DNA of 64,000 nt from an uncultured delta proteobacterium. GTDB taxonomy: Bacteria; Desulfobacterota; Binatia; Binatales; Binataceae. A program made the position numbers and the translations under genes. Each line of letters opens with the position of its first letter. The first letter of the stretch is position 1. The notes under the pieces were generated by a model, which was not told the DNA's origin, made no database searches, and saw only the letters and a list, made by a program, of their open reading frames with translations. This document shows, piece by piece, positions 1 through 64,000 of the stretch. The stretch covers positions 1,408,001 through 1,472,000 of the forward strand of contig CAWCDG010000004.1 in assembly GCA_963794325.1 (NCBI GenBank), written 5' to 3'.

Positions 1-807
<807 letters not shown>

Positions 808-956
808 CGGTGGCCTCCCGCTTTTGAAGTCGTCCAACTATATTACCTGTTAAATCGGACAAAAGACGATTGAAAGCAACAGCTTGGGAGTGACGGTCGA
901 ATCAGCGCCTCGTGGTCATCCCCTGGGAAATAGTTCTCGGGAAGCGTCTGTAAAAG

Positions 957-1337
957 CTATCGGCGCGAGCGGCGTCTTTGTGGAGTACGCCTAATGCTTG
1001 CCAGGGCTCCTACCACGATGACCACTACGCCAACTAGTCCGAACGCTGCCCACCATTGAAGGAATATTCCAAGGAATAGGACCAGTCCGGTCAGGATAAA
1101 GGCAGCACCGATCACTCTCGCAAATATCCAGACCACGGTTGCGTAAGTGTTTGCGGCGGCGGAATCGAGAAACGCCATCACGTTGTCTTCGAACTCATGC
1201 AGCTCAGCAGTAACTATGCCCTCGACCAGACGCGCGAGAAGCTTGGGCCATTCGGTGTCTGAACTCGGGGCTTTGCTCGCGACTGCTGGGGACTCGGCGG
1301 TGGGCGGCGGTCCTTTCGAGCGATCTTTCGGTGACAT
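957..1337 (-). CDS. Small 2-TM membrane protein, YqjE/'phage holin family'-like
   Basis: Amphipathic N-terminus, two hydrophobic helices and a basic tail; resembles 22387..22758. GAGGT upstream. Confidence 0.6.
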   Translation of the reverse strand: MSPKDRSKGPPPTAESPAVASKAPSSDTEWPKLLARLVEGIVTAELHEFEDNVMAFLDSAAANTYATVVWIFARVIGAAFILTGLVLFLGIFLQWWAAFGLVGVVVIVVGALASIRRTPQRRRSRR

Positions 1338-1344
1338 AGCTACC

Positions 1345-2121
1345 TCACTCCGACATGGTTGATAGCAATCGCTGAATCGGCTCCTGGCTGACTGTTATAA
1401 GACCGCGGTCTGGCTGGTTCAGGTCCAAGGTAGCAAAAATGATGAAGCTGACGACCAGGATGAAGCATACAGTGCCGGCCATATCGGCTTCGTTCGCCGC
1501 TCCCTGTTCCCTGCCTACCAGCATCGCAGAACTGGAGGCGGACAGGAGCAGCAGGATTACGATGCTCGCCGGCAGCCTGTCCTTGAGTGCCGCGAGGCGT
1601 GCAATATGGTTGCTGCTTACAGCATTGAGAGTATTGGTGAGTGAGACTGCGATAGGTGTTCCATTCTCGAGCGCTTGAGATACCAGCTCAACCATTTGAT
1701 TGTGCATCTGCTGGAATTGAACGATTGCGTTTTCGAAACGGGTCTCGTCATAACGGTGCTTGGGAAGGTCTGCACGCAGCGACGTGTAATCGTGGATAAC
1801 AGTCCGCAGTTTGGTTCGCACCGGTTCTTTGAGCAGGCTGGCGCAAGTGTAGAAGTCGCCGATGGCGTTGGCGTCGCTCACGACCATCATGCGCCGCTGG
1901 TCGTGCTTGCCAAGCGCCGTTGAGAACGTGAACGCGAGCAGCAATCCAAGCACCGCGAGACTCGCGTCCGCGAATTTTGAAACGGCAGCTTTGCCCTGCG
2001 GCTGCAATTCCAACCGCAGATTGCGTCCTCGCCAGCGTCCCGCGAGCCAGGCGCCGACCATCGCCAACGCGACCATCGACGCGACTGCCCAGGCATCAGT
2101 GTCGGTAAAGATCTGTCCCAT
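1345..2121 (-). CDS. DUF4239/bestrophin-like membrane protein
   Basis: Motifs LGLLLAFTFS..RR..V.DANAIG and C-terminal LDLNQPDRGLI.VSQ.P. Start uncertain (2121 or 2163). Confidence 0.75.
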   Translation of the reverse strand: MGQIFTDTDAWAVASMVALAMVGAWLAGRWRGRNLRLELQPQGKAAVSKFADASLAVLGLLLAFTFSTALGKHDQRRMMVVSDANAIGDFYTCASLLKEPVRTKLRTVIHDYTSLRADLPKHRYDETRFENAIVQFQQMHNQMVELVSQALENGTPIAVSLTNTLNAVSSNHIARLAALKDRLPASIVILLLLSASSSAMLVGREQGAANEADMAGTVCFILVVSFIIFATLDLNQPDRGLITVSQEPIQRLLSTMSE

Positions 2122-2214
2122 GACTAAGCGCAGACAATATAGATGTCGGCGGCCTTTCGCCAATCTTTCACCGCTTCGATCTTTATTCTGAGGACCGACC
2201 CGGAGCGTTCAATT

Positions 2215-2937
2215 TTATCCGCGCAGGAAGTGGGTGATTAGAAAGATCGTGAGCATTCCCATGCAGGTGGCGACGCCTACCAGTGGTGAGTCGTGTTCGC
2301 GCGCTTCCGGCAGTAGATCCGATGCGCCGATATAAAGAAATGAGCCTGCGAAGAATGCGAGCATCACCGGCAGGAGTCCTCCTCTCAAATTGAACATCAG
2401 CGTCGAGGCCGCACCGAGAACCGGCGCCGCCATGTCGATCATCAGCCAGAAGATGGCGTCCCGGCGCGATTTCCCATGGGCCAGAACTACCGTCACCGTG
2501 TTCAGCCCGTCGCTGAAGTCATGCGCGATGATTCCGAAGGCAATCAGGAGCCCGACCTGGACGCTGGTCTGAAAGCCAACGCCGATTGCAACTCCGTCGA
2601 GGAAACTATGGAAGGCGAGACCCGCCGCGGACATCGCGCCCAGCTCCGCCTCATGAGCTTCGGCGAGGTGCGGGTGTTCGCGAGCGCGATGCATCGCGGT
2701 GTAGCGCTCGAGTCCGAAGAAACAGAGGAATCCGAGCGCGGTGATCGGCATGTACGAGGCGCCGTGGTCGAAGGCAAAGACTTCCGGCAGAATGTCGAAC
2801 AGAGCGACGGCCAGGACGGCGCCCGAGCTGAAGCCGAGCAGCAGATGAAGCCGGTCGCGCAGGCGGATCGCCGCGGTCCCGCCCAAGCCGGTCGAGAGAA
2901 GGGTTACCAGGGCAAGTAGAATCGGGGCGTATCGCAT
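2215..2937 (-). CDS. ZIP-family divalent metal transporter
   Basis: About 8 TM helices, HSFLDG and HDFSDG metal-site motifs, His-containing loop, YIGASDLLPEA. Confidence 0.9.
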   Translation of the reverse strand: MRYAPILLALVTLLSTGLGGTAAIRLRDRLHLLLGFSSGAVLAVALFDILPEVFAFDHGASYMPITALGFLCFFGLERYTAMHRAREHPHLAEAHEAELGAMSAAGLAFHSFLDGVAIGVGFQTSVQVGLLIAFGIIAHDFSDGLNTVTVVLAHGKSRRDAIFWLMIDMAAPVLGAASTLMFNLRGGLLPVMLAFFAGSFLYIGASDLLPEAREHDSPLVGVATCMGMLTIFLITHFLRG

Positions 2938-3016
2938 GGCTGGATTTTGCTCAGATAGAGGCGGTCAAATTCAACCTGGTGCCGGGAACCAGACGCGGGG
3001 CTTCGGCGTTGCTAAT

Positions 3017-3673
3017 ATGATGAATATGGAAACGCGAGCGAAATGGATACTGGCGCTCTCTCTAACTGTTGCAGTGCTATTCGGCATGAAGCCGATCGAC
3101 GCCTTCGCGCAAGCCGCTAGCGGCGACAAGGCCACTGCGGTCTTTTCGGGCGGATGTTTCTGGGGCGTCGATGGCGTCTTCAAGCATGTGAAGGGCGTGA
3201 GCAAGGTCGTCTCAGGATACGCGGGCGGAGCGGCGAACACCGCGCAGTACGAGACGGTCAGCACGGGAACGACCGGACATGCCGAATCGGTAAAGGTCAC
3301 GTACGATCCGTCGAAGGTCTCATACGACGATCTGCTGAAGGTTTTCTTCTTCGTCGCGCACGATCCGACTGAGCTGAACCGGCAGGGTCCGGATACGGGG
3401 ACTCAGTATCGATCGTCGATCTTCTACGAAAACGAAGCTCAGAAGAAGATGGCGGATGACTACATCGCGGATCTCGATCAGAAGCACGCATTCTCCAAGC
3501 CGATCGTGACCAAGGTGGTTCCGTTGACGGGGTTCTATCCGGCGGAAGCCTATCATCAGAACTACCTGGAGCTGCATCCCGATCAGCCCTACATCGTCTT
3601 CAATGATTTGCCGAAACTGGAGCAGTTTCAGAAAGACTTACCCGGGCTGTACCAGCAGCAGGCTGCGAAGTAG
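3017..3673 (+). CDS. msrA: Peptide-methionine (S)-S-oxide reductase with N-terminal export signal
   Basis: GGCFWG catalytic motif, GHAE, RQGPDTGTQYRS, AEAYHQNY; signal-peptide-like N-terminus. Confidence 0.95.
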   Translation: MMNMETRAKWILALSLTVAVLFGMKPIDAFAQAASGDKATAVFSGGCFWGVDGVFKHVKGVSKVVSGYAGGAANTAQYETVSTGTTGHAESVKVTYDPSKVSYDDLLKVFFFVAHDPTELNRQGPDTGTQYRSSIFYENEAQKKMADDYIADLDQKHAFSKPIVTKVVPLTGFYPAEAYHQNYLELHPDQPYIVFNDLPKLEQFQKDLPGLYQQQAAK

Positions 3674-3674
3674 C

Positions 3675-5504
3675 TCACCCGGCCGCCGCGCGACGCTGCT
3701 CGATCTTGCGCATCTCTTCGGCGCGTGAGCGGGCCTGATCCGCGGCGCGTACCGCTGAGTCCGACGCGTGATAGAGCTCGAGGTCGGCGTCGAACTCGCC
3801 ATCTACGACCGGGCTGAGGGCTACATCCATATAGTGCTTCGAAGCCGGGTCGTTCTCGATTCTCTTTCGCAGGCGTTCCAGGCGCCAGAAGAACCATGCT
3901 CCCGGCAGATAGGTCGTTAGTGTCTCGCGCGCGCGCCGCGCGAAGAACGTGAGCGGGTTCTCGCGAGGATAACCGGGACGGCGCTGGGTGCGCGGCTTGC
4001 GGCGGATAATCCCGCCTTGCAGCGGATGCACATGCTCGAAGGCGTGACTGCCGTAGAAGTAGAAAATCATCGAGGTCATCCGCCGCGAGCGCATCCCACT
4101 GGCGACGGCTCGCTTGATCAACGTCTCGATGTGCGACGGCGAATAGTACAGGTGCCACGCGCGTTGATAGATATCCTGCCATTCGGAAGCACTCATCCGC
4201 GGATGGTCGGCGGCCGCATGCTCGGCGTCATACTTGTTGGTGTCGGCTTCCATCCGCTCGCCGCGCAGGTACATTTCCTGGTGGTCCTTCGAGCCGGGCA
4301 GCGGCGTCAGCATGAAGAATTCCATGATGTCGATCGGGAGTTCGCGCTGGATGATCGCGATGTCGCGCGCGATGCTATCCGGCGTATCCGACGGGAAGCC
4401 GAGGATGTAGCCGGCATAGGTCAGCACCTTGGCGCGCTTCCATGCCTGGAGCATCTTGCGGTATTCGGTAATTCGATTCTGACCCTTCGACGCGCCCTTC
4501 AGGCTGTCGGGATTGATGTTCTCGAGGCCGATAAAAACTTTCTTGCAGCCTGCGCGCACCGACTTCTCGACGAAGTTCGGAATTTTGTGGCACATGGTAT
4601 CGACCTGCATGATGATGTTGATCTTCAGGCGGTCGCGGCGCTTGAGTTCGATGATACGGTCGAGGATCGATTCCCAATTCTTGTTGCGCGCGAAGTTGTC
4701 GTCGGTGATGAAGAAGCTCTTCACGCCCTGCGCTGCATGCGCGCGAATCAATAGCTCGATATCGTCGGCGCTGCGATAGCGCGACTTGCGCCCCTGCACA
4801 TTTATGATCGTACAGAAGCTGCAACTGAACGGGCATCCGCGGCCGGCGTCGAAGCATCCGAGCGCGCCGGCGTAGCGCTTGACGTATTTCATGGGAAGGA
4901 ACGGCAGCGGCTCGCCGTCCATCGCGGGCAAATCCGCCATGAAGTTATAAACCGGGGGCAGACGATTCTCGAATGCCGCGAGCAGCAGCTCGTCGAGCCG
5001 GCGTTCGGCTTCACCGGCGAACAGCGTGATTCCAAGCGCGAGCGCGTCCTTCATCTCGGGCGGCATCTCAGGCAGCATCGCGAGACATCCGCTGACGTGG
5101 AATCCGCCGATAGCGACCTGGATTCCCGCCGCGCGCAGCTCGCGCGCGATATCGACAGCGCGTGCGAACTGGTTAGTCTGCACACCGACCAGCAATACGA
5201 CGCCGCGATTCGAATTGCGCTTGAACCGCCGAACTACCTCACCCACCGGGACTTTCTTGTTGGTCTCATCGTGTGCTTCAATCTCGAGATCGATGCCGTC
5301 GCCGAGGATGTGCCGCGTTTGCGCATCGAGCGCGAGGCCGTAGAGATTCGACAGCGAGCTCGACGGCACAAATCCGCGCCACCACTGAATCAGGTAGCCG
5401 TCGTCGTCGTAATGCGAAGGTTTGATGAGATCGACGAGAAATTTGGCGCGGTTTGGTTGGTTCACAGTCTTGTCGGGGGACTTTCGACTCAACTCTATCC
5501 GCAA
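3675..5504 (-). CDS. B12-binding-domain radical SAM protein (class B-like)
   Basis: RGCPFSCSFC CxxxCxxC motif, DDNF, IGLE, GGFH and TPLPGS motifs. Confidence 0.9.
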   Translation of the reverse strand: MRIELSRKSPDKTVNQPNRAKFLVDLIKPSHYDDDGYLIQWWRGFVPSSSLSNLYGLALDAQTRHILGDGIDLEIEAHDETNKKVPVGEVVRRFKRNSNRGVVLLVGVQTNQFARAVDIARELRAAGIQVAIGGFHVSGCLAMLPEMPPEMKDALALGITLFAGEAERRLDELLLAAFENRLPPVYNFMADLPAMDGEPLPFLPMKYVKRYAGALGCFDAGRGCPFSCSFCTIINVQGRKSRYRSADDIELLIRAHAAQGVKSFFITDDNFARNKNWESILDRIIELKRRDRLKINIIMQVDTMCHKIPNFVEKSVRAGCKKVFIGLENINPDSLKGASKGQNRITEYRKMLQAWKRAKVLTYAGYILGFPSDTPDSIARDIAIIQRELPIDIMEFFMLTPLPGSKDHQEMYLRGERMEADTNKYDAEHAAADHPRMSASEWQDIYQRAWHLYYSPSHIETLIKRAVASGMRSRRMTSMIFYFYGSHAFEHVHPLQGGIIRRKPRTQRRPGYPRENPLTFFARRARETLTTYLPGAWFFWRLERLRKRIENDPASKHYMDVALSPVVDGEFDADLELYHASDSAVRAADQARSRAEEMRKIEQRRAAAG

Positions 5505-5720
5505 TCGGAGTTGTTGGCTACCGATTTAATTTGCTGCCTGTTGATATCGATTCTCAAGGGACTGAGTCTTCGAATTCCGGGGACTGGCCAGGTCGACAGT
5601 AAAGAGTAGGTATTGCGCTGACCCTCGTAAGCGTGCACACCTATCTAAGGACGTTAATCATAACGTAACCATAAAGAAGGACGCGGATTGCGAACTGCAA
5701 GCGCGCCGAAGGAGCAACCC

Positions 5721-5966
5721 TTGGACCTGGATAAATTGGTGTCAGACTTGGCGAAGGAAAGAGACAGGCTCGGCCGGGCGATCAGCGCGCTAATGGGATC
5801 GGCCAGCGCGGCCTTGTCAGGCGGTGGCAGGAAGAAGCGAGTCGGCAGGCCTAAGGGGACCACGACCAAGAAGCGCAAGCGCGGGGGCCTGACGCCCGAG
5901 GGCCGTAAGCGGCTTTCAATTGCGATGAAGAAGCGCTGGGCAGAGCGTAGGAAGAAGGGCGCTTAG
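5721..5966 (+). CDS. Small, very basic putative DNA-binding protein
   Basis: AAGGAG then TTG at 5721; coiled-coil N-terminus, GRPKG motif, LTPEGRKRLSIAMKKRWAERR tail. Confidence 0.7.
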   Translation: MDLDKLVSDLAKERDRLGRAISALMGSASAALSGGGRKKRVGRPKGTTTKKRKRGGLTPEGRKRLSIAMKKRWAERRKKGA

Positions 5967-6079
5967 CGCCCCGCTCGAATCCTAAGCGCAAAAAGAAGGT
6001 GGCACAGGCTTCAGCCTGTGATTCAGACCCGCGCTGTACGCGCGAGTCTGGAGACGCCTATCGGCAGAAGGGGATTCCG

Positions 6080-6526
6080 ATGCGGCCGGCTTTTCTCGTA
6101 CTGACGATCGCTATCGTAGCGCTCGCGGGATGCTCCGGCGTCGACCAGGATGTCGCACACCTCCAGCAGGAGCAGGATGCGATCAGTGCCGCGACCAAGA
6201 AGATAAAGGTCGTCGCACGCGCCAACGTCAAGGGCAACCCGCAGTACACGATGCTAGGTCACGTGGAGGGCTACTGCTTCAACCTCCCGAATTCGACGGG
6301 TGGCCAGGTCATCCATGGCGACGGACTTAAAGCGGCGGCGTATCGCAAGTACGGGAATCAGGTTGATGCGATCGTGAACACCACGGTGTGGTTCGTTTCG
6401 GATGACGATTACGGTGCGTTCGAGCCTTACACGGAGGGCGGATACTTCGAATGCGCCGGCACTGCGGTCCACTTCACCAATCAACCAACTCCCTCAGCAT
6501 CACCTGGCCCATGGCCTACAAGTTGA
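6080..6526 (+). CDS. Lipoprotein of unknown function
   Basis: Lipobox LAGC after a hydrophobic stretch; AGGGG upstream; two further Cys. Confidence 0.7.
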   Translation: MRPAFLVLTIAIVALAGCSGVDQDVAHLQQEQDAISAATKKIKVVARANVKGNPQYTMLGHVEGYCFNLPNSTGGQVIHGDGLKAAAYRKYGNQVDAIVNTTVWFVSDDDYGAFEPYTEGGYFECAGTAVHFTNQPTPSASPGPWPTS

Positions 6527-6577
6527 CCCGTAACTTGCTTACTCAAGCGAGGTAGTCAAGGAAGTGCCACTACGGCT

Positions 6578-6973
6578 TTACGTCGGTGGCATCTGGTTGT
6601 GTCGGAAAGCTTCCAGCGCGGCGCGGACCCGCTCGGTTTCCGCGATCATCGAATCGAGCGCCGGTTGGAGATCGATTGTTGGTTCGTGCCTCGCTCGATC
6701 TTCTAGATCTTGAGATAGCTCTAGCAGGCGCGCCGCACCGAAGTGACCGCAGCTACCCTTGATCGCATGTGCAGTCGCCGCAACTCCGGCGCGATCACCA
6801 TCGTTCATTTGCAATCCGATTGTGCGCACACGTTCGCTCAAGTCGGCGAGAAAGACCCTGATGATCTCGGCGACAAATTGATCGCCCATTTCATCGCCTT
6901 CAGCGAGTTGGGAAATTGAGCGCATATCGATCGTCGGCATGTCCGCGGTTTCGGTGCCCATTGGATTTAACAA
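6578..6973 (-). CDS. Stand-alone Hpt phosphotransfer protein
   Basis: AHAIKGSCGHFGA matches the HxxKGS Hpt signature. The true start may be 6961 or 6940. Confidence 0.9.
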   Translation of the reverse strand: MLNPMGTETADMPTIDMRSISQLAEGDEMGDQFVAEIIRVFLADLSERVRTIGLQMNDGDRAGVAATAHAIKGSCGHFGAARLLELSQDLEDRARHEPTIDLQPALDSMIAETERVRAALEAFRHNQMPPT

Positions 6974-7140
6974 TCCAAGTTGTGTGCCGCCGCGACCGAT
7001 CCAAGTTCGACCCGCGACCGACTCCGCCGATGATTTTCTGCGCTACGCAGTCGCACGCTTTATGAGCCATTGAAAGCCTTGGACGTCGATGCGATTCCGA
7101 CGGTCCAGCTTTTTCGAATCGTCAGAATCGCATCGCGGTG

Positions 7141-8370
7141 TCATTTGTTTGGCGCATCGCCGCTCGAATTGCCGGCGCCCGCCATCTCGATGCGCAAGTG
7201 GCTGACCTCGTCCTGCCACTTGTCGCCGAATACCAGGACCATCACCTGCTGATTGACGTCAGTGTCGTGGCTGAGGCTGCGGATTGAACCGCCGCCGGTG
7301 GCCGCGAGCACCTTGTATGCGGCCTGCGCCTGCTTTTCGAACTCGGGAAGCGGACCGATCTCCGCATCTGTTGGCACTTGGCCATGTACTCTCATCCAGA
7401 ATGATCGCATGTAGCGTTCATGCTCCTCCTGCTGGACGTCGACGGCGCTCAGCGTGCCGTTGTTGCGTCTGAAGTCCCTGATGAGCGCGAGCAGCGGTGC
7501 GAAATCCTGCGCCTCGGGAGGGGAGTCGCCGATCAGCACGATCACTTTGCGCGCATAGGGCTTCCAATCCATTTTGGTGATCGCAGCCTGGACCGCGCCG
7601 AGGGTGTTCTCCTGCCATTCGCCGCCACCCTTTGCCTGAATCGAGCCGAGAAAGGTTTGCAGCTTTGCGGTCGAGAGGGTCAGCGGCTGCATGTCGACGG
7701 GCTCGCCTTTGCCGCCGAACACGACGACGCCGATGCGCGCGATCGGAACCAACTGACGAACTCTGATCGCGAGGCGCGTCATCCGCGCCTTCACGTCAGC
7801 AATCACGAAGTCCATCGACTTGGTGCCGTCGATCACCAGCACGATGTCGAGACCGTTGTGGCGCAGCCCGGTGATGAACCACGGAAAGCTTCCACCGCCA
7901 TCGCCGCCGGGTCCTGGATGGAGATTCAGGTAAGCACCCAGGTGACGATCGAGATCGATTCCAGTGTCGGATGGCGTGGCGGCGATCTCGTTGGAGTTCG
8001 CGCCGAGCACTTTGTTGACGTCCACCACCGGCGGCGAATCGTCGGGGAATTTGGTCTTGAGCTCCGGCATAGGAGTGTCGGGAAATTCCAGGGGCTCGAG
8101 GCTTTCGGGCGGGTGGATGGAACCTGCATCTATCTTGAGGATCAGCAGTTCGCGGGCGCGGGTATCATGGACGGCGATGATGAGTGCGAGAAGAATCGCG
8201 AGATGGATCGCGATCGAAATCGAAAATGGGCCGCCGGCCAAGCGGGCCGCGTTGCGAAGCTGCGCAGGCATCGAGGCGGCGAGCGGAGTGCCGCGAATCC
8301 GGCTCCATGCAAAGGCGACTAGTAGAATCGAGCTCGAGACGGCGAGGCAGACAACCAGGATCGCAATCAT
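7141..8370 (-). CDS. Membrane-anchored vWA-domain protein (paralog of 9100..10497 lacking the anti-sigma domain)
   Basis: Two TM segments, LDIVLVIDGTKSM MIDAS motif, IGDSPP; AAGGAGG RBS. Confidence 0.88.
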   Translation of the reverse strand: MIAILVVCLAVSSSILLVAFAWSRIRGTPLAASMPAQLRNAARLAGGPFSISIAIHLAILLALIIAVHDTRARELLILKIDAGSIHPPESLEPLEFPDTPMPELKTKFPDDSPPVVDVNKVLGANSNEIAATPSDTGIDLDRHLGAYLNLHPGPGGDGGGSFPWFITGLRHNGLDIVLVIDGTKSMDFVIADVKARMTRLAIRVRQLVPIARIGVVVFGGKGEPVDMQPLTLSTAKLQTFLGSIQAKGGGEWQENTLGAVQAAITKMDWKPYARKVIVLIGDSPPEAQDFAPLLALIRDFRRNNGTLSAVDVQQEEHERYMRSFWMRVHGQVPTDAEIGPLPEFEKQAQAAYKVLAATGGGSIRSLSHDTDVNQQVMVLVFGDKWQDEVSHLRIEMAGAGNSSGDAPNK

Positions 8371-8468
8371 CGCATCCTCCTTCGCGCCAACTCTGGCCCG
8401 AGCGTTGGCGTCTCCTTAAACTAAGATCGGAGGAGGAGCGATTCTCTTGCGACTGGGTAGCTTGGAGC

Positions 8469-9041
8469 CTAGAAAGGCACCAATGGCACCAGCATCGGTG
8501 TCCGGCGTGCATAGCCGGCATAGGCGTTCTCGCCCAGGGCTGCGCGCAAGAAGCGTTCCTCTCGTCGCGCTTTAATGTAAAAGGCCACGGTTAGAATGGG
8601 GACGCTTACCAGCGCGAATGCGGTTCCTTTCCAAATCGCGGTTGCTAACGCGGCAAAGATCAGGCCCGAATAGATCGGATGGCGCACGAGCCGATAAGGC
8701 CCCGTGTCGACGATATGGTGACCGGCTTTCTTCACCACCCAGTCCGACCAAAGACGGCCCAGGTGAATGCGCGCCCACCAGGTGAACAAGAGTCCGGCAG
8801 CCGCCACCGCAACCAAAATCCAGTTCATCGCATTGCTAAAATGCCAAAGCTGCGTTTGCGCGTCGTAACGGCTCGGTGGAAATGCAAACAGCAAGATCAA
8901 GCTGCCGTAAAAGAGCACCCGGAAAAAAAGCTCGGGCCCGATAGCGTCCCTCTTTTCGGTACGGTTGGACCAAAGCTTCGCGACGGTCCACGACAACAGC
9001 CACACGGCCCAGATCGCGTAAATCGTATATTCCGGCGTCGT
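8469..9041 (-). CDS. Isoprenylcysteine carboxyl methyltransferase (ICMT/Ste14)-family membrane protein
   Basis: GPYRLVRHPIYSG and REERFL motifs. The RBS GAGGAG points to an ACG at 9039-9041; the first canonical start is GTG 9005. Confidence 0.88.
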   Translation of the reverse strand, partial: TTPEYTIYAIWAVWLLSWTVAKLWSNRTEKRDAIGPELFFRVLFYGSLILLFAFPPSRYDAQTQLWHFSNAMNWILVAVAAAGLLFTWWARIHLGRLWSDWVVKKAGHHIVDTGPYRLVRHPIYSGLIFAALATAIWKGTAFALVSVPILTVAFYIKARREERFLRAALGENAYAGYARRTPMLVPLVPF

Positions 9042-9099
9042 CGAAATTTCTCCTCAGTCCGGCTGCTCGATTCCAACCCTACGTCGTCGGATTCAATCA

Positions 9100-10497
9100 C
9101 TAGTGGCTTGGGCTACTGCTATTAAGCCCGCGGCCGAAAGCAGACACCTGCGACTGCCACTGGTCGCCGAAGGCGAGGATAAGGACCTGCTGGTTGATGT
9201 GCGCGTCCTTGGTCAGCGACTTCATCGAGCCGCCACCCGCTGCCGCGAGCACTTTGTACGCCGCTTGAGTCTGCCGATAGAACGCCGGCAACGGCGAGAT
9301 CTTCGGCGGCTCCTCGCGATGCACCTTCAGCCAGAACTCGCGCTCGAACCGCTCGTGCTCTTCAGCCGCGACGTCCACCGTGTTGAAAGTCCCGTTGTTG
9401 GATTTGAATTGGCGTATCAGCGCGAGCAGCGGTGCGAAGTCCTCGGTGCGCGGGGGCGAATCGCCGACCAGCACCACGACCTTCTTGGCGTACGGCTTCC
9501 AGTCCATCTTGTTGATTCCGGTCTGGACCGCGCCCAGCGTGTCCTCTTCCCATTCGCCGCCGCCCATCGCCTGGATGCCGTTTAGGAATTCGCTGAGCTT
9601 CTGCGGCGACAGCGTCAGCGGCTGGATATTCATCTTCTCGCCCTTGCCGCCGAACACGATTATTCCGATTCGCGCAATCGGCACCAGCCGGTGAATCGAC
9701 TGAACGAGTTGCTCCATCTTGGCTTTGACGTCGTCGATGATCAGTTTCATCGAGCCGGTGCCGTCGATTACCAGCACCACGTCGAGGCCTTTACGCCGCA
9801 GCTCGCCGATGAAGCCGCCGAAGCCCGAGCCGATGCCGTGGCCGTAGCCTGAGCCCATGCCGCCGCCACGGCCGATACCGATACCGCCGCCGCCGGCTGC
9901 GCGCACGTAGTCATTGGCGAGACCGACTGCCTGCGAGGTGTCGACCGCGGTCGGCTGTTCCATCTGTTGCGGCGCCGAGTCGGGCATCGGCACTTCGGGC
10001 ATATCGAGATCCTGCATCTCGTTGCCGCCGCCACCGCCGCCGCCCGCCTCGAGATTCACCATGATCAATTCGCGGCCACGCTGCTCGTGGATTGTGATGA
10101 TCAGGATGAGCAGCAGCGCGACATGAAGCGCGACCGAGAGCGGGAACGGACCGATCAGGAATCGAATCGCGGCGCGGACTGACGGCCAGAAACCGCCGGC
10201 CTCCTCGCGAGCCTGGTCGGCGTCAAATGTTTCGACGGCCGGCGCGGGGGCCAGCGTCGCGCCGAGTGCGCCTGAACGCGCGAGCGCGGCTAGCTGGCGC
10301 TGACAGATCGCGCATCCGGCGAAATGCGAATTCCATTGGGCGCGCTCATCGGGCGCGAGCGTGTTCTCGGCGAATGCGGCGAGCAGATCGGCGTCGGGGC
10401 ATCCGGCGCCTGAGTTATCGAGGCCGGCCGCGAGACTCGTGCGAATCATCGCGTTAAGGCGTTTGTCGTTATCCTGATTCTTCTCGTCGGGCATCAT
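9100..10497 (-). CDS. Zn-finger (HxxxCxxC) anti-sigma factor fused to TM, Gly-rich linker and vWA domain
   Basis: CPDADLLAAF..HFAGCAIC (zf-HC2), TM helix, DGTGSM MIDAS; ATGA overlap with the sigma gene. Confidence 0.88.
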   Translation of the reverse strand: MMPDEKNQDNDKRLNAMIRTSLAAGLDNSGAGCPDADLLAAFAENTLAPDERAQWNSHFAGCAICQRQLAALARSGALGATLAPAPAVETFDADQAREEAGGFWPSVRAAIRFLIGPFPLSVALHVALLLILIITIHEQRGRELIMVNLEAGGGGGGGNEMQDLDMPEVPMPDSAPQQMEQPTAVDTSQAVGLANDYVRAAGGGGIGIGRGGGMGSGYGHGIGSGFGGFIGELRRKGLDVVLVIDGTGSMKLIIDDVKAKMEQLVQSIHRLVPIARIGIIVFGGKGEKMNIQPLTLSPQKLSEFLNGIQAMGGGEWEEDTLGAVQTGINKMDWKPYAKKVVVLVGDSPPRTEDFAPLLALIRQFKSNNGTFNTVDVAAEEHERFEREFWLKVHREEPPKISPLPAFYRQTQAAYKVLAAAGGGSMKSLTKDAHINQQVLILAFGDQWQSQVSAFGRGLNSSSPSH

Positions 10498-11381
10498 TTC
10501 CCCAGCGCGAGCATGCGGCCGAGGTCGAACGGCCAGTCGCTTGTCGCATACTCGAAACATTGGTCGATTTGATCGTCACTGAAATGATAATCGCGGCGCA
10601 GCGTGCGCGTGACGCGGTCGCGGATTGCGCTTCTGGCGCGGGCCAGGTTGCGCGACGCGCTCGACTCGTGCTCGCCGAGCAGAGCCGCGGTCTGCGCGAG
10701 TGTCAGGTCTTGCACATAGTAATACGAGAGTCGCAGGCGGTCGTCGGGCGACAGTTCATTGAGAGCGGCACGTATCGAGCGCTCGAGCGCTGCCAGCAGC
10801 TTTGCGCGATCGGGGTCGGGCGAATCAGTCCCGTTGACGGTCAGGCCGGGGTTGCCGTCGCGCTGGTCGTCGAGCGGTTCCATTCGGCGCGTCGCGCGCC
10901 ATCGATCGGCTTCGAGACGAGTGACGACTACTCGCATCCAGGACATCAGCGAGCTGCGGCCGCCGTAGTGTTCAAGGGGAGAGCGGCGATCGCTGGTGGC
11001 GCCACGCAGACCGTAAAGATCGGCCCAGAGAGAATCGGCGATCTCGCTCGCGTGCGTGGAATTGCCGAGTACCGCGCGCGCGAACGCATCGACGGGCGCA
11101 CGATAGGTCGTTACGAGATGACGCCATGCGTCGGCGTCGCCGTCGCGGCATCCGATGGCTAGTGCGAGGTCAATTGCATGCAGAGAATTGAGGAAGCGGG
11201 TGCCTTCAGCGCGGGCGAGAGTGATCGTATCGGCACCGAAGCGGCGCTCGAAACTTCGCCACAAGGCACTGGCGAAAGATAATCGTGAGACGTGCCAGGT
11301 CGCGGCGTTGCTGGCGGAATAGAGGCGATCGATTGTGTCGCGGTAATTTTTCGAGAACTGTTCCAGCGACGTGGCCGCCAT
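10494..11381 (-). CDS. ECF-type sigma-70 factor with N-terminal extension
   Basis: DLALAIGCRDGDADAW, YGGRSSLMSW (region 2), LSYYYVQDLTLAQTAALLG..ASRNLARAR (region 4). Confidence 0.88.
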   Translation of the reverse strand: MAATSLEQFSKNYRDTIDRLYSASNAATWHVSRLSFASALWRSFERRFGADTITLARAEGTRFLNSLHAIDLALAIGCRDGDADAWRHLVTTYRAPVDAFARAVLGNSTHASEIADSLWADLYGLRGATSDRRSPLEHYGGRSSLMSWMRVVVTRLEADRWRATRRMEPLDDQRDGNPGLTVNGTDSPDPDRAKLLAALERSIRAALNELSPDDRLRLSYYYVQDLTLAQTAALLGEHESSASRNLARARSAIRDRVTRTLRRDYHFSDDQIDQCFEYATSDWPFDLGRMLALGK

Positions 11382-11548
11382 GATTTCTATACTGAGCTTG
11401 GGTCATCGCGAATCTCAACCTCAGAGTCGGGCGAGTATGCAGAGCTCGTTTGTGACTGTCGCGTGCTCTGAGGCTGCGAGAGAATCGCCGGCTGAAGCCG
11501 GTGCCACTTCAGGCAACTATTGGGTTAATATGACCGGCGTCGCCGCAA

Positions 11549-13642
11549 ATGAAGACCCCGCGTCAGTATTTGTCCGAGCGGTATCCGTGGCTGAACCTTG
11601 CCGATTCACTCGCGGTTGCGATTGTACTGGTGCTGGCGATCGTCGCGATCTGGCCGCGCTCGCGGCTGGTGAGCGAGCTGGTCCGGGTGACCGCGATTCC
11701 GGGATTGATTGCCGCGACGGTGTGGGCGTTCACGTTTTGGCATCGAGCCCGTATCCAGATCGGACGGCTGAAGCTTCGCTACAAGTCGGTGAGGCGAATC
11801 GCGGGGATCGCCGCGACGTTATGCCTGCCGTTTCTGCTCTTGCAGCAGGTATCAATCTATCTTCAGGGCCCGAATATCCTTCGCGAGCTTCCGCCGGAAG
11901 TCGCGGAGGCGAGGGCTCCGTACCCGGACGTCGAAAAATGGCGCATCCGCGTCGTCTTTGCGATCGCGCATCTCGTAGGCGACAAAGGGCAGCAGCTTGA
12001 AGGACGCCTGCGCGACGCGCTGTCGAATATCGATCCGAGATTGCACATCACGCCGATTATTCTGAATTCTACGATTGCGGTTTCCGGCCGTCCGCAGGGT
12101 ATCGCTCATCTCGATGCGCTCAACTCGGTGACGAACGTGCGCGTGGAGGCGTTGATCTGGGGCGGGGCAACCGGAGGATCGCCTCCGGCGGTTGGGCCGC
12201 TCTATGAAACGAAATTCGGATCCGATCCCCAATTCGGCGGCGTGTATCTCCCATCGGACTTCAAGCTGCCGGAGTTGCCGCCGGACGATCTGGTCAAGGT
12301 GATTCGCTTGATCGTAGCAGCGCAAAGCGCGGACTCTATGAGCGAGTGGATGTTCAAATTTGGCGATGCCCTTGAACCGGCAATTCGCGAGACTCGCACG
12401 CTCGCCGACGATCCCCGAAGGAGCGGCGCGTGGACGGCCGACGCACGCGCGCGCGTGAATCTGGCGATCGGTATCGCAAGCCGAATCTCAGGTGTCGAAC
12501 TCAAGTCTGAAGATTCGTTGAGTAGCGCCATCACTTACCTTCGGCGAGCACAGGAAGATTGGACGCGAGAACGCGATCCGCTGGAGTGGGCGATGGCGCA
12601 GCTCAACCTGGGCACGGCGCTGAATCAAATTTCATCTCTCAATCATAAACGGGCGCCTTTGCAGGAGGCTGCGGCCGCGTACAAGAATGCGTTAGCGGTG
12701 TACCAAGCGCGTTCCGATTCGCTCGACGCGGCAACGGTGCAGCTCCAGCTGGGAAATACGTTCCAGCAAATTGCAAATCATGAAGCGGGAAATGACAGTC
12801 TGCATCAGGCGGCGGACTATAGTCGCGCCGCAGTGAAAGGCTTCGACGTGAAGTTCTACCCGATGAGCTGGGCGGCGGCTCAAACACAGCTGGGATCTGT
12901 GCTTAGTGCGCTGGCGGATCGCGAGGATAACGCAGGTGGTTACGAGAACGCGATTGCGGCTTTTAGAGAGGCGCTAAAGGTTTACACAAAGCAATCGGAT
13001 CCGATGCGCTGGGCAGACGCTCAAAATCAACTCGCGGAGGCCCTCCAGTTACTCGGCGGGGCTCGCTCGAATGTCGAAGATCTTAGAGAGTCGGTCGCCA
13101 TCAGCAGGCAGGTACTGGATGGTTTTCCGCGCGATTGGGATCGACAGCGCTGGGCGGGTACTCAGGCTGTCTTTGGCAACGAACTACTGAGTCTCAACGA
13201 TCTCCAACCCAACCCGAGCTATCCGCAAGAAGCTGTAAAAGCATTTCGCGCCAGCCTCGAAGAGCAGTCGCGCGACCGCGATCCGATCGCGTGGGCGACG
13301 TTGAAAGCCTCGCTCGGCAATGCGCTCGACGAGATGGGGGAAAGCAACAACGAGTCCTGGTGCTTCCAGCAGGCGATTCAGGATTACAACGATGCGCTCG
13401 AGGTATTCAAACCCGACCGCGATCCAATCCAATGGGCGCGAGCGAAGAGCGATCTCGGGGACGCATTGTCAGGACTCGGCATGCGCGGACCAGGAGTCAC
13501 ATACCTGAAAGAGGCAGTCGATAACTATCATCAGGCCCTGACCGTGTTAACCAAGGACAAGTTACCGGGCGACTGGAAGAAGACACAAAATAATCTTGAA
13601 ATCGCGCTCGACGCACTACGTCAGCGGGGCTGGAATGGCTGA
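11549..13642 (+). CDS. Membrane-anchored TPR-repeat protein
   Basis: Three N-terminal TM helices, then about 8 repeats of the type P..WA..Q..LG.AL. Confidence 0.85.
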   Translation: MKTPRQYLSERYPWLNLADSLAVAIVLVLAIVAIWPRSRLVSELVRVTAIPGLIAATVWAFTFWHRARIQIGRLKLRYKSVRRIAGIAATLCLPFLLLQQVSIYLQGPNILRELPPEVAEARAPYPDVEKWRIRVVFAIAHLVGDKGQQLEGRLRDALSNIDPRLHITPIILNSTIAVSGRPQGIAHLDALNSVTNVRVEALIWGGATGGSPPAVGPLYETKFGSDPQFGGVYLPSDFKLPELPPDDLVKVIRLIVAAQSADSMSEWMFKFGDALEPAIRETRTLADDPRRSGAWTADARARVNLAIGIASRISGVELKSEDSLSSAITYLRRAQEDWTRERDPLEWAMAQLNLGTALNQISSLNHKRAPLQEAAAAYKNALAVYQARSDSLDAATVQLQLGNTFQQIANHEAGNDSLHQAADYSRAAVKGFDVKFYPMSWAAAQTQLGSVLSALADREDNAGGYENAIAAFREALKVYTKQSDPMRWADAQNQLAEALQLLGGARSNVEDLRESVAISRQVLDGFPRDWDRQRWAGTQAVFGNELLSLNDLQPNPSYPQEAVKAFRASLEEQSRDRDPIAWATLKASLGNALDEMGESNNESWCFQQAIQDYNDALEVFKPDRDPIQWARAKSDLGDALSGLGMRGPGVTYLKEAVDNYHQALTVLTKDKLPGDWKKTQNNLEIALDALRQRGWNG

Positions 13643-13646
13643 CGTT

Positions 13647-14540
13647 TCACTGTCGGGCGGCGGTGATCGATTGGGCGCCGACTTCATCCTTAGGCTGGTC
13701 CAGGACGATCGCCTTATAGGCTAGTGCGGGGCCGGCGAGGGCGGTGGTCGTCAGCGCGATCAGCAGCATGTCGATGCATCCGCGGAACGCCTCGATTACG
13801 CCGGGCGGATGGTAGCCCATGTACCATTCGAACGCCTCCCGGATGATCCAGTAGGGCAGGAACGTGAGGACGAGAATTGCCGCGAGCCGCTCGATATTCC
13901 CGGCGGTCTGCTTCCACGCCTCGCGGATGCCGGCGTACCGGCCGATCGCAATCGCAGGAAAAACGAAAGCCAATCGGACGTATCCGATCGCATAAAGGCC
14001 AAGTCCGAGCATCATCACCGATCCTCCGAACAGCGAGATCTGGTTGTCAAAGTTTCGCTGGCCATAGCGGAGGAGGACGAACGGCAGGCCGACGAGAACC
14101 AGCAGCGCCGCCATCATGACGGTGACTGCCAGCAGATAAAGCCATTGCGTTCGCGAGTAGGAAAACTGTGGATGGTTCATCACCGCGCCGCGGCCTTTGA
14201 TTGCGAGCTTGGTCCATGCCACGGAGAACGGCGTGAACAGAATGAAATGCGCGATCGTCATCATAGCGCCGGTCACCTCTTTGGAAACGTCCTGACGCAG
14301 GAGGACATAGCAGACGAGATCGATGGCCAGGATAGCGGCAAACGGAATCCATGCGAATTTCAGTAATTCGGGGAGACAGAACAATGGCATCAGGAGGGAT
14401 TCCTTAACGATCGAAAAGACCGGAAGTTCGACCACCAGGAATCGGCGCTGTCCAGTTGTCTGCACGTTCACGCGTTTAACACTCAACGTGGACAGAGTCG
14501 AATGGGTAAACTCTGGCAGTCTGGAGTTGCGGCGTCGCAA
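13647..14540 (-). CDS. Multi-pass membrane protein of unknown function
   Basis: About 6 hydrophobic helices, RLAFVFPAIA..AWKQT.GN pattern; true start probably near 14390. Confidence 0.7.
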   Translation of the reverse strand: MRRRNSRLPEFTHSTLSTLSVKRVNVQTTGQRRFLVVELPVFSIVKESLLMPLFCLPELLKFAWIPFAAILAIDLVCYVLLRQDVSKEVTGAMMTIAHFILFTPFSVAWTKLAIKGRGAVMNHPQFSYSRTQWLYLLAVTVMMAALLVLVGLPFVLLRYGQRNFDNQISLFGGSVMMLGLGLYAIGYVRLAFVFPAIAIGRYAGIREAWKQTAGNIERLAAILVLTFLPYWIIREAFEWYMGYHPPGVIEAFRGCIDMLLIALTTTALAGPALAYKAIVLDQPKDEVGAQSITAARQ

Positions 14541-14581
14541 GGCGGGGGCGAAGTTGTGCGGGCATCGTGGATGATGCGAAG

Positions 14582-14620
14582 AACCTAACCCCTAACCCCT
14601 TCCCGAGCGGGAAGGGGAAC
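14582..14620. repeat. BoxC/REP-like palindromic intergenic repeat, copy 1 (degenerate half-copy at ~14635-14660)
   Basis: AACCTAACCCCTAACCCCTTCCCGAGCGGGAAGGGGAAC, identical over 39 bp to 18592..18630; CCCCTTCCC/GGGAAGGGG hairpin. Confidence 0.85.
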
Positions 14621-14692
14621 TGGAGTGATGGGAGTAACTCCTTCCCGAGCGAGAAAGGGAGCTGGACGCGAAGTGGATTCGCAGATTGCCGG

Positions 14693-15589
14693 CTACTGGA
14701 GGATTTTCTTGAGGCTAGTCGGCAGGGGGCTTTGGAAATTCATTGAGGTGCCGGAGACTGGGTGGCGGAAGGTTAGTTCGCATGAGTGGAGTGCCAGGCG
14801 GCCGGCGGGGTCGGTCGACGCGCCGTATTTGCGATCGCCGACTACAGGATGACCGAAGGCGGATAGCTGGACGCGGATCTGGTTTTTGCGGCCGGTTTCC
14901 AGGGTCAACTCGAGCATCGCGTTGTCGCGGCCTTTTCGCAGGACGCGGTAGTGAGTGATGGCCAGTTCGCCGCCGCGATCGACGCGATGCATCCTGAGTG
15001 ACTTGCTCTCGACGAGATTGTCGCGGAGGGTGCCGTCGGCCTTCGAGGGGATGCCTTCGACGACGGCCAGGTACTTCTTGGTGACGCTTTTCCAGTTCTC
15101 TTGAAGGGCAGCCTGTACTGCGTGGCTTCTTGCGAAGAGCATCAGGCCGGAGGTTTCGCGATCGAGTCGATGCACGATGAAGGCTTGCTGCGACGGCGAG
15201 CCGGTGACCGCCTTCAGATGGTCGTTGAGGATTCGATGCGCGGTGCGTTCTTTCTCGGCCTCCGAGCCCATTGAAAGAAGACCCGCCGCTTTGTCGACCA
15301 CGACGAGGTCATCGTCGAGATGGATGATTTTCAAGCCCTGGCGATCGAGCGATGGCGCAGGAACCTGCTTACCCGTCACAATCGTCACGACGTCGCCCGG
15401 TTGCAACTGCGTGTCGTGCTTGACGGTAGTCATTCGCGAGACGGTTACGGCGCGGAAGCGTAAGAGATCCTTGGCCGCTTTGCGCGAGAGTCCCAGCGGA
15501 AGAGTCATCAGATAGGGCAGCAGCTCGCATCGCGACGAGACGCTGAATTTGTGGTCACGCGCCGGCATTGCGGTAGTATGGTCGCCCAC
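14693..15589 (-). CDS. RluA-family pseudouridine synthase with S4-like N-terminus
   Basis: VVDKAAGL, HRLDRETSG (catalytic Asp), TGRKNQIR, GDRKYG, LALH. Confidence 0.93.
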   Translation of the reverse strand: MGDHTTAMPARDHKFSVSSRCELLPYLMTLPLGLSRKAAKDLLRFRAVTVSRMTTVKHDTQLQPGDVVTIVTGKQVPAPSLDRQGLKIIHLDDDLVVVDKAAGLLSMGSEAEKERTAHRILNDHLKAVTGSPSQQAFIVHRLDRETSGLMLFARSHAVQAALQENWKSVTKKYLAVVEGIPSKADGTLRDNLVESKSLRMHRVDRGGELAITHYRVLRKGRDNAMLELTLETGRKNQIRVQLSAFGHPVVGDRKYGASTDPAGRLALHSCELTFRHPVSGTSMNFQSPLPTSLKKILQ

Positions 15590-15779
15590 AATCGATGAAG
15601 CGGCAAGAACAACACGATCACTTAATTGGATGTGAAACCGCCGTGGGTTTCATGCTTTCCTGGGCAGGGTAACCCTGCACTTTAGAATTAAGGAAGTGAA
15701 TAGTACACTGAGTAATCGACAAATACTCACTTGATTCGTTCTGGTGGGAACCTTGTTGAGACTATTCGGATAATTCAAA

Positions 15780-15809
15780 TTGACACTCCGCAATTACTAA
15801 CCATATTAT
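15780..15809 (+). promoter_or_regulatory. Sigma-70-like promoter
   Basis: TTGACA-18 bp-TATTAT; the predicted +1 near 15816 coincides with the start of the conserved leader stem. Confidence 0.6.
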
Positions 15810-15815
15810 CCAATA

Positions 15816-15937
15816 GCCGGGATCGATATAGATTTGAGTCCGGCTTTGATCCAGCCCGACGGTGGCCTTTCCGCTCGCCTTTGACCACGGTTCGCTAGAC
15901 CATCGTAGATAGTGTGCGTTTCAAGGCTGGAGGAGGT
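15816..15937 (+). ncRNA. Putative structured 5' leader RNA, copy 1
   Basis: Paralogous to 18816..18937, with a 40-bp identical core and a covarying 5' hairpin; ends at a GGAGG SD. Confidence 0.65.
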
Positions 15938-15942
15938 TCTTC

Positions 15943-16266
15943 ATGGAATTCTCTGCTAGACGTGGCGTCTCGCGAGTCAGCATTTTGTGCGGATTCGTGA
16001 CCATGGATCTTTACTGGCTGTACCTGATTTGTATATCGCACGTGATGAATCCAGTGAGTGTTTTTGTCGTGGACCTGACCGGGCGGCATTTGCAGCCGGG
16101 GCAGATCGGAAGTCTCACGACGACGTTGGCCTGGAGCGAAGTGCGGTTAGCGGTCGTAGCGTCTTTGATCGTATTCGGGCTGGCCACGTTGATCGCGGAT
16201 GCGGGCATGAAGATGTTTGCGAGCCCGGATTCCGACCGTCTCTCATTGGCAACGACCATCGCATGA
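15943..16266 (+). CDS. Small hypothetical membrane protein
   Basis: GGAGG about 7 nt before the ATG; hydrophobic segments; no family recognised. Confidence 0.5.
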   Translation: MEFSARRGVSRVSILCGFVTMDLYWLYLICISHVMNPVSVFVVDLTGRHLQPGQIGSLTTTLAWSEVRLAVVASLIVFGLATLIADAGMKMFASPDSDRLSLATTIA

Positions 16267-16326
16267 GCGAGCACGAATCCACGGGGATTTGATCATTCTT
16301 AACGAAAATCGGACTCGAGAAAAAAA

Positions 16327-16551
16327 ATGAAACCTATAGTAATGATTGGCGCGATCGTCGCGCTGCTTGGGCTTCTGGCGCTTGCTTTGCCGGAGTTCAC
16401 CACCAATCAGACGAAGAACGTTGCAACGCTGGGCGATCTCAAGATCCAGGCGAACGAGCAGACCTCGCATGTAATCCCGCCTATTCTCGGAGGCGCTGCG
16501 TTGATCGTGGGGTTGGTTATGGTGACGGGCGGCCTTTACCAGAAACGCTAG
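16327..16551 (+). CDS. Small 2-TM protein (DUF3185-like)
   Basis: TM-short loop-TM with IPPILGG motif. Confidence 0.75.
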   Translation: MKPIVMIGAIVALLGLLALALPEFTTNQTKNVATLGDLKIQANEQTSHVIPPILGGAALIVGLVMVTGGLYQKR

Positions 16552-16627
16552 TCGTCAGTCGCAGCCGAAATACTCACTTGACTACTCAGTCGAACATTCA
16601 CGGCCAATTGTTGACTCGAGAACAACC

Positions 16628-18460
16628 GTGGAAAAACTCTCGACAGCCCCGCTAATTGCAGAGCACGAGCAGGATGAACGCCCGAGCGGCCTGAGTTCCG
16701 CGGGACCGGTTGTCGCGATAATCCTCGCGACGGTGGTGCTCTCTTACGCCAAAGAAATTTTGATGCCGTTGACGATGGCTGCCCTGCTGGCGGTCATCTT
16801 CAGTCCGATTGCCACGCGGCTCGATCGTTTTGTGGGGAGCTTCGTCAGCGCCGCGCTGGTGGTGGTGACTACGGTTACGATTGTTGCTGGGATTGGATAT
16901 TTCGTAACGGTCGAGCTTACCTCGGTCGCCGTGCAGGTCACCGACTATACCGACAATATCGCCACCAAGCTGACCGCATTGAAGGGTAGTACGCCCGAGT
17001 GGATGCTGCGGGTGCAGGACGGGATCAAAGACGTCGAGCAGCAGATCAACGAAATGACGCCGCGAGCGAACCGCGCGAAACCGGCCAAAGTGGTTCAGGT
17101 ACCGGCGGTTCAGTCAGACCTTGAGCAGGCGGTGAAGCCGGCCGTCCCAATATTGTCGGGACTGTTTGAAGGGCTGCTGATCGTAGTGCTGATGTTCTTT
17201 CTGCTGTATGGCAGAAATGACTTGCGCGATCGGCTGGTGCGGCTTGCGGCACGCGGCCGGATTACGCTTTCGGCCGAGGCGATTGGGACTGCGGGCGAAG
17301 CGGTGGGTCATTACCTGTTGCTATTCGCTCTGACTAATCTCGGATACGGAGTAGCTATCGGACTGACTATCTGGGCGATTGGGTTGCCGAACCCGATTCT
17401 GTGGGGAGCGCTGGCGGCGCTCTTTCGTTTCGTGCCCTACGTTGGGGTTCCGATTGCCGCTCTACTCCCGATGTGTGTGGCCTTCGCGGTTTTCCCCGGA
17501 TGGAGCAAGTCGGTCGAGGTGTTCGCCGCATTTGTCATTTTCGATCAAATAGTGAGCTACCTGGTCGAGCCTTTCCTGATCGGCCGCGGAGTTGGATTGT
17601 CGCCGCTGGGCCTGTTGTTCTCCGCGATGTTCTGGGGATGGCTGTGGGGGCTTCCGGGACTGCTGCTCGCCACCTCATTGACCGCATGCCTTAAGGTCGC
17701 TGGAGACTATATTCCGGCACTCGGCTTTTTCGCCGTGCTGTTTGGAGATGATAGCGCCCGCGAGGACTATCACGACTACTACCGCAGCCTGCTCGAGCTC
17801 GATCAGACGAGTGCGCGCACTATCGCGGTCAGGTACTGCGACAAAAATGGGCTCGAGCCGACCTTCGACGACGTACTGGTCCCGGCGGTCGTTCTGGCCG
17901 GCGAGGAGCGCTTCGAAAATCATATCAGCGAGGAGAATCAGAAGCTGATTTTCGACACGACTGTCGCGCTGGTGAAGGAACTTGGCGATCGGTTCAACAA
18001 ACCCCGGTACAGAGGCCGGCTCCGAATCGTGGGTATCGTGCCGCCCGGCGAGGTTCACAGCCTGGGGCTGCTGATGCTGCTGGAACTGCTCCGGCGGACG
18101 GGAATCGCGGCAAATTTTTTCGGCATGGATAAATCGCCGGCAGAAATTTGCGCCTTTGTGAATCAATACGGACCTGACATGGTTTTTGTTTCCTGCACCA
18201 CGACAGAATGTATGCCCGCCGCGGTCGAACTGGTGCGCGTGCTGGTCGCGCAGTCGCCGCACCTGACCATCATCGGCGGCGGAGCGGCCGCGCTGGTGCA
18301 TCGCGCGGAACTGCTCGAGGCTGGCGCCACGGAAATCTGCGGCAGCAGGGGCGAAGTACGACACGCGGTACGACTGTACGCACTCAGACGCTCGGTTTCG
18401 CGGTCATCGCAGATCGGTGTCGCCCGCCCTGGAGTCGGCGCTCAGACTACAAATAGCTAG
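16628..18460 (+). CDS. AI-2E family transporter with C-terminal cobalamin-binding module
   Basis: FVPYVG and WGWLWGLPGLLLA AI-2E motifs; C-terminal helical cap plus EVHSLG, SCT and GGG Rossmann motifs. Confidence 0.88.
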   Translation: MEKLSTAPLIAEHEQDERPSGLSSAGPVVAIILATVVLSYAKEILMPLTMAALLAVIFSPIATRLDRFVGSFVSAALVVVTTVTIVAGIGYFVTVELTSVAVQVTDYTDNIATKLTALKGSTPEWMLRVQDGIKDVEQQINEMTPRANRAKPAKVVQVPAVQSDLEQAVKPAVPILSGLFEGLLIVVLMFFLLYGRNDLRDRLVRLAARGRITLSAEAIGTAGEAVGHYLLLFALTNLGYGVAIGLTIWAIGLPNPILWGALAALFRFVPYVGVPIAALLPMCVAFAVFPGWSKSVEVFAAFVIFDQIVSYLVEPFLIGRGVGLSPLGLLFSAMFWGWLWGLPGLLLATSLTACLKVAGDYIPALGFFAVLFGDDSAREDYHDYYRSLLELDQTSARTIAVRYCDKNGLEPTFDDVLVPAVVLAGEERFENHISEENQKLIFDTTVALVKELGDRFNKPRYRGRLRIVGIVPPGEVHSLGLLMLLELLRRTGIAANFFGMDKSPAEICAFVNQYGPDMVFVSCTTTECMPAAVELVRVLVAQSPHLTIIGGGAAALVHRAELLEAGATEICGSRGEVRHAVRLYALRRSVSRSSQIGVARPGVGAQTTNS

Positions 18461-18591
18461 TTGTTTCAGTATTAAGGCTTTTTCAGTATTAAGGCCGCGC
18501 TCCGTTGTCGCGCGCGGACTGAGAGAGCAATCGCGCGCTCTCGAGGGAATGGCGACCGGATTTAGGTCGGGAGGTTTAGGTCATTAACGGA

Positions 18592-18630
18592 AACCTAACC
18601 CCTAACCCCTTCCCGAGCGGGAAGGGGAAC
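18592..18630. repeat. BoxC/REP-like palindromic intergenic repeat, copy 2
   Basis: 39-bp identity with 14582..14620. Confidence 0.85.
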
Positions 18631-18815
18631 AAGATTAGGAGGAGAACCCTTCCCCTGGAACGGGAACCGGAATGGATAGTCGATAAATGACTAATGGATT
18701 GAGTATGTATATTGTGCCTCCGATTAGTATTTGTATTGTTCCTCCAAGCACCTTAACTAGTACTCACATAGTAAATCTAGTCGCATTCTGAAATTAGGGT
18801 GATTACTATCTACTT

Positions 18816-18937
18816 GTCGGAATCGATATACGGTTCGAGTCCGACTCTGATCCAGCCCGACAGTGGTCTTTCCGCTCGCCTTTGACCACGGTTCGCTAGA
18901 CCATCGTCAAATCGACATTACCAAGGCTCGAGGAGGT
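18816..18937 (+). ncRNA. Putative structured 5' leader RNA, copy 2
   Basis: Paralog of 15816..15937; TACTAT -10 box at the same offset (18804-18809). Confidence 0.65.
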
Positions 18938-18975
18938 CCACGCGAGACGTCACAGTCTCACGGAATTTTCCGCCC

Positions 18976-20250
18976 ATGAAGATAAACTTGAAAAATAAAT
19001 TGAGGAAGACGATTGCCCTGTCGGGCGCGATCGTGGCGTTTTCGATCGCGGCGCCGTCGTTCGCGCAATACGATAACGGCCCCGGCCCTGGCTATGACAG
19101 TCCCGGCTACGGCAGCCCAGACTACAACAGCGCGGGCTACAACGACGAAGGCTACAACAACCCAGGCTACCAAGGCGCCGGCTACTACGGCCCGGGATAT
19201 TACGGTGGACCCGGACAAGAGGGATGGGGCGCCTACGATAGTGGTCGCACCTGGCGAGGCGCGCGATGGTGGCATCGGCACGACATCATGTGGTTCTACC
19301 GGCATCATCCGGAATGGGCCGTGATGGACGCGTTGTGGCAAAACCAGGATGGCGACTACGACAATGACAACGTCTGGCACGACGCCTACTGGTGGCATCA
19401 GAACAACCCGGATTACTTCTACGCCAATCATCCAAACTGGATTTCATGGGATCCGAGCTGGCGTAACTCGGACGGCGCGTACGACGGGCAGCACAACTGG
19501 CATTATGGCCAGTGGTGGTACAACCAGAATCCCAACTGGGTTTCCGCCAATCATCCCAACTGGCTCAGCGAGCATCGCAACTGGGCGAGTCATACTGAAG
19601 TGCAAGACCATCGGGCCGTGATGCGGACCGAGAACGAGGGTAATGAGCGCTCTCGCCAGCAGGCGGCAGTTCAGCAGAACCGCGTGAATGAAGGCGCGGC
19701 AATTAATCAGCGCAATGAGGCGACTCGTAACGAGCAGGCCTCACGTGAGCAGCAGAACCAGCAAAATCGCGCGAATGAGAGGGCGGCGACCAATCAGCGC
19801 AACGAGCAGACTCGTGTGAATGATCGGGCGGCGACCAATCAGCGCAATGAGCAGACGCGCATGAATGAGCGAGCCGCAACCAATCAGCGCAACGACGCGA
19901 ATCGCAACGAGCAGGCGTCGCGTGAGCAGCGGCAAAATCAGGCTACGCGGAACGAGCAGCAAGCTAATCGCAACCAGCAGCAGGCGACCCACAATCAGGA
20001 GCGCGCTGCGCAGAACGAGCAGCGGGCGACTCGCAACGAGCAGCAGGCGACGCATCAGCAGCAGGAACGTCCGCAGCAGGCGCAGCGTCAGCAGCAGGAG
20101 CGTCCGCAGCAAGCGCAGCATCAGCAGCAGGAACGTCCGCAGCAGGCTCAGCATCAGGAGCACCAGGCCTCGCATCAGCAGCAGTCGTCGAACCATCAGG
20201 GCGGTGGACATCAGGGCGGCGAGGGCGCAGTCCGCGAAGCAAAGAAATAG
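18976..20250 (+). CDS. Secreted repeat protein: Gly/Tyr/Pro region, three Trp/His-rich repeats, long Q/N/R/E low-complexity tail
   Basis: Signal peptide ending SFA-Q; repeats GxYD...W...WW.......HP.W; QQQERPQQAQ repeats. Confidence 0.8.
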   Translation: MKINLKNKLRKTIALSGAIVAFSIAAPSFAQYDNGPGPGYDSPGYGSPDYNSAGYNDEGYNNPGYQGAGYYGPGYYGGPGQEGWGAYDSGRTWRGARWWHRHDIMWFYRHHPEWAVMDALWQNQDGDYDNDNVWHDAYWWHQNNPDYFYANHPNWISWDPSWRNSDGAYDGQHNWHYGQWWYNQNPNWVSANHPNWLSEHRNWASHTEVQDHRAVMRTENEGNERSRQQAAVQQNRVNEGAAINQRNEATRNEQASREQQNQQNRANERAATNQRNEQTRVNDRAATNQRNEQTRMNERAATNQRNDANRNEQASREQRQNQATRNEQQANRNQQQATHNQERAAQNEQRATRNEQQATHQQQERPQQAQRQQQERPQQAQHQQQERPQQAQHQEHQASHQQQSSNHQGGGHQGGEGAVREAKK

Positions 20251-20256
20251 TTGAAG

Positions 20257-20288
20257 GCGCGATACGCCCTAAACAGGGCGTATCGCGC
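20257..20288 (+). terminator. Strong hairpin after the repeat-protein gene
   Basis: GCGCGATACGCCCT-AAAC-AGGGCGTATCGCGC, perfect 14-bp stem; no U-tract. Confidence 0.6.
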
Positions 20289-20340
20289 AGTACTCACGAA
20301 ACGAAACTAACAAGCAGGAATCTGAGGGAGAACCAAACAA

Positions 20341-20631
20341 ATGAATTCAATCCAACGAATTGCTATCAGTGTCGTAGGCGTTGCGGCCTTGGCTTGGGTT
20401 GCCGGATGCGGCACCAGCACCAAGGAAGTCGATTCCACCACTTATGTTCCCGCCGCCGCGCCGGCTCAGGTCGTCGTGCAGGCTCCGCCGGTAGTAGTCA
20501 CACCTCCGACTACCACCACCAGCACCTCGAGCGACCGGTCGAGCAATTCAACTGACTCAGGCAGCGCAGGCACAGTGGATAGCTCGAGTTCCCATCACAG
20601 CGAATCCACCAGCGTGACTCCAAGCAACTAA
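20341..20631 (+). CDS. Small Ser/Thr-rich lipoprotein
   Basis: Lipobox VAGC; GAGGGAG RBS. Confidence 0.75.
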   Translation: MNSIQRIAISVVGVAALAWVAGCGTSTKEVDSTTYVPAAAPAQVVVQAPPVVVTPPTTTTSTSSDRSSNSTDSGSAGTVDSSSSHHSESTSVTPSN

Positions 20632-20652
20632 TCCGCAGCTCGGGAGAATTGC

Positions 20653-21057
20653 GTGATGCGAAACAAAGCCAATCGAAAAGTAAGAGTCGTGCGAGCACTC
20701 GCGATCGCTCTGGTGATCGGCACCGGACTGCTTGCCTCCAATGCGCGCTCCGAGCCGGCTACTACCGACTCTTCGAACTCTGTGTCCCACGAGAACGACA
20801 GCGTGAACGTCAAGTCGGAGCATCGATACAATTCGCCGGCTGAACGCGCGAACGACGCCCTGCTGATCACCGAGGTCAAGAGCGCGCTTGCCCATGACGG
20901 AGTCAGCGACGGTTATCCGGTTGCTGTCGATTGCGATCACGGCAAGATCCTGTTGAGCGGTGTAGTCAAGTCGGCCCGGGACGCAAAGCATGCCGGCGAT
21001 ATTGCGGCAGCGGCAGAAGGCGTCACCGGGGTGAACGATCAATTAACGTGGCATTAG
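20653..21057 (+). CDS. BON-domain (OsmY-like) secreted protein
   Basis: DALLITEVKSAL..VDCDHGKILLSGVV..AEGVTGVNDQL. Confidence 0.9.
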   Translation: MMRNKANRKVRVVRALAIALVIGTGLLASNARSEPATTDSSNSVSHENDSVNVKSEHRYNSPAERANDALLITEVKSALAHDGVSDGYPVAVDCDHGKILLSGVVKSARDAKHAGDIAAAAEGVTGVNDQLTWH

Positions 21058-21093
21058 CAGGGCGCCAACCTAGCCAGGGAGCCAACGAAACCG

Positions 21094-21246
21094 ATGTTAT
21101 TGATTCTGATCATACTACTGATTCTATTCGCCGGCGGCGGCGGTTACCGAACCTATCATCACGGCTCCAGAGATCCGGGCGGCTTGCTGATGCTGATACT
21201 CATGGTCGTGTTGATTGTATGGCTAATCAACGGCGGGCTGGTCTGA
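21094..21246 (+). CDS. 50-aa DUF3309-like small membrane protein (not in ORF track)
   Basis: MLLILIILLILFAGGGGYRTYHHGSRDPGGLLMLILMVVLIVWLINGGLV; GGGAG upstream. Confidence 0.75.
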   Translation: MLLILIILLILFAGGGGYRTYHHGSRDPGGLLMLILMVVLIVWLINGGLV

Positions 21247-21272
21247 CAGATGAAAGTAGATAGGAGAACACC

Positions 21273-21422
21273 ATGTTACTATTAATCATTGTCATAGTTT
21301 TGTTGTTCGGCGGCGGCGGCGGCTACTACGGCTATACCAACTATGGCGCCACCGGAGGCTTAGTGCCTCTGCTGCTCGTGGTGTTAGTGGTCTGGCTGCT
21401 AATCGGTCGCGGCGGTATTTGA
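21273..21422 (+). CDS. 49-aa DUF3309-like small membrane protein (not in ORF track)
   Basis: MLLLIIVIVLLFGGGGGYYGYTNYGATGGLVPLLLVVLVVWLLIGRGGI; AGGAG RBS. Confidence 0.8.
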   Translation: MLLLIIVIVLLFGGGGGYYGYTNYGATGGLVPLLLVVLVVWLLIGRGGI

Positions 21423-21547
21423 CGATTGTCGGGCATCAGGTAGACGCCGGCGTTGCTCGGTGCCCGCCATCTTTTTCCGCGTTCAATTGTTCAACTGAGT
21501 AAACAAACAGCCGTACATCGTAACTCGCGAGCTCTGAGGTAATTGAG

Positions 21548-21787
21548 ATGACATTGGAAGATACCGCAAATTCTACCGTCCGCAACGCAATGGATCAGGG
21601 CCGCCAAGCGGCAGACAAAGCCAGCCAGGCAATGAAAGACGGCTACGATGCGGCGCAGCAATACGTCAAGGATAAGGGATTTGAGATGGACCTGCGCGAG
21701 CTCGTGCGTCGCGAGCCGTGGTTCGCAATCGCAGCCGCGTTTGCGGTGGGCTACGTCGTTGCGCAGATCGTTCGGCGCGTCTCCTGA
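21548..21787 (+). CDS. ElaB/YqjD (DUF883)-like tail-anchored protein
   Basis: Helical body plus VRREPWFAIAAAFAVGYVVA C-terminal anchor. Confidence 0.8.
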   Translation: MTLEDTANSTVRNAMDQGRQAADKASQAMKDGYDAAQQYVKDKGFEMDLRELVRREPWFAIAAAFAVGYVVAQIVRRVS

Positions 21788-21801
21788 GCGGGTCGCAGGC
21801 G

Positions 21802-22143
21802 GTGAATAACTCAGCAGATGCCACCTTGGCCGATAACTATGAGCGGCGGCGCCGGCGCGATCGGAACATCGGCGAATATGTAAGAGAAGAACCGTTGACC
21901 TCGCTGGCCATAGCCGGTGGCGTCGGATTCATTCTCGGCGGAGGCGCCAACAGCCGCATCGGGCTCGCACTCATATCTATAGCAGCGCGAATCGCGATGC
22001 GCGGAGCCGCCACCACCTTCATCATGGGCCTGGTCACCGGTAATCACGACAGCCAAAGAGCGGCTCACTCAACAACCCGCGGCGGAAGCTATCGCAATGG
22101 ACACTATGACAACGCAAGAACAGATCACCGCGATTCAGACTGA
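21802..22143 (+). CDS. Small membrane protein with DUF883-like YVREEP..AGGVGF motif
   Basis: GTG start at 21802; in operon with its neighbours. Confidence 0.6.
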   Translation: MNNSADATLADNYERRRRRDRNIGEYVREEPLTSLAIAGGVGFILGGGANSRIGLALISIAARIAMRGAATTFIMGLVTGNHDSQRAAHSTTRGGSYRNGHYDNARTDHRDSD

Positions 22144-22390
22144 GCGCGACGACGCGCGGCAAAACCTGCGCGACACGTTGACCGAGGTCAACGACAAAGT
22201 TGAACGCACCGAAGACGGGATGCGTCCCGACCACGTCATCGAGAGTCATCCGGTCGGAGCCTCGCTGATCGCTGGAGCGTTAGGCTTTCTGTTCGGATCG
22301 ATCGTGACCAGCCGCGGCGCCGGTCCGATCGTGATCGCAGCATTGCTCGGCGTCGCTCTCTCAAAACACGGCTCAAACGACGAGAGTTGA
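22097..22390 (+). CDS. DUF3618-like small membrane protein
   Basis: ERDDARQNLRDTL coiled region plus HPVGASLIAGALGF TM. Confidence 0.65.
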   Translation: MDTMTTQEQITAIQTERDDARQNLRDTLTEVNDKVERTEDGMRPDHVIESHPVGASLIAGALGFLFGSIVTSRGAGPIVIAALLGVALSKHGSNDES

Positions 22391-22758
22391 AGCCGCAGGC
22401 TGATCGCATGACAGAAAAACAGCCGCATCACGCTAACGGTTCGCCGGAGACCTTGCAGGATTGGCCGACGCTGATGGGCCGGGCAGTGGACGACGTCACG
22501 CGCATCCTGCAGTCCGAGGCTCACATGCTGGAGACCAGCATGAGCGCGGCGCTAGCTGCGCGACTAGCCGATGCAACCGCCAAACTCACTGTACTAGCAG
22601 TGATGCTTTGCGGCGGAGTATGCATGCTGTGCGCCGGAATACTGCTGATCCATGAATGGCTGCCGCTATGGCAGGCCTTCGGACTCTCGGGCGCAATTAT
22701 CCTGATAATCGGCGTCGCGATTTACGCAATCGGGAGACCTGCCGGCGACACTGCCTGA
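22387..22758 (+). CDS. YqjE/'phage holin family' membrane protein
   Basis: L...VDDV..I...E..L pattern, two TMs, WLPLW; typical neighbour of DUF883/DUF3618 genes. Confidence 0.7.
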   Translation: MKPQADRMTEKQPHHANGSPETLQDWPTLMGRAVDDVTRILQSEAHMLETSMSAALAARLADATAKLTVLAVMLCGGVCMLCAGILLIHEWLPLWQAFGLSGAIILIIGVAIYAIGRPAGDTA

Positions 22759-22838
22759 AAGGTCTCGCGCGCGATTGCAACTCCCACTGGGCTCGCCGGT
22801 CCTTATGACGGCGGGCCTCTTCATGTTAATCACGATCG

Positions 22839-24203
22839 ATGATCGCGGCGGTTCAAAACTTCGTGAGTCAGGCCGGTCCCTGGTCGCTGATCGTAGTCTT
22901 TGTCGCGATCATGCTCGAGTCGTCGGCGGGTTTGGGTTTGATCTTTCCCGGCGAGGCGATGGCGGTGGTTGCGGGCGCGATGGCGTCCGACGGGTTCTTT
23001 TCGCCGTGGACTGCATTCGCAGTGGTCGCGTCGGGCGCAGTGATTGGCGACCTGACCGGCTATACGATCGGTCATACCAAAGGACAGGCCGTGCTGAACC
23101 GGTTTCCGATCGTGCGACGGCAGTATGAAAAGCATCGCGAGCGTCTCAAGTACTACTTCGAGCATTTCGGCGGCGCGACGGTATTTCTCGGACGTTTCGT
23201 CGCGGTGGGGCGCGCTTTCGTGCCCTTCACCGCGGGCCTGTCCGGGATGCGAATCCGAAAATTCGTGCCGACGTCGGTACTGGCGGGATCGGTGTGGTCA
23301 TCGGTTACGGTAGGCCTCGGCTATACGCTGGGTTCCAACTGGAGCCTCATCGAGAAGTGGCTGAAGTCGCTGAGCGCCGGAATCGTCGTGCTCGCGGTAC
23401 TGACCGGTTTGATGGTCGCGGCGTGGCGGTCGGTCTCCCGCCGACAGACTCAGATCGCGGCCGCATGGAACCGGTACCTTACCGAGCGCTACGGCTTCGA
23501 TCTGACGCCGTTCGTGGATTTCGTCCGCACGCGGTTCTCGCCGCGCAGCTACCTTGGACTCCATCTGACGGTTGGGGTGATCGCGGTGACGGCGCTGGCG
23601 TGGCTGTTCGGCGGCATCGTCGACATTATCTCTGACCAGGGACCGCTTGGCGGGCTGGACCGGAGCGTCGCGCTATTCGTCGCCGCCCAGCGGACTTCGG
23701 CGCTGGATTCGGCGGTAAGTGTGATCGCGATGCTCGCCAATCCGATCTGGCTGCTGCTTATCGTTGGGGTTGGAGCGATTAGCTATGCGCGTCGGCGCGA
23801 GGCAGGCCTGTCTATCATGGCGTTGCTGTTTCTTGCTGGTGCATACGGACTCGCCTTCGGCTTGCAGGTGATATTTGCGAAGCACGCGGCTCATCAACCC
23901 GAGCTGGTGCTGGTTAACGGATTCGCGGGCTTTCCCAGCGCCGCGCTAACCGCGTCGACGGCGGGCTACGGGATGCTCGCCTACCTGCTCGCGGCCGAGA
24001 CACAAAGCTGGCGGCTCCAAACGCTCAGCGTCGCGGCGGCGGTCTATATTATCGCGCTGATCGGTTTCGCGGGGATCTACTCGGGAGTTGCGCTGAGCGC
24101 GATCATCGGGGGATTTGCGTTGGGCGGATGCTGGCTGGCGATCTGCGTGACCGGAAGCCGAACCTATAGCCGATTGCGCAGCACGAGCATCAAAGCCGCC
24201 TGA
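22839..24203 (+). CDS. DedA domain fused to a degenerate PAP2-like domain
   Basis: LESSAGLGLIFPGE, GDLTGY, GRFVAVGRAFVPFTAG; C-terminal FPSA in place of FPSGH. Confidence 0.88.
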   Translation: MIAAVQNFVSQAGPWSLIVVFVAIMLESSAGLGLIFPGEAMAVVAGAMASDGFFSPWTAFAVVASGAVIGDLTGYTIGHTKGQAVLNRFPIVRRQYEKHRERLKYYFEHFGGATVFLGRFVAVGRAFVPFTAGLSGMRIRKFVPTSVLAGSVWSSVTVGLGYTLGSNWSLIEKWLKSLSAGIVVLAVLTGLMVAAWRSVSRRQTQIAAAWNRYLTERYGFDLTPFVDFVRTRFSPRSYLGLHLTVGVIAVTALAWLFGGIVDIISDQGPLGGLDRSVALFVAAQRTSALDSAVSVIAMLANPIWLLLIVGVGAISYARRREAGLSIMALLFLAGAYGLAFGLQVIFAKHAAHQPELVLVNGFAGFPSAALTASTAGYGMLAYLLAAETQSWRLQTLSVAAAVYIIALIGFAGIYSGVALSAIIGGFALGGCWLAICVTGSRTYSRLRSTSIKAA

Positions 24204-24408
24204 CGATCTGGTCCGTATAGCACCAATTCGAATAGCCACTTTTTTGTCATCGCTATCCTTGAGTGGCAATACTTTGACATCTCATTCTGTAGTGTCGGAT
24301 CGACTTACTATTATCTTCCGTTTGCTCTGAAGGCGATCGTGAGCTTCTGACTAGTACGCTCGATCTTCTGAGCGGTTATTCGCGTAACCGAAGTCGAAAA
24401 TTTTTCCA

Positions 24409-24423
24409 AGGTACGAATCTTGC
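24409..24423 (+). promoter_or_regulatory. Candidate sigma-54 (-24/-12) promoter
   Basis: AGGTACGAATCTTGC, GG-N10-GC spacing, upstream of the ice-binding protein locus. Confidence 0.45.
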
Positions 24424-24499
24424 CTTTACCGTTATTGGCGGAGTCGCTCCGAGCGCGGAAGTTGTTCTTCTGCGCGGCCTCGTTTCGTCAAAGGGGAAT

Positions 24500-24811
24500 T
24501 TGAAGCAAGTGAACATGCAAAGGGAGGGAGGCATCCGGACTGAGTCGAGCTCACCGATGCCGGGCAGTTTCAGTCGGTCGCGACGGTTCGCGTCAACTCG
24601 GAGTTTAGATCCCGATTTGCAATTCGACAGCTACCTGCTGGCGATGTGCAGTCTCATGTTCATGGTCGTGCTGGTGGTCGGCGCGGCCGGATACGCCAGT
24701 ATGCAGGGCATTTTGTCGCCGGCCACGAGAACTGCGAAGGCTGCGCGCCTCGATCAATTCAGTCAATACACAACGCCGCGAAACACTTCGAGCTTCGTCA
24801 TACGCAAGTAG
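24500..24811 (+). CDS. Small hypothetical single-TM protein
   Basis: One hydrophobic helix; stop lies 8 nt before the next ATG; start uncertain. Confidence 0.45.
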   Translation: MKQVNMQREGGIRTESSSPMPGSFSRSRRFASTRSLDPDLQFDSYLLAMCSLMFMVVLVVGAAGYASMQGILSPATRTAKAARLDQFSQYTTPRNTSSFVIRK

Positions 24812-24819
24812 ACAAGGAA

Positions 24820-27372
24820 ATGATTGCCATGTCCTCCACCAAAAAAATTACGACGATAGTCAAGTATCTTGTAACCAGGTTCACGCTTGCAGCAGGTGTA
24901 GTAATCCTAGGTATGGCCGGAACCGCGGCGGCTTCGCACAAGCCAAAGCCGACAGTTGTTTCCACCGATCCAGCCGACGACGCCACCAACGTGCCCATCA
25001 ATACTACCGTCACAGTATACTTCAGCCTGCCGATAAACTGCGCAACGATTAACCGACAGACATTCGAACTCAAGGCCTTGAGGCACATGCCCGTAATAGC
25101 CAGAGGCATTAGTTGCAGCGGTAGTAGCGCGACCTTTACCCCCTCGAGCGATCTTGCGATCAACACCAGGTATCAGGTCGTGTTCCACGCCCGAATCTTG
25201 GCGCTTAATGGCAGGGCGCTGTGGGCCAACGGATTCGGTTTCGACTTCACCACCGGTCCGAACACCGAACCTCCGGCTACCGCGACCCCAACCGCGACTG
25301 CCACCGACACCGCCACTCCTACGGCCACCGCAACTGCCACCTCGACTGCAACTGACACGGCTACCGCCACCGCAACGGCCACGGCGACAGCCACTGCAAC
25401 TGACACGCCGACAGCCACCGCAACTAACACGGCTACTGCCACTGCGACTGACACGGCTACCGCTACGGCGACCGACACGGCAACGGCCACTGCAACCGAT
25501 ACGGCTACCGCGACGGCGACCGACACGGCAACGGCCACTGCAACTGATACAGCCACTGCCACCGCGACTGACACCGCAACGGCCACTGCAACCGATACAG
25601 CGACGGCCACCGCGACCGACACGGCTACGGCCACTGCAACTGACACGGCTACCGCGACGGCAACTGATACAGCGACAGCCACGGCAACCGACACCGCCAC
25701 AGCCACCTCAACTGCAACCGCGACGCCTACGGCGACTGCCACTGCACTTGCACCGACAGTATTTGCCTCGGCGCCTGCAATCGTCGGCTGCGGCGGACAG
25801 GGAATGGGGACCAATCAGACGATCACCGCGACCTTCAGTGAGCCGATGCTTGCGGCAACGATTATCGCGCCAGGAACCTTCACCGTGACCGGGCCGGGCA
25901 TTACCCCCGTTACGGGAAGCGTCACCTATGATGCGACCAACAACATCGCGACGTTTGCTCCGACCGGCGGTGTCTTCGCAACCGGCGTCACCTTTACCGC
26001 CACGATCACGACTGCGGCCGAGAGCGTGGGATTGTTACCGCTGGCGAGCAACTACGTGTGGACCTTTACGACTGGCGCGGGCCCTGACACGACTCCGCCT
26101 TTGGTAAGCGCCACCAATCCCGCTGACAGCGCCTCCAGCGTGGGCATCAACCAGAATATTGTCGCTACTTTCGACAAAGGGATGGACTCGACGACTCTTA
26201 CCCCAACGACATTCACCTTGATGGGGCCAGGGGTGACTCCTGTTCCGGGTACTGTGACCTACTCTACTATCGGCGACACTGCGACTTTCACGCCAGGTAG
26301 TCCACTCCTGACCAGCACTACCTATACTGCGACTATCACGACCGGGGTTACAGACCTATCCGGTAACGCGCTCGCAAATAACTTTGTCTGGACCTTTATG
26401 ACCGGGCTCACCACAGATGCCAGCGCGCCGACAGTCACTTCGACCAACCCGGCGGATCTTGCCACTGGGGTGGGCATCGACGCTTCGGTCAACGCAACCT
26501 TTGACAAGGCGATGGACGTTTCCACCTTGAACCCCCAAACCTTTACGTTGACAGGGCCTGGTGCGACGGTTGTAGTCGGGAAAGTCTCCTATGACGTTGC
26601 CGACATGATAGTAACGTTCACTCCGACCAGCATGCTTGCGGCCAGCACCTCCTTCACCGCCATGATCGCTGGAGCCAAGGATCTCGCAGGCAATGCGCTC
26701 GCGACGACTGTGTGGTCCTTCTCTACAGGCTCGACCACTACTGGGCAGGTGGCGGTGAACCTGGGATCGGCTTCCAGTTATGCGATTCTGGCCGCCACTA
26801 CCGTTACTGCCCCGGGCGCGATTGTAGTTAATGGAGATCTTGGTTTGTGGCCCGGTACCTCGGTAACAGGCTTTCCGCCGGCAACCGTGCTCGGGACCAT
26901 CAACATCAACAATCCTGCCTCAATGGCAGCACAGGCTGACCTGCTGACCGCGTACAATTATTTGAAGAACACGGTGCCGCCGGGAGCCACTAAGACCGGG
27001 AACATAGGCGGCACCACGCTCGCCCCCGGGGTTTACACTGCGCCGTCGACGTCGTTGGCGGTATCGTCGGGCAACCTGACCCTGGACGCGCAAGGAGACA
27101 CGAATGCGGTCTGGATCTTCCAGATTGGCTCGACTCTCGACGTCACGCCGGGCCTGCAGGTTATCCTGGCCAACGGCGCTCAGGCATCCAATGTCTTCTG
27201 GCAGGTTGGTAGTTCGGCCACGATCGACACTACCGCCGTCATGCAGGGAAACATATTGGCCTTTACCTCGGTCACGGTGAATGGCGGAGCAACGTTGAAT
27301 GGCAGAGCTCAGGCGCTGAACGGGGCTGTCACGGCAGGCGGCAGTGGCGCGTCATTGCCCGGATGTCAGTGA
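24820..27372 (+). CDS. Secreted ice-binding-like adhesin: 4 Big_5-type Ig domains, Thr/Ala repeat, C-terminal DUF3494
   Basis: Signal peptide; PTV.ST.P...A..V..N..I...F...M repeats; VNLGSASSYAILA..LAPGVY..WIFQIGS..NVFWQVGSSAT..GR. Confidence 0.92.
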   Translation: MIAMSSTKKITTIVKYLVTRFTLAAGVVILGMAGTAAASHKPKPTVVSTDPADDATNVPINTTVTVYFSLPINCATINRQTFELKALRHMPVIARGISCSGSSATFTPSSDLAINTRYQVVFHARILALNGRALWANGFGFDFTTGPNTEPPATATPTATATDTATPTATATATSTATDTATATATATATATATDTPTATATNTATATATDTATATATDTATATATDTATATATDTATATATDTATATATDTATATATDTATATATDTATATATDTATATATDTATATATDTATATSTATATPTATATALAPTVFASAPAIVGCGGQGMGTNQTITATFSEPMLAATIIAPGTFTVTGPGITPVTGSVTYDATNNIATFAPTGGVFATGVTFTATITTAAESVGLLPLASNYVWTFTTGAGPDTTPPLVSATNPADSASSVGINQNIVATFDKGMDSTTLTPTTFTLMGPGVTPVPGTVTYSTIGDTATFTPGSPLLTSTTYTATITTGVTDLSGNALANNFVWTFMTGLTTDASAPTVTSTNPADLATGVGIDASVNATFDKAMDVSTLNPQTFTLTGPGATVVVGKVSYDVADMIVTFTPTSMLAASTSFTAMIAGAKDLAGNALATTVWSFSTGSTTTGQVAVNLGSASSYAILAATTVTAPGAIVVNGDLGLWPGTSVTGFPPATVLGTININNPASMAAQADLLTAYNYLKNTVPPGATKTGNIGGTTLAPGVYTAPSTSLAVSSGNLTLDAQGDTNAVWIFQIGSTLDVTPGLQVILANGAQASNVFWQVGSSATIDTTAVMQGNILAFTSVTVNGGATLNGRAQALNGAVTAGGSGASLPGCQ
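25279..25746 (+). repeat. Coding tandem repeat, 24-bp unit encoding DTATATAT
   Basis: 10 perfect octapeptides at 25450-25689 plus degenerate flanks; codons vary synonymously. Confidence 0.95.
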
Positions 27373-27397
27373 TGCAGAACTTGCGCTAAGACGACAC

Positions 27398-27429
27398 TCT
27401 CAAGCGGGGCTCCGGCGCCCCGCTTGAGA
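27398..27429 (+). terminator. Hairpin after the ice-binding gene
   Basis: TCTCAAGCGGGGC-TCCGGC-GCCCCGCTTGAGA, 13-bp stem. Confidence 0.6.
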
Positions 27430-27571
27430 ATCGCTTCAACTTCGAAATTAAGGTGCTCTGGCGCAATGCCGGAGCACTTTTTCTTTCGCTATGGAAACAC
27501 CCGGGGGGATTGCCGAATGCGATTTGCTGTACTAACGACGAGTCTGCAATCTCGTGCGTTGGGGTTTGGCG

Positions 27572-28783
27572 ATGCAAAACGGAATCTTGTCGGGAATCAG
27601 GGTGATCGATTGTGGAACGTATATCGCGGGGCCGGCCTCGGCCACGGTGATGTCGGATTTCGGCGCGGAGGTGTTCAAAATCGAACGCCCCGATGGAGGA
27701 GATCTGTGGCGTCTGTTTCCACATCTAGCCGGCTCGGCGAAGTCCAGACTGAATTGGGCGTGGGTACTCACCGGCCGCAACAAGAAAAGCGTCGCACTCG
27801 ACCTCGGGAGTCCGGAAGGTTACGAGGCGCTGATGCGGCTGGTCAAAACTGCCGACGTTTTCGTCACCAACTATCAGACTCAACTGCTGACGAAGTTTCA
27901 TCTGAACTGGGACGATTTGCGCCCGGTTAATGAGCGGCTGATTTTCGCGCATCTCACCGGCTACGGCGAAAAAGGCGACGATGCTGACTTGCCCGCGTTC
28001 GATGCGCTGGCTTACTGGGCGCGTTCGGGTCTGATGACCGGCGTGACGGGGCGCGATGGGACGCCGTCTGGGCCGCGGCCGGGAATCGGAGACCATCCGA
28101 CGGCGATGGCGATGTTTGGCGCGATCATGCTCGGGCTCTACAACCGCGAGCGCACCGGACGCGGATCGAAAGTAGGCACGTCGTTGATGGCGAGCGGCGC
28201 CTGGGCGCATAGCTGCGATTTGCAGGCGCAAATGCTTGGCGCCACCTTTCCCAAACCGGCGGGTCTCACTCCGATAAATCCGCTATCCGCGGGATACATC
28301 ACGCGCGATGGGAAAGTGTTCCTGTTGGTTCAGCTCGATCCTGAGCACGAGTTCCCGCGGCTGTGCAAAATGTTCGAGGCGCCCGAGATGGCGACCGATC
28401 CGATGTTCGCGACCGACGCCGCCCGCACCGAGCACGCCGCCGAACTGTCGGCAATTTTGCAATCGCAATTCGAGTCGAAGGACCTGTCGGAGTGGCGCGC
28501 GCTGTTCAAGCAGTACGACATCAAATGGTCGGCGCTGCCGATGCTCGCAGACGTCGTGAACGATCCGCAGATGCGCGCCTCGGGCGCCTTCATCGAGCTC
28601 GACTGGCCGGGCCATGGCAAGATCGAGACGATCAACAGTCCGGTCTTTGTTGCGGGCGCCGAAAAGCGCAAGCCCGAACCGGCCCCCGAGGTAGGAGCGA
28701 ATACGCGCGAGGTCCTGCGCACGCTCGGTTATAGCGACGCCGCGATCGACGACCTGGTCAAGCGGCGGATCGCGGCAGGTTAA
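27572..28783 (+). CDS. CaiB/BaiF family III CoA transferase
   Basis: LSGIRVID..IAGP..DFGAEVFKIE, RNKKSVALDL, GYG, GDH motif. Confidence 0.93.
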   Translation: MQNGILSGIRVIDCGTYIAGPASATVMSDFGAEVFKIERPDGGDLWRLFPHLAGSAKSRLNWAWVLTGRNKKSVALDLGSPEGYEALMRLVKTADVFVTNYQTQLLTKFHLNWDDLRPVNERLIFAHLTGYGEKGDDADLPAFDALAYWARSGLMTGVTGRDGTPSGPRPGIGDHPTAMAMFGAIMLGLYNRERTGRGSKVGTSLMASGAWAHSCDLQAQMLGATFPKPAGLTPINPLSAGYITRDGKVFLLVQLDPEHEFPRLCKMFEAPEMATDPMFATDAARTEHAAELSAILQSQFESKDLSEWRALFKQYDIKWSALPMLADVVNDPQMRASGAFIELDWPGHGKIETINSPVFVAGAEKRKPEPAPEVGANTREVLRTLGYSDAAIDDLVKRRIAAG

Positions 28784-28786
28784 TTG

Positions 28787-29653
28787 CTAGGCGCCGATTG
28801 TCTTCTGCAACCAGCTCACGAGATCGCGCATCACTTCGTCGCGGTTGGTTTCGTTCAGCATCTCGTGGCGGCCTTCTGGATAGTATTTCTCGCTGACGTT
28901 TGCGATTCCGGCGGCGCGATAGCGATCGGCCAGCGGCTTCAGCCATTCGAGGTTGTGATTAATCGGGTCCTTGTCGCCGGCGAAAATGTAGATTGGAAGG
29001 TCCTTGCGAATTTGCCCCAGTGCCGCCGGATCGATCAGCCGAATCGCAGAAGCGGTCATCGTCGCCATCGCTTTCTTGTTGATTCCAAATCCGCAAAGCG
29101 GGTCCGCTTCGTACGCATCCACCGCCGCGGGATCGCGGCTCAACCAATCGTGTTGGGTTCGCGCAGGCTCGAACGAGCGGTTGAACGCGGTGAGGTCGGC
29201 GTCCTGCGACGGATCGATCGACAGCTTGTCCACCGCCGCCGAACCCGACAGAACGAGGCCAGCGATCACCGCGCTGTTGTCGAGCACGTAATTCTGCGCC
29301 GCGAACGATCCCATGCTGTGGCCGAGCAGGATCACCGGCAGGCGTCCTTCGCGGGTGCGCGCGAGGCGGGTGAGCGTCACCATGTCGGCGACCAATCCGT
29401 TCCATCCGGCACTGCCAAAGTCGCCGAGCGACTCGCGGCCCTTCACGCTGCGTCCGTGCCCGCGATGGTCGTTGGCGTAAACGTGAAAGCCAGCCTGGTT
29501 GAGAAACTCCGCGACGTGGGCGTAGCGGAGCGAATGCTCGCCCATGCCGTGCGCGATCTGAACGATTGCGGCGGCCTTTCCGGGAGCGCGCCATCGATAG
29601 TAGGCAATCTCGGTTCCATCTTCGCTGTTGAAAGAAAAATCTTCGCGTCTCAT
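28787..29653 (-). CDS. Alpha/beta hydrolase (lysophospholipase-like)
   Basis: HGMGEH, DHRGHG, GHSMG nucleophile elbow, RHEMLNE. Confidence 0.92.
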   Translation of the reverse strand: MRREDFSFNSEDGTEIAYYRWRAPGKAAAIVQIAHGMGEHSLRYAHVAEFLNQAGFHVYANDHRGHGRSVKGRESLGDFGSAGWNGLVADMVTLTRLARTREGRLPVILLGHSMGSFAAQNYVLDNSAVIAGLVLSGSAAVDKLSIDPSQDADLTAFNRSFEPARTQHDWLSRDPAAVDAYEADPLCGFGINKKAMATMTASAIRLIDPAALGQIRKDLPIYIFAGDKDPINHNLEWLKPLADRYRAAGIANVSEKYYPEGRHEMLNETNRDEVMRDLVSWLQKTIGA

Positions 29654-29795
29654 GCGGGTGCACCTCCCGGCTCTCGAATCCTGGGAACCGAATACTACAA
29701 ATTGAATAGCCCCGTCGATTCCCTTTTGACGTTATGTGCTACGGCGCGGTAGCTTTCAGTTGGATTAACCCGAAACTTATTGGTCCAGGAGTGAT

Positions 29796-30188
29796 GTGAT
29801 GAAAGATCCGGCATACGACGCGGGATTGGCCGTTCGGCGTCGCGTCCTGGGCGACGCGCATGTTAAGCGCTCAATGGAAAACGCGACCAGCTTTGACGAA
29901 GACTTTCAGAATCTCGTCACGCGCCACGCGTGGGGCGACATCTGGACGCGGCCCGGCCTCGACCATCGAACGCGCAGCCTCATCACGATCGCGCTGCTGG
30001 CTGCCGGCGGCCGCAATGAAGAGTTAAATCTTCACATTCGCGCCACTCGCAACACGGGCGCTACGCCAGACGAGGTGAAGGAAGTTCTGCTGCAGGTCGC
30101 GGTCTATGCCGGTGTGCCTGCGGCGAACTCCGCGTTCCGAATCGCAAAGTCGGCGTTCGAGGAAATGGCGAAAGAGGACGCCCGATGA
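29796..30188 (+). CDS. pcaC: 4-carboxymuconolactone decarboxylase
   Basis: GLAVRRRVLGDAHV, AWGDIWTRPGL, YAGVPAAN; adjacent to pcaHGB. Confidence 0.92.
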   Translation: MMKDPAYDAGLAVRRRVLGDAHVKRSMENATSFDEDFQNLVTRHAWGDIWTRPGLDHRTRSLITIALLAAGGRNEELNLHIRATRNTGATPDEVKEVLLQVAVYAGVPAANSAFRIAKSAFEEMAKEDAR

Positions 30189-30889
30189 GATCGCCCGCGG
30201 GCTATCGTCGCGAAACGTCGGGAGATCACCCGCCGTACGATTGTCCTGCTTACGCGAGCACCCACAAGCGAGCGCCGCGAAATGCGCCGGTAAGGATCGA
30301 ACACACGCTTTCGGAAATCACCGGACCCAGGTTTGCGCGCGAGATGATCGCATCTGGCGAAAACGATCTCACGCATTTCAATGGCGGTGAAGCTCTCGGC
30401 GAGCGAATCATCGTAACCGGACGCGTCCTCGATGAAGATGGCGGCGCGATTCCGTACACTATAGTCGAAATCTGGCAGGCGAATGCCGCGGGCCGCTACG
30501 CTCACGCAGACGACCGGCACGACGCGCCGCTTGATCCGCACTTCGCCGGCATCGGAAGAGTGATTACCGACGAGCAGGGCGCGTATCGCTTCATGACGGT
30601 CAAGCCGGGCGCGTATCCGTGGCGCAATCATCACAATGCGTGGCGGCCGAATCACATTCACTTCAGCCTGTTCGGGCCGAGTTTCGCCACTCGCCTCATT
30701 ACTCAGATGTATTTTCCCGGTGATCCGCTTCTAGCTATCGACCCGATCTTCAACAGTGTCCCGGATCCTTCGGCGCGCGAACGGCTGATAGCTACATTTG
30801 ATATTGAAGTTACTATTCCCGAATACGCACTCGGTTATAGATTCGATTTTGTATTGCGCGGTTCCGACGCGATACCAACCTCGCACTGA
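30185..30889 (+). CDS. pcaH: Protocatechuate 3,4-dioxygenase beta subunit
   Basis: EIWQANAAGRY, KPGAYPW, WRPNHIHFS (Tyr/Tyr/His/His iron ligands). Confidence 0.96.
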   Translation: MRSPAGYRRETSGDHPPYDCPAYASTHKRAPRNAPVRIEHTLSEITGPRFAREMIASGENDLTHFNGGEALGERIIVTGRVLDEDGGAIPYTIVEIWQANAAGRYAHADDRHDAPLDPHFAGIGRVITDEQGAYRFMTVKPGAYPWRNHHNAWRPNHIHFSLFGPSFATRLITQMYFPGDPLLAIDPIFNSVPDPSARERLIATFDIEVTIPEYALGYRFDFVLRGSDAIPTSH

Positions 30890-30891
30890 AA

Positions 30892-31464
30892 ATGAGCCCG
30901 CGGCAAACCCCATCGCAAACCGTCGGTCCGTTCTTCAAGCCTGCGCTGGTTCGACCTGGAAGTGAATCGATGGTCACGTCCAAGTCTCGCGGCGAGCGCA
31001 TCACGATTGAGGGCCGCATTCTCGACGGCGACGGCGCGCCGGTTAGCGACGCGATGATCGAGCTCTGGCAGGCAAACGCCGACGGCCGCTATGACCATCC
31101 CGACGACTCGCAGGAAAAGCTGATCGATCCCGAATTCCACGGGTTCGGCCGAGCTGCGACTGACGAGCGCGGGTGCTTTCGCTTTTACACGATCAAGCCG
31201 GGCGCTGTTCCGGGCCCGGGCAGTCTGCTTCAAGCGCCGCACATCAACGTATCTATTTTCGCGCGCGGCCTTTTGAAGCGGCTGGTCACTCGAATCTACT
31301 TTCCCGGCGAGCAACAGAACGCCAGCGACGCTGTGTTGAACACTCTCTCGCGCGAGCGACGTGCGACACTGGTCGCTCGAATCGAGAACGCTGAGCGGCC
31401 GAACGTGTTGCGATTCGATATCGCGCTGCAGGGAGAGAACGAGACAGTGTTCTTCGACGTATGA
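30892..31464 (+). CDS. pcaG: Protocatechuate 3,4-dioxygenase alpha subunit
   Basis: TPSQTVGPF, QAPHI..FARGLL, LQGENETVFFDV. Confidence 0.96.
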   Translation: MSPRQTPSQTVGPFFKPALVRPGSESMVTSKSRGERITIEGRILDGDGAPVSDAMIELWQANADGRYDHPDDSQEKLIDPEFHGFGRAATDERGCFRFYTIKPGAVPGPGSLLQAPHINVSIFARGLLKRLVTRIYFPGEQQNASDAVLNTLSRERRATLVARIENAERPNVLRFDIALQGENETVFFDV

Positions 31465-32816
31465 GCATTCATCCCGCAGACTCTCAAATTTTCGGCGCGC
31501 TGTACGGCACCGATGAAACGCGCGAGCTGTTCTCCGATCGCGCTCATCTGCAATTCATGCTCGACGTCGAGGCTGCGTTGGCCCGCGCGGAAGCGAAACT
31601 CGGCTTGGTGCCCGCGGATGTTGCCGACGCGATCGGCCGCGCGGCCCGAGTCGAGAACTTGCGGCTTGATTATATCGCAGACAGCACCCGCCTCGTCGGT
31701 TATCCGGTGGTCGCCGTGGTCAAAGAGCTGGGCCGAATCGCGGGCGATGAGGCCGCGCGCTACATCCATCTTGGCGCCACCACTCAGGATATTCTCGACA
31801 CCGCGCTCGTTCTGCAGTTACAGCGCGCGTTTGCGATCATGCGTCGCGATCTGATCGCGATCGCGCGCGCGCTCGCAGAGCGCGCGGTCAAGTTTCGCGA
31901 CACGCCGATTGCGGGCCGGACCCATCTGCAGCACGCCGTCCCGACAACGTTCGGTCTCAAGTGCGCCACATGGGCGTCGCCGTTAGTCACTCACGTCGAG
32001 CGATTGGATCAGGCTGCGCCGAGAATTTTTGTCGTTCAGCTGGGTGGCGCGGCGGGAACGCTGGCGGCGCTCGGCGCGGATGGACCTGCGGTAGCCGAGG
32101 AGCTTGCGCGCGAGCTCGCGCTCGGTGTTCCGGACTCGCCGTGGCACGCCCAGCGCGATCGATTTGCGGAGGCTGGTGCGCTGCTCGGGCTGATTTGCGG
32201 AAGCTTGTCGAAATTCGCGCTTGACATTTCGCTGATGATGCAGACCGAAGTTGGCGAGGTGTCCGAGCCGCACGAAGCGGGCCGTGGCGGGTCGTCAACG
32301 ATGCCGCAGAAGCGTAATCCGATCGCGAGCGAGTACATTCTCGGCGCCACGCGTGCCGTGCATGCTTTGGTGCCGGTGATGCTTGGCTCGATGACCGCGG
32401 ATCACGAACGCGCGACTGGGCCGTGGCAGAGCGAGTCGCTTGCGTTACCGCAATGTGTAGCTTTGACCGCGGGCGGGTTGGCGCATGCTCGTTCGATTGC
32501 AGAAGGTATGACGGTCGACACCGAGCGCATGCGGCGCAATCTCGAACTGACTGGTGGATTGATCATGGCTGAAGCAATCGCGACTGCGCTGGTGCCGCGG
32601 ATCGGTCGTGCTGCGGCCGAGGCCGCGGTTGCGCGCGTCTGCAATCGCGCGATCGCCGAGGGCGCACCACTCGCGGCGATCCTTGGCGAAGATCCTGGGT
32701 TGCGGCCGCACCTGAGCGGCGCTGAGATCGAGAGACTTCTGGATCCCGCTCAGTACCTTGGATCGGCAGGCGTCTTCGTCGATAAGGTTGTCGCACGAGT
32801 TGCCGCGCTCCGGTAG
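31461..32816 (+). CDS. pcaB: 3-carboxy-cis,cis-muconate cycloisomerase
   Basis: HLGATTQD, GRTHLQHA, GGSSTMPQKRNP fumarase-family signature; pca context. Confidence 0.9.
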   Translation: MSIHPADSQIFGALYGTDETRELFSDRAHLQFMLDVEAALARAEAKLGLVPADVADAIGRAARVENLRLDYIADSTRLVGYPVVAVVKELGRIAGDEAARYIHLGATTQDILDTALVLQLQRAFAIMRRDLIAIARALAERAVKFRDTPIAGRTHLQHAVPTTFGLKCATWASPLVTHVERLDQAAPRIFVVQLGGAAGTLAALGADGPAVAEELARELALGVPDSPWHAQRDRFAEAGALLGLICGSLSKFALDISLMMQTEVGEVSEPHEAGRGGSSTMPQKRNPIASEYILGATRAVHALVPVMLGSMTADHERATGPWQSESLALPQCVALTAGGLAHARSIAEGMTVDTERMRRNLELTGGLIMAEAIATALVPRIGRAAAEAAVARVCNRAIAEGAPLAAILGEDPGLRPHLSGAEIERLLDPAQYLGSAGVFVDKVVARVAALR

Positions 32817-32841
32817 CGGCTTCTTCAATCAGGAGGCGCCG

Positions 32842-33975
32842 ATGAAAAACGAGTCACCTCACAACCCTCCGTTTCGCGCCGATCACGTAGGCAGTCTGCT
32901 GCGCCCGCTCGAATTGCTGAAGGCTCGCGCCGACCGCGCGGCCGGCAAAGTCTCAGCCGAGGAATTGCGTGCCATTGAGGACTCATCGATTCGCAAGGCG
33001 GTGGCGTTTCAGGAGAGCGTCGGGCTTCAGTCGATCACCGACGGCGAATTTCGCCGCGAGATTTTTTATTCCGACTTTTATTTCCGAGGCCTCGGCGGCG
33101 GCACGGTTGCTTACGATCCGTCGTCGATCGACGAGGTCTATTTCATCGATCGCGAGGGTCATAAATTGCCACTGTTGGTGCCGCGAGTGCAGGCGCGGAT
33201 GCGCTGGCATGATCCGATCCACGTGGACGACTTCAAATTCCTTCGCGCGGCGACAACGCGCACCCCGAAGATTACGATTCCGTCTCCTACCATCATCCAC
33301 TTCCGCGCCGGCCGCGAGAATATCAGCAAGGATGTTTATCCGGAGATCGATCTTTTCTGGGAAGATATCGTCGATGCGTTTCAGCGGGAGTTAAAGGCAC
33401 TTGCCGCCGCTGGCTGCACCTATGTGCAGATAGATGAGACGACGCTGGCATCGCTGAGCGACCGGCGAATTTGGGAGCCATTGCGAAAGCGTGGCGATGA
33501 TGCTCGCATGCTGTTGCTCGATACCTATCCTGCGGTGATGAACCGCGCGTTTGCGGGCCGCCCAGCTGGGTTGCAACTCTCGATGCACATTTGCCGTGGC
33601 AATAATCAGAGTCATTGGAGCGCCGAGGGCGGATACGATCTGGTCGCCGATACGCTGTTCAACAAGATCGAGGTTGATTCTTATTTTCTGGAATACGACA
33701 CGCCGCGTGCCGGAAGTTTCGAACCGCTGCGGCTGGTGCCAAAGAACAAAACCGTGGTGCTCGGGCTGGTCTCGAGTAAATTTCCAGAGCTCGAATCGAA
33801 GGATTCACTCAAGCGCCGAATCGAGGAGGCCTCGAAATTTGTCGGGCTCAACCAACTCTCGATCAGTCCGCAATGCGGATTTGCGAGCACTGCGCCCGGC
33901 AACAAAATTTCCGCAGCGGACCAGCGCGCCAAGCTGGAGTTGGTGGTTGAAGTTGCCAAGGAAGTTTGGGGCTAG
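32842..33975 (+). CDS. Core (single-barrel) cobalamin-independent methionine synthase-like protein
   Basis: RADHVGSLLRP, TDGEFRR, HICRGN, LEYD, SPQCGF Zn ligands; AGGAGG RBS. Confidence 0.9.
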   Translation: MKNESPHNPPFRADHVGSLLRPLELLKARADRAAGKVSAEELRAIEDSSIRKAVAFQESVGLQSITDGEFRREIFYSDFYFRGLGGGTVAYDPSSIDEVYFIDREGHKLPLLVPRVQARMRWHDPIHVDDFKFLRAATTRTPKITIPSPTIIHFRAGRENISKDVYPEIDLFWEDIVDAFQRELKALAAAGCTYVQIDETTLASLSDRRIWEPLRKRGDDARMLLLDTYPAVMNRAFAGRPAGLQLSMHICRGNNQSHWSAEGGYDLVADTLFNKIEVDSYFLEYDTPRAGSFEPLRLVPKNKTVVLGLVSSKFPELESKDSLKRRIEEASKFVGLNQLSISPQCGFASTAPGNKISAADQRAKLELVVEVAKEVWG

Positions 33976-34158
33976 CCGCAAAGATTTCAGGAAGATGACC
34001 GCCGCCATCGACTCGCTACCGCACCGCCTGGATTAGCTACTCGCTTTCGCAGCCTCCTTCGAAAATGAGTACTGCGCCGTCGGATTTACACTAACTTGAG
34101 CGGATGGTAGCGTCGGCCAAAGGTTTCGTGCTGGGGGGCCGGGATCGAGGGGATTTGC

Positions 34159-37100
34159 GTGGCACAGAACGATGGCGGCTCAGCCGAGCGTCGAAGCCAT
34201 CCAAGGTCGCAGCCAGCAGGCGATGGGCACGCGGGCGTATTCGCGTGCAGCGGCGAGTATTGGACTCTCGGCTATGACAACGCCAGTTTCACGCTGAAGG
34301 ACATCAAGGGACTCGGCTACATTCAACGCCTGCTGAAGCATCCTGGCGAAGAATTCCATGCGCTGGATCTCCTCGGTAGTACCAGTACGAGCGCCGCTTT
34401 CGAAGTGGAGGGAGCGGACCAGACTTCGCTGCTCGGTAGCGCCACTGTCAGCGTCGGGGGACTCGGCGACGCGGGCGAGATGCTCGACGCGAAGGCCAGG
34501 CAGGAATATCACCGCAGACTCGTTGAGCTTCGTGAGGACCTCGAGGACCTGCGCGAGCGCGGAAACGAGACGCGCGCCGCTGAAGTCGAGTCCGAGATTG
34601 ATTTTCTGAATCGCGAGATAGCTCGGGCGGTTGGTCTAGGCGGGCGAGATCGGCGCGCCGGGTCTGCCGCAGAGCGCGCGCGGCTTAATGTCACGCGAGC
34701 TATAAAATCCGCGCTGCAAAAAATTTCCGAGCATCATGGCCAACTCGGCGAACTGTTGGATCGATCGATCAAAACGGGATCGTTCAGTTGCTATCTTGCC
34801 AATCCGCGCACACCGGTAGCCTGGCGATTCTCGCTCGACGAGGGCGTCAAGCCGTCGGTAGGCGTCGAAGTCACGGCGCCGATTTTCTCGCGTCCCGAAA
34901 CCAGTCTCGTTCAATCGCTCGGCGATCGCACCGCATTTGTCGGCAGAGAAACGGAACGCTCGATGCTTCGCCGACTGCTGGAGCGAGTCATTGCCGGCGA
35001 GGGCGCGGTGGCGATGATCGGAGGGGCGCTCGGCGTTGGCAAAACCCGAATTTCAGCAGAGTTCGCGGCTGAGGCTTCGGCGCGAGGATTCGTTACGCTG
35101 GTGGGTAGCTGTTACGATCGCGAGAATTCCCTTCCGTTCAACCCGTTCGTTGAGATTCTCGAGTCGGCGATGGCTCAATCGACAAGCCAGGAAGTCTTCC
35201 GTAACGCGCTCGGGAATGACGCGGGCGAGATGGCTCGATTGATGCCGCAGCTCCGCCGTCTCTTTCCGGACATTCCACCCCCGCTTGAAGTTTCGCCGGA
35301 GCAGTCGCGAAGGATTCTCTTCAACGCGGTCGTAGAGCTGCTCGGCCGAAGCGCCTCGACCGGTCCGATCCTTCTGCTATTCGAAGACCTGCATTGGGCT
35401 GACGAAGGAACGCTGTCGCTGCTGAATCATATTGCGCGCTCGATATCGAGAATTCCGGTGCTGATACTGGGCACCTATCGTGACAATGAGATCGATTCCG
35501 GCGGGCCTTTCGCGCAGACACTCGACGAGTTGCTACGCATTCATATGCTCGACAGGATCAATCTGCGAGGCCTGCCGCAGAGCGCTGTTGCGGAAATGAT
35601 TCGTGCACTCAGTGGGAAAGAGCCGCCAAGAGAGGTCGTGAACCTGATCTACTCGGGCACCGACGGCAATCCATTCTTCGTCGAAGAGCTTTTTCGCCAT
35701 CTCGTCGAGCGCGACAGGCTTATGGATGAGAGTGGTGAGTTTCGACGGGATCTCAATCTGACTGAGATAGACGTCCCGCAAACTTTGCGGCTTGTGATAG
35801 GACGGCGGCTGGCACGACTCACCGATGAAGCGCAAAAGATCCTGGGTCCCGCCGCAGTCATAGGACGATCATTCACCTTCGAGCTCCTGGAAGCCTCGAC
35901 CGATATTGAAGCAGACTCACTGCTGGATTGCGTTGAAGAAGTCGAAAAAGCAGGGCTGATTTACTCGACCCTGGGTTACCCGGAAGCGAACTTTCAGTTC
36001 TCTCATGAGCTGATTCGGAGTGCCGTCCTTAGTGACCTATCCGCTCCGCGTCGTCAACGGATCCATCTTAATGTGGTCAGCGGAATCGAGCGCGTTCACG
36101 CCAATGCTCTCGAGGATCATGCGGGAAATCTGGCGCATCATCTGTGGCAAGCGGGCCGAGCAGCGGATCCCGATAAGACGGTTCACTTTCTGACGCTGGC
36201 CGCACAACAAGCACTTAAGCAGAGCGCCTATGAAGGAGCGCTTCGTTATTTCCAGAATGCGCTGGAGCTGCTCAGAGTGTTGCCGTACTCACAGGAGCGG
36301 GCGGGGCGCGAGCTGGATCTACAACTCGACTACGGGCTCGCGTTGCTCGCCACTAAAGGCTGGTACGCTCCTGAATTGGGAAGCACCTATAGACGCGCTC
36401 ATGAGTTGTGCCAGAGTCTTGGAGGTGATCTTAAGCTCTTCTCAGCACTTTCCGGACTGTGGAGCTACCACTTGGTGCGAGGCGAGCACACGATGGCGCT
36501 CAGTTATACGGATGAAATGGCTCGCCTGGCGCCCACCATAGAAAATGAGGGAATGCTGATTCAGGCCGACTGGGCATCTGGCTGCAGTCGATTTTTCAAG
36601 GGTCAATTTGTAGAAGCGCACGCGCGTCTCGAGCGGGGAGCGGGACTGTACGATCGACACAGGCACCGAGCACTAGCGTCTCAATTCGGGCAAGACCCGT
36701 GCGTGAGTTGTCATTGTTTCGATGCGATGACACTTTGGATGCTTGGCTATCCCGATCAAGCCGAGAGAAAGGCGCAAGAGGCCATCAGGCTTGCACGGGA
36801 TCTGGATTATCCGTTCACACTCACCTGGTGCCTATCAATGATTGGGAAGTACTACTCGATGCGCCGGGACTATGTGGCCGCGGAAACGGTAATAGCTGAA
36901 GGCCTGACACTTACAAAGGAGTATGGATTTTCCTTCTTTACGGAGTCGCTGCTCGCGTATCGCGTGATCGGTGCGGCAGCTCAGGGAAGAATAGATCAGA
37001 TGACTGCCGGCGGCGGCAACCCCGGTGGATTTGCGGCCGCTGGTTATGAGTTGGCGCATACCTGGGCCCGATCGACTATAGCAGAAGCATTGGGTGATCT

Positions 37101-37536
37101 TGGGCAAGTCGACATAGGATTCGCGCTATTGGCCGAGGCCAGGGAGCTGATGGTACGGAATGACGAGCGTTACGTGGAAGCGGAAATACATCGGATTCAC
37201 GGTGAATTGAAGCTGAAACAGGCGGCGCGCGACTCGTCGAACCCGGCCAATGCGTCGAAGTGTGAGTCAGAGGCAGAAGAGAGCTTCCGCAAGGCCATTG
37301 ATATTTCTCGTGCGCGCAGCGCCAAGACATTGGAATTACGCGCGACGACTAGCTTGAGCCGTATGCTCGTAAAGAGCGGTAGACAAGCAGAGGCGCTTTC
37401 TCTCCTTCAACATATATGCGATTGGTTCAGCGAGGGCTTGGATTGGCAGGAGCTTCAGGCCGCCAAATCGATTCTGGCTGATCTTTCAAAATCTGAATCT
37501 GATCAAAAGCGCCCTATTCGATCGCTAGCTCGTTGA
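34159..37536 (+). CDS. STAND-type AAA ATPase with TPR sensor and N-terminal putative DNA-binding domain
   Basis: FVGRE, GALGVGKT (Walker A), EDLHWAD (Walker B), GNPFFVEE, ELRATTSL. Confidence 0.9.
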   Translation: MAQNDGGSAERRSHPRSQPAGDGHAGVFACSGEYWTLGYDNASFTLKDIKGLGYIQRLLKHPGEEFHALDLLGSTSTSAAFEVEGADQTSLLGSATVSVGGLGDAGEMLDAKARQEYHRRLVELREDLEDLRERGNETRAAEVESEIDFLNREIARAVGLGGRDRRAGSAAERARLNVTRAIKSALQKISEHHGQLGELLDRSIKTGSFSCYLANPRTPVAWRFSLDEGVKPSVGVEVTAPIFSRPETSLVQSLGDRTAFVGRETERSMLRRLLERVIAGEGAVAMIGGALGVGKTRISAEFAAEASARGFVTLVGSCYDRENSLPFNPFVEILESAMAQSTSQEVFRNALGNDAGEMARLMPQLRRLFPDIPPPLEVSPEQSRRILFNAVVELLGRSASTGPILLLFEDLHWADEGTLSLLNHIARSISRIPVLILGTYRDNEIDSGGPFAQTLDELLRIHMLDRINLRGLPQSAVAEMIRALSGKEPPREVVNLIYSGTDGNPFFVEELFRHLVERDRLMDESGEFRRDLNLTEIDVPQTLRLVIGRRLARLTDEAQKILGPAAVIGRSFTFELLEASTDIEADSLLDCVEEVEKAGLIYSTLGYPEANFQFSHELIRSAVLSDLSAPRRQRIHLNVVSGIERVHANALEDHAGNLAHHLWQAGRAADPDKTVHFLTLAAQQALKQSAYEGALRYFQNALELLRVLPYSQERAGRELDLQLDYGLALLATKGWYAPELGSTYRRAHELCQSLGGDLKLFSALSGLWSYHLVRGEHTMALSYTDEMARLAPTIENEGMLIQADWASGCSRFFKGQFVEAHARLERGAGLYDRHRHRALASQFGQDPCVSCHCFDAMTLWMLGYPDQAERKAQEAIRLARDLDYPFTLTWCLSMIGKYYSMRRDYVAAETVIAEGLTLTKEYGFSFFTESLLAYRVIGAAAQGRIDQMTAGGGNPGGFAAAGYELAHTWARSTIAEALGDLGQVDIGFALLAEARELMVRNDERYVEAEIHRIHGELKLKQAARDSSNPANASKCESEAEESFRKAIDISRARSAKTLELRATTSLSRMLVKSGRQAEALSLLQHICDWFSEGLDWQELQAAKSILADLSKSESDQKRPIRSLAR

Positions 37537-37546
37537 AGTAGACTCG

Positions 37547-38548
37547 GTGGGTCGATGCTCAACCATCAAGGCGCTCATCATCGGCGCATCCGGGCACCTA
37601 GGCAACGCTATCGTTCGCGAGTGCCTGGACAGGAGCTACAGGATTACTGCGTGCGGCCGCCGGAGTGTTCCTGCGGCCAACCTGTCCGATCTGCCGATCC
37701 GCTACCTATCGGGAGATAGCGTGACGCCGGGACAACTTGACAAATGGATAGCCGGGCACGACCTGGTCGTAGATGCGGCAGCCCCTTACCCCCTTAGCGT
37801 GTTTTCTCCTGTGAGCGAAGCCGGCAAGGATCCGATTGCGCACGCCGAGCGAAGAACACGGCTGCTGCTTGACGCCGTTTGGAGGCATAAGTCGCGGCTG
37901 GTTTACGTCGGTTCGTTCGTTACCCTTGTCAAACCTCGTACGAGTGTTCAGCGTTTCCAGCATGAGATGATGCGGCTCGCGCATCCCTACTTCGAGGTGA
38001 AGGAGCTGATTGAATCGCAAATGCTCGAGGCGAGTCGGCGCGGACTTCCGGTCGTCATCGCGAACCCTACGTACTGCCTCGGGCCGTGGGACTTGCACGA
38101 CCGGCGACTATGCACGATCCCACTACTGCTGCGCGGAGAGATACCTTCTTCCATCACCCAGATGCTGAACGTGATCGATGTTCGCGACGTCGCCGCAGGG
38201 ATCGGCGCTGCTATAGATGCCGAATACTACGGCAAACCGATACAGATGAGCGGTCACGACATCTCTACACAGGAATTGTATTCACTGATTTGCGAACTTG
38301 GCGGTGTGCCGCGACCGAGGATATCCACGGCGGCATCGCTAGCGCTCGCCGGCGCCTACGCCATGGAATTGACGTTGGGCGCGATAGGAGAGACAACCCT
38401 GCTGCCGGCCGGAGGAATGATGATGGCCGCTATGTTTGATTACATGGGAGTCGGCAAAGAGTTGCAGGAACTGGGTATCACTCCGAGGCTCCTCTCTGAA
38501 ACCGTCGTTGATGCTATCAAATGGTATCGTCAGATTGGCTATTGCTGA
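37547..38548 (+). CDS. Extended SDR NAD-dependent epimerase/reductase (HpnA/DFR-like)
   Basis: GASGHLG, YFEVK (YxxxK), NPTYCLGPWD, DVRDVA. Confidence 0.85.
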   Translation: MGRCSTIKALIIGASGHLGNAIVRECLDRSYRITACGRRSVPAANLSDLPIRYLSGDSVTPGQLDKWIAGHDLVVDAAAPYPLSVFSPVSEAGKDPIAHAERRTRLLLDAVWRHKSRLVYVGSFVTLVKPRTSVQRFQHEMMRLAHPYFEVKELIESQMLEASRRGLPVVIANPTYCLGPWDLHDRRLCTIPLLLRGEIPSSITQMLNVIDVRDVAAGIGAAIDAEYYGKPIQMSGHDISTQELYSLICELGGVPRPRISTAASLALAGAYAMELTLGAIGETTLLPAGGMMMAAMFDYMGVGKELQELGITPRLLSETVVDAIKWYRQIGYC

Positions 38549-38564
38549 TGCCGTAAGATTCTCA

Positions 38565-40895
38565 CTAGGGCATCCTCTTCTTTCGTTTCAGTGCAATCAC
38601 TCTTCGCGCGGCTCCTTTTCGGATGCGTCCGATACTGCTATCAAAAGCCGGGACGCGCTGCCAACGGGTCCCTACACGCGAGCACATCTCAAGGCCCGTA
38701 TCGCCAACCATCGCGCCGGATATCCAGAACGGATCGACCGGCTTCAAGGTATACATCGGGTATGGCCCGGTGCTATCGCAGTCTTCAGGTATCAATCCGA
38801 GTGTTTCGACAATCGGGAACGTTGGATAGTCGAAGACCCTGACTGCCAGCGGCGGTAGCGCACCCGTTGCCGGACTTCCCGCGTGGTCTTTGAGTCCTGT
38901 GAATTGGCGAAGGAGCGCTACGAGCGCCTGGTAATTTGCCAGCGCACAGTCTTTTGCATCCATGACTTGCTTTAGTGAGATGCTGTGAAATTCATTGCCG
39001 GTAAGGAAGTGTTCCAGGCCGAGTTGCTTAAGGTATGTTGCGATTGAACCGCGAGATCCCGATCCCGGCGCGGAAAGGATTTCCAGCACCGTCATATCCT
39101 TTGCTTCCTGGCTCTTACCAAGCTCCGGAAAAAGCTGGGTACTCACCGCCAAGAGCGGTTCCGGTTCGCGGTGAGCTGTGGGAGGGACGAGCCAGGCAAT
39201 ATCTGGATTAGATAGGTTCGACTTGAGAGACAATTGCCCGAATACCTCGTACGACGTCACCGTATTCCAGTCAGTACCCGCGAATATGTATAGTGGAATC
39301 AGCGCGGGACTCTTGACGCCAGGAATGCGCTTGTCCCACCATACCACCGGCACCGCAAACGTCAGCTCGCGATCGGAGTACTTAGTGTCTCGATCGCCGG
39401 CCGCAGTCATTTGATCGAAATTGGCACCTATAAGACAAACTACCGCGTGTGTTCCACTCTTGTCTTCGAGCTGTCCGGCCACCTCGAATTTGAAGAAATC
39501 GTTTTCCAGGTACCTATCGAGCATGTCTTGCAAACCACGCTTTTCAGCTTTGAGAGGCATCACTCGAAGTGTTATCTGCGGGAAGTGATAAGGGCCGCTC
39601 ACCTCCTCGCCCGCGCCGCTTCCCAGGTTGAGATAGGCAATCTCTCTTCGCGGCATTTGTTTTGGAGTATCGCCGGTATTCCATTTGGTGGTATTCGTAC
39701 GCCAGCATTGCGAATCCGCCAGCCCATAACCGAGATCCATCTTTAGCCAGAAAGGCATCATAGGGCGCACCGTCGATGCAGGTTTGCCGCCAACGCTGGA
39801 ATGTTCCGACGTCTCTATTCCTAACGTCCGCACGATAGGCTGAACCGCGGTGTCGCGAAGGTTGACGTAGATTCCGCCAGATGGGTCTCCCGAAATTGGA
39901 TCGAACAGAGAGCCACCATCGATGGTTCTTTCGATTTGCATCTTCGATCCGACGATTGCCTGAAAACAGGCAGCCGACGAACTGTGCACACCACGGATTT
40001 GCTTCATGGTGATGACGCTCATGGGAGCAATCAGAGAACCCTGAATCGAGGTCTGCTGCGATTGTACGTCTTCGGGCGGTGCACGAAACGAAGTAGGGGC
40101 CACCGACGTCGATAGTCCGTAAAAGCGCGACAACATCTCCTGCAGTGACTTTATGTCGCGATCGGAATAGCCGATTGGGAAGAAGCCCGCGGTCTCGAAA
40201 ATGCTAATAGCCGCCGTTACTGAACTTGCTATTGCCCGCGGAATAGCGGTGAACAAATCGGTAACGGCGGAGCTGGCCGACATGAAGGGCCTGCGTTGAA
40301 AGATTTGCAGGAACTCCTCGGCGCCTGACTGTTCGCCATAGTTAGTGCCTGAGGTAACGAGGCTGATGCTGGCCAGGCGCCGTGCATTGCCAGCCTCGAA
40401 GATTGCCGGACTAACATCGATCTTGATTCCGGACTTGGACCATCCGTAGATCTTGCGACCACCGGACATAGAGAGTGGGTTGTCCACGAAGATAAATGGA
40501 AACACCATTGCCCAATCGGCGAATACCCAGTTCCTTTTCTCTTTCTTATAGCATCGAATCGGGACGCCAAATGCCAGCTCATGCTGCGAGAACCATCCTA
40601 CGTTCCTCGACGAAACAGCCATCTGCCCGTAGTCGACAACTTGCATCAAGACCCACGGCACGGCGGGCTTGAAGTAGAGAGGCAGCTCTTCGTCCAGGTT
40701 GAGATAGTTGTCACAAAATTCCTGGAGCCGATCCATGCTGGCCTTCAGAGGAAAAATCTGCGTCACTACATCGCTGTATTTCTGTTCGAGATGAGCCGGT
40801 AGAGCTAGAAACTCGCCGAGGGCATGATTGAATTTAGGTAGAGCCGCAGTTCTGCTTATTCGAGGCGGCTGAGTCTTCTTCTTGGCCATGGACAT
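38565..40895 (-). CDS. Protein with two tandem acetoacetate-decarboxylase-fold domains
   Basis: Internal duplication (PLKA..LQ...D.YL; ELxF.VP; P..F; ..G; MKQ/LKQ..A.F/YQA); GRKIYGWSK motif in domain 1. Confidence 0.7.
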   Translation of the reverse strand: MSMAKKKTQPPRISRTAALPKFNHALGEFLALPAHLEQKYSDVVTQIFPLKASMDRLQEFCDNYLNLDEELPLYFKPAVPWVLMQVVDYGQMAVSSRNVGWFSQHELAFGVPIRCYKKEKRNWVFADWAMVFPFIFVDNPLSMSGGRKIYGWSKSGIKIDVSPAIFEAGNARRLASISLVTSGTNYGEQSGAEEFLQIFQRRPFMSASSAVTDLFTAIPRAIASSVTAAISIFETAGFFPIGYSDRDIKSLQEMLSRFYGLSTSVAPTSFRAPPEDVQSQQTSIQGSLIAPMSVITMKQIRGVHSSSAACFQAIVGSKMQIERTIDGGSLFDPISGDPSGGIYVNLRDTAVQPIVRTLGIETSEHSSVGGKPASTVRPMMPFWLKMDLGYGLADSQCWRTNTTKWNTGDTPKQMPRREIAYLNLGSGAGEEVSGPYHFPQITLRVMPLKAEKRGLQDMLDRYLENDFFKFEVAGQLEDKSGTHAVVCLIGANFDQMTAAGDRDTKYSDRELTFAVPVVWWDKRIPGVKSPALIPLYIFAGTDWNTVTSYEVFGQLSLKSNLSNPDIAWLVPPTAHREPEPLLAVSTQLFPELGKSQEAKDMTVLEILSAPGSGSRGSIATYLKQLGLEHFLTGNEFHSISLKQVMDAKDCALANYQALVALLRQFTGLKDHAGSPATGALPPLAVRVFDYPTFPIVETLGLIPEDCDSTGPYPMYTLKPVDPFWISGAMVGDTGLEMCSRVGTRWQRVPAFDSSIGRIRKGAARRVIALKRKKRMP

Positions 40896-40952
40896 TCCCC
40901 CGATTTTGTTGCACCTAAAGTCAGCAAAGCGTTGGTTGTTACCTGGGCCTTA

Positions 40953-41667
40953 CTAGTCCGCAATTCGAATACTCAGTGTTCCTCGAGTCTCGCCGGTCTC
41001 GCGATCTACGATTACGCCAGAGTAGGTACCCGGAGGTTGGCTCTCTGGTATTCGAAGACGCAGCTTAACGCGGCCTGCCACTTCGTCAGGTACCAAACTG
41101 ATATCTCTCAAAACCGGTTTCCGGGAATCAACGGCGCTTAGGCCCAGAGCTACAAGGGATTGAGATTCCGAATTCGGACGGAGTTCGACCGATACCTGGA
41201 CGGGTCGGAGCGAGGCTACTTCTATCGATACAGCCATCATTTCGGCGTCGTTTGCATGAGGTCGAGTTGCCGGGTCGGGTGCGTGGCCGTTTTGTGAGGG
41301 ATAAACTTTGACGAGTGTTGATAGTGTTTCGATCCAGAGCGGAAGCATCTCGGCCTGAAAGCGTAGCATCCGCTCGACAAGTACTTGCAGGTTGTCGCCT
41401 GGCGCGATGAGTTGTATAAGGCTGAGTGCTGAAGCCCTCGGCCGCTCGCCGCCCTTCGGCGATGTGCTTTTCGATCACGCTATACGCGAGTTCGACACCT
41501 TCGGCCAGTGGATTTTCACTCCTCGCGACACGACCTGTGTCGGGTGGGACTGGCTTTGCGGGACCGGATCCGTTGGCAGAATCGGATTTGCTATATAGCT
41601 TCGAGAAATTGCGGACCGGTGTAATCCTCGCCGGATCACCGCGATGGAGTCGTTTGCGATCGTTCAT
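40953..41667 (-). pseudogene. Probable single hypothetical gene split by a +1 frameshift near 41410
   Basis: Good RBS/ATG at 41667; frame 1 looks protein-like to ..STQPY, then the +1 frame continues APGDNLQVLVERMLRF..PPGTYSGVIVD..GTLSIRI. Confidence 0.6.
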
Positions 41668-41682
41668 GTTCCCCCGCAGCGT

Positions 41683-43944
41683 TCAAGGATGGTCGAAAGC
41701 CACTATGTCTTCAAGTGCTGGTGAATGTGAAATTGCGTGCGCAGCGAGCCTGCCAGAAATCACGGCCGCTTCGACGCATCCCGCGTCAAGCCCGCAGGTC
41801 GTCCAATCACCCGCTATAGTCAGGTTGTCGTAGGTGTTATCCAATGGCGAGATGCGGTATTTCTGAGTGCCGGGCAGCGAAAGTACGTAACGTTCGGTCG
41901 GGTTCACATTCGCGGTCCAATGTTGAGAGTCAAAACGAGCGTGACTCCCGCGGGAAGATCGACGACCATGTTTTGTCTCTCCAGGAATCATCAGTAGGTC
42001 CCATCTGAATTTGCCGCGCCGACTTACAGCCTTCGGCCAAAGCTGTGCGATGTCATCGTTGAGATAATGAATCGCATTTTTCTGAACCTCATGGCGTCGC
42101 CGCTTCGGGTAGCTAATAGCTGACATCTCTCCAGGCGTTAACGGATCCTTCAGTGCGCTACAGAAGTAAGCTATAGCTTTCGGACTCACCTTCCAACTTT
42201 CTTCGCGGATCAGGTGACTCATATCTGCCCAGGTTTCGAAAGGCTGCACAAACGCCGACAACGCCAGCGGAGGATCCTGCCATCCTAATTGCTCCATATC
42301 TTCGCGAAGCCAGATCTGAAAGGCCTGTGTGTTTACGGTCTTCAGATGCGTTACCATATCGCGCCAGCGCTGATCTCGTTGAATAAGGTCCTGGCACACA
42401 TACGGAACAGCTCCCAGGCCGACGCCCAGAACGACGAAATCAAAATCGTCGGTCACTCGCAAAGTCTTAGTCGCGGCTTTTGTGCGGTCCCAATGCGACT
42501 CGAAGTCTCGATCATCGCGCTTGAATTTGCTTCCGTCGACCAACTGCGAGTAGTCCGGCTTCGACGGCCAGCAGGGCAGTCCCCCAACATCGATCAATGG
42601 CGAGTATTCCTGGCGGTTCCTGACTTGCGCCTGCACGTCGAACTCGAGTGCTTTGACATAGGGGCGCTCCCCTTCCGCAAGCTCTGCAGGATCGGCCAAT
42701 CTTACTTTTTCCAGGCGATGAAAAAATTTGAAAGTTACTCCGCGTTTTTTCAGTACTTCATACATGGGCGCGAAGACTGTATCCCCCATGCCGGCATGCA
42801 TTTTCCAAAAGATCGCGCCGCGCGAGCTGAACAGCATTCGTAGCGCCCCACGAAGTGCAACTCCAGCCCCGTGTCGCGGACGTTGATAGTCTCCGTCTTC
42901 GTAAGCGAAGACGAGATCGTAGGCGCCGCGGATGATAGGTGACTCGAGTGAACGCTCCGACGCACCATTGATTCGGAGCCACTCGCGAAAGTCGTAGTCG
43001 TTGATAGCGTCGAACCCTCGCGGATCCGAAATCAGGCCGAAGCGAAGAATTCCTCGCATCGATGCCATCGCCAAATCCACAGCCTGCCATAGAATCAACA
43101 GTTCAGGATCGTTCTCAACAATTGCTTCGAGTTGACGTCGAGCACTGGCGGCGATTAGTTCGAGGAGTTGCGCGATCCCGTTGTCCGGATAGATAGAACG
43201 CGGTGCAAAGGCCAGCTCGAGCGTTTCGACAGCTTCAATTAGAGCGGTTGTCGTCGCGATCCAGCCCAGCCCCAGAAGACGTGCTATGCGTTTAGGAGGT
43301 TCGTCTGACGGTTCGGCGGTCTTCGAGTTCGACTTATAGGAGTGTCGCGCCTCGGAAGCGTCGCTTTCTGTTCTAGACGAGCTGCGGCTGCTTCGACTCG
43401 CCTGCGCCGCAAGGAGCAGGGTCCGCAAAATGCTGGCCGTGCGGGCGAGATAAGAGGTGACTGTAAAAGGATCGTTCTCGGTGACGGGATCGCCGGGTAG
43501 GCCGTCGCCCGGCGGGAAGTACGACAAGAAATTCCAATAGGTGCCGTTGTTCGATCGCTGGGTCAGCCCGATAAAAGGGGCTGGGGAGAATGCGTCCCGC
43601 CAATCCGCGATTCTGCATTTGCGCCGATCGCGGTTCAATTCTGTGTAACACTCGCGAATCAGCCGAAATGCATTCTCGTAGGAACCCATCCAAAGATGAA
43701 GGCCGTGTTCTTCGATTCGGTTGGCGGGACCGCGGCCCGAAGCGCCCTTGCCGCCAAGACGCCAGCCGAGTTGATAAATTGTTACCTGGTATTTGCCTTT
43801 GTGCTCTGGACGACTCAGTTCGAAGGCGGCCGAAATCGCGGCGCATCCGCCTCCGATGACGGCGACTTTGATCGGCGTCTCTTTGGGCAATTCATTTGTT
43901 CGCACAATCGGATTTCTCGGCAATTGGGTAGCCGAACGAAACAT
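41683..43944 (-). CDS. FAD/NAD-binding oxidoreductase, carotenoid-desaturase (CrtP/HpnE, COG3349)-like
   Basis: VAVIGGG, LGGKGASGR, EHGLHLWMGSY, C-terminal NLTIAGDW..GCVEAAVISGRLAA. Confidence 0.85.
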   Translation of the reverse strand: MFRSATQLPRNPIVRTNELPKETPIKVAVIGGGCAAISAAFELSRPEHKGKYQVTIYQLGWRLGGKGASGRGPANRIEEHGLHLWMGSYENAFRLIRECYTELNRDRRKCRIADWRDAFSPAPFIGLTQRSNNGTYWNFLSYFPPGDGLPGDPVTENDPFTVTSYLARTASILRTLLLAAQASRSSRSSSRTESDASEARHSYKSNSKTAEPSDEPPKRIARLLGLGWIATTTALIEAVETLELAFAPRSIYPDNGIAQLLELIAASARRQLEAIVENDPELLILWQAVDLAMASMRGILRFGLISDPRGFDAINDYDFREWLRINGASERSLESPIIRGAYDLVFAYEDGDYQRPRHGAGVALRGALRMLFSSRGAIFWKMHAGMGDTVFAPMYEVLKKRGVTFKFFHRLEKVRLADPAELAEGERPYVKALEFDVQAQVRNRQEYSPLIDVGGLPCWPSKPDYSQLVDGSKFKRDDRDFESHWDRTKAATKTLRVTDDFDFVVLGVGLGAVPYVCQDLIQRDQRWRDMVTHLKTVNTQAFQIWLREDMEQLGWQDPPLALSAFVQPFETWADMSHLIREESWKVSPKAIAYFCSALKDPLTPGEMSAISYPKRRRHEVQKNAIHYLNDDIAQLWPKAVSRRGKFRWDLLMIPGETKHGRRSSRGSHARFDSQHWTANVNPTERYVLSLPGTQKYRISPLDNTYDNLTIAGDWTTCGLDAGCVEAAVISGRLAAHAISHSPALEDIVAFDHP

Positions 43945-44088
43945 CCAACATAAGCGCGATTAGGTCAACCGCGGATTCTTACTCGCGAAATCCCAGCCGG
44001 CTCAGCCAGAGACCGAACACCAATCCGGTCGGGCCTGCGCCGACGATGAGAACGTCGGTATCGTGATTTGGGGCGTGGAGAGAGAGGT

Positions 44089-44117
44089 GTAGTGGCGGAC
44101 GATTGGTCCGCCACTAC
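44089..44117 (-). terminator. Hairpin downstream of the flp pilin gene
   Basis: GTAGTGGCGGAC-GATTG-GTCCGCCACTAC, perfect 12-bp stem. Confidence 0.65.
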
Positions 44118-44136
44118 GAGGTTTCAGCTGGGTTGC

Positions 44137-44307
44137 TTACAGCTTCCCGTCAACGCTGCTCAGCAGCGTGGTGATCGTCGTACCCATGGTCTGGTAGCCG
44201 GCGAAAACCACCACCGCGACCGCCGCCATGATCAGCGCATACTCGGCCATTGTCTGACCGCGCTGATACTCGCGCACCTTTACGTACGCCCTCGTGATTG
44301 TGCCCAT
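44137..44307 (-). CDS. flp: Flp/Fap type IVb pilin (not in ORF track)
   Basis: MGTITRAYVKVREYQRG|QTMAEYALIMAAVAVVVFAGYQTMG..: Gly cleavage site, E+5/Y+6; AAGGAGG RBS. Confidence 0.9.
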   Translation of the reverse strand: MGTITRAYVKVREYQRGQTMAEYALIMAAVAVVVFAGYQTMGTTITTLLSSVDGKL

Positions 44308-44548
44308 TGCCCGTGTCCTCCTTCTTTTGTTGTCCGGCCTGAATTTGCCACCGTCCCTGTGGTAAGCCCAACAGACAGATTAATATACTCTTTGTAGGCT
44401 TGTGTAAAGCGGCGCGCAAACGACAAATTACCAGTAAATAAACGTTGCCGTGATTTTCTTTGCGAGGTGGCTTGAAAGACAAATGGGCGGGACCAGGGAC
44501 GTGCAGCGGGTGAATCAGTCGTGCGAATGACGGAATAGCCGAGATGCG

Positions 44549-45583
44549 ATGACAACTGAAAACGGCTCAGGCATTGTCTCCACAATCTTGCGCGAATACG
44601 GCAGCCTGACGCGTGCCGCGCTGAAGGAGTACCTGCCCGAACGCGAACCGCGCCGCTATCTGTACGACCTCCTCAACGACTACCCGCAACGCGGCGGCAA
44701 GATGATGCGCCCCGGCTTGTGCATTGCTACCGCGCGGATGTTCGGAGCGCCGATCGAGCAGACGATACGCACCGCGGTTGCGATTGAGCTGCTGCACAAC
44801 GCATTGCTGATTCACGACGATATTGAGGACGGCAGCGAGCAGCGCAGGGGCGCTCCCACCCTTCACGTACTTCACGGTGTGCCGCTCGCGCTCAATGCCG
44901 GTGACATGCTCTCGTTGATGGCGTTCCAGCCGCTGCTCGACAATCGGTCCGTCGTCGGCGACGAGCTCTGTCTTCGAATCATCGAAGAAACCCAGCGGAT
45001 GGCGCGTGAGTGTGCCGAAGGACAGTCGATGGAACTCGGCTGGCGCCAGTACAATGCGACCGAAATCGGCGACCGCGAATATCTGGAGATGGTGCTGAAG
45101 AAGACCTGCTGGCTGGCGACGATTTTCCCGATTCGAGTCGGCGCGATAATCGGCAGCCGCGGGACGGCCGACCTCGAAGCGTTTTTGCGATTCGGATTCT
45201 TCCTGGGCGCGGCCTTCCAGATTCAGGATGACCTGCTCAACCTTGTCGGCGACGAGCGCTACGGAAAAGAGCGCGACGGCGACCTCTGGGAAGGAAAACG
45301 GACCTTGATGCTGATTCAAGTCTTCCGCGAATCGACTCCCGACGAGCGAGAGCGCCTTGGCGCGGCGCTGGCTGGCCCGCGGGCAACGCGTTCCCCATCG
45401 GAAGTCAAATGGATGCGTTCGTTGTTCAAAAAATACGACGCATCAGCTTACGCGCGGAGAATTGCTCAAGAGCTGGCGGGAGCCGCGCTTCACGAGTTTT
45501 CTCTGCTATCCGCCGGGCTTCCCGAATCGCGCGACAAAACTTTTCTCGAACAAATGGCGATCTGGGTTATCGAGCGAAACTGA
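44549..45583 (+). CDS. Polyprenyl (GGPP-type) diphosphate synthase
   Basis: GGKMMRP, LIHDDIED..RRG (FARM), GQSME, KKT, FQIQDD (SARM), DLWEGK. Confidence 0.95.
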   Translation: MTTENGSGIVSTILREYGSLTRAALKEYLPEREPRRYLYDLLNDYPQRGGKMMRPGLCIATARMFGAPIEQTIRTAVAIELLHNALLIHDDIEDGSEQRRGAPTLHVLHGVPLALNAGDMLSLMAFQPLLDNRSVVGDELCLRIIEETQRMARECAEGQSMELGWRQYNATEIGDREYLEMVLKKTCWLATIFPIRVGAIIGSRGTADLEAFLRFGFFLGAAFQIQDDLLNLVGDERYGKERDGDLWEGKRTLMLIQVFRESTPDERERLGAALAGPRATRSPSEVKWMRSLFKKYDASAYARRIAQELAGAALHEFSLLSAGLPESRDKTFLEQMAIWVIERN

Positions 45584-45639
45584 CTCGGTTGCGTCGGTTC
45601 GCTGCCGCGGACTATGAGTCAGCAAGGAGATAGTCCGGC

Positions 45640-46980
45640 ATGTCTTCGGAACCTTTCGATCCGCTCGCTTCGTCCGCGCCGCTCATCGTTTACGTAGACT
45701 ACAAGAGTCCGTACGCGTACCTCGCGATCGATCCGACGTGCGCGTTGGAAGACGAACTCGGCATCGAGATTGATTGGCGACCCTTCACCCTCGACATTCC
45801 GAGCTATCTCGGCTCTGCGCGACTCAGCCACGAGGGCAAGGTGGTCGAGAACGAGCGCACGCCGGGCCAATGGACCAAGGTGAAGTACGCGTATCACGAC
45901 GTGAGACGCTACGGGTCTCTGCGCGGAATCGTCATCCGGGGCGCGACCAAGATGTGGGATTCGTCGCTCGCAGGGATCGGAATGCTATGGGCCAAGGATC
46001 AAGGCAGAGCGGTGCGCCGCGCATACTCGGGCCTGGTGTACGAGCGCTTTTGGAAGCGCGAGCTCAACCTCGAAGACGCCGGAGTTATCGAGCGCGTACT
46101 TCACGAGGCTGGCGCACGGACGGCGGGCTTCCATGATTACGCGTCGGGTGAGGGTCGCACGCTCCACGACAGAATCCAGCGCAGTGCATTCGACGCGGGG
46201 ATCTTCGGAGTACCGACGTACGTGGTTGACGGCGAAGTCTTCTTCGGCCGAGAGCATCTTCCGCGAATTCGATGGATGCTCACTGGGCGCTCTGGCGCGC
46301 CACCCGACATTGCCTACCGCGATTTCCCGGCCGAACGCGCGGCGGTGCACGAAAACGTCAAAGGTCAAATCGCGGTCGTGATCGATTTCAAGAGTCCTCA
46401 AGCCTACCTGGCGATTGGGCCAACCTGCGCGCTCGCCGATGAGCTCGAGATGACTATCGACTGGCAACCGCTGATCGTCCCGCCGTCGAAAACGCCGGCA
46501 TCGCCAGCTGCGGGAGATGACCGCGGCGCGCGCCATCGTCGATTCCGTGCGGATTACCTGGAGCGCGATGTTCATCGCTACGCCAATGATCGCGGTCTTG
46601 TGATTGGCGGCCTTCATCGGCGCACGGATTCAACACTCGCCGCGATCGGACTGTTATGGGCCGGACGCCGGGGTCCGTCGCTCGCGCGGGCATACGTCGA
46701 GCGAGTTTTCGAACGCTATTGGCGAGAGACTCTCGACCTCGAAGACGAACGCTCGATACTAGCCGTGCTGACTGAGATTGAGGCGCCGATTTCCGGATTT
46801 GAAGCATTCGTAAAAGGCGATGGCCGCGCTGAGCTCGCGCGAATTCAAACAGAGCTGCGCGACAAGGAAGTCTTCGAGGTGCCAACCTATCTACTGAACG
46901 ACGATACTTTCCTAGGCCGCCAGCACCTGCCACTCATCCGGTCGATCCTTTCGGCCAGCAGTGCGCAATCACAACGCTGA
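45640..46980 (+). CDS. Tandem DsbA/2-hydroxychromene-2-carboxylate isomerase (kappa-GST-like) protein
   Basis: Two repeats: DYKSPYAYLA..FGVPTY..FFGREHLP and DFKSPQAYLA..FEVPTY..FLGRQHLP. Confidence 0.88.
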   Translation: MSSEPFDPLASSAPLIVYVDYKSPYAYLAIDPTCALEDELGIEIDWRPFTLDIPSYLGSARLSHEGKVVENERTPGQWTKVKYAYHDVRRYGSLRGIVIRGATKMWDSSLAGIGMLWAKDQGRAVRRAYSGLVYERFWKRELNLEDAGVIERVLHEAGARTAGFHDYASGEGRTLHDRIQRSAFDAGIFGVPTYVVDGEVFFGREHLPRIRWMLTGRSGAPPDIAYRDFPAERAAVHENVKGQIAVVIDFKSPQAYLAIGPTCALADELEMTIDWQPLIVPPSKTPASPAAGDDRGARHRRFRADYLERDVHRYANDRGLVIGGLHRRTDSTLAAIGLLWAGRRGPSLARAYVERVFERYWRETLDLEDERSILAVLTEIEAPISGFEAFVKGDGRAELARIQTELRDKEVFEVPTYLLNDDTFLGRQHLPLIRSILSASSAQSQR

Positions 46981-47016
46981 AATGCGGAAGCACCCGGAGC
47001 GTCGATGCCCAAGACC

Positions 47017-47062
47017 TGGAGCCACCCGCGGCATTCGAACCGGCGACCTGCCGATTACGAAT
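47017..47062 (-). repeat. Degenerate copy of the tRNA-Thr 3' half (att site)
   Basis: 43/46 nt identical to 55990..56035 in the same orientation, ending in the anticodon arm. Confidence 0.9.
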
Positions 47063-47285
47063 GAGTCCGAAGGCAGGCTGCTATTGATCACCGCGTAACA
47101 AGATTCGCGTGAAATAAGGAGTTTGTTGGAATCGAGATCCGTGGCGTATCCCGGCAAACGCAGACACCGATCACAGAGCCCGACGATAGGTTCTTATCAT
47201 CAAATCACAGAAGGTCGTTCAACTGACGCGGCTTGCTCGCATTCCCGCAGCGGGCGCAAGCGGCGCTACGGCCGGCCGATGATAA

Positions 47286-47918
47286 TCACCTCAATTTCTG
47301 GTCTTTCAGAAAGTTCATTTCTTCCTGCGTGGATTGTCTTCCGAGGGCATCGTTTCGACCTGGGAACCTTCCAAATCGCCGGAATACTTCCAGATGCTGC
47401 TCTGCGTGCTGGAGAATTTCGGTGCAATCGCGATTTTCCGAGACCAGCTCGGACGTGAGCCGCACCGACTCCAATTGATCATTCAGATTTTCGCTATGTT
47501 CGAGCGGAAGGTACAGAAACATTCGCATCATCGGGGACAACGCGCGGTCAAATCCAGCCGAGACAGCGTGGCGGGTCAGTTCGCGCGCCTTTGCGTCAGT
47601 TGCGAACGCTCGGGCGGTGCCGCGGAACATGTTGCGCGGAAATTGATCCAGCAGCAGAACCAGCGCGAGGCAACTTCGCGGATCGTTCTTCCAGTCCTCA
47701 AGCCGTCCGTGCGCGGCATCTTCGTAGCTGGCAAGGAACCGCGTCGTACAAAGCCGGTCGAATTCCGAAGTCGGGAAAAACCAGCGCGATTGAAACATGC
47801 TTTCCCTGGAACCCGGTTCGTCGGCAAACCAAAAGAGCAGAACCTTCTCAGCATCTAACCCAGCATTTTGACTGCCATCCCGAGCTCCACTCACGACGAT
47901 ATACCTCGCTTCAATCAA
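47286..47918 (-). CDS. DUF924 family protein
   Basis: LDQFPRNMFRG, FLYLPLEHSE, FGRFPGRN..LGR.ST.EE. Confidence 0.92.
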   Translation of the reverse strand: MIEARYIVVSGARDGSQNAGLDAEKVLLFWFADEPGSRESMFQSRWFFPTSEFDRLCTTRFLASYEDAAHGRLEDWKNDPRSCLALVLLLDQFPRNMFRGTARAFATDAKARELTRHAVSAGFDRALSPMMRMFLYLPLEHSENLNDQLESVRLTSELVSENRDCTEILQHAEQHLEVFRRFGRFPGRNDALGRQSTQEEMNFLKDQKLR

Positions 47919-50900
47919 CTACCCTCGTAACTCTTCCATCAGTGCCTTGGCGTCCTTCAGATCCGCTGTGTCGAAGCCCTCGGAGAACCAGTTGTAAATT
48001 TCTGCGAGCATCGATCGCGCGTTGTCGCGCCCGCCTTGCCTCGCCAGCAGGCGCGCGAGACTGGTCGTTGCGCGCAGTTCCCATGATTTGGCGTGCTGCT
48101 TGCGCGCAATTTCGATCGCGTCGCGGAAAGATTGATCCGCTTGCGAAGTGTTCGAAGCACTCTGAGCCAGCAACAATTCGCCCTTCAGGCGACGGAGCTC
48201 CGCTGCATAGTATTGTTGGCCGGTTCTCTCGATGAACTCGAATGACTCGTCGACGATGCGAAGAGCCTCATCGAAACGGCTCAGCCGTCCCAGGGCAGTG
48301 GCGACAAAGGTGAAATAGCGGTCGCTGATATATTCGGAGCCGGCGGCCTTCAACTCTGACATGTGGAGTCTCATGCGCGCGATGCCGCCATCCAGGTCGC
48401 CGGCCAGCGCATCTGCCCATCCTAAATAAATTTCGCTCAGGACGCGGCCTGTAAAATATCCCGATTCGTTCGCTAGTAGCAGCCTCGCAGCTGCCCTCGA
48501 TTTCATCTGTTCAGGTTCGCGACGGAGCTCGTAAATGTAGGTGGCGAATCCGTGGATGTCCGCAATCATTGTCTTTGGCCCGGAACCCGCGATTTCGGTC
48601 GCGATATTCATTCGCTCGAGTGCGCGGTCCGGGTAACCAAGGAACCACAGGTTCCATCCCGACAAGACGCGGTTGTTTTGCCGAGTCCCCGAACGCCACG
48701 CGAATGCCTGGCCTTCAGTCATTTGCTCGGGGCGCTGCGGTGTCAGACCGGTTGCCGGCTTCGCGTTGGAATCCAGCAGCGCCCACGCTCGATCGAGGCC
48801 AAGGGCTGCTTGCTCGAAGTCGCCCGAAACCATCTTCGCGTATGCCAACCAGTTCGCCGCTTCGGCAACAAGATCGGCTCTCCCGTATTCTTCGGCTCGC
48901 GCAACCAGCTCGGTTCCTATCGCTTCGGCCTGGCGCACATTGGGACGGAGTTGTTGAACGAAAAAGATTCCGAAGAGCGCCGCCCAGGTCTTTTGCCGGT
49001 TGATGCCCGACCGCTGGCAAAGCTCCAGCGCGCGCGCCTGCGACTGCTCGACATCGTGCGAGCTGAAACCTTTGCTATCACCCAGCGGCCCGCTGATTTC
49101 GATCCTGAGGTCCAATTCCAGTTCGGCGCGCCGGTCGTCGTCGGGGAGCTTCTGCAGTTGTTCAAGTCCTTTCTCGAACTGGGCGACCGCTTCGGCATTA
49201 GAGCCCAGGTCGGCGCATTGACGGACCGCGCGCAGACAATATTTCACCGCCTTGGCCGGATTGCCGCTGCGCGCATAATGATGAGCCAGCTTGGCAATGT
49301 AGTCGTCGAGACTGTCGGCATAGGTTGATTCCAACGCCGCGCCGATTCGCTCGTGCAGCAAGCGGCGGCGTTCGTTAAGCACCGAGTGGTAGGCGACGTC
49401 ATGGGTCAGCGCATGCTTGAAGGTGTACTCGAGGTCGCCGACCGAGGGTTGCTCGTAGATGAACTCGGCGAGCTGGAGTTCGGATAGCATCGGTTCCAAC
49501 TCCAGTTCCGGCGGCGCGGCTACTTTGCGGATCAGTGCGAATTTGAACTCGGTACCGATGACCGCGAGCGTCTGAAGCAGATCTTTGTGATCCGGCGCGA
49601 GCCGGTCGATGCGCGCTGCGAGAATAGCCTGCACGGTCGGCGGTATCTTCAGCTCGCCCAGCGACTTGGTGAGTTTTACCGTACCGTTGCGCACCAGCGC
49701 GCCCTCATCGAGCAACACCTGCACAGTCTCTTCCATGAAGAACGGGTTGCCCTCGGTTTTTTCAGTAATGAGTTTCTTAAGCGCTGCTAGTTGCGGGCTG
49801 TCACCGAGCAGCGCCGACAGCATCTCGTCGGCGCTTTCCATTCCGAGTGGGTCGAGCCGCAGCTGCGTGTAGTAAGTCTTGTTGCCCCACTCATGGCGGT
49901 ACTCGGGCCGATAGTTGAACAGCAGCAGGATGCGCGCGGTGCCGATTGAGTCGGCGAGTAGGTTCAGAAATCCCTGCGTCTCGCTGTCGATCCAGTGAAG
50001 GTCCTCGAAAATCACGACCAGCGGCTGGTTGAGGCTTTCGCGCAACAGGATGCGCTTGATCGCATCGAGCGAGCGGCGCTTGCGAGTCTGCGCCTCGACC
50101 TCGGCAGCCTGGTTGTTCTCGTCAGTCAAACCGAGCAGCCCATAGAGATACGGAAGTGCGTCCTCCAGCGAGCGATCGAGCGCGAGTACCCGCCCGGTTA
50201 CTTTCTCGCGTCGCGTGCGTTCGTCATCCTCGGGAGTGATCTTGAAATAGCTCCGCAGCAAATCGATCACAGGCAGAAATGCAGACGCCTTGCCGTGCGA
50301 GACCGAGAACGCCTCCAGCACCATCCAGCCCGATTGCGAGACCGCTTTGAACTCGAAGAACAGGCGCGATTTGCCGACTCCCGCCTCGGCCATCGCCGCG
50401 ACAATCTGCCCGCGTCCAGCCCTGGCCTGATCCGCCGCACGCTTTAGCGATTCCATTTCTGCCTGCCGACCTACGAACTTCGACAAGCCGCGCCCCGCCG
50501 AGCGTTGCAGCCGGGTTCGCAGCGGCCCGAGTCCGATCACCTCGTAAACGTTGACCGGCTCGCTCAAGCCTTTGATTCGGGTCGGTCCAAGCGGCTTGAG
50601 CTGAAAGTACCCTTCGACCATTTTGCGCGTCTGCTCGCTGACCGCGACGGTCCCGGTTCGCGCAAGCGATTGCAGCCGCGAGGCGAGGTTAGTTGTGTGT
50701 CCGATCGGTGTGTACTCAACCTGACCGTCGCCGGTTGCGATCGAGCGGACCACGACTTCGCCGGTGTTTATGCCGACGCGAATCTCGATCGGTGCGCGCC
50801 CTTCGGATTGGAGCCGCGAACCATATCTCAGTAACTCCTCCTGCATCCGCAGCCCGGCATAGAGCGCGCGCTGCGGATGGTCCTCGTGGGCCAGCGGTGC

Positions 50901-51332
50901 GCCGAACATCGCAAAGATGCCGTCGCCGGTCGATTGCACGACGTGGCCATCGTAACGCTGGACCGCAGCGATCATCAGCTTGAGGGCGGGATCGACAATG
51001 GCGCGAGCTTCCTCGGGGTCGAGGTCCTGCTCCAATTCGGTCGAGCCCTTGATATCGGCAAACAACGCGGTGACGGTCTTGCGCTCACCGTCGATAGGCA
51101 GCGGTTCAGCGCTGTTGAGGGTTACGCCAATGATCGGGGGAGTTGAGCTTGACGTTGTCTTCGAAGGCTGCCCGGCTTGCCCGCTCAGAGAAGTCGCACA
51201 TTGCGTGCAGAATTTGGCTTCAGGCGGGTTGTCGAAAGCGCACTTTTGGCATCTGCGCTTGAAGGGAGTTGCACATTGAATGCAAAACTTCGCCCCCTGA
51301 GGATTTTCAGTGGAGCAACTGGCGCAGTGCAT
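47919..51332 (-). CDS. Double Zn-ribbon, class III adenylate/guanylate cyclase, STAND ATPase and TPR protein
   Basis: CxxC x4, LFADIKGST, GDG, GINTGEV, NLASRLQ, EAGVGKS, EDLHWID. Start set at MHCASC. Confidence 0.93.
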   Translation of the reverse strand: MHCASCSTENPQGAKFCIQCATPFKRRCQKCAFDNPPEAKFCTQCATSLSGQAGQPSKTTSSSTPPIIGVTLNSAEPLPIDGERKTVTALFADIKGSTELEQDLDPEEARAIVDPALKLMIAAVQRYDGHVVQSTGDGIFAMFGAPLAHEDHPQRALYAGLRMQEELLRYGSRLQSEGRAPIEIRVGINTGEVVVRSIATGDGQVEYTPIGHTTNLASRLQSLARTGTVAVSEQTRKMVEGYFQLKPLGPTRIKGLSEPVNVYEVIGLGPLRTRLQRSAGRGLSKFVGRQAEMESLKRAADQARAGRGQIVAAMAEAGVGKSRLFFEFKAVSQSGWMVLEAFSVSHGKASAFLPVIDLLRSYFKITPEDDERTRREKVTGRVLALDRSLEDALPYLYGLLGLTDENNQAAEVEAQTRKRRSLDAIKRILLRESLNQPLVVIFEDLHWIDSETQGFLNLLADSIGTARILLLFNYRPEYRHEWGNKTYYTQLRLDPLGMESADEMLSALLGDSPQLAALKKLITEKTEGNPFFMEETVQVLLDEGALVRNGTVKLTKSLGELKIPPTVQAILAARIDRLAPDHKDLLQTLAVIGTEFKFALIRKVAAPPELELEPMLSELQLAEFIYEQPSVGDLEYTFKHALTHDVAYHSVLNERRRLLHERIGAALESTYADSLDDYIAKLAHHYARSGNPAKAVKYCLRAVRQCADLGSNAEAVAQFEKGLEQLQKLPDDDRRAELELDLRIEISGPLGDSKGFSSHDVEQSQARALELCQRSGINRQKTWAALFGIFFVQQLRPNVRQAEAIGTELVARAEEYGRADLVAEAANWLAYAKMVSGDFEQAALGLDRAWALLDSNAKPATGLTPQRPEQMTEGQAFAWRSGTRQNNRVLSGWNLWFLGYPDRALERMNIATEIAGSGPKTMIADIHGFATYIYELRREPEQMKSRAAARLLLANESGYFTGRVLSEIYLGWADALAGDLDGGIARMRLHMSELKAAGSEYISDRYFTFVATALGRLSRFDEALRIVDESFEFIERTGQQYYAAELRRLKGELLLAQSASNTSQADQSFRDAIEIARKQHAKSWELRATTSLARLLARQGGRDNARSMLAEIYNWFSEGFDTADLKDAKALMEELRG

Positions 51333-51369
51333 ACTGGGTCGATCAGTTTTGGCGGTTGTTCGATAGCTG

Positions 51370-52071
51370 CTACGGCTTGACGACCTCGCCGCGATGATCC
51401 TTGTACATCCGGTCGCGCCAGGCGAACACCTCGGCAAACGTTGGATCGTCGCCGAGCTTGTCGAGGTAGACGAACCGCAGTTCCGGCGTAAGGACGAAAA
51501 ACTCCTGCGGAGCCGCCTTGAAAAGCATCAACATCGCCGCGGTGGTTATGTCGGCGCGAGTGAATGTATTACCGACCAGGTATTCGCGTCCGCTCAGGGT
51601 ATCCTTAAGACTCGTCAGGATCCTCGTGACCGTGAGCCTGCTCTGCTCTTCCTCGAATGGTGAGTATCCATACTTTTCCGCGAAGTACTTTCCGCTCTTT
51701 TGTGCTTCAGGGTCATCGATGCGGAGCAGGCGTCCGGTGATCATCACGCGGCCATGAGGCCCCAGCGCGTTAAGCGCGACCTCTTCCCATAGCGTCGCCG
51801 TCGCGCGATCTTTCGCGGATTTGGGCAACAGCGCCGGCTCCGGTCGCGTTCCTTCGAGCCAGTCCAAAATCGCGCTCGAATCCGGAATCACCTTACCGTC
51901 GGTGACCAACACCGGCACCATGGTTTGGCCGGTCAATTTTTTAATTTTTTCTTCATCGACTCCCGGTTCGTAGTTTTCCTTCTCGTACGCCAGGCCTTTG
52001 AACTTCAACGCCCAACGGACGCGCTCGGACCAGGGCGACCCGTACATTGTGATTAGCTTCGGCGTGCTCAT
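51370..52071 (-). CDS. Glutathione S-transferase family protein
   Basis: SPWSERVR, VPVL, DSSAI, YLVGNTFTRADI. Confidence 0.9.
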   Translation of the reverse strand: MSTPKLITMYGSPWSERVRWALKFKGLAYEKENYEPGVDEEKIKKLTGQTMVPVLVTDGKVIPDSSAILDWLEGTRPEPALLPKSAKDRATATLWEEVALNALGPHGRVMITGRLLRIDDPEAQKSGKYFAEKYGYSPFEEEQSRLTVTRILTSLKDTLSGREYLVGNTFTRADITTAAMLMLFKAAPQEFFVLTPELRFVYLDKLGDDPTFAEVFAWRDRMYKDHRGEVVKP

Positions 52072-52254
52072 GAGCAGTCCCCTTTGAGTTTGGTCAGCAA
52101 TGAAACTTTGACTTGCTGTTGGAGAGCATACCGCGTCGTGGACCGTGGCCCTAACAGGCGGAGCGATTTTAGCGCTTCGGAGCGGCTCTTCGGAAGCGCG
52201 GAAGATTGGGAGCATCCGCGAGCGTAGCGCTGCACGCAGATGCTCCCTGGCGAA

Positions 52255-52794
52255 TCACTTCACGTCTACTTCCATGCGCATCCAAGGATGGAGGCAGCAC
52301 TGGAACAGATGTTTTCCCTTTGACAGGCCAGTGATATCGAGATGGCTGCCCTGAAGAATTCGGGTCTTGGCCACCGCGACGCTGCCAAAGCCGCCACTGC
52401 ATTCCGGAATGACGGTCGTCGCGGCGCCGGGGTTAAGCGGCGGCACGAATCCGTTACCGAATGCCTTCACCTCGGTAAAGGTGTGAACCTCACCGCCTTG
52501 GTTGACTACGGAAACGACGGTGCCCTTATTGATCGTTAGCGTATCGGGTTCGTAATCCCAGCCCGGATCGGGGGTTCCAGCCTCCGCCCCTGCAACTAGA
52601 TTGCCCAGCATGGTGCTGAATCCAGACGCAATGTTCTTGCATTCGTCAGCGCCCAGTGCAGCGTTGAACGTGGCCGGATCGCATTCGTCCAATGCCACAA
52701 CCTGGGCGAGCCCGGGCGGCTGCGCACTCGCGTGTCTCGCGCTGGCTAGAATCACGCACCCAGCCAGCAGACTTAGTATCGTTATCTTTTTCAT
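52255..52794 (-). CDS. Secreted cupredoxin-like (type 1 Cu) protein
   Basis: Signal peptide; EVHTFT and FQCCLHPWM (His..Cys-x2-His-x2-Met). Confidence 0.8.
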   Translation of the reverse strand: MKKITILSLLAGCVILASARHASAQPPGLAQVVALDECDPATFNAALGADECKNIASGFSTMLGNLVAGAEAGTPDPGWDYEPDTLTINKGTVVSVVNQGGEVHTFTEVKAFGNGFVPPLNPGAATTVIPECSGGFGSVAVAKTRILQGSHLDITGLSKGKHLFQCCLHPWMRMEVDVK

Positions 52795-52968
52795 TCCTGC
52801 TTCCTCCTTTTGAAGCGAATCATTGGTTATCGGCGCCCATCTTCAGGCATCCTGAGTCGCTAGCCAATGGACCGAGGCTGAACTTCTCCTGAACTCTCGC
52901 TGAACTCGCTGACACGTCGCGGCTATGCGCTTGCCCGCGAACGCGAGTAGAATCGGCGACCGGAACCA

Positions 52969-55878
52969 ATGCCCGAAGATCTCGTCCAGTTTGAGGATTT
53001 TGTACTGAACCGCGGCGCCTATGAGCTGCGCCGGGGTGATGTCGTCGTTCCGCTCCAACGGATTCCGCTCGAGCTGCTATGCCTGCTGGTCGAACGCCGC
53101 GGACAGCTGGTTACGCGCGAGGAAATTCTCGAGCGCGTCTGGGGCAAGGGCGTCTTCGTCGATAGCGAGAACAGCATCAACACCGCGGTACGGAAAGTCC
53201 GGCGGGCGTTGAGCGACGATCCCGACGCCCCGCGCTTCGTCGTTACGGTGCCAGCCCGGGGTTATCGATTCGTCGCGGAGCTTCGCGCACCGAAGATAAG
53301 TAGAGCCGATCAATTTCGAGCTCGGCCGCCCAGTACGATGGTGGGACGTGAGCGCGAGCTGTCTTCGTTGCTGAATAGGCTCGACGATGCGGCTGCCCGG
53401 CGGGGGCGCCTGGTCCTGATTTCGGGTGAACCCGGGGTCGGCAAGACACGGATGGCGGACGAGGTTGCGGCCGCGGCTGACGCAAAGCGAATGGCGATAC
53501 TGGTCGGACATTGCTCCGAGCACGACGAAGCCGTCGCGTATCTGCCGTTCGTGGAAATCCTGGAAGACTTTATCGATCGCGAATCAAACCCGGATGTGCT
53601 TCGCGCTGCTCTTGGCGAGCAGGCACCGGAGCTGGCGCGCTTGATCCCAAAACTCAAGAACATCCTGCCCGAGCTTCCGCCGCCGCTCGATTTGCCGCCG
53701 ACTCAGGCGCGGCGCCATTTGTTCAATTGCTTTTTCGACTTCGTTGCCCGAATCGCTTCACAACGACCGACGTTGATGATCCTCGAAGACCTTCACTGGG
53801 CCGACGATTCGACGCTGTCGCTGCTCGACCATCTGACGCAGCGGCTGGCCGATCTGCCTCTGATTATCATCGGAACCTATCGCGACGCCGAGGTCAATGT
53901 CACTCACGAGCTGGCAAAGACGCTGGAAGATCTACTCCGGGGGCGGTTTGCAACTCGCATCAGGCTCAAAGGCCTGCCACGCGATGCAGTGGCGGCGATG
54001 CTGAACAGTCTGAGCGGAAAATCGCCGCCCGCCTCCGTGGTTGGCGAGATTTTCGCCGAGACTGAAGGCAATCCTTTCTTCGTCGAGGAACTGTTCCGCC
54101 ATCTCGAGGAGGAGAATCGGCTGTACGATTCGGCGGGACGGTTTCGCTCCACGCTCGAGATTGGAGAACTGGACGCGCCGCCAACTGTGCGGCTGGTCGT
54201 CGGGCGGCGGCTGGCGCGGCTCAGCGACCTGACACAGAAGATGCTCGCGACGGCGGCGGTGATCGGACGCTTATTCAGTTTCGAAATTCTTCATGCTTCG
54301 ATCGAAGCCGATGCGGATTCGACGCTGAAGCGCGTCGAGGAAGCCGAAAAGGCCGGCCTGGTTTTCTCCTTCGCCGACAGTCCAAAGGCGCGGTTTGAGT
54401 TCTCCCACGAGCTTATTCGCCAATCCGTCCTCGCCGGCTTGTCGGCGGCGCGACGCCAGCGGCTGCATCTCGAGGTGGCCGAAGGGATCGAGCGAACCTG
54501 TGCCGCTGGGTCGGGATCCACATTTGCCGGCAGCCTCGACGACCACATCACTGAACTGGCGCATCACTACGCGCATAGCGCCAACACCTCGCAGGCGGTG
54601 AAATATCTCCATCTGGCGGGCGAGCTGGCGGCGGCGTGCGGCGCGATGGTCGAGGCGGAGCGTCACTACATGACCGCGCTCAAGCTGCTTGACGAATTGC
54701 CCGAAACGCCGGAACGGGATCGGCGCGAACTTGCCTTGCAGAGCCTGCTCGGTTCGGCCGTTGCAGCCGTTAAGGGAATTGGCGCGCATGAAAGAGAGCG
54801 CAGCCTCTTGCGGGCTCGCGATCTGTCACAACGCCTCGGAGAGCAGTCTCACGTGTTCCCAGTGCTCTGGCAGCTCTTCCATTTCCATGCACAGCGCGGT
54901 GAACTGCGAACCGCTCGGAAATACGCTGAACAAGCATTGGCAGTGGCCGAGAGTCAGTGCGACGTGGTGATGCTCGCGGGTGCCCGAACCGCCCTCGGCG
55001 TCTGTCTCTTTTACATCGGCGACTTTGCTGCCTGCCGAATGCAGTTCGAGCTCGCGCTCGCACAGGACATACCTTTGCAGAAACGCTGGTATCTCGACGA
55101 ACGCGGGTTCGACACGCTGGCAGGAGCGCTAAGCGCGCTCGCTGAGGGAATTCTGGGTTATCCGGACCGATGCTGCGTGGGACTTGGCGACGTTGTGAAG
55201 CGCGCGCGGACGCAGTCGAGCCTCCCTGACCTGGCGTTCGCGTTGGTAACTTGTGGCCGGGGGCATCTTCTGGCCGGTAGTCCAAGCAGCGCCCAATCTT
55301 TGGCGGAAGAAGCGATCACGCTGTCCGAGAGCCACGGGCTCGTCGAACGCGCTGCATTGGGTAAATATGTTCGAGGGGTCGCTCTCACCAGGCAAGGAGA
55401 GCTCAAGGAGGGTATCGCCTGCATTCTCCAGGGACTCTCGGACTATAGCGCGACCGGTGGCAGGCTCGGTCAGTCAGAGTTCTACAGCGCGCTTGCCGCA
55501 GCTTTCGGCAAGGCAGGTCGAACCCAAGAGGGTTTGGAAGCGGTGGACCTCGGACTGGCGATGGGCCGCGATGGTGGCGAGAGTTACTATCGAGGCGAAC
55601 TCTATCGCATAAGAGGCGAACTGATTCAGCTCGATGATCCGGCCCATCCTGACGAGGTCGAGCGATTGTTTCGCACGGCGATCGATGATGCGTCCAGCCG
55701 GCAAGCCCGTTCATTTGAACTGCGCGCCACGACCAGCCTCGCGCGATTGCTCGCCAAGCAAGGTCATCGCGACAAAGCGCGCACGATGCTTGCCGAAATT
55801 TACAACTGGGTCACCGAGGGCTTCGATACCCCCGATCTGAAGGATGCCAAGACCCTGCTCGACGAGCTTAGCGAATAG
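52969..55878 (+). CDS. OmpR/CadC-type winged helix, STAND ATPase and TPR regulator
   Basis: LVTREEILERVWG..VTVPARGYRF; GEPGVGKT; EDLHWAD; ELRATTSLARLL. Confidence 0.92.
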   Translation: MPEDLVQFEDFVLNRGAYELRRGDVVVPLQRIPLELLCLLVERRGQLVTREEILERVWGKGVFVDSENSINTAVRKVRRALSDDPDAPRFVVTVPARGYRFVAELRAPKISRADQFRARPPSTMVGRERELSSLLNRLDDAAARRGRLVLISGEPGVGKTRMADEVAAAADAKRMAILVGHCSEHDEAVAYLPFVEILEDFIDRESNPDVLRAALGEQAPELARLIPKLKNILPELPPPLDLPPTQARRHLFNCFFDFVARIASQRPTLMILEDLHWADDSTLSLLDHLTQRLADLPLIIIGTYRDAEVNVTHELAKTLEDLLRGRFATRIRLKGLPRDAVAAMLNSLSGKSPPASVVGEIFAETEGNPFFVEELFRHLEEENRLYDSAGRFRSTLEIGELDAPPTVRLVVGRRLARLSDLTQKMLATAAVIGRLFSFEILHASIEADADSTLKRVEEAEKAGLVFSFADSPKARFEFSHELIRQSVLAGLSAARRQRLHLEVAEGIERTCAAGSGSTFAGSLDDHITELAHHYAHSANTSQAVKYLHLAGELAAACGAMVEAERHYMTALKLLDELPETPERDRRELALQSLLGSAVAAVKGIGAHERERSLLRARDLSQRLGEQSHVFPVLWQLFHFHAQRGELRTARKYAEQALAVAESQCDVVMLAGARTALGVCLFYIGDFAACRMQFELALAQDIPLQKRWYLDERGFDTLAGALSALAEGILGYPDRCCVGLGDVVKRARTQSSLPDLAFALVTCGRGHLLAGSPSSAQSLAEEAITLSESHGLVERAALGKYVRGVALTRQGELKEGIACILQGLSDYSATGGRLGQSEFYSALAAAFGKAGRTQEGLEAVDLGLAMGRDGGESYYRGELYRIRGELIQLDDPAHPDEVERLFRTAIDDASSRQARSFELRATTSLARLLAKQGHRDKARTMLAEIYNWVTEGFDTPDLKDAKTLLDELSE

Positions 55879-55989
55879 TGCCCTAGCTGCGCTGCGACGT
55901 AAACGAAATCGCGGCAACGCGCCAGGAGCGTGGAAACGTAACTGTGCCTCGCATCGTAAAGGGAAAACCTGTTGAGTCTGTTTGATTTC

Positions 55990-56065
55990 TGGAGCCACCC
56001 GCCGGATTCGAACCGGCGACCTGCTGATTACGAATCAGCTGCTCTACCAACTGAGCTAGGGTGGC
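55990..56065 (-). tRNA. tRNA-Thr(CGT)
   Basis: 76-nt cloverleaf GCCACCCTAGCTCAGTTGGTAGAGCAGCTGATTCGTAATCAGCAGGTCGCCGGTTCGAATCCGGCGGGTGGCTCCA with encoded CCA. Confidence 0.98.
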
Positions 56066-57144
56066 TCTCCATCGGAAAACTTCATCGACGGGATTAGCAG
56101 ACTAGCGAAGCGGGCGCTGCCGAGAAAGACTCTCGTCGAGACTGGGTCGTTTCGCCGGCCGTCGATTCTGAACATGTGCGCGACACTCGCTAGCTCGAGT
56201 CGCACTGCGGGGATCACTTCTTCTGCGAAGCGCTGAACTTCGTCCGGATAGAACGGCCGCGGCAGCGTGAAGATGAAGTGCGTCACTCCCACCTTCATGT
56301 AGCGGTCGATCGTCTCGAGGCATTCCTCGCGAGAGCCGATCATCATCTGGCGACGCGCCTGTTCTGCCGTCGCGCCCGAGATTGCGATGGTACGGCTGAG
56401 CGCAGCCTGTTCGCGGTCTGCGGACGCCCGGTAAGTGAGCCCCATCATGATCGTTTTCTCGATCTGATCGGTGTCGCGGCCCACTGTATCGCCATGGCGC
56501 TCGATCACCTTCAACAAATCGGCATATCGCTCCGCGCTCGCATTCGGGACGTTCCACATGTCAGCGTGTTTCGCGACGATCTTCAGCAGCACTTTCTGGC
56601 CCTGGCCTCCGATCATTATCGGTGGATGCGGCTTCTGGAGCGGCTTGGGGTTACAGACCGCGTCGGTCACATTGTAATGACGGCCGTGCAGCGTCATTTT
56701 TTCCTGCTCGAACATCCCCTTGATGATCTGCAGTGATTCGTCGAGCGCCTGCAGTCGTCCTGGGATCGTCTTGAAGTCGATCCCGAAACTGCGATGCTCC
56801 AGCTCGAACCATCCGGCGCCGAGACCCAGGTTCAGCCGGCCGTCGCTGACGTGATCGAGCGTCGCGGCCATCTTCGCCGTGACGCACGGATTGCGATAGG
56901 TGTTGCCGTTCACCATCGCGCCGATGCGCGCGCGTTTGGTCTGCTGGCTGAGCGCGGTGAGCGTGGTCCATCCTTCGAGGCACGGGCCGGCCGGGTCTGG
57001 AACGAAGATTGGATAGAAATGATCGAAGGTCCAGAGCGAGTCGAAGCCCCAATTGTCGGCGTTGCGCCACAGGTCTTTCAGCTCGTTCCATCCGACGAGT
57101 TGCTGGCCGGTTTGAAGTCCGAATCGAATTGGATGCTTGGGCAT
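56056..57144 (-). CDS. LLM-class (probably F420-dependent) oxidoreductase
   Basis: DHF, EGWTTL, YRNP, SDGRLNLGLGAGW, PKPLQKPHPPIMIGG. Confidence 0.92.
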   Translation of the reverse strand: MPKHPIRFGLQTGQQLVGWNELKDLWRNADNWGFDSLWTFDHFYPIFVPDPAGPCLEGWTTLTALSQQTKRARIGAMVNGNTYRNPCVTAKMAATLDHVSDGRLNLGLGAGWFELEHRSFGIDFKTIPGRLQALDESLQIIKGMFEQEKMTLHGRHYNVTDAVCNPKPLQKPHPPIMIGGQGQKVLLKIVAKHADMWNVPNASAERYADLLKVIERHGDTVGRDTDQIEKTIMMGLTYRASADREQAALSRTIAISGATAEQARRQMMIGSREECLETIDRYMKVGVTHFIFTLPRPFYPDEVQRFAEEVIPAVRLELASVAHMFRIDGRRNDPVSTRVFLGSARFASLLIPSMKFSDGEPP

Positions 57145-57162
57145 GGCGAGTCTCCTTGACGA

Positions 57163-58443
57163 TTACGGTGCGAAACGAGCGCAGGTCCAGTCGGTCAGGA
57201 CTTTCATCAGGCGCGGACGTGGATCGCCGAGATGCGCCTTGATGCCGCCGGCGCGCATGAAGTGATCCGCGCCTTCGATGAAGGCGAGAGTCTTGTCGCT
57301 CGCGCCCGACGCTTCGAATTCGCCGTGCACATCGGAAATGAAAATGTCCTGGTCGCCGTTCGCGCCTACCACCAAAGTCGGCACGCTGACCTTGGGGAGA
57401 TTCGACGCCATCTTGGCGAACGATGAGAGGCCGGACCAGGTCGATAGCCACGCGTCCGGGGTTACGATGCGGCCGAGGCCGAACGGCGTGTAGTTCGCGA
57501 AATCGGGCCGCACTGAGATAATCGATCCGACCGCGCGTTCCGACGGATCGATCGACAGATCGAGATAGTTGAGGTTCGCCTGGGTGCGGTAAACGATCAT
57601 GTACGCCGGCCCCATCGCGCGGCGCGCAGCATAGTTGCGATGGTCGGCGCTAGATGCGGCGAAGTCGGGCGCGCGCATCGCAGCGCGGCCGTGGATCGCC
57701 TCGGTAATATGACGCCGCGCGATCGCGTCGATCCGCGCACATCGCGCGACTTGCGCGGCGCGGTATCGCGGGACGAAATCCTTGAGGTAGCGGCTCTCGG
57801 CGGGCGGCGTCTTGAAGCCGTTGCGCTCGTCGTACATATCCAGCACGGGATCGCTCGCGAGCGGATCGGATTCATCGACCACCGCGGCATCGAGGCACGA
57901 CATCAGCACCATCCCCTGTCCCGGATGTGCGGCAAGCGCGATATAGCCATCGGCAGCCGGGAGATCGAACTTGTTCAGATCCGGTGGACCGCCGCCGGGC
58001 GGTGCTGTCACGCGACTTCCGGCGGGCGTGCGCGCTTGCGAGTCATAGTAAGCGAACAGCGAGCCACCGCCGGAATTTCCGAGCATCACGATTTTCTCGA
58101 AGCCTTCCTCCTCGCGCAGGAATCGAATTCCCGCCGCGAGATCGAGCAGGAGATTTTCATGGAGCATCATCGCGTCGTTGTTCAGATAGCGCGTGTTGAA
58201 ACCGAACGCCGCGAAGCCTGCCTCGACCCAGAACGGAATCGAATAGTGTGTGCTGAAGTCGGCGCGCGGATGCGCCATGAACACGACGGTGCGCGGCTTG
58301 CCCGTGGCCGGCATATAGAGGATGCCGCGCGACTTGCCGAAGTCGGCAGCATAGAGCTGCACGGGTCGTTGGCGAATCGACGGGTCGATATCGCCGAAAT
58401 CGATCGGATAGCGGGCTTGGTAATCGGCTGGCGCTTTGGGCAT
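57163..58443 (-). CDS. Alpha/beta hydrolase
   Basis: GNSGGG nucleophile elbow, GDQD, GADH triad positions. Confidence 0.85.
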   Translation of the reverse strand: MPKAPADYQARYPIDFGDIDPSIRQRPVQLYAADFGKSRGILYMPATGKPRTVVFMAHPRADFSTHYSIPFWVEAGFAAFGFNTRYLNNDAMMLHENLLLDLAAGIRFLREEEGFEKIVMLGNSGGGSLFAYYDSQARTPAGSRVTAPPGGGPPDLNKFDLPAADGYIALAAHPGQGMVLMSCLDAAVVDESDPLASDPVLDMYDERNGFKTPPAESRYLKDFVPRYRAAQVARCARIDAIARRHITEAIHGRAAMRAPDFAASSADHRNYAARRAMGPAYMIVYRTQANLNYLDLSIDPSERAVGSIISVRPDFANYTPFGLGRIVTPDAWLSTWSGLSSFAKMASNLPKVSVPTLVVGANGDQDIFISDVHGEFEASGASDKTLAFIEGADHFMRAGGIKAHLGDPRPRLMKVLTDWTCARFAP

Positions 58444-58859
58444 ATGTGGATCTCGCGCACTTATGCACGAACGTCAAGAATCACGCTCAAACTCTCGTAA
58501 TGTTCCGCGGCGTACCGTTTCTGTTGATAGAAATCAGCGCGAATGACTTCGCGTTTGTGATCTTTTCTACGTTTCAATTCGCCAATCCACGCTACAACAG
58601 GAATTCTTGTGTTTGATGATTTTTCTTTCACTCCTACAAAACGTCAGAAAATTTGACTTAGTCCGGATCGGGGGTGAGTGTTGGCTGCGAAGCGAATGAT
58701 CGTTGCCGAGCATCGGCGAACGCTGACGTGAGCCGCGTCAGTAACTGACACTCAACGATCGTTCGCGACAGTACGCAGTGGTTTCGAAGATCGGTTGGCG
58801 CGACGAATCGCGCTGCCGATGCCGAAGTAAATGCTTGCCTTGGTTTTTGGGAGGGGATC

Positions 58860-61800
58860 ATGAGATTTCAATTCGCATCGCTGGCCAATGGGTTCCGGCA
58901 CCGCGCAGTCGTCTTCGCCGCAGTGCTGGTCATAGTTCCATCACTGTTGATGAGCGCATCGTTCTCGCAGGACGGCCCCGGAGCCGTAAAAGTAGCGAAG
59001 CATATACCGAGCGACGCCACCGCGCTTGCCCGGATCATGAGCGCCCAACGCGCGTCAGGAGGTCCGATTCCTCCCGATGCCTATCAGAACGCAATGAAGG
59101 AGTGGGCCGCGATTTCGACCGGATCGCCGGTGACGACTCTCTCATCGACGAAATCGAAGGCGCTGGCGAGCAGCGTCACTGGACTGGTCTGGAAGCCGAT
59201 CGGACCCAGTGGAATCACAGCAGGGACATCGACCTGGAATGGGCGCATCGACTCGATTGCGATCAATCCCAACAACCCGAACGTGATTTACATTGGTGCG
59301 ACTGACGGCGGCATTTGGAAAACGATCGACGCCGGCGTCAACTGGACACCGTTGACCGACCACCAGCCGATGCTCGCGATCGGCGAGCCGGGCGCGATCG
59401 CAATCGATCCGAACAACACCAATACTCTTTACGTTGGTACCTCTTCTTTCCTGAAGGTCACCGGCGCTCAGGGGACGCAACTCAACACGACGATAGGCGT
59501 TCTGAAGTCCACCGATGGCGGCGCAAGCTGGATCATCCTCGGCTCCGGATTTCCGGCCGGAAATAACGGTAACGCGAATCAATTCGTAAACCAGAGCATC
59601 TTTGGGATCGCGGTGGATCCCGCCGACAGCAACGACCTCTACCTTGCCGCGAGCACCGGCCTGTTTTTCTCGACCGATGCGGGACAGAACTGGACGCTCG
59701 GAACCGGCGGTGGCGGCGGCCAGGCCGACTCGTTGGGCTTCGATGCGTCCTCGCCGGTGGGCAATCGCACGCTCTTCGCCGGAATCAACGGCGTCGGCAT
59801 CAAGCGATCGATCGACGGCGGAAATAACTGGATCCAGGTGCTCAACAGCACGACGCCTGCCGTCGCGGCGCAGTTGACGGCTCACAGCACGATTAGCAGC
59901 AACGCGACGATCGGTAAGGTTGCGATTTCACTTGCTCCTTCAGTCGGCAACGCGGCCGGAGTGCAGGTGATCTACGCAACGATCGAGGGCCGGAACGGAG
60001 ACTTCGTACCCACCCCTTACACCGGCATCCTGGGAATTTTCGAGAGCCAGGATCAGGGAGTGACCTGGACCTTCCAGAGCGCCCCGGTCGCCCTCCAGTG
60101 CCAATGCTTCTACACCAACACGATCGCTGTTGATCCGGGATCGCCGGGCGACGGCGTCAACGACATCGTTTATTGGGGCGGCACTGACACTTTCAGGTCC
60201 GCCAACTCGGGGGTGAATTTCACCGACGTGACTCACGGTATCCACGCTGACAGTCATTCGTGGGGATTCGCGCCGGGCACGCCGACAATCGTTTACGCCG
60301 GCAACGACGGTGGCATCTGGAGGACCAAAGACTCGGGCGCGACCTGGACGGGGACCGGCGCCGGACCCGCAACGATCAACGCGGGCGGTCTGCAGACGGG
60401 CCTGCTCTATCACATGGATATCAAGCGCAACGCGACCGCCGATGTCACACTCGGCGCGTTCCAGGACAACGGCGACAACAAATGGACCGGCGCTCCCGGA
60501 TGGCTCAACACCCTGGGCGGTGATGGTCTCAACGTGATCTTCGACCAGCAAATGGTGGCAGACGCGTATGCGATCAACAACGGAGGGCCGAATATATCGA
60601 CTGATAGCGGCAGCACCTGGGCCGATATCACCAATAATATCCCGCACGCTGATCAACAGGTGCAGATTTTCCAGAATGCGATCAGCGTCGATCCCAACAA
60701 CGCCGGCTTCCTGTATTTCAGCGGCGCGGCGAATCCGCAAAACCCGGGTCCGGCCACCGTTCCCGGCCAGTTGTTCCAGAGCAAAAACTTTGGAGCTTCG
60801 TGGACAGCGATAACCACCTTCTCGGCGGTTACGAATGTCGGTCCTTCTGCGGTCGCGCCTGCTAATTCCAACAACCTGGCGGTCATCGACGGCAATACGC
60901 TCTACATCACGCCCAACGCATTGGCAGCGACACCTAGCTTCACGCAGATTCCGGGCACGCCTTCTCGAGGGATAACTCGGATGGCGTTCGATCCGAACGA
61001 TCCGACGGTTCTGTATTTCGTGACGTCGGGGTTTTCCGGATTCCCCGGCGGCCACGTATTCAAGGTCAAGTTTTCCGTCGTCGCCGGTCCGATGGTTCTG
61101 CCCGGCTCGGTTGTCGACGTGTCACCTCCGATCGACGTTCCGTTCGACGGACTCGCGCTTGACGGCGGCACCACCCCAACCACCATCTACGCCGGCAGCG
61201 ACCTCGGCGTATTGCGCTCGGTTGACGGCGGCGTGACCTGGACGACGCTCGACGCGCTGCACTTCCCCAACGCGATAGTCTCCGACCTGCAGATCAACCC
61301 AACCGCCGGAGTGCTACGCGCCTCCACCTATGGACGCGGCGTTTTTGAATTTGCCCCCGCCACCGGACCGGTGATCGCGGTCAATCCTGAGAACAACCTG
61401 GAGTTCGGACCGACTTGCGCGGGAAGTACGGTCTCGTTGAACCTCGAGGTCTTCAACGTCGGCACCACCAACCTGATAATCAACAGTGTGATTCGGCTCG
61501 CGGGTTCCACCGACTTCACTGTGGCGCCGAATCCGATGACCCCGCTCACGATTAGTCCCGACGCTCATGTTGATTTCACGATTCAGTTCAAGCCGACGAT
61601 CCTGGGACCGCAATCGGCGACGATCGCAATCAACAGCAACGATCCGGGATCGCCCCAGACTGTTCTGACTGCGACCGGCAGCGAAGGCAGCGGGACAGTC
61701 ACACTAACCGGCAGCGGCGCTTTCGGCAGTACCATATGTGCCGGCCCCAATCGGCCCACTCAAACCATCAAGGTGGACAACGTCGGTACGTGCGATCTGC

Positions 61801-62720
61801 ACCTGATTAATGCGTTCCCGACGTGTGCGGATTTCACGCTCGTCAATCCGCCCTCCTTCCCGGTGCCCATCAGCCCCGACTCGGGCATCGACCTGACGGT
61901 GCAGTTCACTCCGACTTCTGCCGGACTCAAGGCATGCACGCTGGAGGTAGTGACAGACGATCCGATCAATCCGTTCGAATTCCTGCCTCTCACCGCGACA
62001 ACGCCGACGGGACCCACGGAGCTGACCTTCCCCACCAGTCTCACGTTCCCGCCTACTGTAATCCAGTCGAGGGCGGCGTGTTCCGCGACGCTGGGCGTTC
62101 CGGTCGTCAATTCCGGTTCGTGCCCGGTCACGATCGACTCGGTGACGCTGAATAATCTATCGGCTACGCCGCCCGATTATACGCTGACCGGACTTCCGGG
62201 CCTGCCGCTGAATCTGGGAGCGGGCCAACAGCTTGGGGCTGGCGACCTTGACGTGGTCTTCGCACCGTTTACGTTGGCTCGCACGAGTACCGGCACAGTT
62301 GACGTGGAATTCGAGAACGATCCGATTACTCACACCTTGACCACGGTCTCGGTGCCGTTCTGCGGCGAGGCAACTCATCGCGGCATACGCGTGCTGGTAA
62401 CGCGGGGCGGAGTGCCGGTGTCGAAGGTGAAAAGGATCTTTCTGCAGACCGCTGATGGGCCTGAGCAGCCCGGCGGAAGATTCCAACTGCCGAGAACGAT
62501 CAAGAACGCGTCGTTGCAGACAGTAACCGGTACGCCGCCGTGCCCGTCGTTCCAATTCCACGGCGAATTTGGCGGCGAGAGCAATCCCTTCCAACTAAAG
62601 GATGGGACGTACCGGATCGTGGTTCAGATTAAGGAGGGCAACAAGCTCAAAACGAGAATCGTCCGCGTCAATATCGACGACTGTACGTTCACCCAGAATG
62701 TCGTAGTAGCGTTCCCATGA
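58860..62720 (+). CDS. Large secreted Asp-box (BNR/VPS10/GH74-like) beta-propeller with C-terminal ASH/choice-of-anchor-D Ig domains
   Basis: At least 9 S/TxDxGxxW boxes; three N.G...L.I repeats with I.SNDP/V.TDDP motifs. Confidence 0.88.
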   Translation: MRFQFASLANGFRHRAVVFAAVLVIVPSLLMSASFSQDGPGAVKVAKHIPSDATALARIMSAQRASGGPIPPDAYQNAMKEWAAISTGSPVTTLSSTKSKALASSVTGLVWKPIGPSGITAGTSTWNGRIDSIAINPNNPNVIYIGATDGGIWKTIDAGVNWTPLTDHQPMLAIGEPGAIAIDPNNTNTLYVGTSSFLKVTGAQGTQLNTTIGVLKSTDGGASWIILGSGFPAGNNGNANQFVNQSIFGIAVDPADSNDLYLAASTGLFFSTDAGQNWTLGTGGGGGQADSLGFDASSPVGNRTLFAGINGVGIKRSIDGGNNWIQVLNSTTPAVAAQLTAHSTISSNATIGKVAISLAPSVGNAAGVQVIYATIEGRNGDFVPTPYTGILGIFESQDQGVTWTFQSAPVALQCQCFYTNTIAVDPGSPGDGVNDIVYWGGTDTFRSANSGVNFTDVTHGIHADSHSWGFAPGTPTIVYAGNDGGIWRTKDSGATWTGTGAGPATINAGGLQTGLLYHMDIKRNATADVTLGAFQDNGDNKWTGAPGWLNTLGGDGLNVIFDQQMVADAYAINNGGPNISTDSGSTWADITNNIPHADQQVQIFQNAISVDPNNAGFLYFSGAANPQNPGPATVPGQLFQSKNFGASWTAITTFSAVTNVGPSAVAPANSNNLAVIDGNTLYITPNALAATPSFTQIPGTPSRGITRMAFDPNDPTVLYFVTSGFSGFPGGHVFKVKFSVVAGPMVLPGSVVDVSPPIDVPFDGLALDGGTTPTTIYAGSDLGVLRSVDGGVTWTTLDALHFPNAIVSDLQINPTAGVLRASTYGRGVFEFAPATGPVIAVNPENNLEFGPTCAGSTVSLNLEVFNVGTTNLIINSVIRLAGSTDFTVAPNPMTPLTISPDAHVDFTIQFKPTILGPQSATIAINSNDPGSPQTVLTATGSEGSGTVTLTGSGAFGSTICAGPNRPTQTIKVDNVGTCDLHLINAFPTCADFTLVNPPSFPVPISPDSGIDLTVQFTPTSAGLKACTLEVVTDDPINPFEFLPLTATTPTGPTELTFPTSLTFPPTVIQSRAACSATLGVPVVNSGSCPVTIDSVTLNNLSATPPDYTLTGLPGLPLNLGAGQQLGAGDLDVVFAPFTLARTSTGTVDVEFENDPITHTLTTVSVPFCGEATHRGIRVLVTRGGVPVSKVKRIFLQTADGPEQPGGRFQLPRTIKNASLQTVTGTPPCPSFQFHGEFGGESNPFQLKDGTYRIVVQIKEGNKLKTRIVRVNIDDCTFTQNVVVAFP

Positions 62721-62734
62721 TCGTGTAGATGACG

Positions 62735-62766
62735 GGGCGGTCGCGAGAATCATCTCGCGACCGCCC
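62735..62766 (+). terminator. Hairpin after the beta-propeller gene
   Basis: GGGCGGTCGCGAGA-ATCA-TCTCGCGACCGCCC, 14-bp stem followed by TTCATT. Confidence 0.7.
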
Positions 62767-62872
62767 TTCATTCATCTTCCCGCGCCCAACACCGCCGCCT
62801 TCACGCCGCGCATAGGGCTTACTCCTGCGCCGCGCGGTCGTGTAGAATCCCGTAGATCGAAGGTGGCGCAAT

Positions 62873-63916
62873 TTGAAGACTGGCATCATCGGCGCGCGCG
62901 GCGCCGGCAAATCAACTGTATTTCACGCTCTGACAGGACTCGCGCCGATTCCCGGCACCGCCGAGGGCCGCAATCGCGCGCGTCCGGGACAAATCAAGGT
63001 CGCCGATCCGCGGCTCGATTTGCTTGAAGAGGCGTACGGGTCGAAGAAAAAGATTCCGGTCGAGCTCACGATCCTCGACTTCGCGCCTAATCCGAAAGAG
63101 CAGAAAGAGGGCGCGGCGCTCGATCCGAGCCTGCTGCCGTTGGTGCGCGACATGGACGCGCTGCTGATCGTGATTCCGCAGTTCGGCGGAATGGAAAAAG
63201 ATTTGGTCGCGACGCTCGAGAGTATCGAAGGCGAGCTGGTGTTCGCCGACTTCGATCAGGCCGAGCGCCGGCTCGAGCGCCTCAAGAAAGAAAAGGGCAG
63301 CGACTTCGAGCGTGCGGCGCTCGAGAAAGTGATCGCATGGCTCGGCGAAGGCAAGCCGCTGAGACTGCTCGAATTGACGGCGCAGGAGATGCAAGCATTC
63401 TCGAGCTTTGGATTTCTCTCACGCAAGCCCGCGCTGGTCACCGTCAACTGCGAGATGGAACGAGCGTCCGCCGACGTCACCGAGGCGGAGCACGCGGCGG
63501 TGCGCGCGCATGGGCTCGAGGTCTTCAGGCTCTCGGCCGCATTCGAGTCCGAGTTGTGGGAACTCGACGAGAGCGGCCAGAAGGAAATGCTCAAGGACGC
63601 GGGCCTCGACGCGCCTGCGCGCGATCGATTGATCGGTGCGCTCTACAACCATCTCGGGCTGATCACTTTCTACACGGCCGGCGAGCCGGAAGCGCATGCA
63701 TGGTCGCTGCGCCGCGGCGAGTCGGCGCTCGACGCTGCCGGCGTGATTCACACCGACATCGCGCGCGGGTTCATCCGTGCCGAAGTCGTCAGCTACGACG
63801 ATTTTGCTGTCCACAAATCTGACGTGAAGGTCAAAGAGGCCGGCAAGCTCAGACTCGAAGGACGCGACTACGTGATGCGCGACGGCGATATGATCCACAT
63901 CCGGTTTAAGGTGTGA
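62873..63916 (+). CDS. ychF: Divergent YchF/Obg-family NTPase with TGS (DUF933) domain
   Basis: GAGKST; AAGVIHTDIARGFIRAEV; RLEGRDYVMRDGD. Confidence 0.8.
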   Translation: MKTGIIGARGAGKSTVFHALTGLAPIPGTAEGRNRARPGQIKVADPRLDLLEEAYGSKKKIPVELTILDFAPNPKEQKEGAALDPSLLPLVRDMDALLIVIPQFGGMEKDLVATLESIEGELVFADFDQAERRLERLKKEKGSDFERAALEKVIAWLGEGKPLRLLELTAQEMQAFSSFGFLSRKPALVTVNCEMERASADVTEAEHAAVRAHGLEVFRLSAAFESELWELDESGQKEMLKDAGLDAPARDRLIGALYNHLGLITFYTAGEPEAHAWSLRRGESALDAAGVIHTDIARGFIRAEVVSYDDFAVHKSDVKVKEAGKLRLEGRDYVMRDGDMIHIRFKV

Positions 63917-64000
63917 TCGGCTACGCGCGAAGAAAAGACGCCTGCGCGGCGTGCGGCAGGGGTGACCCCTGCAGCTCACAGTATTAAGAAAAGAAATCGC

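Follow-up and report, generated by a model that had tools for sequence, protein, structure and literature searches.

Two related segments in the 64,000-nt stretch of Binataceae DNA analyzed here (the window) probably belong to an uncatalogued family of structured cis-regulatory 5′ leaders that defines a post-transcriptional regulon. Judged by sequence comparison, the leader probably controls the production of a group of proteins with envelope and stress roles. The element is approximately 110–125 nt long and is carried by 5–12 otherwise unrelated genes per genome, which it would tie into this one regulon. With over 200 distinct representatives, some ten copies in each genome, clear covariation and unpaired bases that hardly vary, it has the profile of the better orphan candidates for riboswitches or protein-binding RNAs. 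Binatia, bacteria that abound in soil and peat, are to our knowledge known solely from metagenome-assembled genomes, and a search of part of the literature for regulatory RNAs of Binatia found no paper. The leader would place a set of small secreted and membrane proteins specific to this lineage under common regulation, giving a first functional handle on them, and it can be tested wholly in vitro from its sequence.

Extent and Distribution of the Element

Both copies in the window (copy A, 15816–15936; copy B, 18816–18936) contain the element at the positions first noted in a sequence-only reading of this DNA. That reading described two similar copies upstream of unrelated genes, and indeed the 107-aa and 424-aa proteins encoded downstream fall into separate BLAST clusters. 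Pairwise alignment of the copies gives a mean column identity of 83%, with similarity beginning at G 15816/18816. The identical 40-nt core that had also been noticed is located at 15867–15906 and 18868–18907, where 0 matches are expected from 100 shuffles, and the conserved element extends to an AAGGC motif (15923–15927/18923–18927) and a GGAGG that follows. That the two copies lie exactly 3000 nt apart is a coincidence. The features are as follows.

15780–15809 (+): copy A promoter; −35 TTGACA (15780–15785), 18-nt spacer, −10 TATTAT (15804–15809)
15816–15844 (+): copy A P1, predicted 5′-terminal hairpin GCCGGGAUCGA/UUUGAGUCCGGC with a conserved A·G mismatch; all 10 pairs changed on both sides
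15847–15855 (+): copy A P2, 5′ strand UGAUCCAGC; alignment pairing
15862–15867 (+): copy A P3, 5′ strand GUGGCC; second-pair counts UA 106, CG 32
15868–15882 (+): copy A P3 loop, 15 nt, UUUCCGCUCGCCUUU; GCCUU at 15877–15881 is the proposed pseudoknot strand
15883–15888 (+): copy A P3, 3′ strand GACCAC; alignment pairing
15894–15902 (+): copy A P2, 3′ strand GCUAGACCA; alignment pairing and RNAalifold
15903–15922 (+): copy A linker, variable in sequence and constrained in length; parsed copies
15923–15927 (+): copy A AAGGC, invariant, proposed to pair with the loop GCCUU; alignment pairing and variants
15929–15936 (+): copy A GGAGGAGG, putative Shine-Dalgarno sequence, 6 nt upstream of the ATG at 15943
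15943–16266 (+): gene that follows copy A; protein of 107 aa, unmatched in Pfam and NCBIfam
18804–18809 (+): copy B −10 box TACTAT; sequence and promoter logo
18816–18845 (+): copy B P1; alignment pairing
18848–18856 (+): copy B P2, 5′ strand UGAUCCAGC; alignment pairing
18863–18868 (+): copy B P3, 5′ strand GUGGUC; alignment pairing
18869–18883 (+): copy B P3 loop, 15 nt, GCCUU at 18878–18882; loop conservation
18884–18889 (+): copy B P3, 3′ strand GACCAC; alignment pairing
18895–18903 (+): copy B P2, 3′ strand GCUAGACCA; alignment pairing
18904–18922 (+): copy B linker, 19 nt; parsed copies
18923–18927 (+): copy B AAGGC; alignment pairing and variants
18930–18936 (+): copy B GAGGAGG, conserved; no start codon 3–16 nt after it
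18937–18975 (+): copy B subtype-specific extension, with a hairpin GAGAC/GUCUC ahead of the ATG read by eye
18976–20250 (+): gene that follows copy B; secreted protein of 424 aa, rich in Trp and in Gln/Asn, no Pfam match

Ten covariance-model matches, nine full copies and a truncated one, are found in the window's own genome; the truncated copy (L026) consists of P1 only and lies upstream of a small membrane protein. The model gave about 230 hits over the fetched loci, from which 204 distinct sequences were pooled; chance would not account for so many. The element is present in 32 of the 36 genomes searched in the same genus and, with the window's own genome counted, in 16/40 genomes and 14/30 genera of the family Binataceae. 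The covariance-model search found it in none of 24 genomes from other families of the class Binatia, and a broader model (R2) in none of 36 genomes from 14 other families of the class, so that the element appears to be confined to one family of this uncultured class. Among the loci fetched by a pattern scan, 77/80 are full matches to the model, which identifies those from Paenibacillus, Verrucomicrobiales and Holophagaceae as chance matches; the remaining oddly titled records are full matches, and their titles are therefore taken as unreliable bin labels. A degenerate regular expression for P1 returned only noise from the genome. Several copies are sometimes grouped within a few kb, for example four on one contig (G012:C6).

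Promoter and Transcript Start

The promoter of copy A matches the sigma-70 promoter at 11 of 12 positions, and the −10 boxes TATTAT (15804–15809) and TACTAT (18804–18809) each end 6 nt ahead of the first G of the element (15816/18816). This common offset had been pointed out for the two copies, and a logo over 204 copies agrees with it: counted from the element's first base, T(−12) has a frequency of 0.55, A(−11) 0.83 and T(−7) 0.81, and TTG appears at −36 to −34. Because the TAnnnT and TTG signals are locked to the first base, the element would form the 5′-end of the mRNA, and the logos thus show a predicted sigma-70-type promoter that sets the transcription start at the first base of P1. The earlier idea of a structured 5′ leader beginning at the predicted +1 is in keeping with this. 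P1 begins at this predicted position with no unpaired 5′ bases. Similarity among copies is sharp from +1, and the upstream promoter region is conserved only in its −10 and −35 signals.

Secondary Structure and Covariation

In the predicted fold shown by comparative analysis, P1 forms a hairpin at the 5′ terminus, and P2 and P3 together make up a second hairpin that is long and irregular. Covariation supports all three helices, P1, P2 (UGAUCCAGC/GCUAGACCA) and P3 (G(U/C)GGYC/GACC(A/G)C). It was assessed on 142 sequences that MAFFT had aligned without regard to structure; in this alignment, the proposed structure has 91.2% of cells paired and both-sided changes at 18/28 pairs; none of 500 shuffles matched it in any of five structure measures, and slid controls were 21–51% paired. 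Independent contrasts, for which the tree was built without the paired columns, gave partner changes in the same way 13.5 times versus 2.2 times in the other way, compared with 5.0 versus 6.0 for mis-paired columns. Well-supported branches hold only 0–2.6 independent events per pair, so that no single pair is significant; per-pair contrasts are unable to reach significance, and information comes only from pooling the pairs and comparing them with the mis-paired controls. RNAalifold independently arrives at P1, P2 and a portion of P3, and single-sequence folding of the element is no better than that of shuffled sequence (z −0.15 to −0.92).

The P1 pairs, their A·G mismatch and the compensatory C-G to U-A change are as the sequence-only reading had given them. 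That reading regarded two copies as thin evidence for covariation; in the larger set of homologs collected here covariation is present, and every pair of P1 shows changes on both sides. At one P1 pair (alignment columns 12/40), 66 sequences have G-U; on the opposite strand this would read C·A, which marks the present strand as that of the RNA. P2 is 97.8% paired in the 142-sequence alignment, with AU 120, GC 9 and GU 9 at an A:U pair, and contains conserved A·C and C·A mismatches. Two of the four pairings proposed earlier, P1 and GUGG(C/U)C with GACCAC (P3), are thus confirmed, whereas the other two are unsupported: GUGGYC and GACCAU, the suggested alternative, are paired in 70.8% of cells, the same as in shuffles, and the TCCAGCC:GGCUGGA helix in 74.6% versus 74.1% in shuffles, its A:U position being unpaired in 61/142 cells. 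Instead of forming the latter helix, UGAUCCAGC would pair with GCUAGACCA.

The highest conservation is found at unpaired positions. The P3 loop is near-invariant: G63, C65 and U66 do not vary, and conservation reaches at least 90% at C64 and U67. A family-wide pattern search for variants of C64 found none in 165 genomes, and a pattern for U66 variants matched 63 stretches in metagenomes, only three of which are true copies by the model. In riboswitches and protein-binding leaders, such conservation of unpaired positions typically goes with tertiary contacts or with the recognition of a ligand or protein.

Linker, Shine-Dalgarno Sequence and Putative Pseudoknot

The linker after P2 is 18–20 nt long in 150/171 parsed copies. 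A GGAG-like tetramer lies 2–6 nt past AAGGC in 145 of the 156 parsed copies having one; among 175 copies with a GGAG-type tetramer after AAGGC, a start codon follows in 130, while 45, copy B included, have no start codon 3–16 nt after it. By this placement, the purine tract is shown to be the predicted Shine-Dalgarno sequence in most copies. In the extension that separates the tract from the ATG in copies of the copy B type, alternative hairpins can be read by eye.

AAGGC fairly likely docks onto GCCUU in the P3 loop to form a pseudoknot, which would place the ribosome-binding site against the folded core, near the CUUCC of the loop. This pairing (helix 4) is 99% paired with one double change. 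Exact compensations occur in L095 (GUCUU with AAGAC) and L332 (GCCCU with GGGC), and the loop GCUUU of L072 and L124 keeps a G·U pair; variants without the 15-nt loop also lack AAGGC. As both strands are near-invariant, only the two compensations lend support, and three copies have an uncompensated internal mismatch: L129 (AACGC), L324 (GCCAU) and L297 (GCCGU). The loop CUUCC is also complementary to GGAGG. Such an anti-Shine-Dalgarno helix was rejected as it has neither covariation nor register specificity (85.1% paired versus 84.9% in shuffles). The predicted accessibility of the Shine-Dalgarno sequence over 175 copies is 0.22, equal to that of 100 shuffled-upstream controls, and this measure is uninformative. 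There is no terminator in the core element or between it and the ribosome-binding site, and no obvious switching platform. A peptide-leader attenuator was likewise rejected: the sole start codon within the element, the GUG of P3, is GCG in 32/142 sequences, and no terminator follows.

Comparison with Known RNA Classes

The sequence-only reading recognized no Rfam family, and the search of Rfam 15 agrees with it. At the gathering score, the only hit in the whole window is a tRNA; at E up to 10, positions 15500–19300 give two weak hits, which are unrelated and do not overlap the element; and at E up to 1, nine further element-carrying loci give no hit. The element has the conserved, structured, aptamer-like 5′ UTR with covariation by which riboswitches are generally recognized, ligand binding being a candidate property.

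Several known leaders share individual traits with the element. ROSE (RF00435) is an RNA thermometer in the 5′ UTRs of Rhizobiales small heat-shock genes, in which a 3′ hairpin, conserved and bearing a bulged G, sequesters the Shine-Dalgarno sequence. Like the element, it is a multi-copy leader of about 100 nt that precedes stress-type genes, ends at the Shine-Dalgarno sequence and forms a 5′-UTR regulon. The element, in contrast, is most conserved in its unpaired bases and has a likely pseudoknot; it shows no match to the ROSE model and no conserved hairpin around the GGAG tract, and there is no hsp20 among the scanned downstream proteins. The c-di-GMP-I (GEMM, RF01051) and ydaO c-di-AMP (RF00379) riboswitches also occur in many copies per genome and have strongly conserved unpaired nucleotides, the former before heterogeneous genes that often encode secreted or unknown proteins and the latter before osmotic and cell-wall genes. 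Their models do not match the two window copies at E up to 10 or the nine loci at E up to 1, and the architecture of P1, one long hairpin and a tail differs from both. preQ1-I/II and SAM-II have a loop-to-3′-tail pseudoknot just 5′ of the ribosome-binding site, as proposed for the element, with inferred translational control. The element is much larger than these, its tail lies outside the enclosing P2 and is reached via a 19-nt linker, no metabolite is suggested by the genes downstream, and the pseudoknot covariation is thin. The stabilizer in the E. coli ompA 5′ UTR is a hairpin from +1 of an envelope protein gene, a position also predicted for P1. Such stabilizers are simple hairpins without a family-wide conserved core, whereas P1 is one module of a larger fold. 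Leaders bound by CsrA/RsmA carry GGA in the loops of hairpins and across the Shine-Dalgarno sequence. In the element, the P1 loop positions are poorly conserved and the invariant tail is AAGGC, not GGA; the window's own genome, which is 85% complete, has no match to CsrA (PF02599).

Mode of Action and Alternative Explanations

The leader may act in cis on translation initiation by making and breaking contacts between loop and tail, and its base-paired 5′-end would probably also affect mRNA stability. As the trigger, a small molecule or second messenger is a tentative candidate, and so, equally, is an RNA-binding protein such as one of the five RRM proteins of the window's own genome; that nothing is sensed at all is somewhat doubtful, and temperature or ionic conditions are quite unlikely. 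A specific and rather speculative version is a new class of riboswitch, in which P2/P3 and the pseudoknot would form an aptamer for a global signal (second messenger, alarmone or ion) and would switch between AAGGC:GCCUU, with the ribosome-binding site free, and GGAGG:CUUCC, with the site hidden, for an envelope and stress regulon of around ten genes per genome. If this is true, the uncultured phylum Binatota would have its first described regulatory RNA.

It is rather unlikely that the element is a constitutive module without sensing, in which P1 and a compact P2/P3 guard against 5′-end-dependent decay, or serve as a ribosome standby site or enhancer, for strong and stable expression of small envelope proteins. 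Such a role would suit the start of P1 at the predicted +1, the P1-only copy ahead of a small membrane protein, the absence of a terminator or obvious switching platform from the core and a Shine-Dalgarno accessibility no different from that of shuffled controls. A simple stabilizer, however, has no need for a near-invariant loop, A·C mismatches, a length-locked linker or AAGGC, and conservation here peaks in unpaired positions. Far less probable is release of the element, by processing or premature termination, as a small RNA acting in trans, with the downstream genes incidental. The paralogous copies are highly conserved and in places clustered within a few kb, as such an RNA might be, but no terminator separates the element from the ribosome-binding site, a GGAG tract and start codon follow directly in 130/175 copies, and some ten gene-fused copies would be an unusual layout for a trans-acting RNA. 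The sole exact complement of the loop in the genome, a 14-mer at G000:C4:600308, falls antisense within a long ORF and was dismissed as chance.

Conservation at the DNA level, as a transcription-factor operator in the initial transcribed region or as a repeat or mobile promoter cassette, is the most improbable of these explanations. P1 and P2 are inverted repeats, as in many operators, and the copies are multiple and dispersed. Nevertheless, the compensatory changes retain pairing rather than sequence, G-U is frequent on this strand only, the similarity is sharp at +1 with only the −10 and −35 signals kept upstream, the alignments reveal no terminal repeats or target duplications, and in 14 genera conserved copies precede orthologous genes. 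The loop has no complementarity to the 16S rRNA of its own genome; the score of the tail against the GCCUUG region, which is conserved in 16S rRNA, falls among the lowest 1.5% of shuffles, as one of four segments tested.

Genes Downstream of the Element

The largest groups of downstream proteins have no Pfam or NCBIfam match, and a protein language-model atlas placed two of the families only in clusters of hypothetical proteins, all below 0.9. The 107-aa protein after copy A belongs to a 19-member family found after the element, and the 424-aa protein after copy B to the largest such family, with 60 of the 196 called proteins. Most downstream proteins are small and secreted or membrane-bound, among them secreted Trp-rich proteins and membrane peptides of 21–25 aa; of the 15 multi-member gene clusters, only five encode mostly envelope proteins. 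Stress genes had been expected downstream; part of the set is indeed of stress type (BON, CsbD-like and OmpA-family proteins), but the set as a whole is mixed and also includes AurF-like oxygenases and acyl-AMP ligases.

Two copies of the leader and their promoters

The element is a structured 5′ leader of a new family; it is present in multiple copies, appears restricted to one bacterial family and is supported by covariation. The finding, drawn in a sequence-only reading from two copies, stands and is stronger than that reading could know. The leader comprises a 5′-terminal hairpin (P1), a long irregular hairpin (P2 and P3, closed by a 15-nt loop), a linker, the pentamer AAGGC and a GGAG-type Shine-Dalgarno tract. 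In the window it occurs as follows.

15804–15809, -10-like hexamer TATTAT
15816–15936, leader copy A
15867–15906, 40-nt core in copy A
18804–18809, -10-like hexamer TACTAT
18816–18936, leader copy B
18868–18907, 40-nt core in copy B

The duplication is real, as had been claimed: the identical 40-nt core has exactly two occurrences in the window, where chance would give none, and the similarity starts at the G at 15816/18816 and extends to the GGAGG tract. The shared -10 offset (6 nt before each copy) and the lack of relation between the two downstream genes were likewise borne out. With TTGACA 18 nt 5′ of its -10 box, copy A matches the sigma-70 promoter at 11 of 12 positions. When the 204 distinct copies are aligned without gaps on the element's first base, the logo of the preceding 50 nt contains a TAnnnT box at -12 to -7 (0.83 for A at -11, 0.81 for T at -7) and TTG at -36 to -34, and no other conservation was found in these 50 nt. 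Because the boxes hold a fixed position relative to the element, P1 is placed at the predicted +1, and the element would form the 5′ end of the mRNA.

Distribution and novelty

BLASTN detected five copies in the source genome, and R1, a covariance model made from these five, detected nine full-length copies and a truncated one there. The element is present in 32 of 36 genomes of the same genus (1–12 copies per genome) and in 16 of 40 sampled genomes of the family (14 of 30 genera, including the window's own genome). Twelve other families of the class, sampled with 24 genomes, gave no match, and R2, a broader model of 114 sequences, found nothing in 36 sampled genomes of 14 other families. Scanning one genome per species for the exact pattern gave at least 123 stretches; among the pattern matches listed (80 loci), almost all lie in records titled Candidatus Binatus, Binataceae or 'uncultured delta proteobacterium', and 77 of the 80 are full-length model matches. 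Pattern loci in Paenibacillus, Verrucomicrobiales and Holophagaceae proved to be chance matches when checked with the covariance model. The pooled set has 230 hits, or 204 distinct sequences. Five full-length leaders (L155, L169, L204, L220 and L227) lie on contigs titled Terriglobales, Pirellulales, Acidiferrales or Acidobacteriota; since the motif is otherwise limited to one family, these records are probably mislabelled or mis-binned. Several genomes carry 3–5 copies close together, over spans of a few kb up to 16 kb, like the window pair; the genes they would regulate form islands (G012:C6:388131–404253; G034:C1:1763961–1769731; G009:C4:334709–345788).

That the element belongs to no known Rfam family held against Rfam 15, in which no family matched at gathering scores, at E ≤ 10 for both window copies, or at E ≤ 1 for nine further loci. 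A full-text literature search, which included riboswitches and core sequence strings, returned no report on regulatory RNA in Binatota, Binatia or Binatus. A cis-regulatory leader is a known kind; this family of it is new. The sole Rfam match in the window is a tRNA gene (55993–56065, minus strand).

Secondary structure

Covariation, which two copies could only hint at, is present with more homologs. Nine of the 204 sequences, being weak or truncated hits, were removed and the rest thinned to <88% identity, which left 142 for structure-blind alignment by MAFFT. In this alignment 91.2% of cells are paired under the model of P1, P2, P3 and pseudoknot, against 21–51% in slid controls; 18 of 28 pairs are changed on both sides, and 0 of 500 shuffles reached any of five structure measures. 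P1 has double changes in all 10 pairs. P2 (UGAUCCAGC/GCUAGACCA) is 97.8% paired, one of its pairs being A-U in 120, G-C in 9 and G-U in 9 sequences, and conserves non-canonical oppositions at two places (A.C in 131 of the 142 sequences, C.A in 118); the second pair of P3 is U-A in 106 and C-G in 32. RNAalifold recovered P1, P2 and part of P3 from the same alignment. Since relatedness inflates such counts, independent contrasts were counted on supported branches of a tree made without the paired columns: over the pooled helices the 3′ partner changed in the same direction 13.5 times and in the opposite one 2.2 times, against 5.0 and 6.0 in deliberately mis-paired control columns, and no single pair reached significance. 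The structure is assigned to the plus-strand RNA because G-U pairs are frequent.

Two other pairings of the sequence-only reading found no support over shuffles. Its alternative GUGGYC:GACCAU pairing is 70.8% paired, exactly as in shuffles. Its TCCAGCC:GGCUGGA helix reaches 74.6% against 74.1%, and its A:U position is unpaired in 61 of 142 cells; in the predicted fold these bases are part of P2.

A probable pseudoknot adjoining the ribosome-binding site

The linker after P2 is free in sequence and fixed in length (150 of the 171 copies parsed have 18–20 nt), and each base of the AAGGC that follows is at least 97% conserved. A nearly invariant GCCUU in the 3′ part of the P3 loop is complementary to it, with 99% of cells paired. 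Informative variants are few. L095 (GUCUU with AAGAC) and L332 (GCCCU with GGGC; from a metagenome scan selecting on the loop side only) are exact compensations, and L072 and L124 (GCUUU) retain a G.U wobble with the tail; L129, L324 and L297 have uncompensated internal mismatches, and seven further copies mismatch at an end pair only. Three divergent loci without the 15-nt loop, L101:901–1015(-), L102:901–1020(-) and L137:901–1035(+), likewise lack AAGGC. On balance we favor the AAGGC:GCCUU pseudoknot, which would adjoin the ribosome-binding site; the fixed linker length would suit a strand reaching back along the stacked P2–P3 helices (~18 bp).

The three divergent loci are sister variants having P1 and UUGAGCC in common, with a 3′-half hairpin UCAAG..CUUGA before GGCGGGAG. 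A truncated copy in the source genome (L026:1501–1582; G000:C5:36814–36895) has only P1 and UUGAUCCAGCG; a ribosome-binding site and the gene of a glycine-rich membrane protein of 65 aa come next. This copy suggests that P1 is a separable module.

In a first parse, a GGAG-type tetramer lies 2–6 nt past AAGGC in 145 of the 156 copies having one; in a second, it lies within 12 nt of AAGGC in 175 of 190. A start codon follows after 3–16 nt in 130 of these 175; the other 45, copy B among them, have no start codon at that distance and retain the tract, which suggests that the tract belongs to the motif in its own right. Its possible partner is the loop CUUCC; CUUCC:GGAGG has no covariation, and the Shine-Dalgarno is constrained anyway, which masks any test. 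As the 15-nt loop cannot pair over its full length with P3 closed, the two 5-bp contacts are read as alternatives, and AAGGC:GCCUU versus GGAGG:CUUCC could, speculatively, make a simple ON/OFF switch.

Copy-B-type leaders (window 18937–18975; also L029, L041, L076 and others) have a ~40-nt extension between GGAGG and ATG, with no Shine-Dalgarno adjoining the ATG. Two mutually exclusive hairpins, GUCC..GGAC and G(A/G)GAC..GUC(U/C)(C/U), share GGGAC and by eye have apparent compensatory changes; the extension could be a subtype-specific expression platform.

As for partners, neither CsrA nor Hfq was found in the source genome (85% complete), which encodes five RRM_1-domain proteins (G000 C4:84589, C4:85075, C4:1018236, C7:193436 and C2:410634); in another genome one motif copy lies upstream of an RRM gene. 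A search for a trans RNA partner found no convincing candidate, and the P3 loop is not notably complementary to 16S rRNA.

Genes behind the leader

An ORF is callable after 196 of the 204 copies, and the proteins fall into 49 BLAST clusters.

Table. Proteins encoded behind the leader (copies; family match)
Secreted Trp-rich proteins (source-genome copies B and C): 60; none
21–25-aa hydrophobic peptides (MYLPISLG...): 45, plus a related cluster of 4; none
68–134-aa proteins (copy A): 19; none
AurF-like di-iron oxygenases: 9; PF11583
BON-domain proteins (OsmY-like below cut-off): 3; PF04972
OmpA-family, RRM protein, acyl-AMP ligase, LPG-synthase-like membrane protein: single or few cases
CsbD-like: single or few cases; 39 bits, just below the 40-bit cut-off

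The gene set is coherent though heterogeneous. It is biased to envelope and stress-type proteins without being uniform, because 109 of the 196 proteins carry a hydrophobic segment near the N-terminus, compared with about 20% of long ORFs in a crude control on the genome, yet most members are positive in only 5 of the 15 clusters that have more than one. The sequence-only reading had proposed stress genes behind the leader; BON, CsbD-like and OmpA-family proteins fit this, and AurF-like oxygenases and an acyl-AMP ligase are in the set too.

Genes of the window near the leaders include the following.

16327–16551, 74-aa ORF with no family match
16628–18460 (+), 610-aa protein
18976–20250 (+), 424-aa secreted protein

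The 424-aa protein belongs to the largest gene family behind the leader; its segments are Gly/Tyr-rich, Trp-rich (WW..HP.W repeats) or, over long stretches, Gln/Asn/Arg-rich, and it matches nothing in Pfam or NCBIfam. The 610-aa gene, between the leader copies and downstream of the 74-aa ORF, encodes an unusual fusion of an AI-2E family transporter domain with a C-terminal B12-binding domain.
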